From Auanema rhodensis (lineage: Eukaryota; Animalia; Nematoda), in NCBI GenBank assembly GCA_964057225.1, contig OZ059895.1, positions 14,880,001 to 14,944,000 of the forward strand: 64,000 nucleotides of DNA, given 5' to 3'. Positions 1-64,000 of the stretch are shown here, piece by piece. Both the position numbers and the translations under genes were made by a program. The notes beneath the pieces were generated by a model. It did not search any database. It was not told where the DNA came from and saw only the letters and a list, made by a program, of their open reading frames with translations. Every line of letters starts with the position of its first letter. The first letter of the stretch is position 1.

Positions 1-1328
1 GACCATCTAATAGAGAATTCAAGATACTTCCTAGAAAAAAAAATGAACAATTTTAGCTATAATCATGAATATGGATTGAAATAGTAGTAAATCTACTAAC
101 CATCAAGCTCATACCACACAGTATTTTCCAATTCCTGTTTGTGAGTAACATCCATACGCAAATGTAAGTGTCGCATTCGTGATAAATCGATACCTCCCTA
201 ATATATTAAATGAATAATATACATTTTTATGTTATTTTATTACTAGAACTGGTCCTTCCCCCAGGCAGTCTATCGCTGTCATATTCTCTAATATGAGTGA
301 GCTTAGTCCATGAAGACCTCTGAAACGCTTTTGTGATTCAGCAGCAAAGCACCACGGGAAATGAGGACTTCGCGATGACAAGTATAGTGATCTTAAAGAA
401 ACATTTGCGATTTGAAATACTTCGCACATGTCAGACAACTCACTTTGCTTGAACTCGACCGCAGATCTGTTCTAAGAATGCTAAGGCCTGAGCAAAGCGA
501 TCATCAGTCAGCCGACTAACCAGCTTTCGACCTTGCTTTCTAACTTCAAACCTCAATGCTTCCACTTCAACGTATTTCAGAATCTGAATTCAGCATTATC
601 AGCTATATTTCGGTAAAGAACTCTTATCACCTTTCTAATTAAATCACTATCAGCTCGTTGAGGCATTTTGTCACTACCTCCCCAAACACATTCTAAGTTT
701 CCACTTCTATAATTCGAACAATATAGGTTTTTAGATTAAATTCCGTCTATCTATTACCTATGAGCCATGAATAGCTCTCTCTGAGCAAGATTTCCTTCTC
801 TACATTGACGTAATTTATGTTTATAATCTGAAAGAAAGAGAGAAGATGAAATGAATTCCAAATAAATTTCTTTGAAATACCATCTCGAGATCTATCAAAT
901 AAAGAAAAATAATATTGAATAAGGGGATTTGTAAAATCATCTGTAACAAAGTTTCCTTCCATATCCATAACTTGTATGAAACAATGAACGGGCATTCTGA
1001 AGAACACATGTTGTTGCTGTTGCAATATGTGAAATCAATCAATTACAGCCTTTTTTAGCTTTTGTGTTCGTTTAGTTCACTTACAGAGGTAATCGCTTAA
1101 GATTTCCAAGAACGATGCGTCTCCATCTTTTGTTGACCATGGCAACGTTTCCATATATATCAGTGGGGGGCACATGTCCAAAAATCTTAAAAGTTCATAT
1201 TTTTGAATTCTGATGTAGAGAGAGAGAAAGAGAGAGAGTTACAAAAAGGTTACCTTGACTAGAATTTCAGCTGGTAAATACGAAAAATAATCGATTTGTT
1301 CAGGCTCTTGTGACATAGAGCATTCCAT
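1..1328 (-). CDS. F-box domain protein (multi-exon; 3' end lies outside the window)
   Basis: ATG at 1328, downstream of a TTTTTCAG acceptor (~1363-1370). The first two spliced exons read MECSMSQEPEQIDYFSYLPAEILVK|IFGHVPPTDIYGNVAMVNKRWRRIV, a canonical F-box (LP.EIL.KIF...V.KRWR). Further short exons continue toward position 1; I did not resolve them exactly. Confidence 0.8.
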
Positions 1329-4300
1329 TTTCAAAGATTTTTCAGTCTCCTTCTAGCATTTACTGAAAAACGAATTTCATCAAAGAAGTAAATGATAATG
1401 AACAAGAGAGGAGAAAAGTAAGCAAAAAAATTAAACAAGTTTTCGAGAACACGGGTAGAGGGGCTTAAAACAAAGTTGGAACTAACATTTGAAAAATCAT
1501 TAATTTTTTAATTAAAATAGAAGAAATTAATTGCTAAGCTAAATTTAAGAAAATGAAAGAAGTAAAAATGGGCAGAGAATCAAAAAAGATTAGTTATAAG
1601 TGCGCGAATGTGAGCTGAATAGAGGAAAACAACATGTAACTGACTGGTTTTCACTATCTTCTTGTTGAATACGGAGTGTTCTTGCCCAGAAAGGACGACG
1701 TACATTGCAATCATTTTTGTTTTTTATTTATCAAAAAAACGCAAAAGGAAAAAGTATTTTTGACATATAATATGAGGAATGTCTCCGAAAGGCTTGCGCT
1801 CCATAAAAGCTTAGACAAACAACATGAAGAAAAGCCGGATGTCCGTTGTAGTGACTGATAGACAAAGCTGAGGTCGACGCAGGCTTTTCAAGAACAGAAA
1901 TTGGAAGAAATAAGAAAAAATGTGAATTCGAGCGGATTGCCACATATGGATGAGAGAGCAATGTTATATTTATCCAGGCTACGACTGAGAAGAGCAGTCT
2001 ATTGGATTAAAGAGATCACGACGGTGTGTACCGGGCGTACAGCCGTTCCATCACTGCTTCTGAAGCTGGAGGACTGCGACCAAAGAGCTAACTGACGTGT
2101 CGCGAGGGAGGAAGTAAACAATGCGAAGAATAAGTGGATTGAAAAAAAAGAAATGAACAAAGTTTCTCAGGATATCATCTGGCCTGAAACCAGGTTCCGC
2201 GTGAACGGAACCAGTTGAGACTGTCAGTGCGTAGTAATAAACGGAGTAGATGGTACTAGTAGTAGATCACCAGCAAATTGGACTGCAAGCGGGTTCAGGT
2301 GAATATATTTGAAAACGTGAGGCATGAAGAAAGCATGTTGTAAGGCTTTTCTGGAAGTTGGAAGTTGGAGAGACATGAGAAAGGGTAGTAGTGATGTTGT
2401 TGGACAGAAAGCAATCATGATTTCATCGTTACTTTCTGCTATATTCAATATCTTGAAAGCTATTTTCTAATAAACGATTGAAGGGAAATAAAGAAAAAGT
2501 AAAGAAAACAGTTGTGGAATTGTAACATTATGTAAAATTTGAAGTGCTTTTCAATGGAAACATAATGTATTGGTCGGTTTGAAGAAGCAAGCAGGCCGGC
2601 AGATTCACCTAAATGTCCCCCCCCCGTCCATTCATTCAATGCAGAACAAGTAATCCATAAAGAAACTTAGCGAAAGAAGTAGATATTCTCGTTGAAATTT
2701 CGTATTCAAATAAAGAGAATGGGAAGTTTTTCATAGGAAAACCCAGCATTATATTCAGGCTCTGTCTTCCAATAACATAGAAAAATCAAAAAAAAGTTCA
2801 ACAATGTCATGTTAAAGCATGTCAAATAGTAAGAATACAAAGAAAAATGAAATTTATAAATAGTATTATCAACAGAAAAAATGGGAAAAGTGAAAAGTGA
2901 TGGATACACAGAATGAGTGCTAACTCTTCAATTAGAAAAGTGGCAGAAGAAACAAAAAGCTCTTGGCGAAGCTACTGAAGTTTAAATGCTTTATATCGCA
3001 TGTGCACTATTGCCGCTGATGACGACGAACACCTGTCTGGCGGAGGCATTATCTGCTTCAGATTCCAGATGTCTCCGAGACAAGCGGCAACAGCTCATCT
3101 AGCACCACGTGCAGAGGATGGCGAGATTCCACTCCCCTCCTAGGCTATGTGCAGCTTATGCATCTCTTTCTATGTACACACTTAGCTTACGACGCACTCG
3201 TTAGAAATGCTTATTGATCGGTGTTGCTGTTTTGGCACATGGAAAACGAAAAAAAACCTACCTATTTTAGAGTTTTCATAAGAAAGAATAAATAAACAAC
3301 TCCAGAATGACAAATATGAGCGTTAGCCGTAATGCTTGCCAGTTTGTTCACACGATTTACAATCCACACAAGGATCAGAGCGGTGTTGTAAGTTGTACAT
3401 AAGGACTATTGTTGTTTATGAACCAGCTTAATTAGATGAAAGCCTGATTCAATTCCCCAGAGGAAATCAAAGCAGACTTTCTGAAATAAAACAGAAAAAC
3501 GACACTAAAATGCATAAAATAGCAAAGAGAGCAGAGTTTTAACACAGCAACGAATAGCTAAAGCATATGTACATGTAGCTGAACAAGAATGAGGAAGTGC
3601 CTGTTAAGTTCATTTCTTTCAGTGCTTGTAAGGCTGCGTCTCGTCGACATCGATGACGTAGAGCAGACTTTAAATGAATAATGGATATTCTTAAAGACAG
3701 CGTTCCTCGTGGTCTCCTGCAACCCATGTCAATCAGATGCGAGGCAAAAGAAAAAAAAGGAAGTGACATAAGAAGGAATATACATCTGTATTTGTGGCAA
3801 TAAGAAAAAAATATCCAAAGGAATACATATTGAAAAGGGTCGAATACTTGAATACTTGATAGTCATAAAGAAGCAATACTTCTTTTAAGTAGCCTTATAT
3901 TTCAAGAATAAAGTAACTAATTCTGAAAGTGGTTGACATAAATATCTCAAGTAACTTCAAAAATAACGTCAAGTTAATTGCTTGAACGTTAGCTGGCAGA
4001 AAATGAGAAGTGTTGGATGACGGCTACGGCGATGAAAACAAAACTAACCTTCCGATGAATCCAGATTTCAGTTTTCACTTATCAAACTAATGCGTTTATC
4101 TAGTCAGCAGATTCTTTTACAAGCTACTGCAGAATCATAAACTAGTGAGTATCATCGTGATACACAGAGAAAAGGAGGGGAAGTGAGTAAGAGAGAGAGA
4201 GAGAGAGAGAGAGGAAGAGTAAAATAGTAAGCCTACAACCACATGGATGAGCATCCACCAAAGCAAGAGAACAAACAGATAAACAACAACTGGCAAGGGA

Positions 4301-7192
4301 TTCCCTACATTTTCTTTTTTTTTCTAAATTTGTAACACATTGCGACCTTCTCCCAAGGTCGGAGAAAGTTGAACGACATAGATAAATGAAGATCAGGTCT
4401 CACGACGAGAAGTCAGAACAGAGATTAAATGAAGAAAAGTGAAAATAATATTTCAAATGCTTAAGCGGTAATTTGATGTATCGATAAAGCCTTAGAGGAT
4501 TATATTTCAATGAGCTGAGCCTGAATTACAAATTATTTCAATAGGCTTAGAGAAAAAGAAGCTATACGAGCAACAATATCTGTCGAAAACCTACCGAAAA
4601 AATAACATATTGAAAACAAAACATGAAAATAAATGAGAACAGTTGTCTTTTGATAATGTCAAAAAGATCATTCAAGCATAAAGAAGTATTACTGCTTAAT
4701 AAGCAAAGAAAAGGACATCAATTCTCAGCTGACTGTTATCTATTTATCAATTAGCAAGGTGAGACGTTGAAGGTACATCATTACTTATAGGACCACACTT
4801 GATATGCAGCTGATAGATCGACAACATAGTGACGAATTAGCCCATTTCTAACTTTTGTGGCGACGAACCTCACATCCTTCCGTTTCCACGCTAACAATCG
4901 GCCAGAATAAACAATCAAAAGTCATTTGATCTGTCATAAATTTAGCAAAAATGCACAACCTGTCGAAGAAAATACAAGAAAATCATTGAAGAATACAAAA
5001 AAAATCGCCAAACATATACTTTTCGGAGGCTCAGAAGACACAACGCATTGCAATATTCTGAAACGAAATATTTCATTGACAGTACGTTATTGATTACTCT
5101 GCCCTAATCACAACAATAGCTTCTATAAATAACAGAATGTAGGTCATTATACTTGACGAAAACATTAAAATAGTATATTAGCTTCTGTGAACAGACCTAC
5201 AACTGAAAAAATGAAACAAATAATTGTGTGTCGCAAATTCTCAAGAGCTCAAGAGCAGGCTAACTAGGATATAGCAAATAAGGTAAATTATAGATGAAAA
5301 GCCCACGAAAGCATCTCGAGCAAGAAAAACGATATGGATATATATTTATATATAAATATATGTTTGCACTAAACCAACCGCTCACCATCGATGTAGGAAT
5401 GTAAATGAGGATGGCCGAAAGAGCGCGTGAACGGTCTGCGCTAATGCTAATTACACAAATTAAATTATTATTATTTATATTATTATATTAGCCCAAATAC
5501 TAATGAAGAGGTAAAAACTAATAAAGAAGAGAATTTAGAAGTATGACTATCAGTGTTTATGAGGAGATGCGCTGTTTTTTTCAAGAAAATGTGACTCAAA
5601 TTCGTCATCTAAGTAAACTAGGCACTCCAGAAGTTCAAAATTAGATCATAAAGAGTATGACAAATCAGCTGATTATAGAACACAGTAGAGGATAAATGGG
5701 ATTCTGAAGGATTTTTGAGCAGAAACCACATTGCAGAACATTTGCGTGACGTAAAAAGAGACAGTTCGTCCACAAACATTTCTTCCAACCTTCTATCCTT
5801 CTCACTCGTTTGCGAGATGAAGACACTTCAAGTGCTGGTGCACATTTTGAGTTTTTTCGAAATCTTTCTCAACTTTATTATAGAGCTTCACACGATTTAG
5901 TCTCAAGAAAAGGCAAGAAAATGGAAAAAATCTGCAATTGTTGAAAGAAAATTTTCTGAAAAATACAGATAATGACTATTAGTAGCATAGTTTTGAAATT
6001 TAAACCATGAGCCGAAAGCATTTGGTGTAAAAACGGAAATATGATTGCAGGCACTGAAGGGTCAATTATAGTTGGACGCAATGCCAGTCATCCTCACGTG
6101 GCGTTTACAGTCGATTCAGCTATTTGTTTCATCAAATTACTGTGCTTAGGTTTAAAGAGGGAACAGGTCTAGCACCAGCATGATCCCCTCTTACAACCGT
6201 CGTTACAATCATATGCTATCGATAGTACGGCGCGCTAGTTTCCTTATGTTTTACGCTGGCAATGAATAAAGAAGATAGTTATGGTTGACTATGCTTGATC
6301 TTTTGTTATAAAAGAATAAAAGGGAATAGTTAAGGGCAGCTGATGGCCTGGAAGCGAAGAAAACTGAAGAAAAGGCAGACATGGGATAGCAACGACATGG
6401 AAATTGAATGGCAAACAATGATTTCAAATGTAACAAACATAGATAGAAATGAACAACTGATCAGTAATACTGGTTTTGATCTAAAGAAGATGAATGATCT
6501 GGGATTTTTTAAGGGCTGAAGGATAATACACAACATTGCAACAGCAGATCTACAGGCGAATATTCATAACAGTCAATATACGTATTATGTAGAAATCGAA
6601 GAGGCTTATTATGATTGTTGCGATTAACAGTGAGAGAGCGCTATAGCAGATAGACATCCTCTCTCAATTGAATCTATCATAGGCATTTCACTAAAACGAG
6701 CGAAAGTTCAATGAAACGAGATCACAATAGCCGATAAACAGCCGGCTGAACACGGGTTTTCGTCAATGCCATTGGCTGCCTCAGTTTGAATTGGGACAAT
6801 ATATCGCCTTGCGACGCAAACTTTCTCGGGGCTTCAACGTGAAACAGTAGCTAGCCGTACTGCACACTCAAGTGATATTCTAGAAAACTGTATAGACAGA
6901 ACTTGCATGGCGTTGTCTTTATTACACACACACCCCTTCATTTTTTCCCCTAACATGAAGAACGATGGCAAACGAGAATCCCAAACAGGAACTTTTCACT
7001 CTCTATATATATATCCCTTATCCTACATGTTCTATGATTTACTGGAGTTAGCCACATAATGAATGATCTGGTTTATTAGTTAAAACATATAATAATTATG
7101 ATTTTTTAAAAATTAAATAACGTCATGTGACCCGTGATGCCTATAAAGATTTCCTTTTTTCTTTTTTTCAGAAATGAACAATCAATTTATAG

Positions 7193-10100
7193 TTAATCGA
7201 CTTTACTCTCCTCTTGAGATTCGGCTTTTTTCGTGGATTCTCTCAATTTCTGCTCTTCCAAGCATTTCAAGTATCTAGAATTTGAATAGCGGTCATCTTC
7301 CTCCCGGAAAGTGTGAGAACTACAAACCTTAATGCTCGCTTAGCTGCTGTTGTCTTAGCAATTCGATAATTCCTACCCATTCCAGTGAACTTCATTTTAT
7401 TACTTACTTCTACGGTGACTCTAACCTGAAACAATTATGGAATATAGCTTGATTTCGGGAATATTATGCAAACCTTTCCATTTTCAGTAATTCTTTCCAT
7501 CTTACTAAATCTTGTTTTCGATGGTTCAAGTTCCATGAGTTCTCGGATTGGGGATCTTGGTGGATTAGCACAACATTCTTCAATAGTACTCTTCATCAAG
7601 TTATGGAATACTCTCCAAACAACGTCAAGATTTCTACCAGAATCCTGTGAAGAAACACATTCCGCTATGTTTGTATTTACATATAACTAACCAGATATAT
7701 AGCGCCAGCGACGCTTTCAAAGATATCGCTCAAAGCTTTTGGAACTTCAATATCTTCTTCTTGTCCTTCATCAAATTCTTCTTCCGTTGTCACCATATAC
7801 ATCTGAAATCGCACTAGTTTCCAATGAACGAGAATTCCCGAAGTTTATATACCTCAGCATTGAAATTGGCATCGAAGAAGTTCCTCTCTTTACACAGAGC
7901 TACGAACTTCTCGACCATGTTATGAAGACCAGGACACATAGCAAGGAAATGCTAAATTTTGGACTTAAGGTCGAATATGAAGTGCGAATATACCTTGTGA
8001 AAATCAAATTTGACGGCAAGACTAGCGAAGATCGTGTTATTTACCAGGGCTGATCTCAAATCTGTCAATACCTAAGAACAAATACAGTTGAAGTTATTGC
8101 AAGTAATACTAACTCCTGGACTATACTGTCGGCCGTCCTCAAACAAGAATCTAGTGATCATGTAATCAAGAACCGCGTCACCGAGGAATTCGAGTCTCTG
8201 TAGGAAAAATGAAAAAAATAATATGAAGATGTTAGGATAAAGGTTACCTGATAGCATCCAGTTATTCGATTTTTATAGTAACTGGCATGGGTGAAAGCTT
8301 GTAATAGATAAGCTTTGTCATTGAACTGATATCTGAAAGTACAGCATATTAGTATGTCAAATCGTCTGATTCAATCACATACCCAATGACCTTTTCCAGC
8401 CTGTCAAACTTATGCTGTGTGAAAAGAGCTAAAAGTTGTTTTTCAGACATATCCGGATTTTCAGGAGTATCTATAAACCTGAAAACAACAGTACACGTAG
8501 ATCTCACTCGTAGATGATAGATACCGTAAAAGAGGTAGCTCCGACACTACATCAGTGACAAGAACTTTCAATCCAATCCATTTCATGACTTTCAGAGTAG
8601 GTTTTGGACCCAATGTCAGAAGGTGAGCACCAATTATAGCTTCAACAGCATCAGCAATGGACTTGTCACTAATATACTGTTGAGTTAACATGTTATAAGG
8701 TAATGGAGAAATCTCCTCTAGAGCCGCAGACGAAGCTGAGGGCTGAAAGCAGAGCTTTCGTCATACAATTTTTCTGATAATGAGCAAACCTTGGTGAAAG
8801 TAATTGTCTCAACTCCATCTTCAAACTTTCTAGCTGTTGTGCCATCAGCTTGATCCCAACCTGTTGGTGCTTTCACCTAGGATTACTCTTAATATAGATC
8901 TCAAAACTGATATGATTTACTTCTTCAGTAACATCTTTTTTGCCTTCCAACACATCCTCAATGAATTTATCTCGTTCTTCCGCGTCTTCTGTGTTTGGAG
9001 CCTTAAAATCCACAGTAGGCACATAGCACGGTGGAAGCCAAGAATCCTGCACATCGAACTTGGAACCAACAATTAAGTTTGGTATTCCAAGTTTTTTACC
9101 CAAGCGATAGAGATTACAGTTAGAAACCTTAAAATTAAAAATTTGAAATAGAATACTGAGATTATGAAACCTCTTTGCTTCTAGCAAAAGACAATTTTCC
9201 TTCGTGCTGATCAAAATGAGAATGATACAAGTAGTCCGTGACAGCATACTTCAAGAATGAATCTCCGATTGTTTCTAATCTTTCCAAGCTTATTCCTAAA
9301 CCATATATACCGTACTCCAAAAAGAACCAACTACCGTACCATCATTTGCATTGGATGTAGTAAGGGCGGTTAGCAAAAGAGCAGGTGATACTCCATAGGG
9401 ATTGTTGGCCATAAGCTCATCGCCATGAACACCACTTTCCGATAATGGTAATACTGTCGGCGAAGGTTTTTGGAACGAAAATCGACTATTTAAGGACGGA
9501 GCCAGAACACCTCCCTTTGATATACATTTTAGGAATTATTATAAATTGGCATATTTACCTTCAAATCAACAGCAGGTAAGAGTGAAAGGGCTTTTAGATC
9601 CTCCCTTGATTTACGCTCTGCACCTTTTTCAAGAATATCGAACTCTTGTTCTTCGCTTTCTTCCAAAAGCTCCACAGATTCTATAACAATGCAGTTTGTT
9701 ACTAGGGACTCTCTTAATATTCTCTTACGATCATTAGTATCAAACAAATTAAGGTCAACAACGTCCTCAACTACGATCCTATCTCGTTCTTCGGTTTTGA
9801 ATTTCTCCATAGCTTCCGCATAAATTTTCTTGATCGGCTTTAAAGAATTCCTTTAGATCTTAAAATAATGCCAATTCACTAACCATTTCTGGTTCTTTAT
9901 GTGTATTTCCGTTTGCATTAGGTGCCGTAGCAGTAGTACCAGCAAATCCATCAGTCGTCGGGAGAATTTGGCGACTAACATCTGCCATCAAAGCACTCAT
10001 GTTAATGCCTTGCAAGTTATCAGCTCCAATGATTTGCTGAATAAGTATTTGTGAGTTAATGCTTTCCGAGTTTCAAGAACAATCTTACGAAAGGAGAATC

Positions 10101-13100
10101 AGATACAGTGTCCTCTAAATCACCCCAACCACATTCATGACCAATCACATCAACACGTGGTGCAGCAAAATCTGGTTCAGTTTCTAAATATAATACGATA
10201 TATATGCATATAAGACAAGAAAATAACGTGTCATATCAATGAGTGATTGAACAAAATCAGTCATGACGATAGCATCTCCTTCTTCATCATCAGACATTCC
10301 ACCTTCCCGAACGTTAGACGATATCAATCCAACCTACAAGATCATAAGATGTAAGTATTATCATTTCAACACTCTGATGTACCGTTTCATCAACCTCATT
10401 ATCGGGTTTAGATATAGTAACTGGTCCAGAATCAAAACAAGAAGGATCCCATACTCCAATATCAAAGTTCTTAAGAGCTCTTCATACAGAAAGATAGAAA
10501 GTGCAACAGTCAAACCTCGCTGCTAGATGCTTCCTTTGATTCAGTATTTTCAACAAGTTGTTCAGAGCTTTTATTAAATTCTCGAAGTTGCTGAATCTTA
10601 GAAACGATTAAAAATTGCTTCTCTTCGTATGTGGCAGGATACGACAGGGATGGCCAATCAAATTTCTCATCCGGAATAGCTTTTTCCTAAGAAGATGACA
10701 ACTTAAAGCTACAAAGCATGAGAACTTCGTACCTCATCAAATCCAAGTGCATCTGTCATTACTCGTTTACGTAGCTCATCAGACAGTAGAAGATGATTTA
10801 ATCTTTAAAACTGAATTTGGTAAATATTTCATCTGTCATATGAACCTGTAGAAGAAACTTGGTAGAGCAGCTATCAAGTTCCAAAGAGTAGCGGAAATAG
10901 GATGACGTTCCATAAGCTCAGGAACGAAAATCTGTTGTTGAGATCCAGACACATCGGTTCGTACTTTTCGTTTCCCCGAACCATTTCGTGGTAACAGCAA
11001 ATTCAGTCGACTACAGAAACGAAATTGAAAAATAGAAAACCAAATGAAAACTGACTTAGATGTGAAGTCGACGTCCAATAGGCATTGTTCCTGATCATAA
11101 ATCTCTAATTTATATTTTTTGATAAAATATTCATTGAATGTTGTGTATTCGGAATCAGGGAAAGGAGAGCTTGGATTCATATCTTTCAAGATCTACAAAA
11201 CCAACATGAAATTTCTAAATCTCTGATTTGACTTTACTTCAGCAACATAGTAGAAAACTGGCTGGTCCAGATTACGGTACCACGGCATAACAACGGCATC
11301 GATATAATCTTCAGCTCTTAAATAACATGCTTTGTATAAAAAAAATATGAAATTAATTAATTAAAATTATAATATTGAAACAAATCAAATATGCGTTACG
11401 TGAAATCCGCGTGACTTACTATTTTGATAACTCAAATGCAAGAAACGGTTGATTACGCCACTTTAATAAATTTCTATAATTTCTTACAGATAATAATTCA
11501 TATATATATAAAATTGTTTTAAAATAAAATAAAAAGATTGATACCTAAATTTAAATTTCTTTCTTTCTTCACTGTCAGGAGCACGTGGCATAACTCCCAT
11601 GTTGTGAACAACATCAGAAACATACTGCATATTAATCTTGTAAGAAATTTTTCCATCGACATTTTCTGAAAGTTTGTTTTGAAAATTGGAATAATTTATT
11701 ATTTAGTTTACCAATACATAGAGGAACCACTATTGTATTTATAGGTGTGGAATCGTCAGCTCGGAAATCAAGATTTGGCTTAATCAGTTGAAGAACATTC
11801 TTGAAAACATAATGATGGAAATGATGGCATAACTCTAATGTCTGACAGTCTATCACAACCTAAATCAATCTTATAATTTAGTTTTACACAAATATGTTAC
11901 CGGATCGGGAGCGCATACAAGATGAATTCGCATATCTCCCTGCCTTAAGTAGGCGGGGAAACAGGGAATTTTGGGCAGCTTTTTCCGACTTAGAAAACCA
12001 AAAACGTTGTTATATTCTTCAGGATTCCGGAATTTCCTATTTTTTGGATTCGAAGCAGATGATGGTTCTTTTACAAGTTCCAAATGCATTACGTAAATGT
12101 AGCAGGGCTCTCCGATAATAGGGAATGCTTCATGTAAAGCTTTCGCAACCTAACGAAGACAATGAAAAGAACAAAAACGTTAGTTACCTTCTTATCATAT
12201 GGTTGTTTTCTTCGCACCGAACCTACTTTAGCATGAATACCTGGAGCATATTCATCAGGATCTTCATCCAAATGGCTCATCATATTAGCAATGGATTCTC
12301 TGCCAACAGGCAGTAAGTGATCATTCAATTCACCTTTTTGATGAAGTAATTTACATGCCTAAACCGAACAACTTAAAGAATATGAATATCTTTAATCACC
12401 TCTAATGCAACAGCCATCTGAGCATATTTTTTACAGGACATTGGAGTTTTCAACGTAATTGGCTGAAAAACGATATTTTCAAAGAATATATGAGATAATA
12501 ATTACTTCTTTAATCGGAGAATTGATAGGTAACAACAGCTCAGCGAGGTACATTGTCTTCCCTTCATGGAATACAGGAATTATGCGATTTTGAGGGACAA
12601 GTCTTGTGAATATATCAGAAGGTAATTTTGCACAATATCTACAGTTATAATAACAAATAATTGAGAAAGTCAGTTGAAATAATACCTATTGATAAGAGAA
12701 ATAGCTGATGTGAGTTTAACGGCGGCACCAGTCTCAGGAACTGTATATGGCTCGAATAAATCATCGATATTCTTAGTATCATCGAGAAATTCACTAGGAT
12801 TATGAACATTTCGAGCTCTTCTTAGCAGTATCTGAGCAACACAAAACAATAAAAAGATTTCAAATAAATGTTGAGTACCTGTTCAATTTTTAAGAAATTA
12901 CGAACATCTTCTGAAACTTTACACAACTCATCCTCATCGATAAGAACCACATAGTTAGCACCAATTTTCCTTGCACGTCCTTTGGACTACAAATTCCATA
13001 TCGAAAACAAAAAAAATCTAAATAGATATACCTGTACGTAGGCACGATAATCAACAGGCTTGTCAAATTTGACAACTAAATTACAAGTTCGAACATCAAC

Positions 13101-14984
13101 ACCTTCTTCTAATACATTAGTAGAAACAATAATATTACAATCTCCACGACGAAATCCTTTCAAAACCTTAATACATTTAAATTATAAAAAACAAACAATT
13201 GGTTTACATACTTCGTCTTGCCGCTTGTGGTGACCTTGACTATCCTCACTGGATAAGCTTCCTCCGCTAAATCCTACTATATAGTCTGGTTTAATGTATT
13301 TAAACTGGTCCAAACGAGCAATTGATTTTAAAAGATTCTAAAAACTTTTAATTCAAAGAAAACTAATTAATAAACTTACACTCAAAACAAAAGCTACATA
13401 TCGCTGTTCAACAAATATGATACAAGACAATTTACTCTCTTCAGAATAATTTGATAATATTTCGAGTAATCGCACAACCTTGATAGAAATTTAAAATGAT
13501 ATATATGAGTAAAACATACCTTGTGTGGTAAATATTCCTTGAAACTCTCCACAGTATTCAAATTTCTCATCTATAAGACAAAATATTGTATTTGATAACA
13601 ACGATTTGTAATTCATACCGCAGGTGATAACAACTTCCGAATAGTTTGCATGCAAGTTTCTCCCATTAAAAAGAATTCTACAGCTTTATCAGGTAACATA
13701 GATTGCTTTGATAGCTTCTTGAATTGTTTCTCCCATATTTGAGAAACCTAACAATAAGATTTGAGCTTAAATTCGGTATATAAACTCTAACCTTCCATGC
13801 ACCCCATGGTCCTAATATATTTAAAACTGATCTTGTTCTAGTTAATCCTTCAATTATTGGTCTTCTAGGATCAATATCCATATTGAAAACAGTTGTCTCA
13901 TTACAAAATTTTAAATGTCGTTCCTATATAAACACAAAATTCACGAATGAAAAATTAATTTTCATAGATAACATACCAAAATACCGATTATTTCCTCTGC
14001 TTTTGGAACAGAAAGAAGATCGAAGTTCTCACAACTCACGAAGTGCTGAGTTGGCTTAGCACCATATTTAGAAAGCTAAAAAAATACAATTTAACAAATA
14101 TAAACGTAAATTCAAATTAAACCGAAACTAGATTTGAAGATGTTTCTATAGCTGATTCAAGAGCATACTCAAGTTTTCTAAGTTTATCTTCCAACTTATT
14201 GGGAGAAGTCTTATCGTTAATAAGAGATGCTGTCAAACCTAATATACGAGGCCGATCATCTGAAAGATATATACATATCAGTAAATATATTTTGTACATG
14301 CAAACCTTCGGGAAGAGCCTTATAATATTTCATGATTTTATAATACGAGTGTTGTCCTCCCAGAACATGATGACATTCATCGAATATAAGAACCGCAACA
14401 TTAGTTAAGTCAAGAAAAGCATGAAGTAATAAACTCAAAAGAATATCTGCGGTAATAACAATCACCTATATAAGTGAAAATCAATCCAAAGAATATTCAA
14501 CGATTTCTTACATTGTGATTTTCCAAATATTCGGAAAATTTATTTATATCGGAACATATTTGGTTGTTCAAATTCCCATGCATTTTTCCAACTTTCAGAA
14601 GAGTTTGAGTTTGAATATGCTCGGCTTGTTGTTCCACCAAGGTGACTAATTAAGTATTTTATGATTTTAGTTAAGTTTATTGTTCAGCATACCTCTATCA
14701 ACAACAAAAAAAGCTCTCTTTCCGCCATTGCTAATAGAAGGCAGTATTTGTAGAGAGTATTCTTTTAATAATAACACTGCGATAAAAGTTTTTCCTGCTC
14801 CCGTTCCCAATTGAACTATGATATTTCTTTGACAGGCTTTTTCAAGTAATTCAACCTAAATGAATATGATAACAACAAATTGCATTTTTTTATATTTATC
14901 AAGCTGGCAATTTCAAATCCACTAAGTCACCTGATAATCCCGTGGAGTGAAACAAGCGCCTTCAACCTCACGTTCATTCACCAT
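7193..14984 (-). CDS. dcr-1: Dicer endoribonuclease (helicase-DUF283-PAZ-RNase IIIa/IIIb-dsRBD), many short introns
   Basis: Start [18 protein letters not shown]|VELLEKA..GTGAGKT; DECH box IFDECHH; PAZ-like [17 protein letters not shown]; RNase IIIa [12 protein letters not shown]; RNase IIIb [13 protein letters not shown]; ds[20 protein letters not shown]; TAA at 7193-7195. Confidence 0.98.
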
Positions 14985-15440
14985 CTCCACAATCGGGCAT
15001 AAACTGAATTATTATGATCAGAAATTGATATTCAATGTATTATCGTTAGATTTCTATTTAATTTCTTTTTGACTATACATAACCTTTTTGTGAAATTAAA
15101 TACCCGCCTTAAAAATACTTATTATTTTTTAACAATATCTATTCACCAAATAAGAAAAAGAAAAACTAATTCTTACAGAGTTAAACGAATAATTCAAAAA
15201 ATATAAAGGTCGCTTTTCAAATAGTCCTGGCGCGCGCGCATTTAAGTGTGTTTGTTGAATACTCAGGCAATAGAAGGCAAATTTTGACGTGCTATTTTGC
15301 ATTTTTCCCAATTTTTTCGTTATTTTCAAGATTTTTATGTGGTTTTGTTTCGTTATTTTTGATATTATTAGACTTTTTCTGAATATCCACTGACTAAGAA
15401 ATTATTCTAGAGTATTTATATTTTTTTTTATAGTAATCAA
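14985..15440. promoter_or_regulatory. Shared divergent promoter region between dcr-1 and rpl-6
   Basis: 456 bp between the oppositely oriented ATGs. A central GGCGCGCGCGCA element (~15229-15240) is flanked by A/T tracts, and trans-splice-like acceptors lie just upstream of both ATGs (TTCAG on - at 15004-15008; TTTTATAG on + ending 15433). Confidence 0.65.
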
Positions 15441-16292
15441 ATGGTGGGTCAGAGAAATATCCCAGCCTTTGGGCGCAATTTCGATCTTTCTCCAGGAGTT
15501 AGCAGATTCTCTGCTGCCCGCCTCTACTTGAAGAGAGGAGCCAAGGTCCCAAAGTTCGCCAAGAACGTTAAGGAGGTATTATTGATTTTATATTTTAAAT
15601 TGTTATTTTAATTTTTAGCCAGCTAACCTCGCTCTTACCCGTGCTGCCCCCAAGTTCAAGCTTGGACACTCCAAGAAGGTCTCTCTCCGCAAGACCATCA
15701 CCCCAGGAACCGTCCTCATTGTTTTGGCTGGAAGACATAAGGGAAAGCGTGTTGTTTTCTTGAAGCAACTCGAGAAGTCCGGTCTTCTCCTCGTCACTGG
15801 TATGTAATTTATTTTAGTATTCAATTATATTTATTACTACTATTCCTATATATTCTATATTCATTAATTTTAATTTATAATTGCGAAATATGTTTTATTT
15901 TTTAGGACCCCACAAGTTGAACAACTTCCCACTTAGAAGAATTGCTCAATCTTTCGTTATTGCCACCAGAACTAAGGTCGATGTTTCCGGAGTTAAGGTC
16001 CCAGATCACATCAACGACGATTACTTCAAGAGAAAGGCTGTTCCAGCCAAGAAGGGAGACAACATCTTCGCTTCCGGAAAGTCCGAGTACAAGGTTTTTG
16101 TTTTGAATTATGTTTTTTAAATTATTTTATTGTATTCAGGTCACTGAACAAAGAAAGACCGACCAGAAGGCCGTTGATAAGGCTGTCCTCGCCTCCATCA
16201 AGAAGAATAAGGACTCTAAGGCTCTTCTCGGATATTTGGGATCCAGATTCTGTCTTGCTAAGGGACAATACCCCCACAAGATGTTGTTCTAA
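15441..16292 (+). CDS. rpl-6: 60S ribosomal protein L6 (eL6), 4 exons, 218 aa
   Basis: Exons 15441-15575, 15619-15799, 15906-16093 and 16140-16292 splice in frame. Motifs [45 protein letters not shown] and C-terminal YPHKMLF; strongly biased codon usage. Confidence 0.97.
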
Positions 16293-16434
16293 TTTTGTTG
16301 TTCATAAATTGTTATAAAAAAAATCCCTTTAAAAATTAGAACACTTTATTATTTGCTGATGGCTTAACTTATACAAATCACATGGGTTGGGGATGGGGAT
16401 TATTAATCACCGTTGCTTTTCATAGCTCTAAAGA

Positions 16435-19400
16435 TCAAGATTGTAATGTATGGCATATTAAGTCGACATCGTTTCCGTTTTTCTTGAATACTGGTTGCTG
16501 ACTGGGTTGATCAGCTGGGAAGACTCTGATTGCTTTTGCCTTTCCTCCTAATGAGCATTGAATTATGGAAGCCACTTGAATAGGTGGGCGACGCATGTTC
16601 AACCTAAATATAATAGTTAGTTTTAATAATTGCAAAATGTTTATTACTTATCAAGATGGGCAAGAAGGGTACCGATTACTTCACCAATACGATCCTCTTC
16701 CTTGGGATTCTTAGTGCAACCAAGAATGTCATTCTCTCCGAGATGGAATACGATTAATCCATTGGGTTCCGGTGTTACGGAAATTTTCAGTATCTGAAAT
16801 TAATATCAATTTGAGGTAAATAGGACTTTTACTGGTTTTACGTTTTGCAATGGAACTGGCTCTTTGAGTAACTTGAACTTCTTCGTGTCTAATTTGGCTA
16901 TATAGCGGTCAGTTATGATGAGAAGACGTAAGGAGGATTTATTGAATTTATTGAACTTTTGAATGTAGGTGCTGAATAGCAATTTTCCATATGGGTGTGT
17001 TTGACATAAAACGCTGCACCCTTCTCTGTATTGAAGATTTGAACTTCCTATCTCGTGCTCTTCTTGCTAAAGTAGAGTTTTTTTAAATATTATTTTAAGA
17101 CAATACAATACCTGAAGAAGATAGTCTCCTTTCCAAAAACGGGAGTATCCCCAAAGATCTCTTTTTCCATTAAGTGATTCAAAAGCTGCAATCTTCTGTG
17201 GTAATGACTCTCTTAAATGTTGGGGAATGCGATTGAGAATAGTTGCTGCTCTCCAACGTCTGTGCACAACCTGTAAAATGTATGTTCTTTTTTTAGTTTA
17301 ACAGGCTTTTCACCTTCAATTTATTAACAAATGGAGCAAGTACCACTGGTGGGGCAGGCCATCGGACGCTTTTTCCTAAATCTCGCATGTTCTTAACACC
17401 CCTGCAAAATGAAATTTTTAACTGGCTTGTTATTAGCTCTTACTTGAAAGCATTGATAACACTAAAGATGTATGTTCTTAATTTGTATTTGCGATAAGTA
17501 GCCATAATAAGGTAAACCGCCCTGATTTGCTTATACTTTCTTCGTGCTTGATAGCCTCTAACCATCTGAAAGAAAAGCGTTGAGTTCACAATTAAGTGTC
17601 GACTCTAATCTTGCCTTCTGTAAGAAAGTAACAACTTCTGGTAACTTTTGGCTTCTCAGTTCTTCCAGCCGGAAAACTGTTTGAGGGCTTCTAATGAAGA
17701 CCTAAAAGAATGGAACTAAGATACTTCATGAAAAAAGTTGATCGACCTTAGTTCTTCCATTTACACAATCTTGAGCTTCACCAACGTGCTGTAGAATTTT
17801 GGTGCAATTATCTCGTGGTGAACCACCTCGGGGATTTGGCCAGGTAGCTGGACATAGCATCTTGTACCTAATATATTGTTGTAATATTTAGTTTTTGAGA
17901 ATATTTACCTGTTGATGAAACGATCATATGGCATTCTGTGAGCAAAGCCTGCTCTGCGAACTCTGACATTTTCTAAGAGACCCAAATATCGGGCTTGATG
18001 CTCTACACGTTCAATATCAAATACTGAACGACTCTTCTCTTCATTAGGCTTGATGCATCTGATATAGTATGGCTCTTTACTAGCTAATTGGGCTACCAAA
18101 TCAGCCATAGAATTCTGAATTATTCTCATCGTAATTTAATAATTTTTCTTCAAACTAACCTTAAATATATATCCTGCAGTTGGAGGTCTTCTGTTTACTT
18201 CACGCACGGATTTTGATCCATCAGGGAACAGAGCACGAAGGAGAAGGTCTTTGCTTAAAATAAATAGTTAACAAAAGCCAATGAATACTGAAATAACCTG
18301 TTGAATAGTAGACGCTTAAGGTCTTGGTACAACGTATCTCTATTCTTGTCCATGAAACTTTCTACTGTATATGTTACGTCACCAGCATAATGAGTAATTC
18401 TGAAGTATCGTGATGCAAATAAATTATATTATCTTTATTTACCGGAAATCTTCGAAACCAATAGTCTTATCCGATTGTTTTACACCTCTACTGCTGTAAT
18501 GCCCGTGACTACCCATCTTCTTATCTAATTCACCCAAGAAAACCTGGAAAAAAAATTATTACGGTGAATAGATTTCGTGTGAATTATGTCTTCTAAGATA
18601 AGAATTTCTCATTAAAAGAATCATTGGTGCTCTAAGCTCTTTTTTTTGCTTTGAACGCTCGTATTATTGGCAAGATATTACCTTATCAGTAATGCGTCCA
18701 ATTGAAGCGCAGGCGTCATCAAGAGTGGCAAGAATTCCATTACGGGGATGCTCGACCAAATCGCAAATAATCTGAGATATATGAGTTATTCCAAAAAAGT
18801 AAAATAGTTAAATAACCTTATTGTTGAAGTAATCTATCTTTTTCCATTGAATTCCTTCTCTTTCGTATTCTTCCTGTTCTTGCTTTAACACCAACTCAAT
18901 GAATAGTTGTTGAAGTTTTTCGTTGCAATAGTTGATACATAGCTGTTCAAAGCTTAACAAGAAATTATGAAAGATAATTCAGTAATCATTGTGTTACCTA
19001 TTTTTACCAAAAATTTCAAAACCGTAGATATCAAGCACGCCGATAACGGTTGTCTTACTATATCTGGAAGTATTTTCTACACTGATGGCATCATTCACTT
19101 GCTGGACAATCCAAGAGAAGAGTCTTTCATAAACAGCCTAAAAACACAAATTTTAAATATATGTTATCGTTTCTGTGTCAACCTTAGCCAAGGCATCTCT
19201 TGTGTATAGTGCGGCATTAACGTCGTGTGCTTTTGTAACAACATCACCTCTAGCAGCAACAACCTAAAAGAAATAAATGATTTTTTCTTTCCTAATCACA
19301 ATTCACCTGGGAACAGAGAGCGTTTTGGAGCTGAGATATGCTAACTCCCAGACATTTGGCCGCTACTGATAGGACCTCCCGATTAGCAACTAAACTACCA

Positions 19401-22400
19401 CCAGATGTTCCTTCATCCGGAACAAATGTGATATTTCCCAAATGCAATATAGCAGCAATCGTGGACCATAACTGTAATAACCGAATTGATCATCATATTT
19501 CCATAATTTCTTTATCGTACGCTATCAGTCATGGCTTGCTTGATATTGCTAATGGTTTTAAGAGCCTGCTGTACTTCCTTAAAATCTTTGGCATCATCGA
19601 TACTTGTAACCTGAAAAGTGTAATGCAAACTGAGGAATCAACACTATTTGTTCAAACCCTATCAGAGTTTCCTTGATTTAAGTAATAGTATCTTCTGGGA
19701 TCATTTTTCAGCCCTAGTTCGTTCAAGCGAGAACTATCAAGTCCCCTGAGAAGTTGATAGAAAACATGGAAATTTCGTTCTCCCGTTTGCTGCCGAACAA
19801 CACGAGACTAAATTGCAACATACAGAGAAGTTGTCAAATTGGAAGTTCACACCTTTTCGAGGAGATAGTTGGATATATTTCCACCGACAGGGTCGCCATT
19901 AAAATTGAAGTTGATTTGCATATATTTTCCAAAACGACTTGAATTATCATTTCTTGTAGTTTTCGCACATCCCAATGATTCCAAAATACAGTTAGATCTC
20001 AGTAAAATGTTTTTGACTCTACAAAAAAAGTACAATTATTCCAGTTAATGTTTTCCCGTTTATAAGGTACTAAACATGTGAAAATTTACAGTTTTGCAAC
20101 AATTTTTCTATTTTCACTATAGATTTTGCGCTATATTCTCCGCTATTCTTATTCGTTAAACAGGGTTTTAACATTGAAAAGTAAATGAGAACAAATAAAA
20201 CAGCGTTGTACTCTGTGTTCAAAAAAAAAAAGACCCGAATTGCACATTATCCGGTTGAAGGTTAACTATGAGACATTATATGTATGTATGTAAACCCTCT
20301 GTACTGTATCCCCTTTTTCAATGTTGACTTGTAAATCAACAACGAACTCAATCAAGAAAGCTAACTGCTGTCTACTCTGGAATAGAAACATGGTTAGATA
20401 AACCATTAAGCACATTATATATTCGTCTACTCATCACATAGTTACAAACAGCGTTGATGGAAATGTAATGAGATCATGCGATCTTAGAATTAACTAATTT
20501 CAACAATTAAATAATGTTCATTCTCGCTAATGATGTTCACCCAAGAACATCATGTTTCTCTTCATTCTGAAAATCATGGTTTGCCATTTCTTGAATAGTA
20601 ATGATGATTTGACACAGACAATTAGTCTGAGGAACGGATTGATTGAAACAGTATTATTGGAAACATAAATTCAATATTTCTATTTTCGAAGTCGCGCACA
20701 AAAAAATTTTTTTTTCGCATTAGCATCAATCGATTCATAGCTGAATCAATTATGCTAAGTTAAGCTTCTAAAAATCCTCCAAAACAGCCAACGATTCCGG
20801 AATTTGGTGGCCTTGCCAAGTTCGAAACCTTAGTTAAATCATGAAACCAGAGTCAAGTCAATCGTTTCTCATTCCCCTCAACCTCTGGACTCATCTATCT
20901 ATGCGAACATATTAGAACTATATAACGATGTGGTAGTTAATCGGATTAGTCTATTCTATGTTACCTCATTTCCACCCATTCAAAGATCTTCTAATACAAA
21001 AATTTGAAGAAATGTTTTTCGATGTTTCAAAAATCTCTACAAAAAATCCGAAATTATGGCTATTTTCGGAATATTGAGAAATGCTCCCTTAGAAGTAATG
21101 TGCCATGAAGCTGAATCTTTTGGGTGACTACCACATGAATAGAGATATAGATATGACACTTATAAGGGACAGATGGCTAACGCATGAACAAAGTGCCTAA
21201 AGATAATCATCTTGTCTTGTCCAGCCTGAAGGGTATCCGCGTGGAGACCCTCCAGCTGACAGATAGCACGGTTCATCTATAGCTACTAGCTTACACTAAT
21301 CTTTGAACATTAGGACAGTAATTAAAAAAGCAAGCGCACACATGTTCAGTTATAGGTCAGAAACAACATGTCAAATATGAATGATGTACAAGCAACTGAC
21401 CGTTCAATTTCGCGCTGTTGTTGTACATTAGTAATAGCAGCTAAGTATCTCATTATTATTTTGGATGTTTCCGTTTTTCCTGCTCCAGATTCGCCTATGA
21501 TTAATATCTTTGTTAGCATTGTCTTCGCATCACATATCTTACCAGAAATGACAATACATGAATCACGTCCATACCGCTTCATCGATCTATAAGCAGCATC
21601 AGCAATAGCAAAAGCATGAGGTGGACGTTCATATAGCTCTCGTCCCTATAATATAGTATATTATTCATATTATTAGTAAAAAAGTAAACAAGCCTTGTAT
21701 TTATCAATCGTTCCCTTTTCATATATTTCAAGATTTCGATACGGATTGACGGCAATCAGTACCTCTCCAATGTATGTATAAATTCGACTTTTCGAAAATC
21801 TGAAATGTTTAGGAAATCAAATATGATGATAATAGTATACAACCGTGCTCTGTTTTGAAGATTTGCAAAATAAAATTCAAAGTTCACGTAACGCGCGCAA
21901 CAATGGCCTAGGCTAATTGCTCTCTTCAGCTCATTATTCGATTTTTTTAAAAATGCACAAAGATATATGCATATGCTGTGTCATCATATACATAAATCTT
22001 TTCAGTTTTCATATTCTTTCCTACTACTGACATGTGGATTTGCTTGTTCAGACAAGCATCTGCAGTACAAGAGTCATAACTAGGTACCTACTAATGCGAT
22101 AACTAGCTTAAGAACAGATGAAAAATGAAATCGACCATGTCTCTGACTGACAAATAACCGTATTTGCTCTTTGTCTGAAGATTTTAACAAAACAAGTCAG
22201 TGTCTATCTAAGGTATAAAGAAAATGAAGAGGAAATGACAATCAACCGACAGCTGGCAACTTTTTTGTTTTTTTTTCCTTTTGGGCATTTTTTAAATGAA
22301 AACATCTGCTTTTTGCATTATTATTGCGTATAAAGAATTTGTTGAGTAAATTTTGAATCATATATATTCTTAGGTATAATTGAAATTTGAAATACGATTC

Positions 22401-22790
22401 TCTATTTTTTTTCTATGACTCATAGACTTGATCTTCGATTGCACAAATATGTAAAGCATGCTTACGAAATTCTTCGACTATTTTAAGCAATGGCACATCA
22501 TTGCGTAAGTTGCTAATACTTGCCTTCGTTCTCATAAAAACCATTGAGACATGAGTGAATGCATTGATGATTATTCAAAAGCTTAGCATTAGAAGATATT
22601 TCAAAATAGTTTAGAAAATAGAAATAAATAAATGATTATTGAGCAAATTATTAAGAGCATTTCATGAAAAATATTAAAAAATTAATTACCTGAGCCGCAA
22701 ATTATCGACGATATGTGGCAAATCAATAGTGGAGAGAAGAACCAGATCTTCAACTCCATACTCTTTAGGATCATGCTCTGCCAACGCCAT
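16435..22790 (-). CDS. hum-5: Class I unconventional myosin heavy chain (MYO1D/G-like)
   Basis: [19 protein letters not shown] start, [16 protein letters not shown]-loop [45 protein letters not shown] motif [12 protein letters not shown] and a short TH1-type tail without SH3; TGA at 16435-16437. Confidence 0.93.
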
Positions 22791-24467
22791 GATAACTGAG
22801 GAATTAAATACCTTTAAAAATGTGATCTTCAGGACTTTAAAAATGAAAAAAAGCTATTACACACAAAAAATGCATTCATAATGTAATAATGAAAAATTAA
22901 ATGATTATATAAATAATTTGAATTTCAATGCTATAAACAACATATTATTCATGGTTTATGACTACATTCGTCATTATGAAATTACTACAACGCCAAGTTT
23001 TCTTAAATTCATGAAACTTTTGGCGAGCGCAATTGGGAACAAATCATATTGGTGATGAATAAATGGTAGATAGTTGGAAAAAGGAAGAAAAAACATGAAT
23101 TTTCTCACGATATAAGTCGTTGGCAATCACAAAAGCACTGAGTATTAGATATGATAGGGGTGAGAGGTAATTAGTTTTTAGATTATTGCAACTAGAAATC
23201 ATATAGAAATGGTTTGACTGTTTGTGAAATGATTATTCATAACCGAAGAACAACTACAGATAAGAGGAGCACAGTACCTCTTTTTGGTCGATCAGAATGC
23301 CTAGCTATTGAAAAATCAATAAATCAACAAAAGAAATCGGTCCTGGAAACCGGAAAAGGTAAACATGTTATAAGTTTCAGACATTTGATAACTAAATAAT
23401 TGCAAGAAAACTTTCTTTGCTGAGAACTAGAAGTTATAAATCAGAGAATATACTAAGTAAATGGATTAAGGGCACCAAGTTGTTTACAAAGCTCATGCGT
23501 CCCCTTACAATCAGTTCCGTCCACCTTTTTTTCTGAACTCGCCTACTCAAGCCTCGCAAAAGCGCAAGATTGTGAGGAATAGAACTTGAATTAGTCGAAT
23601 AATAAAATGAAATAAAATAAATTCCAATAGAAAAATAGTAATATATGTGATAAGAGCTAATATTTAGAGAGTTGGTGGGAGAGAAAAAGAACAAGAGAGA
23701 GAGAGAGAGAGAGTGGGGGGGGGGGCTAGGAGATGAGAAGAGAAAATGGAAACATAGAGGGCAACTGAGATGAAAAAGGAGAAAAATAGAGCAACAGATA
23801 AGCTTTATATGGCAGAGAGAATGATTGTGATTTTAGTTCTCGCTGTATGTTAAATATGTGAAGGAATCAATTTGTGAACGATGACGAGATAGAAATAGCA
23901 ATCGAGAGCGCTAGGAATAGTAATCTTATTTCTATTTTATCATTTAAAATTGTTCTTAACGATTTGATATGAAGTAGGACCTGGACATTGAATACGCTGA
24001 ATTCTATGTTTTGGGTAAGAATTTCAGCCATGAACCCCGTACAAAGTAGGTCATACTTGATAGATTATGCAAATTTTACTGGTCAACGATCAGATTTTCC
24101 ACTTTGTTATGCTTCTTTTGTATCATAATTTCCTTATATGATGACCAACAGGATTGTTTATGAAGCATAATGTTGCAAAACGTTTTGAACAGGAAAGAAA
24201 AAGAACAGAAGATTGAAAACGTAGGTGTATAGAGTGCTTACTTGATGAGAAATAAGTAATATGAGTAGATAGTAAAGGAATAGATAGTTAATAGTATTAG
24301 TTATGTACTACACATTGAGCACTACGTTTACTAGGATTGATGTTTCAATCACAGAATTGTTAACGATATGTTAAAAGCATGTGTGAGAAGCATAGCAATA
24401 GCCCAAACAAAACACTAAACAAGTCTTTAAAGAACGAAACGGTCGGAGGGATGGTACAAAACGAGCA

Positions 24468-24552
24468 GAGACAGGGCAAGCAAAGTAGAAAGCCGTTTCA
24501 TGACGTCATTTTGCGTCATAGAAACGGTTTTTAAGCTTTCCTTGTATGTCTT
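24468..24552 (+). ncRNA. Candidate pri-miRNA hairpin (no family recognised)
   Basis: ~85-nt imperfect hairpin with >30 pairs: GACA-GG-GCAAG-C-AAAG-TA-GAAAGCCGTTTC-ATGACG-loop-CGTCAT-A-GAAACGGTTTTT-AAG-CTTT-C-CTTGT-A-TGTC. Several G-U pairs favour the + strand. Confidence 0.45.
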
Positions 24553-26463
24553 GAGACGGATTAGCAACAGTACAATATAACGTTCTGTAATTATCAGATA
24601 AACAAGGCGGGAAAATACTAGAAACTTATAGCGACATTCAAGAAATACAAGGTTATCCCTACTAGATGTTTCAATTGATCGTCATTTTCAAAAGTATCGA
24701 ATTTGACTGTGATGAGATTGTGTGAAAAAACATGGAAAAGCTACTATAAACTAAAATAAAAAAATCTATATGCCATCTGAGAGTAAAAAGGGGAATAGTG
24801 ATACATTGAATATTATACTAAATTATTATAAATATTATTCATAGATCATGGATGAAGTCCATTCAGAAAAATTCTTTAAACAGATACACGGTCCAAATAT
24901 AGAGACGATTCTCATTGTGAACGGGTATAATGAGCTGTCAAAATAGGAGAAGTGAATCGGACAGACAGCAAGATCAATAGTCCTAAAGAGCCATATTAGG
25001 TAACCAGATGTTCAGCAAACCGCTTCAACTATATATGGTTTGGGGTGAGGTTTAGAATAACCAAATGAAGAAGGATGAGAACAAGCAGAAAAGGAAGACA
25101 AGGAAGGGAAAAAGCCGTCTGTTCCAATAGACGAAAGGCCCAGAAATATAAGAAAGCATCCGTTCAAAGACATTGAAAGCTCCGCCTCTTTTCACTCAAA
25201 ATCTTTCGGTCAGGAGAGAATGAAAGGAATTGTGGACATCGACAACCCCTCACTGTTTTAATTATGACCAGACTCGGAAAACAACTGTCACTACATGTCC
25301 GAGTATTTGGAAACAACCGACTTAGACGATTAGAACTATCACTATTGCTCACAAATCTCAATGTGAAGTAACTATCTAATGGTTAACTAGTAAAATATAT
25401 ATAATCAAGTAGCGTAATATGATCTGAAACCATAGCTATTCATGAGAACAGAATATTTTCGTTATTTCATTCGTATTATACATAGAAAGAAGTATAAGTT
25501 GTTCTATAGTCGTACATAGTACTTTTTGAAATGGCGGTAAAGATGACCCAAATAAAAACTCTTTTCGCGCTTTTGAAATTCGAAATTTGAGTTTCATTGC
25601 ATGCAGTAACCGGGCTCTATTCTACGTTTTTTTAAATTTTAAAATAAAAAAAAATATAAAAAGTGATCTTTACCTCAAAAATCTAATCTGAAAATTCAGT
25701 TTTAGTTTCACAGCCAGTAACAATATAAAAACACGGAGAAATGGCTTTACGTCATTTTCACGTAAAGAATCATCAAGTGTAAAAACACTCCGATTTGAGC
25801 CGATTACTCTACAATGATGGCATGTGTTTAACTGTAAAAATTAACAAAACGGCGGAGAATTCAATACTTTCTGGAAAGCGTCAGAGCAATTTGAAAGAAG
25901 TTCCTGTAAAAACTGTTTCTTTTGTTTATCTTTTCTCTAAAACTTCTGTATTAGATGACTTTGCACAAAGAGCAAAAAGGAACATTCCCAAAGTCTGGAA
26001 CTTCGTATGGCCTAGACAAATCAAATTATTATTAGAAACATCTAATTTAACCTACTATACACAATTATAAATAGACTAAATATATTTCTGGGTAAAGAAA
26101 GACGTGTTTAGTCCTCAATCGAGGTACTTTTTCAAATTTCCCCAACTTTAACAGTACGTAAAATTGATAAAGAATCAATAATATTTCTACATGTAATAAT
26201 GTATCTGATTAAGGCTTACTTCGACTAATTTGGTTTTACCGCACAGTTTTGGCGCCAACTGGAATGAGTTCGGATATCCATATTTGGCAGTAAATTGGTT
26301 CCCGCCGCTAATGGAAGCCTTTAAATAACACGTTCGTTTATTTGATTATTGATTACTTTTTTTTTATTATAAATTTTGGGAGAATTCTTAAAGTCTTAAA
26401 GTTATTTCTTTATATTTAGCTGTGATTTATATATTAAATTTGCATGCAATATCTACTTCTAAC

Positions 26464-29400
26464 ATGAACTCCGGATGTTGTTGTTGTGTCGATCATTTAC
26501 AAAGTAATTTTTTAATTTTTCCTTTTTTTTTATCCTTCAAATGGTCGTAATTAAACTTTTAGTATTTAATGATATTTATTATAAACATGTGCTAAGTATC
26601 CTCGATGACTATAATCTCATACTAATATATTCCAGATGATGGTTGCCTTTCGGTTTTAAATTAAACCATCTAACATTTGTCGATACTCGGTGACGATATA
26701 GCTAAAAGCAGCATCAAACCGAGAATGCGGTACTTAAAAGGTAATTTTTAATTTTCAACTTTGTCCAATTTTACGATTACCGGGATTGTCTGATTAGGGC
26801 TGTTTTATGTGTCTGATGGCTATGATAGTTCATAATTCTTAGCTATAGCACAGCGGATTTCCTTTTCTTTGTCATTTTGTATCTATCGAATCCAGTCTGT
26901 ATATCAATTAGGTATATTATCTCTGTCCATCCAAATTAGGTGATGCTTACTTGATGCGTGCCAAGCCTTCTTAGCCAATCTAGTTAAGTTTCACATTCAT
27001 TTAAATCAGAACTCTACTTTCCTGGCACAGCACAACCACAGCCGCAAAAACAATTTTCGAAATTGAATGTTATATCCAGATGCTATTACGAATAGTATTT
27101 AGCGATATTGCTGGGCAGATCTTCACTATTTGTTTGTCCGGCCTATGTCATCCCGTAAAATGTCATGTATGTTTGAATATCAGATGATCTTAGAGGATCT
27201 TTCTGATTCATCTTCTTTTACATAGGCATTCCCACTTTTTTTTAATATATTTTTCATGCACATTCTATTCTTTCATGCTATAGTGCTGTATATTCATTGT
27301 CTTTCCCACATATCTCCACATATCCTGCAAACATTCGATAGCCAGGTGGTCTGATACGGTTTTCTAAAGAGATTACTCAAGTAACTTGTGACCCGTATCA
27401 CAGTGTGCAGTCCACCTGATAGTTGTGTTTAGACAAGCCACTTGGCGCCATCTTCGATTAAATATTGCTTTCTCCGGTCCATGTTTTCACTCTATTGTCG
27501 GTCTTTCTTGTCAGTTTAAATTTTTATATTTTTCGTAATCTAAAGCTGTGTAACATGTAGAAACATTCTGCTTCAAATGTGCTTAAGAAAATATTATTGC
27601 GAACGCTAGAATGTTTGTGCCAATGAGTCACATTCCTTCTTTGTCTTTCTCAATCCCATACCACTCCTCTCTCTTCCTGTCTTGCTTTCATTGGTCATTC
27701 AACATTCCATATCCTTTGTATCAAATGTCTTATCAATTCCTTTCCCTAAACTGACCGCGTACATACCATATCATGCAAGTTTTTTTCAAGCGGAAGTTGT
27801 TGACAAACGCTCCATGTACCTTATTAAGTTTGTTGTTCTCATCATAGGCCGCAAATCAAATCCGTTGTTGTGCCTTGCGCTTTATTCTCTTTTTTGGTCG
27901 ACCTTGCATCTAAAGGATGGATGCCAGAATAATACCTCGTTAATTTGCCATCACGTATCGCTATGTCCACGTGACCCTCACGAGCCATTCATTGATTTTT
28001 TTCTTTACTCCTTATATGGCATATACCTTGTTTGCTACCCCTAAGTACATTTGATAGCATGCTGCTACACCTATCAAGCTCAATATGTTCGTTTCGATTG
28101 CAAGTATGTCCAGTTCTAATCACGCATTGTGAGTCTTAGTTTTATGTATTTCTGATTATTCTCGTTTCTTGGTTTGACCTCCACTACTTGCCGTGTTCTA
28201 CCTTAGTGGTTTAGGACGCCACCTCAGAAAAACCGTACTTGACCATATTTGCCCGACCGCTGATTTTTCTACAGTTTTTTGCTAAGTTTTAACAAATTAG
28301 AACATGGGATATACGGGTGAGATAGCTGGCTTAGTACTTTCGTACGCTAGCTATTTTTCTCAATGTCAGCTAGTGCGCAATAAGTTGTTGTCAATTTTCT
28401 GTGGATACACTTGTTTTAAAATTAAGCATTTCGCTTAATCTAATTAGTTTGATCGTCTTTAATTCACTTCGCATTTCTCAAAGTTTCTTCATTTACCATC
28501 ATTTCATAAATCAATTCTTCTGGTTTCATAATTATTTGTCTGTATGTATAGAATAAATATTCTGATGTCTTACCTTACCACGAGGGAGCGATTATCATTT
28601 ATGGTGTCATTGATGTTATTATTATTCTTTAACTGCGGTTCTCTATTATATTCTCTATTAATTGACAGTTTTGTTTAGATTTTGACCTTATTACTATATA
28701 TTTAGAACCTTTATTACCTCGTTTTCTCATCTACTTTCATGCCTATATCATCTCTTTTATTTTAATTTATTATCTGAATGCATGAATTGCGTGTTATGTC
28801 GGTAATTCATTTCGTGACTTTGTTCGATCTACACGTTTCTAAGCCACTTAATTCAACTATACTTGTTTAACTGAATTTCTAGTGAAGATTTTTCTTGCGT
28901 ATTTTCATTAAAAAAATATTTTAGCGTCAATGCTAAAACGGAGAGTGACGGTCCATTTTGGAGCTGTCAGGGTAGTTGTTCCATGTCCGGAGGACACATT
29001 AACAGTTCGGGATTTGGCCTCTGCTGCTATACTAAGATACAAAAAAGCAACAGGACGAGTAAGTTCAGCTTTTGATATTTCGTTTCAATGTCGCCCGTGA
29101 CTGTGTGGTTATGGTTGGTTTAATATTCACTTGGTCATTCATTCCCATGTCCATTCTTTGTCCTTTGTTGATAAAATCTCGTGTACATGTGGAGGTACAC
29201 AGAAAGCAAGCGAACAGTCAAAAAGGACTATAGCTGTTATAACCTCGAATGTCGCTTGATTATTGCAGTTTTGATCATAAATATTCAACGTGTATTATAT
29301 TTGCATGTTTCAAAATAGAAATTCTCTCTCTCTTTCAGTTTTCATGCCACAGTTTTGCTTTAGTTGCATACCGCGGTTATGAATTTTTGCGGTCTCACTT

Positions 29401-32400
29401 TCGTCCGCCTTCGTTCTTTTGAAATGTGATAAATTATATAAAATATTTCTTCTCTTTCTTTTGACTAATTCAGTTTCCCGTTAGCGAAGTCGTATTGCAG
29501 TTCCTACTTCAATATGAGCTCAATTTTCTTGTTTTGTTTATTATTTTATATCCTTATTAATTTATTTTTTATTATTGTTCAAACCGAAAATACTAAAATG
29601 GTGGGCCACCTTTAAGCTACGTTTAGACAGCATGTTAGGTTGAGAGAAGGCTAGACTCCAGGTAAACGAAGGTTAACATTGCATCGGGCTATGTGCCGTT
29701 TGTGTGGCCTAGACACACAGACATCATGAAGTCGAACGAAGTATACAGCAACCTAACCATCTACTTCTAGTGTTCCTCACTTCCTTCTCCTCCTCACCTG
29801 CGCATGTACATACAGGGAATTGGATGTACGTGAGGCGGACAGCTAGTCTGAATCAATCAATTTTTTCGTGCTTTATGTTAGTCATAGGCAGCTCTTTAGG
29901 TCTGTTCGTCTTTGCTACTGCTGTCCCTCAAACAACCTGTTGTTTGTGCGAGCCGATTGTCAGATAACTGGTACGAAGTAACTACCGTTTGATGATTTTA
30001 ATTTTCTCATTCTCCGTCTGATCGTCGTACTTTTTCAAAACGGAACCATATATTGCAAGCAGGAGAGCAGCTTTCATATTGCTGAGAGTTTTTGCTAGAA
30101 ACTCGCAGACTTTCTTTGATATCAATACTTGTTTTTCAAGTGTTTGTACTTGCATTCTCTAGTTGTCACACACACAGTTCGCTCTCGTTTGCGGCAATCG
30201 ATTTTCATACGGTTTCTGACGTGATATCCTCTTGCTTTTCTAAAAAAATCTGATAAGATATTTTTCTAATTTTCGCTAAACCTTCTCTTTAGCGGATTAG
30301 TCTATTCTTTCTAGTTGACGCTAAACCGTTCTGATGGCCTTTCGATCCTTAGCGAAATCATTTTATGTTTTTTCTCTGTGAAGGGCATTTTTTTTGCTGC
30401 GAATAGCACCTGGGCGATCAATATGCCTTTTACGTGGTTTGAAAAACAGCTTATGGACTTCTCATTTTTTTCTGAATGCAATCTCCGTCTCACCTACTTT
30501 GATGTTGATCTCGTATTTTCCTTATTTGAAAGAGTTATAGTTTTAGTAATGTTTGGAAAATAGTTCCCATGAATATTTGTCATGACCATGCATTATCAAT
30601 CAACTACAAGTCCGGGCGACTATGTAACGGTGAGTAAACGTTCTTATTGTTTTATATGTAGACGGATTCTGATGTGCGTGTTATGCACATGGAATGCCTT
30701 CGAGATGGAGGTATATTAGACATGGATGATCGTCTAGTAGAGGTTTTTGATGAGGCAACAGATCAGGTATGATAAGCTTCAAGTTGTTGTATGTGTAAAC
30801 AATTTTAAACATTTGTTTAAGCTGGTTATAAACTATATAAATATTGTTTTGTTATTTATAACTTAGATACTAACATGATTTTTGATTTTCTTTCTAGATT
30901 CTTGCGATTTATGACGAACAATCCCCTAATGGTAGCGATGAACCGGGGACAAATTACCAAGTTCTATCATCTCCATATCCTAATTATTCATCTCCAGCTG
31001 GATCCTCGACTCATTCCAACAACTTCCCTTCCAGTAGAATGACTAGCTCTTCCTCCATAACCACATGTAATGTGAATTATCCGTTAACAAATTCTTCTTC
31101 AATGGATATGGGTATGATGCGAAGAACATTGCCAAATGGCCGATCACCTTATGTGCATCCAATGCACGAAAGTATGATCGAAATGCCTAATATTGAGTCA
31201 ATACCAAGTATGTTTTTCTTACATATACTGCTTTTCATATTGTTTTTTAAAGCTAAAGCACTGCGAGTTTCACCACCGTGCGACGCGCGTCCTGGAGTAT
31301 CGTCTTCCTCATCCGGTAGTGAAGTCACTTCACCACCTATTCGCTCCTCTCTCCGCTCAGAAACTGCCACTCCTAGCAAGCATCGTGTTACGATGAGTCC
31401 AGGTGTGATATTTGCCTAATGGAGCAATGAAATTTTTAAAATTGTTCAGAAGTGGAGAAACGAATAGCGGAAAATTCAGAGAGAGATGGTCGGTTAACAC
31501 GTTCATCAGCTCGCAAATCTAGGATTAGTGATACATTTTTTGAGGCTAAGGTATTTCATTAATTATTTCGTTTTCTATTTACTAAAACTATAGGATCGTT
31601 TGGATGAGATGCAACAATCAACGAGTTCTATTAGATCTTTCAATTCTACGCGTCGTTTGCCTTTAATAAGTTGCGTTGATGATCCTGAAAAGACGATCAT
31701 TACTCTTCCTGATGATGATAAGAACAGCTTAGGTATTGAGGTATGTCATTGATGATCTCTGTGTATTTATTATATTATGTTAATTTGAAGGTTATCGGAA
31801 TCTTTGAAGATCCCAGTACGAATACTGGACGACTTTCTGCCGTGCAAATCATTCGAATTGATTCTAACGGCCGAGTCGGTCGAGACGGTCGCCTTGTAGC
31901 AGGTGATAACATAGTTTCAATTGACGGAAGACCCGTTTATCAGGTGGGAGTACTTGAATGAATATATATTTATCTCCGTTTTTCTTAGATGTCCGTTTTT
32001 CGAGCGCGAGCTTATTTGAACGATCTCAGTATAAAGCCGGCACCAACCTTGACTATTGCTCGAGCAAAAGAGCATTTTCACTCAGATGACGATGAAAAAG
32101 ATAAGAAGCGAAATGAGTTGTTGTCCTCTCAGAAAAAGCCGATTTTGTCCGCTTTGCAACAGGCTAACACGTCACAGGCTCTCGGACAGAATAGTAGTGT
32201 ACAGCTAACGAAAAGTGATTTTTTTGACCGAGTATTTGATGTTAATACGACGCTTTTCAGGCAATAACGGTTTCGGCTTCACTGTTACCGGTAGAGAAAC
32301 GACCAAAGGGGAACGATTATTTTATATAGGAACCGTGAAACCAAATGGAGTTGCATTAGGTCATTTGAGAGCTGGGGACCGTTTATTACAGGTTTTTTCT

Positions 32401-35400
32401 TTTTGATGTTTCAACAGCTAATATATAAATTTCTAGATAAACGGAGATCTTACATCTGATATGACCCAATCGGAAGTTGTAGAAAGGCTGAAGAAATCCG
32501 CTATTGGCGAAACGGTTGAATTCATAGTGTCTCGAGTAGCTGACGAAAACAAGGAGAACAACGGTATTCAATCCGCAAATTCGAGTGCAGTACATCATCA
32601 TTCACCCGAACCTCTATCTCCTGTTCATTTGAAGGTATTGTTTTCTTTTAAAAGTATTGAAACAAAGACAATTGTTATTCAGGGAACATGTGATATCGAT
32701 GAATTGAAGTTTGAAGTTCCTTTAAATAGCACTGGAAGCGCTGGATTAGGTGTTAGTCTAAAGGCCAGAGTTACAGTGAAAAGCGATAAAAGTCGACATG
32801 ATTGTGGTATTTTTATTAAAAGTGTAAGTTTTCTATTTTAGAATAGTTCTCTCTCCTTTCCGATGAAAAAACGCGACATCATGCAAAACGTGAACTTCCA
32901 CGTCACGCGTCAATTTTGCAAATATTTTGATTTTCAAAGTAGTTCTAATTTTATCTGCTTTGATCGTTCTAAGATATTATTAGCCGCAAGATACACAAGT
33001 TATTGATATTTTTTTCAGGTTTTGCATAATGGTGCTGCTTTCAAAGATGGTCGATTACGGGTAGATGATCGCATCATAGGAATAGAAGAACTTAATTTAA
33101 TCGGCATGACTAACAGTTCAGCTGGTGATGCTGTAACTCGCAGATTGAAAGCAATTGACCCTTCATGCAAAAGTGTGACGTATGTATATATTTTCTTTAT
33201 ATTTATTATTTATCTCGCTATTTCAGTCTTATTGTTCATAGGAAGGTAACATCTGATAGCGAAGAAATACTCACGATTCCATCGTTACGTGAAAGTTCTT
33301 CTGAAGGAGATAAACGTTCTTCTACAGCTAGTGAACAGCCAAGGTTTTCATTAAGGTTTATTGATAGAAGTTTACCTCTTGTTTAGCATTTGTAGACTTG
33401 ATGAATCAGAACTGGCTAGTTGTGATCCATTTGATCGTGAAGCTCCAACTAGGAAGAGTATGAGTGAAAAAAGAGGAATGGGTGCTTCTCTAGATCCCAA
33501 TCATTTGAAGTTATTCCAAGAAATCAAGCACCAACGACAGTCTAGTGGTAAGTATAATTAGCGTTTATCAATGGCTTTAACCTTCGCTGCTTTACCCCAT
33601 TGTTACTATTCAGCTCCTCCACCTTCCCTTACCTCCTCCTCATCCTTTCATGGTCATGCTCAGCAGCGTTCCGCTTCTCAGCGAGCTGCTGCTAGAGCAC
33701 GCAGTCAATCTGTTCATCCTCGTGAAGTTAACCCCTCTAAGTCTGCTTCTAGACCACATGTTTCCATTAAAGGTTAGTGTACATGTCATGCGCTTTTCCC
33801 TTTTCTTTTTTTTTCCAAATTTATCTTTTAACTTATTTTTCATATTAACTTTAGAGCCTTCTAAGCGACGATCACTTAGTGTTGAAAGTCTCAACGTTGC
33901 ACCTAATGGTGATGCTCGAATTGGCCAATTGACACAATTAAATCGCAGTCGTCAGGCTGACATTGATGATTTTTATGGTATATTTCGTACAGAAGTTCTA
34001 TTTTTGAATTGTCTCATTTTTAGCTTCATCTCCTCACCCATTTCCACCAGGTTCTCCTGTCGTTGTGGTACCAAGACAATCGGCAATTAACAAAGAACGT
34101 CAAAGAAGAAAAAGTGTTGGAAGGTAAAAATTTACACAAATTACATTTTTTCTCATGAATCGTTCTTTATTTTCCTTTTCATTTCTTTTTCTTCTTAGTA
34201 CTATGAAGAGTTGGTTCGGGTTTGGAAGTAAATCACGCGATTCTTCTCCCGAAAAAGGCTTTGACCGTGAACGTGAAAGGAGAGAGAAAGAAGATATGCG
34301 CAGGTTTGTAAATTATTTCTCAGTCTATATCTATGGATTCTGTTTCTAGAGTTCAAGAACATTATGATCGTGCTCGCCGAGAGGATGAGATGAGCAGATC
34401 TCATGGCACTCCTAATGCTACAAGACGAGATCAGCAAATGTACCAAATGTATTCAGGCGATCATCCTTATCAGGTATGCTATTCGAACTTATTTATCAGC
34501 ATGAACACTTGAAGTAATTTTTTAAAAATACTTTATTTTCATGGCATTATGTACTTCTTGGGTTTTAATTATTATTTGCGTGTAACATATTTATGATGAT
34601 CGTAATTCCATTATTATTTTAATGAGTGTGTGATGCTTTGTTTTTCTGTTAAATTTTTTTATCTGATCAAAATATTTTCTCTTGGCATGTCTTGATTCGT
34701 TTACAGTCGCCGCCTCCGAGTAAGCCTCTGATTTTAACTAATTCTCGGTTCTACACCTCCGGTCAGACGGCTAGGTATAGCTATTTTGGTTTAAATTAAA
34801 TCCTACCTATGTGCATGATTCCTATCCTTTCCCTAGTTTTATCCTCTGATTTACGGATTGTTTGCATGTGCGATCGGGCCTAGTTACCGTTCGATCGAGA
34901 TGTTTTGCTTCTCTTTCCTGCATGTCTTCTATCGCATTTGTCCTTTTTTGCTTTTAATTTTCCCTTATTCAGAACACCATCTCAAGCTACCACGACTACG
35001 AACTGGTCGACAGATTCCAAGCTCATCGATACCCTGATGGGCCTTCCGTTATCCGACCAACCTCCCATCATCCCGCCACGCCTCCCCCAGCCTACCATTA
35101 CGCCCTACCCAGGTAAGCTACTGAAATCAACGCGTAAAGAACAGTTATTGAATCCAGTTCCAAGTCGTACCACGGGTCGACCTCCGGCGCCAGCCCAATC
35201 CATCCCGGTTACGGTAGTGAACGAACACCGGTCAACCGACGAGCTGCCGCCCCGGACTATTACCACATGTTCAACTCGTGGTTCGCATACAGCGGAGGAG
35301 GTGGAGTTGGCGCGGCCCCCTCCATTAAGGTTTAACACAAAATAAAATTGAGTGTTGTTTATTCCATAACTACAGGCAGCGTATGGAAATTCCAATCGCC

Positions 35401-35938
35401 CAGCCATTAATAGGCCGGAAGCCTCCGCTTCCAGATCCTGGTCAAGATCAGTACCGTCGAATTCTGCCATATATGCTCCCCCAACAGAACCTTCTCAACT
35501 CTACTCTCGCTTTTCCAACTACTAGGTAGGTGTTTCAAACATTATGGTAAATTCGTTAATGATTTCAGGTTTGCTCTTGCCGGAACGTCTAGCGGTTCTC
35601 CATCCCCATCTTACGAACGACTATCACTACGAGCGCGAAAAAAAATGCGCAGAGCTGTTCAGTCAGAAAGTTTTGACATTCCTAGTCCCTCCGTTACAAC
35701 ACCTACAAGCAGGTATCCCTCTCATAACCAAAGTCCGGCTTCAATCCCAAAGCGACATGTCATTCAACCAGCTCAAGATTATCAAAAAAACGCTTACTCT
35801 CCTGATACTAGCCAAGGCTATCTATACGCCTATAATACATGGCGTACACAAGCTGGTACTAGTCTTCCATCTCGAGGGCCTCGTGTTATGCGAGGTAAGG
35901 TGACTCCAAATATATTCGAATCTGCTACAGATTGTTAA
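26464..35938 (+). CDS. par-3: PAR-3/Bazooka polarity scaffold (CR1, 3 PDZ, aPKC-binding CR3); core CDS 28930-35525, with alternative N- and C-termini extending to 26464 and 35938
   Basis: CR1 RRVTVHFGAVRVVVPC...DGGILDMDD; PDZ motifs GRVGRDGRLVAGDNI, GFGFTVTGRE, GSAGLGVSLK, GAAFKDGRLRVDDRI; CR3 FDREAPTRKSMSEKRGMG; RRSLSVESL; nematode-type tail DYYHMFNSWFAYSGGGGVGAAP. Confidence 0.96.
34707..34774 (+). other. par-3: par-3 68-nt frame-switching cassette exon (SPPPSKPLILTNSRFYTSGQTA-R)
   Basis: TTTACAG acceptor and AG|GTATAG donor; open in phase 0 from the upstream exon; length not a multiple of 3; lies in an unusually long intron (34474-34972). Confidence 0.75.
34812..34924 (+). promoter_or_regulatory. 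Cluster of three RBFOX-family (FOX-1/ASD-1) splicing elements TGCATG downstream of the par-3 cassette exon
   Basis: TGCATG at 34812-34817, 34863-34868 and 34919-34924 within a 198-nt intron, plus GCATG at 34685-34689 upstream of the exon. Confidence 0.7.
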
Positions 35939-36555
35939 ATAACTTATTCACCTTGTGCCATTTATATATTATCATTTTTTCCGTGTACATTTTGAGTTAT
36001 ATCATGTAAATCTGTGAGAAATGATGTTATTAGCATCATTACAATACATATTATAAATAGCAAATGACCGTTTTGGTATTCTCTACGCCATTTACCGTTT
36101 TATACCCAGTCTTCGTGACATTCTTCTCATAAAATTTCTCGAACATCGACAAATAGACTCAAGTTGTTGAGAAAGCATGGCTTTCATCCAACTTGTCTCA
36201 TATATATATATATATATATTCTATATATCTAAGTTTTCAAGTTTTCATTCTCCACCTGTGAATTATGTAAGCCTTATATATTCACTTTGAAATATTTTAT
36301 TAAGAGATCACTTTGAAATTATTTTGTTTTTGTGTTCTTTTCCTCCTCCCATTCAGACTGTTGATAATATTGATGATTTATATCATATTGTGCCGCGCAT
36401 GTACTAGGGAACGTGAAGAAGTAAAATCTAATTATATTATTCATTTGATTTTTCGAAAATTAAATACATTTCTTCAATATTTATTAAAGTTTATGTTTGA
36501 ATATCTGCTCTCTGATCTGGGCTATACACTTTGATCATAGCATTCCATGCTGCTG

Positions 36556-38545
36556 CTATTTGATTTGTGAATTGCTTCCGGATAACCTTCTGAACTTTTT
36601 TAATAATGGAGTATGAAAGACCCGAGAAACAGACCTTTGTATTCTGAATTTTCTCATATGAGTTAGCTGTGGAGTTGGGCTACCATAGTATGATCCTGCT
36701 AGATAAGGAAGGGAAGTTTTCTGGAAGTGAAGGGTGGAGTATGACGACGAAAAGATCAGAACTGAGCAAACTCACATCTTCCATAACCATAAAAAGGAAA
36801 GGTTTATCTAATCGTATTGAGTATAGATCTATTCCTTTATGACAGATCATGTCTGGCCGTAATATGTAGCAATTTTGATTTTTTTGCCTTCAATAGTTAT
36901 CTCTCAAGTAAGCATGAAAGCAGAGATTCTAGTAGAAACAACAGTACCTGATTTTTTCCAAAATTCGCTTATATCTTCATTGACTTGAAGAGAAAACTTG
37001 GGCATGAGTATACTCTCAGTTTTAGCCTAACATGTAATATCTTTCATATGAATTTAGAACGAAATAGCCTATCTAACCTTAGAAACTTTAAGGTTATCTA
37101 GTAAGTCTACAAGTTTTTGTGTAGTTAATGTACAGGACATATCTATCAATCCTCCAAGGCTATTAGGCCGTATGATAATGAGTGAAAATTTGTGATTTGA
37201 TTGAGTGCTCAGAGGAACAGCAAAGATCTGAATCAAACATGATACATTAATTTGGTTGATAATTCCTTCTACCTCCATATCATGCTTTTGAAATCTTCGA
37301 AATTTTCCTTGAAGTTCGAAATAAGTTTGCATTCGAACTATGCTGTATGACGAAGCAAACGGAGAAGGCTTCACTTTACGAACCTACAAACATTATTTGT
37401 AGGTTTTCACGTGTTTGAAAGAAAACAGCCTGTCTGCTCTCATGTGTATAAACCTGGATATCATCCCAAAAAGCTCGAATCCCTGCTGAGCAATAGATGG
37501 CAGTTTGTGTTATAGCATTTCCTGGGCCGATCAAAAAGCCTCCGGATAAAAGGCTCAAATATCTTGAGACGCGTGATGTTGCGCATGAAATGATTGTCTA
37601 AATTTGGATGCTGAAGAACAATACACATAAGCATATAGAGAATTTGAATGATTGAGAGTATGAATCGAGCTTGCTGAAGACGAGAAGGTCCAAAAATGGC
37701 GCCCGTCGGCTATTTGCACTTCAAAACTACCTCTTCTTGAAGAATTTCTTTCATTACTTCCAGAATTCTTGAAGATATGCTCATGTCCGGATTTTGATCA
37801 ATTATTAGTCGGAATATGTTGAAACATTCACGTGAAGGTATCGAATATCTTAGAGTTGTACGAGATTTTATACCTACAAATAGACAAGTTTTGTTCAAAG
37901 TTCTAAAGTGCATTATGTAAACTTTGCTTTGTAACCTCATATATTGGGAATATTTGTGTTAACATTTCTGATTTATCTTTATCCATTTCAATCAATAATA
38001 GATACAATGCCAATGTAGACATTGGACAGAAAAGCTATAACTTCATTTAATCATTAAGTTTTTATATAGAAGCATTAATTAAAAAACTTGATTTAGTTGA
38101 TTCAATGGCGGTAAACAAGGTGATGAAAATGATTCAGCTATCCATCTAAAATAAACTATTTTTTTTTGAAACCTAATTGAATGTTGTTATCAGATATATA
38201 TGAGAAGAAAAAGTTTGAACCTTTCCATTGGCCTATCATCATTGGATAAGCTTTTCTTCATCTGTGTATTATCATTTGAAAGATTTACTACTATCTGACT
38301 TCTATTATGTATTATGCTAGCTGTCTGTAGTATTTATTAGAAATAATTAATTATATATTTGATATTTTACCGTTGCACATAGTTTATTGATGATGCGTTC
38401 AGCTGATCTAGATAACGGTCGTCGAATCTTTCTCATAATTGTTTCATCAGTTGCAGTTTCTAAAGTTCAAATGGCTTCACATTCTTATCCGTGTCATTCA
38501 TATCAAACTATTCTTTTTTGATTTTTCCATCTTTTTTGAATTCAT
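36556..38545 (-). CDS. Divergent serpin-fold protein, probably non-inhibitory (boundaries approximate)
   Basis: Spliced fragments NQLFCPMSTLALYLLL (cf. N.ffSP.si..al), FSLIIIRPNS, ILMPKFSLQVNEDISEFWKKS and RLDKPFLFMVMED|KTSLPYLAGSYYGSP match serpin consensus blocks in the correct order. The start and one internal splice are uncertain. Confidence 0.65.
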
Positions 38546-39040
38546 CTCTCAATTTCTTGATTTTCGTTTCAGAATTATAACCATCGCCAGCGTTTTACAC
38601 TTCAAAATTGCTTTCACGTGGTACGTGAACACTAAAACGTGTAATTATCATAATATTCTAATTAATGTGTATTATTATTTTCAGTAATTTTAAAATAAAC
38701 AAACAAACAAAACATTAAATGACACAAAAAAAATGTTTATTTCAAATAAATTAGCAAAAATAATTGATAATGTGGTGGGTTGGCTCACATGAGCATGAGA
38801 AGCGAGAAGAAAATATACCGGTTTTCCATAAGATTCTCTATTCAGAAGACAGACTGTTGTTTAGCTTTGAATGTTTTGGCAAATTATTTTAATTTTATAT
38901 TTTGGCAATATATAGATCAACAGGGAAAAAAAATATATATATATATGTGAAGATATATGTGATTAAAGAGCAAAATATATGATATTTGTATATTAATTAT
39001 ATTAATTATATAATATATATTATATATTATATATATAGCA

Positions 39041-55804
<16,764 letters not shown>

Positions 55805-56362
55805 CTTCGGTCTGTTGTCTATCTATCTGCCTATCGTCTTTGTCGTCGTCGTTGTCGTCGTTGTATGTTTCGTCTTCTGTTCGTAATAATTAGCTTGTTG
55901 AAGTATAAGAATAGTTTAGATAACACTTACTAGATATATATATATCTCTTTCTATATATAGTTAAGACGAAAGTGAGAACAGTATAATGGAAATAGCGTT
56001 CGTCGTCTATTATCTCACTTGATCTTTACGTAATAGTTGTCTCGTAGTCGTCGTAGTGATGTAGTTAGGCTATGAGTGAGTGTCTGTGTATGTGTGTGAA
56101 TATGTGGTTGTGGCTGTGTATATGATGTGTTTCAAGGGGTCCCTGAAATTTTTGACTTCTTTACACGCCAGAAAGGATTTATGCGAAAAACAGTTGAAGC
56201 AGATTTTGAATAACAATAGATGGTGAAGCATATATAGTTTAGTTAGTTAAAGATGGCATAGATCTAGATATGTATATACATATATAGTATATAATGAGTC
56301 GATTAGTAGTACTCATTAGAATTGAGATGGTCAAAAAAAAATAAAGAGAGAGAGAGAGAAAG

Positions 56363-56405
<43 letters not shown>

Positions 56406-57110
56406 TGTATGACATAGACACAATAAGTATAATCTATATGTATATAATCTATAATAAATAAAATAATTAAAATATAACATTATAAAAACATAATTTAAAT
56501 ACAATATGCTGGATGGTAAGCAAGAGCATGGAGAGAGGCGGCGGAAATGAGGAAGAAGAGACAACGACGATGCATGGTTAAGCTGCCAAGTTTAAACAAA
56601 ACAATCAGCTAACTCAGCAAAATAACGGAATTCTAAAGGTAGATACAATTTATGGTGAAAAAATTGAAAATTGTTGAAGTGTTGAACGGTTAAGTATGAA
56701 TGTGGGATGGAAGAGAAGGAGGGACACGACAGGAGGGTTGATGGACATGTCCAAGTTCAGGATGGGCTATTGCTTGCTGGTGGTGTGAAGGTCAACATGT
56801 TCTTATTTCAAAAGAATATACAAAGCTAAATGTGGTGGAAAGTTGAAACATGAAGCACATTGGATAATAGAAAGACAGCTCAGGACAAAAGACTACAGGA
56901 TTAGGTAAGTAGGATGAATGAAAGAGAGAGAGAGGGAAAGAACAACGACGACGAAGCAAAAAAAGCTAAGCGGAAATAGATAGTTGATATGCTAGAAATT
57001 TGAAAAATGAATTAGAAGAGAAGGATTAGCAGATAACAGATGTACTTTACTGTTCAGTTCTCTGACAGAAGCCCGGGGCTAGTGTCTTGTGTGGGTATGT
57101 ATGTGTGTGG

Positions 57111-57200
57111 CTAGGGGGAGGGAGCTCCTGGCCCAAGCGGACGGGGGCGACGACACGTGGCCACGCCTCCTTCTTTCGTCGGAATGATCAGACAAGCTTC
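57111..57200 (-). promoter_or_regulatory. GC-rich putative promoter upstream of the seb-2-like gene
   Basis: Isolated GC-rich island with a CACGTG box, ~1.3 kb upstream of the first coding exon. A TTTCAG acceptor on - (~56143) suggests a non-coding leader exon in between. Confidence 0.4.
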
Positions 57201-57755
57201 TGGGAGTGAGTGAGTGAGTGAATGCTGGAGGGAGAGAGAGAGAGAAGGAGGGAGGGGAGGAGAAAGGAGTAGAAAAAAGAAAAAAGTAAAGAAATGGGAA
57301 TGTAAAGAGGGAGAGAATACGAGAGAAAGAGAGAGTAATAAGTTTGGGGGGATAAGATAGGCAGAGAGAAAGAGAAAGAGCATGAGTTGAGGAGTTGCAG
57401 TTGTGAAGAATAGAAAAAGATGAGGAAGATGAGATGTATGAAGAAGAAAAAGTGAGAAGAGAAAAGAACGAACTGATGAGAAAGGGAGTGAAACGTAAAG
57501 AGAGAGAGAGAGAGAGAGAGAATAGTTATGCCTGGAGGCTACTGCACAATCATTTAAATGAACCATATGTGGCTTGAGGGCAATAAATGCGGATGTGATT
57601 TAGGAAGTAACATAATTCTGAATATTACTCAAATTCTTTTCAAGTTTTTTATTTTCTGCGTTCAGGTCACAACGTCTGACTTGCTGCAAATGACATCTAG
57701 CATCAAGCAGTCAAACCGAATTAAACAGCATATTAGATTATTTTCAGTTGTTGTC

Positions 57756-57788
57756 TACGTGAAATCCACGTGCCACGTGGGCCACGTG
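57756..57788. promoter_or_regulatory. E-box/HRE cluster: TACGTG followed by three CACGTG
   Basis: TACGTG at 57756-57761; CACGTG at 57767-57772, 57774-57779 and 57783-57788. Confidence 0.5.
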
Positions 57789-58276
57789 CATTCATTTCTA
57801 TTGCTCATTTTGAGTACGAACGTAGTCCGTTTCGGTTGCATTTTATGGAGGTCGCATTTACCCATCTTTCCATCAACGTCACACCATATTGTTTGGACGA
57901 TTTCAGGAATAATCAATGCTATATTGATCAGATAGCACAATATTATTTCATCCATTTCAACAATTTTCATTTTTTTTCACATCAAATGTGAAAAAAATGT
58001 GTTTTATGAACTCTTCTCACTCAAGAGTTATAACTCAAAAAGATGAAAAAGTTATGTCAAAATATGACAATACATGAGACTACTTTTCTACTGCGAAGCT
58101 CAACATTTTCTGAATTCAGCGTGTCAAATGAATTAGGACTCTTTAAATTCTTCATTATTCTTAAAGTCTTAACTGGTTTTAATGAAACATACAATAAAAA
58201 ATTAATGACGTTTGTATAATACAAATTGAATTGCAGAAAAATCTTTCCGAATCAAAAAGAACCACAAAGCTAATGA

Positions 58277-58296
58277 AAAGGGGAAGGGGAAGATAA

Positions 58297-58345
<49 letters not shown>

Positions 58346-58425
58346 ATGAGAGAGAAAGAGAGAGAATGAGAGAGAGAATGAGAGAGAAAGAGAGAGAATG
58401 AGAGAGAAAGAGAGAGAGAGAGAGA
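58277..58425. repeat. Interrupted (GA)n array with ~10-nt units (AAAGAGAGAG / AATGAGAGAG)
   Basis: Alternating AAAG- and AATG-marked units visible at ~58320-58410. Confidence 0.85.
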
Positions 58426-58715
58426 ATTTGCAATAGAGACCTACGATACCAGAGCAAAACATTTATACCGTGAAAACAAATACCATCGTAAAATCATCAA
58501 AACCTATGAGTGAAATGAATAGAATTAAATAAATATATGTGAACATTATAATTATATATTATAATCATAAATATATATAGAGATAGAAAGATATTGAGGG
58601 GATAAAATGAACTTAAAAGGTTATAATCTACAAGAATTTCGAGAGAAAAGACAGAAGAAAAACATTATAATCGGTCAAATATGAAAGACATTAGATCTCT
58701 TTCTTTTCTCTCTCT

Positions 58716-58764
<49 letters not shown>

Positions 58765-61495
58765 GACCTTTTTAAAGTAATTTTTATATTTTTTTAAATG
58801 AAAAAATATAATAACGTACAGGTTAATGATTCAGAAACATCCCTATACATACCCACACACGCAGAAAACATAGACACACAATCATGTATGTACATATACA
58901 TACATACATACATATCGTATACGATGTGTCTAGTATAAAAAAAATATTTTTTTTGTTGTTTATAGTGTGATCAACAACTTTTTTTTCCATTTTTTAAAAA
59001 AAAAATTAAACGAGGGGGGGCTGTAAGTTATTGAGTCACTTGTCTCTGATGCCTAAGAGATGATGAGAAGGTAGCTTTTGAAGTCTCAAATCCTTTTTTA
59101 TGGAATATTGTCACTTTAAAACTTTAAATATTTCAAGTTTTAGTTAAAATATTAATATTATATAGTTATATAGTTATATATATAACTAATATTAATTATA
59201 TAAGTATGTTGTTAGTATAATAATTGATTAAACAATTAATTATAATTGATAATTCGTTTATAGTTAATAAAAATTATTGAAAACGTAGTTTAATATGTTG
59301 TTTTGGCATTTAGCTATATAGTTTTTAGTTTAATATACTTATTAGTATAATATATATATATATATATATAGTTTAGCATATTTATAAATAGATTTTTCTG
59401 TTTTAAAGAATTATATAACAAAATTGAATTGTTATTTTTCAGTTTCATGTATTTCAACATTTTTTTATACATTTTATGGCAGAATGATTGTAACTTTTCA
59501 GAGCATTTTATATGAAATTTAAAGTTTTTGAAACAAAGAATTTCGGTATTTCTGTGCTAAAACACAGAGAGACATTTGAATTTCTTGGTAAATTGTATGG
59601 TTTAATGTTTCAAGGAATTTTATGACTAGATTTAGTAAAAAAATACAGCAATTAGCAATTTTGATATTATATGTTGAAGATCCCAATGGGGCGGTAGAAC
59701 TTTTGGTTGTTTTTCTTCTTTTTTCTTTTTTTTTCATAAAAGGAACAAATTACTTGGAAGTGCATGGTATCAGGGCATTGTTTAATGGGCTTCTTAACTC
59801 AGATTTCATGAGAATAATCACCTCTGGGAATACAGTAAAGAGGTTCGAAATGCAAACAGCTGAATCAAGCTTATCAACTTTTTAAAGCAACAATTATTCC
59901 CAAAGGACGAACGAATGCATTTGATGGTTTTGTTGTTTTTTTTTCTCTATCCTATACTTATCTAAAGAAATAAGAAACAGAATCGTTTACTTTATTAAAT
60001 TTTTTAATTTCATTTTTCAAAAAAGAAATTTGCTTCAGTCTGAGCATAAATTATATATTATATTTTATAAAATTTGAAATGAATGAGAAGATGTAGACGA
60101 CGATGATGATGATGACGACGATTATAGTGATGATATTAGATAATGTATTCATTCTTTTAGTTAATAAAAACAGTATTATATATAATTTGTGTTCAATAAG
60201 AGAAATTATGCAATATTTTGATTATTTCAGTCTATTTTTAGAAGTTATATAGTTCAAATTACTAAGTTCTTGAACAGCTATATTGATAAAATAAATTATA
60301 GGTAAGTTTGGCCAAAAGATTTTAATAAACAGAACGAATTTCACAAATTTTTTAATATACATCGTATGAGAAAAGTGAAACTAAGATAATGTGCAGACTC
60401 TGAAAAAAAGGAAGGCAATTTGAGTTATTTTTGTACAAATGTGCAAGGAAGACGGTTAGGCGCTCGGTGATCAAACGGGAAAATCTGAACATTATTCTCT
60501 TTTAAGTCACTGAAATGACGAGAAAAACAACTGCAATCCGCACTTTTATATATAAAATGTCCGCCATGAGCGAAATATAAATGAAAATAAGAAGGTTGCG
60601 CATCGCAAAAAAGGAGTTATGATTTTCCAAAAAATGCAGTCGGCTGACGATCCATTCGTGACAAAACTTCATCATGAGCCTCGACGAAATGCTTATGTTT
60701 TCTTGTAAAAGAAACATATATTCAGATAATAAAATAGATTTTTTACATGCATGGGGACATTTTGTATTATTAGGTAAAACAAAAACTGAAGCATTTTGAG
60801 TAATGTATTGCAAGTTAGCGGTTGATCTATAAAATTGATCAGGTGAAGCTCGTTTTCAAGCATATTTGATAATATTATATATACGCTCGCTCATTCATGA
60901 AGTCATTGAGCAGCTTTAACGATTTTCCTTGTATTTTTCGAAAATTTATTGCATTCGTATTTGAAAAGTTTAGTAATTGAAGGAGAAAAGAAGAATGGCC
61001 CATAGTTTTTCAAACCCATTAGTGATCGTTACGATTATACTAATAAACATATGATAGGGAACATTGCTTTCTTTTTCTCCTTTTCATATCAGCAACATAT
61101 TTTCATCACAGTTTACTATTATGAATCATATTACCTTCTGTTATATTAAGCGTATTATTTAAAATGTTGTGGAAATTGCGTGTGCAGCTATTTTCCATAT
61201 TTATTAATAATTTAACCGCCTAATATTACGTATTTTCGTTTATAATGTTTTTCTAATTGTATTTTTTTTAATAATTAAGTTTCTTTTATATTTTTTTAAA
61301 AATTAAATTGATTGTTATCTTTCATCACGTGAAAGAGTAGTGAAAACACTAAGGTGAATGTTCGGACAATTGTCATGCTGAATGAAACGCGCCCTAATGC
61401 GAATGACCTACTGTTTGGGGTCATGCTTGCATCCTTCTGATTTGCTTTCTCTTTTTTCTTTATGTTCATAAGGTTAAAGCTTTTTTTTTAGAATT

Positions 61496-64000
61496 ATGTC
61501 GGGTAATTCGAATGCAAGAAGCTACATAGATGATGTGTGGACTGATTTAGAAGTTGGACTACTCGCTATATACAGCAGAGAGCACATGAGCCCAAGTAGA
61601 TATATGGAACTCTATACGTGAGTACTGAGCATTCTGCTCAATTATAAAGCAATATTGGTATACATATATGGTTTTAGACATGTCTTCAATTTTTGTACCA
61701 CTTCTTCTGCTAGTACTACCGCTATGAACACATTAAAAAAAGGAAACTTTCATGCAGAACGGCGGGAGCAGCAACATTCTGATTTCATGGGATCAGAACT
61801 TTATGACAGATTAAAAATATATGTAACTAAATATGTCACCGACGTATTTAAGGTATTTGATGTCTATTCATGTTTATTTTAAATTGAATAATTTTAAGAG
61901 AGGAAGTGAATTAAATGGCGAAGGTTTGTTGAGATTCTACACAAAAGAATGGTCAGAGTTCAGGTTTTCATCTAAGGTTTTGTTGAATATGTGTGCTTGT
62001 TTATAAACATTTTAACTTTAGGTTGTAGATGGAATTTTCGCTTATATTAATAGACATTGGATCAAAAGAGAAGTTGAAGAAGGAAATAGAGACATATTTC
62101 GTTGCTATACGGTTTTTTTTTTCATTTTAAAATTATTTTTATTGATATCTTAATTAGCTTACTCTTGCTATTTGGAAGCAACATCTATTTTTGACACTAA
62201 AAGATAGAATCGTTGATGCTGCTCTCGAGCAGATATACAGAGAACGGTCTGGTCAACCTATTCCTAATCAATTAATCAAGGGTGTAGTGGATTCATATGG
62301 TAATTTTCAAGTTTTCAAATTTTGCTATATTTTTTGTTGTTCTAGTTGAGTTGGGAATTGAAAATGATCTTAGCGATGCTGATTTCCTTACTGGTGGAGC
62401 TCCCAAAGTACCTGATAGTGAAGAAGGAAGATTAACTGTGTATAAGGTTATTTTATTGTTTTCACTTTATATTATTTAAAGATTTTTTCAGACCAAATTC
62501 GAAGTAAAATTCTTGCAAGCAACTCGAGATTTTTATGCCCAAGAAGCTTCGCAACATTTCCAAGAAGAAAGACCAGATCAAATCGTAGCATATATGAAAA
62601 AGGTTATTTTTTTTTTTTGGTTAATGTTTCACCTTTCTGTTAAGGTTGAGAATAGATTGCTCGAAGAGGAGCAGCGTTGCAATTTATACTTACATCAGTC
62701 TACACAGAATAAGCTTGCTAAATGTTTAGAAAAGGTTTGCTTTATCGATTTGTAACGGTTATGAGTTTTTTGTTTTGAAATTTTAGGTTTTAATTGAAAG
62801 TCATTTGGATGCGTTCAAGTATGAGTTCCCTATTCTTCTTGAAAACAGACGAGATTCAGATTTAGCAAGAATGTACAAAGTAAAATAACAAATATTTTTA
62901 TAATAATTGTTATTTATATCTTTTCTTACAGTTATGCGATCGTGTAGATAATGGTTTGAATGATTTACGGTTGTCTCTGGAACAACATATTGCTAAAGAG
63001 GGATTGAATGCAATTTCTCAAGTTGCTGATGCAGCATCTTCCGTGAGTGTCTGAAACTTTATGATTTTAATGATTATATTATTGTAGGATGCGAAATTGT
63101 ATATATCTACTATTTTGCATGTCCATAAGAGATATGTTGATCTTGTAAGTCATGCTTTCAAAAATGAACCCGGCTTTATTCAAGCTCTTGATAAGGTAAT
63201 TCATCTATTTGCGAAAGAATATAATTCTTTGTGCTTCTAGGCTGCAACCACATTTATCAATAAGAATGCTGTTACCACAAAGGATTGTCCCAACGGAATG
63301 AATGTAAACTCGAATAAAAGTCCTGAATTATTGGCAAAGTGAGTGTTTACTTATTTATTTTCTTAATTGCTATTGTTATCAGATATTGTGATCAGCTTTT
63401 GCGTAAAAGTAGCAAGATGCCAGATGAAATGGAGCTTGAAACTATGCTTGTTGATGTGGTATTTTTATTTTATTTTGTAAACAGGAATTTTAAATTCGTT
63501 TCAGATGGTTGTTTTCAAATATATCGAAGACAAAGATATTTTCTCCAAGTTTTATACAAAGATGTTCAGTAAAAGGTATAACATGACGATCATGTGATAT
63601 TATAATATTTTCTTTCGATAGATTGATAAATGAGATATCAGCAAGTGAAGATGCTGAAATGAGTTTAATTAATAAGCTTAAGCAATCGTGTGGTTTTGAA
63701 TACACTAACCGCATGTCTAAGATGATAAGTGACATTCAACTTAGTAAGGTATCAGTTTCCTTGTTCTGAAATAAACAGTAAACTAATGATCTTAAAGACC
63801 ACTTGTATGGATTTCCGCTGCTCGATGACCGGTGTTGAGCATTTAGATCTTAATATACTTATTTTGAGGTATGATATTTACCAAGTATTTTTAATTTTCC
63901 AATACCTTATAGCACTGGTTCTTGGCCTACTATGAATCCAACATCTTTTCTACTACCTCAGAAACTAAATCAATCAATGGAAGAGTTTAAAAAGTTTTAT
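61496..64000 (+). CDS. cul-1: Cullin-1 family SCF scaffold (3' end outside the window)
   Basis: VWTDLEVGL..MSPSRYMELYT|HVFNFCT, FMGSELYDRLK, FAYINRHW, KSPELLAK|YCDQLLRKSSK, FKYIEDKDIFSKFY, CGFEYT, ILS|TGSWP. A cul-1-derived paralogue (cul-6-like) cannot be excluded. Confidence 0.9.

Follow-up and report, generated by a model that had tools for sequence, protein, structure and literature searches.

A non-triplet cassette exon and a two-frame tail in par-3 of Auanema rhodensis, counterparts of the Caenorhabditis elegans arrangement

The par-3 gene and its 3' exons

The window, the 64-kb stretch of Auanema rhodensis DNA that was analysed, carries a gene with a match to the Par3 N-terminal domain (Pfam PF12053, Par3_HAL_N_term, 44.3 bits at 28918-29067, for a cut-off of 21 bits) and partial Pfam matches to PDZ domains at 31743-31958 and 33022-33180. 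Twelve collinear segments of the window match PAR-3 of Auanema sp. JU1783 in tblastn, and the closest protein to the gene product comes from the same species (56% identity). An N-terminal oligomerisation domain and PDZ domains, collinear with a known PAR-3, are the marks of a par-3/Bazooka orthologue. Judged by these matches, the gene is the par-3 orthologue of a rhabditid nematode, as the first-pass annotation of this DNA had proposed. Studies of PAR-3, a core scaffold of cell polarity, have dealt mainly with its canonical tail. The exons that encode the tail in the window are the following, a slash marking the splice site.

34350..34473, + strand: constitutive upstream exon, ending in phase 0 (...GDHPYQ), donor CAG/GTATGC
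34707..34774, + strand: frame-shifting cassette exon of 68 nt (2 mod 3), TTTACAG/TCG ... GCTAG/GTATAG
34973..35112, + strand: dual-coded exon e1, 140 nt, AG/GT borders
35158..35329, + strand: dual-coded exon e2, 172 nt, AG/GT borders
35376..35525, + strand: dual-coded exon e3, 150 nt, AG/GT borders
35526..35568, + strand: last intron, 43 nt, GTAGGT...TTTCAG, acceptor GATTTCAG/G
35569..35938, + strand: last exon e4, 122 codons and TAA (35936-35938), ending FESATDC before the stop, coding in the included isoform only

Every splice site and coordinate of this layout in the first-pass annotation was re-derived unchanged. The upstream exon aligns to residues 909-942 of JU1783 PAR-3. The cassette encodes SPPPSKPLILTNSRFYTSGQTA, with a conserved core, PLILTNSRFY, at 34725-34754, and e4 includes RLSLRARKK (35618-35644), the block WRTQAGTSLPSRG and a C-terminal TDC (35927-35935). 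Two other splicing schemes were considered and rejected. A 13-nt micro-exon using an internal donor (GA/GTAAGC, 34719/34720) brings stop codons into the frame that follows and has no counterpart in JU1783. Skipping of e3 to join the skipped frame to e4 fails because the 150 nt of e3 keep the phase, and e4 then has stops.

Two reading frames over the same 462 nucleotides

Without the cassette, e1-e3 read NTISSYHDYE...RFSNY and stop at the TAG of 35523-35525, whose AG doubles as the end of e3 (TAC TAG/GT). With the cassette, the same 462 nt are read in the +1 frame, which has no stop, and the third frame has six; e2, for example, gives DYYHMFNSWFAYSGGGG in the skipped frame and TTCSTRGSHTAEE from the same bases in the included one. 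The included tail is 299 aa long and 15% proline. The opening of two frames, the stop codon lying on the exon end (TAG/GT) and the in-frame last exon had all been described in the first-pass annotation, and all were found again. The window also matches two elements of the published definition of dual coding, namely a non-triplet alternative region (here 68 nt) followed by at least 60 nt coding in both frames (here 462 nt); the definition further asks that both isoforms be expressed and insensitive to nonsense-mediated decay (NMD) (PMC13247117), and for these two properties the evidence comes from the C. elegans orthologue only.

The absence of stops is more than composition would usually give. 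When the skipped-frame protein was re-coded with the codon usage of the gene itself, the +1 frame held on average 2.7 stops and was open in 3.5% of the trials. The same procedure left it open in 2.6% of trials in JU1783 and in 1.1% in C. elegans (over 831 nt), which gives 1-3.5% across the three species. Re-coding the included-frame protein left the skipped frame open in 0 of 20,000 trials.

Between the window and JU1783, the skipped frame is 86% identical in amino acids and differs at 14, 5 and 42% of first, second and third codon positions, and the two species share its stop and the RFSNY end; by this codon-periodic pattern, it is strongly constrained. The included frame is 59% identical, for 69% in the aligned blocks of the rest of the protein, and has no clear amino-acid constraint within the 462 nt in this comparison. 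On these substitutions, it is just kept open over the shared stretch, and because of this lack of constraint most of the included tail may be a passive linker. Nucleotide identity is 74-86% in the dual-coded exons (75% in e1; 85.5% in e2, which has equal length in both species) and about 60% in the adjoining single-coded exons. A test for reduced synonymous variation in the dual region, as a sign of a second constraint, gave no significant result: 38% of the synonymous sites of the skipped frame differ, and 45% of those in control exons (Fisher p = 0.21).

The last exon shows a mixed pattern. Overall it is 45% identical to JU1783, with differences at 40, 38 and 51% of the three codon positions, and its nucleotide identity is 60%, for 55-57% in the larger introns; these values indicate that e4 as a whole is weakly constrained. 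Its frame is open and its length is 370 nt in both species, and both RLSLRARKK and the core of the cassette are kept with synonymous codon changes. The earlier supposition that e4 evolves unlike a UTR is thus upheld by these invariant motifs.

Conservation in other nematodes

We compared the loci of the window, JU1783, Angiostrongylus cantonensis, C. elegans and, for the cassette, C. briggsae. The layout of the window recurs in JU1783, A. cantonensis and C. elegans; in C. briggsae the cassette is present. Its length is 68, 62, 80, 164 and 173 nt in the five species, always 2 mod 3. The JU1783 locus has a matching exon layout with two open frames, and its gene model P0001, which contains both the cassette and e4, corresponds exactly to the included isoform. 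A. cantonensis likewise has three dual-coded exons and two open frames. The second frame is unbroken by stops in these two species and in C. elegans, in line with the first-pass annotation, and TAC TAG/GT occurs in all three and in the window. The path that leads from the cassette through the +1 frame into the last exon, proposed from the window alone, proves to be a real and conserved alternative coding path.

Peptide motifs of the cassette (PLIxxNSRFY) and of e4 (RLSLRARKK) are kept across rhabditine (clade V) nematodes, the basic one in 24 PAR-3 protein entries. The C-terminal TDC is present in the window, in JU1783 and in those PAR-3 entries of strongylids that extend into e4 (nine, from seven species), and not in Caenorhabditis; the SNY of the skipped form corresponds to PQY in C. 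elegans. As candidate class I PDZ ligands (S/T-X-hydrophobic at the extreme C-terminus), the ends are T-D-C when the cassette is included and S-N-Y when it is skipped, and their last residues are not the canonical V, L or I. The skipped-frame tail, likened to that of C. elegans in the first-pass annotation, does match the canonical PAR-3 tail of that species (E = 3e-19), with the DYxHMFNSWFAY motif and the RFxxY end. Both frames match homologous PAR-3 tails in local BLAST within the set of orthologues, on which the homology rests. When the JU1783 tail alone was used as query, a word-indexed protein search returned nothing but the query itself, the tail evolving too fast and being of too low complexity to yield an E-value across a whole database. 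Taken on these alignments, C. elegans is not alone in having the frame-shifted tail, whose architecture (a cassette of 2 mod 3 and a stop codon fused to a splice donor) and short peptide motifs are shared by Auanema, strongylid parasites and Caenorhabditis.

The counterpart in C. elegans

In C. elegans, par-3 has annotated isoforms with both tails. The cassette (11146-11318 of the par-3 locus sequence) is followed by 831 nt of shared exon sequence read in two frames, with CAG TAC TAG/GT. A recent study lists this cassette (III:5674017-5674189) as non-triplet, dual-coding and NMD-resistant (dPSI -3.9%, p = 0.83), with RT-PCR validation (gel in the source data of its Fig. 7A), and its criterion of 10-90% inclusion in whole-animal RNA-seq means that the included isoform is abundant enough to be called (PMC13247117; Nat Commun 2026;17:5112). 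The longest dual-coded length in the table of its Fig. S6B, which has no gene names, is 829 nt, and this would fit the 831 nt of exon sequence shared in par-3. The par-3 RT-PCR primers of that study do not occur in the 64-kb window. The window cassette is the orthologue of the C. elegans event by position, cassette peptide, overlap of stop and donor, and downstream-exon motif. The view in the first-pass annotation that such an event had no description for par-3 therefore has to be given up, given the annotated isoforms and the listing of the orthologous 173-nt cassette. The two-frame tail in the window is real, well conserved and not new, a counterpart of the C. elegans arrangement; what goes beyond the record is how deeply it is conserved, together with the motifs and a possible Fox-1 input in the lineage of the window.

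Splice signals around the cassette

The introns that flank the cassette contain the following elements.

34498..34503, + strand: AGCATG, some 25 nt beyond the donor of the upstream intron; found at an equal distance in JU1783
34692..34706, + strand: conserved 3' splice-site block before the cassette, TTGATTCGTTTACAG
34812..34817, + strand: TGCATG no. 1, 38 nt after the cassette (+38); kept in JU1783 at +39
34863..34868, + strand: TGCATG no. 2, at +89 nt; no counterpart in JU1783
34919..34924, + strand: TGCATG no. 3, at +145 nt; opposite TGCACG in JU1783

The three TGCATG elements noticed earlier are thus present, at 34812, 34863 and 34919, in the 198-nt intron downstream of the cassette. With 18 occurrences on the + strand of the 64 kb, 0.056 are expected per 198 nt, and the Poisson probability of at least three in this particular intron is 2.8e-5; when sites are placed at random, such a cluster arises somewhere in the 64 kb in 2% of cases. 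On the two sides of the cassette, the introns of JU1783 have a single UGCAUG and those of C. elegans and C. briggsae lack it; A. cantonensis has one near the next acceptor. The strongest intronic conservation is that of the 15-nt acceptor block, not of the TGCATG sites, and the sub-optimal acceptor TTACAG is common to the window, JU1783, C. elegans and C. briggsae. Downstream (U)GCAUG is known to enhance inclusion, more strongly with more copies (review: PMC2777236). The downstream elements may let proteins of the Fox-1 family promote inclusion of the cassette in particular tissues, a suggestion that we hold tentatively and at somewhat under even odds. GCATG elements in the intron that precedes the cassette could have the reverse effect. 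RBFOX control of the window cassette is plausible on these motifs.

Proposed explanation and its rivals

We propose that the window holds a par-3 3' end with a non-triplet cassette and a dual-coding arrangement as in C. elegans par-3, and give this reading a probability of about 0.8. When the cassette is skipped, e1-e3 would be read in the ancestral, constrained frame to RFSNY and the TAG at the exon end, with e4 presumably as 3' UTR. Inclusion would add the conserved PLIxxNSRFY peptide and move the reading into the +1 frame. Those 462 nt would then become a Pro/Ser/Thr-rich linker, simply free of stops, the former stop would turn into an AG/G arginine codon split by the last intron, and translation would proceed into e4 through the conserved motifs RLSLRARKK and WN..TG.SLPSR to the C-terminal TDC. 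What the sequences show directly is the exon anatomy, how it is conserved among other rhabditines and the signatures of selection; that A. rhodensis makes both mRNAs, and that e4 serves the skipped form as its UTR, we infer.

The skipped isoform could alone matter, the mRNA with the cassette being noise, the +1 frame open by chance and 35569-35938 a plain 3' UTR. In favour of this, the substitutions in the 462 nt follow the skipped frame only, the composition of the skipped protein yields few +1 stops by itself (none with a chance of 3.5%) and e4 has overall diverged about as much as the larger introns. Yet a cassette length of 2 mod 3 is kept in five species while varying from 62 to 173 nt, the motifs of the cassette and e4 persist through synonymous changes across clade V, the e4 frame is open at 370 nt in both Auanema with TDC kept into strongylids, and the +1 frame is independently open in Caenorhabditis (831 nt, P about 0.011), where the isoform resists NMD and is called from whole-animal RNA-seq at 10-90% inclusion (PMC13247117). 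We regard such noise as improbable. The reverse, a constitutive cassette with the included tail as sole product and the skipped frame as a relic, agrees with the one gene model of the nearest relative, P0001, being the included form, but is still more improbable: the skipped frame is 86% identical with a strong third-position bias, when the included frame is at 59% and the rest of the protein at 69% in aligned blocks, its stop and RFSNY end are the same in the two species, and re-coding the included protein left it open in 0 of 20,000 trials.

The control of the switch is a closer matter. There is a nearly even chance that the switch is real and not run by Fox-1, depending instead on weak conserved splice sites (TTACAG acceptor, TAG/GTAT donor) and on other factors, candidates being binders of the block in front of the acceptor, of a GU-rich upstream element or of pyrimidine-rich downstream tracts, with the TGCATG cluster as a lineage-specific accident or a minor input. 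The event is alternative in Caenorhabditis, where the C. elegans and C. briggsae cassettes have no flanking UGCAUG, JU1783 has kept just one of the three sites, clusters of this kind turn up somewhere in the 64 kb in 2% of random placements and the acceptor block outranks the sites in conservation. Against this, the three copies fall in the very intron that directly follows the alternative exon (P = 2.8e-5), the first keeps its distance from the exon in JU1783 (+38/+39), the third lies opposite GCACG, and exons enhanced by Fox-1 typically have several copies downstream (PMC2777236). A fuller version of Fox-1 control, in which these proteins drive tissue-specific inclusion (neuron or muscle) in an Auanema-like lineage and swap the ancient YHMFNSWFAY...RFxxY tail for the RLSLRARKK/TDC linker, seems unlikely as a whole, as does its corollary that the new tail is a functional module throughout the rhabditines (clade V) giving PAR-3 a distinct localisation or set of partners. 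RLSLRARKK is a possible membrane-binding or basophilic-kinase site. To our knowledge, no study of PAR-3 has addressed an alternative overprinted tail as such a module, and we know of no isoform-specific function for par-3. The conservation of the second tail, in architecture and in short motifs, argues for a function worth testing.

Comparison with known systems

The closest known system is C. elegans par-3 itself (F54E7.3). In both species the cassette follows the ...PYQ/...PHNT exon and precedes the tail exons, is 2 mod 3 in length, has a PLxxxNS(R/K)FY core and ends GGC(C)TAG/GTA. Two frames run through the exons downstream: the skipped one has a tyrosine before the stop and TAC TAG/GT at the exon end, and the included one continues to a further exon with R(L/I)SLRARKK. 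The C. elegans isoforms end ...RFPQY (e.g., Q17353) or ...ERISLRARKKL...TPKN (e.g., U4PRH0). The differences lie in the cassette (68 nt in the window, 173 nt in C. elegans), in the dual-coded stretch (462 nt over three exons, against 831 nt over two), in the end of the included tail (TDC in the window, JU1783 and strongylids, TPKN in C. elegans), in the TGCATG after the cassette (present in the window, none in C. elegans) and in expression evidence, which concerns the C. elegans event, the window being known from its sequence.

Fox-1/RBFOX-enhanced exons, such as fibronectin EIIIB and NMHC-B N30 (PMC2777236) or C. elegans daf-2c (PMC4876481), resemble the window in having several UGCAUG downstream of a short alternative exon; in the window the motif lacks conservation at the Caenorhabditis orthologues, and Fox-1 binding and dependence are putative. 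A further parallel is C. elegans tnt-3, where a small non-triplet exon also selects the frame of shared downstream exons without NMD; unlike par-3, it recodes 83 amino acids, and muscle phenotypes have been demonstrated for both of its isoforms (PMC13247117).

Two overlapping tails of par-3

The gene carries a Pfam Par3_HAL_N_term match (44 bits) in the exon at 28918-29067 and partial PDZ matches in two further exons, and the PAR-3 of Auanema sp. JU1783 (P0001, 1236 residues) shares 56% identity with the window over 12 collinear segments. When the last exon alone was used as query in an exhaustive HMMER search, P0001 was the single clear relative. Upstream of par-3, minus-strand ORFs with myosin motor-like sequence (e.g. 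...GESGAGKTE..., 17905-21592) suggest a myosin gene; a short (TA)n microsatellite lies at 36200-36222, about 260 nt past the par-3 stop codon.

The first-pass annotation had proposed that the C-terminus of par-3 is dual-coded and toggled by a cassette exon. Reading of positions 34300-36300 and scripted splicing of the proposed exons reproduced its exons, cassette, both frames, stop/donor junction and last exon, and its sequence observation is correct:

ending at 34473, + strand, upstream exon, phase 0 (...GDHPYQ, CAG|GTATGC)
34707-34774, + strand, cassette, 68 nt (GTTTACAG|TCG ... GGCTAG|GTATAG)
34973-35112, 35158-35329 and 35376-35525, + strand, dual-coded exons with standard borders
35569-35938, + strand, last exon, in frame with the included path to FESATDC, then TAA

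When the cassette is skipped, the dual-coded exons read NTISSYHDYE...DYYHMFNSWFAYSGGGGVGAAPSIK...RFSNY and stop at TAG 35523-35525. Inclusion shifts the reading of these exons (462 nt) one base on, into a frame with zero stops; the remaining frame has six. The AG of the former stop codon and the first G of 35569 then form an arginine codon, and the resulting tail has 299 residues, 15% of them proline. A 13-nt micro-exon using a donor within the cassette (GA|GTAAGC, 34716-34725) was considered and rejected: the first dual-coded exon stops in the resulting frame, and Auanema sp. JU1783 is without the site. As for the idea that the tails are PDZ ligands, their ends (TDC when included, SNY when skipped) are only a loose fit to S/T-X-hydrophobic, neither Cys nor Tyr being a canonical last residue; TDC persists outside Caenorhabditis, and the C. 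elegans counterpart of SNY is PQY.

Conservation of the layout

P0001 is exactly the included isoform (...NEPYQ | LPSPDKPLIVSNSRFFTNWA | RTPQTIMTT... | ...AFPTTR | YAYTP...ERLSLRARKKLRR...FESVTDC). The anatomy of its locus (L001) matches the window, with a 62-nt cassette, dual exons (134, 172 and 150 nt) free of stops in both frames, a stop/donor overlap (AAC TAC TAG|GT) identical to that of the window, and a last exon of 370 nt. Both tails were run by local BLAST against 121 PAR-3 relatives, and each found PAR-3 counterparts: the skipped-frame tail in Mesorhabditis, Diploscapter, several strongylids and Caenorhabditis, in keeping with its proposed likeness to the C. elegans C-terminus; the included-frame tail in Auanema, Ancylostoma, Necator, Nippostrongylus, Haemonchus and Angiostrongylus; and the last exon at the C-termini of Auanema and strongylids. 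The Angiostrongylus cantonensis locus has the three dual-coded exons, the two open frames and GAG TAC TAG|GT. Cassette lengths vary (68 nt in the window, 62 in Auanema sp. JU1783, 80 in A. cantonensis, 164 in C. briggsae and 173 in C. elegans), and all five are 2 mod 3 and end GGC(C)TAG|GTA. By these alignments, the alternative path through the cassette and last exon is a conserved coding path.

Three automated gene models, P0024 (C. briggsae), P0004 (N. brasiliensis) and P0016 (A. cantonensis), open with skipped-frame tail sequence before switching to the included frame or last exon. The dual-coded region has probably misled the annotation here, though some could be genuine extra isoforms.

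Selection on the two frames

Differences between the window and Auanema sp. JU1783 (amino-acid identity; differences at codon positions 1/2/3)
Dual region, skipped frame: 86%; 14/5/42%
Dual region, included frame: 59%; pattern not informative
Last exon: 45%; 40/38/51%
Upstream single-coded exons, aligned blocks: 69%; 23/18/52%

The skipped frame has the classic coding signature. Given this substitution pattern, and since the best-kept included-frame string, CST(R/H)GS(H/R)T, is just the motif YHMFNSWFAY of the skipped frame read in +1, the included frame within the 462 nt looks like a linker mainly constrained to stay open. That openness is in itself improbable: when the skipped protein was re-coded with the gene's own codon usage in 20,000 trials, the +1 frame was stop-free in 3.5% (window), 2.6% (Auanema sp. 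JU1783) and 1.1% (C. elegans); in the reverse re-coding of the included protein, the skipped frame was open in no trial. Nucleotide identity with Auanema sp. JU1783 is 74-86% in the dual exons and about 60% in flanking exons. The reduction of synonymous variation proposed as a further test is not significant in the skipped frame: synonymous differences among identical codons reach 38%, and the single-coded exons upstream give 45% (Fisher p = 0.21).

Outside the dual region, the cassette core PL(I/Q)(L/V)xNS(R/K)F(Y/F) is kept from the window through C. elegans with codons differing synonymously. The last-exon motif R(L/I/V)S(L/M)xA(R/K)KK does not vary among ten aligned tails, occurs in 24 PAR-3 entries of rhabditine (clade V) nematodes with synonymously varying codons, and is absent from every other protein of the compared set; a WNxWNxxTGxSLPSR block and the extreme C-terminal TDC are common to the window, Auanema sp. 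JU1783 and the strongylid entries reaching this exon. With such motifs, the last exon does not evolve as a plain UTR, which would have counted against the proposal, though most of it is weakly constrained.

Candidate Fox-1 input

(U)GCAUG elements downstream of an exon, above all in multiple copies, raise its inclusion via Fox-1-family proteins (PMC2777236). The three TGCATG elements noticed downstream of the cassette are indeed there, all in the following 198-nt intron (3 of 18 plus-strand sites in the window; P = 2.8e-5 for this intron); when sites are placed at random over the 64 kb, 2% of placements give such a cluster somewhere. Against Auanema sp. JU1783, the first is positionally kept (+38 in the window vs +39 nt), the second has no counterpart and the third aligns to TGCACG; in A. 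cantonensis one TGCATG adjoins the next acceptor and a GCATG lies 107 nt past the cassette. C. elegans and C. briggsae have no TGCATG in either flanking intron, and none of the papers searched links par-3 to fox-1 or asd-1. Fox-1 control of the cassette would be a reasonable hypothesis for this lineage, and is not ancestral to the par-3 switch. The strongest intronic conservation with Auanema sp. JU1783 is found elsewhere, in a 15-nt block before the cassette (TTGATTCGTTTACAG, with a sub-optimal TTACAG acceptor) and in an AGCATG of the upstream intron, about 25 nt after the donor. A GU-rich GTGTGTG run in the intron upstream of the cassette (34624-34635; L001 ~10653-10667) may be a candidate site for a GU-binding splicing factor.

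Relation to the known C. elegans event

C. elegans PAR-3 proteins have two kinds of tail (and two N-termini, MSASS... and MHNGRGG...). Isoforms a/b/c and others terminate ...PPHRFPQY, whereas four annotated isoforms (1533, 1530, 1454 and 1451 residues) part from them after ...IPQYPHNT and continue through the cassette (SKIMATS...LGNSKFYSSYREPSITQRP) and the +1 reading of the same exons to ...VFPSTR|FPIAASS...AERISLRARKKLHREAV...TPKN. The canonical stop is CAG TAC TAG|GTCAGT, and the C. elegans locus (L002) holds:

III:5674017-5674189 (L002 11146-11318), cassette
L002 11850-12025 and 12377-13031, shared exons, 831 nt, both frames open

An old PIR entry (P0135, 1360 residues) runs at ~1260-1360 from the canonical frame into the alternative tail (...HRFPQ|FPIAASS...ERISLRARKKL...) rather than ending with ...RFPQY, which suggests an early conceptual translation that read through the stop/splice junction.

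Exactly this event is among the non-triplet cassettes of a recent survey ('Pervasive non-triplet alternative splicing drives functional isoform diversity', Nat Commun 2026, PMC13247117), where it is NMD-resistant (dPSI -3.9%, p = 0.83), classed as 'dual coding' and represented by RT-PCR primers and a gel under Fig. 7A; its source data score par-3 wobble positions at phyloP 1.34 in the dual region vs 0.25 in single-coding control sequence. The main text names par-3 only in the primer list and reports no isoform-specific function for it. The published primer sequences were not found anywhere in the 64-kb window, which, with the likeness to P0001, places the window in a rhabditid relative of Auanema sp. 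JU1783 and not in C. elegans. Since the event is both annotated in C. elegans and included in that survey, the first-pass annotation was wrong to believe it undescribed for par-3. Judged from sequence, the window feature is the orthologue of the known C. elegans event, and is therefore not a discovery. The dual-coding reading has good comparative support, and what the window adds to the record is 1) an architecture deeply conserved across Auanema, strongylids and Caenorhabditis; 2) the stop/donor overlap; 3) the cassette and last-exon motifs; and 4) a possible lineage-specific Fox-1 input.
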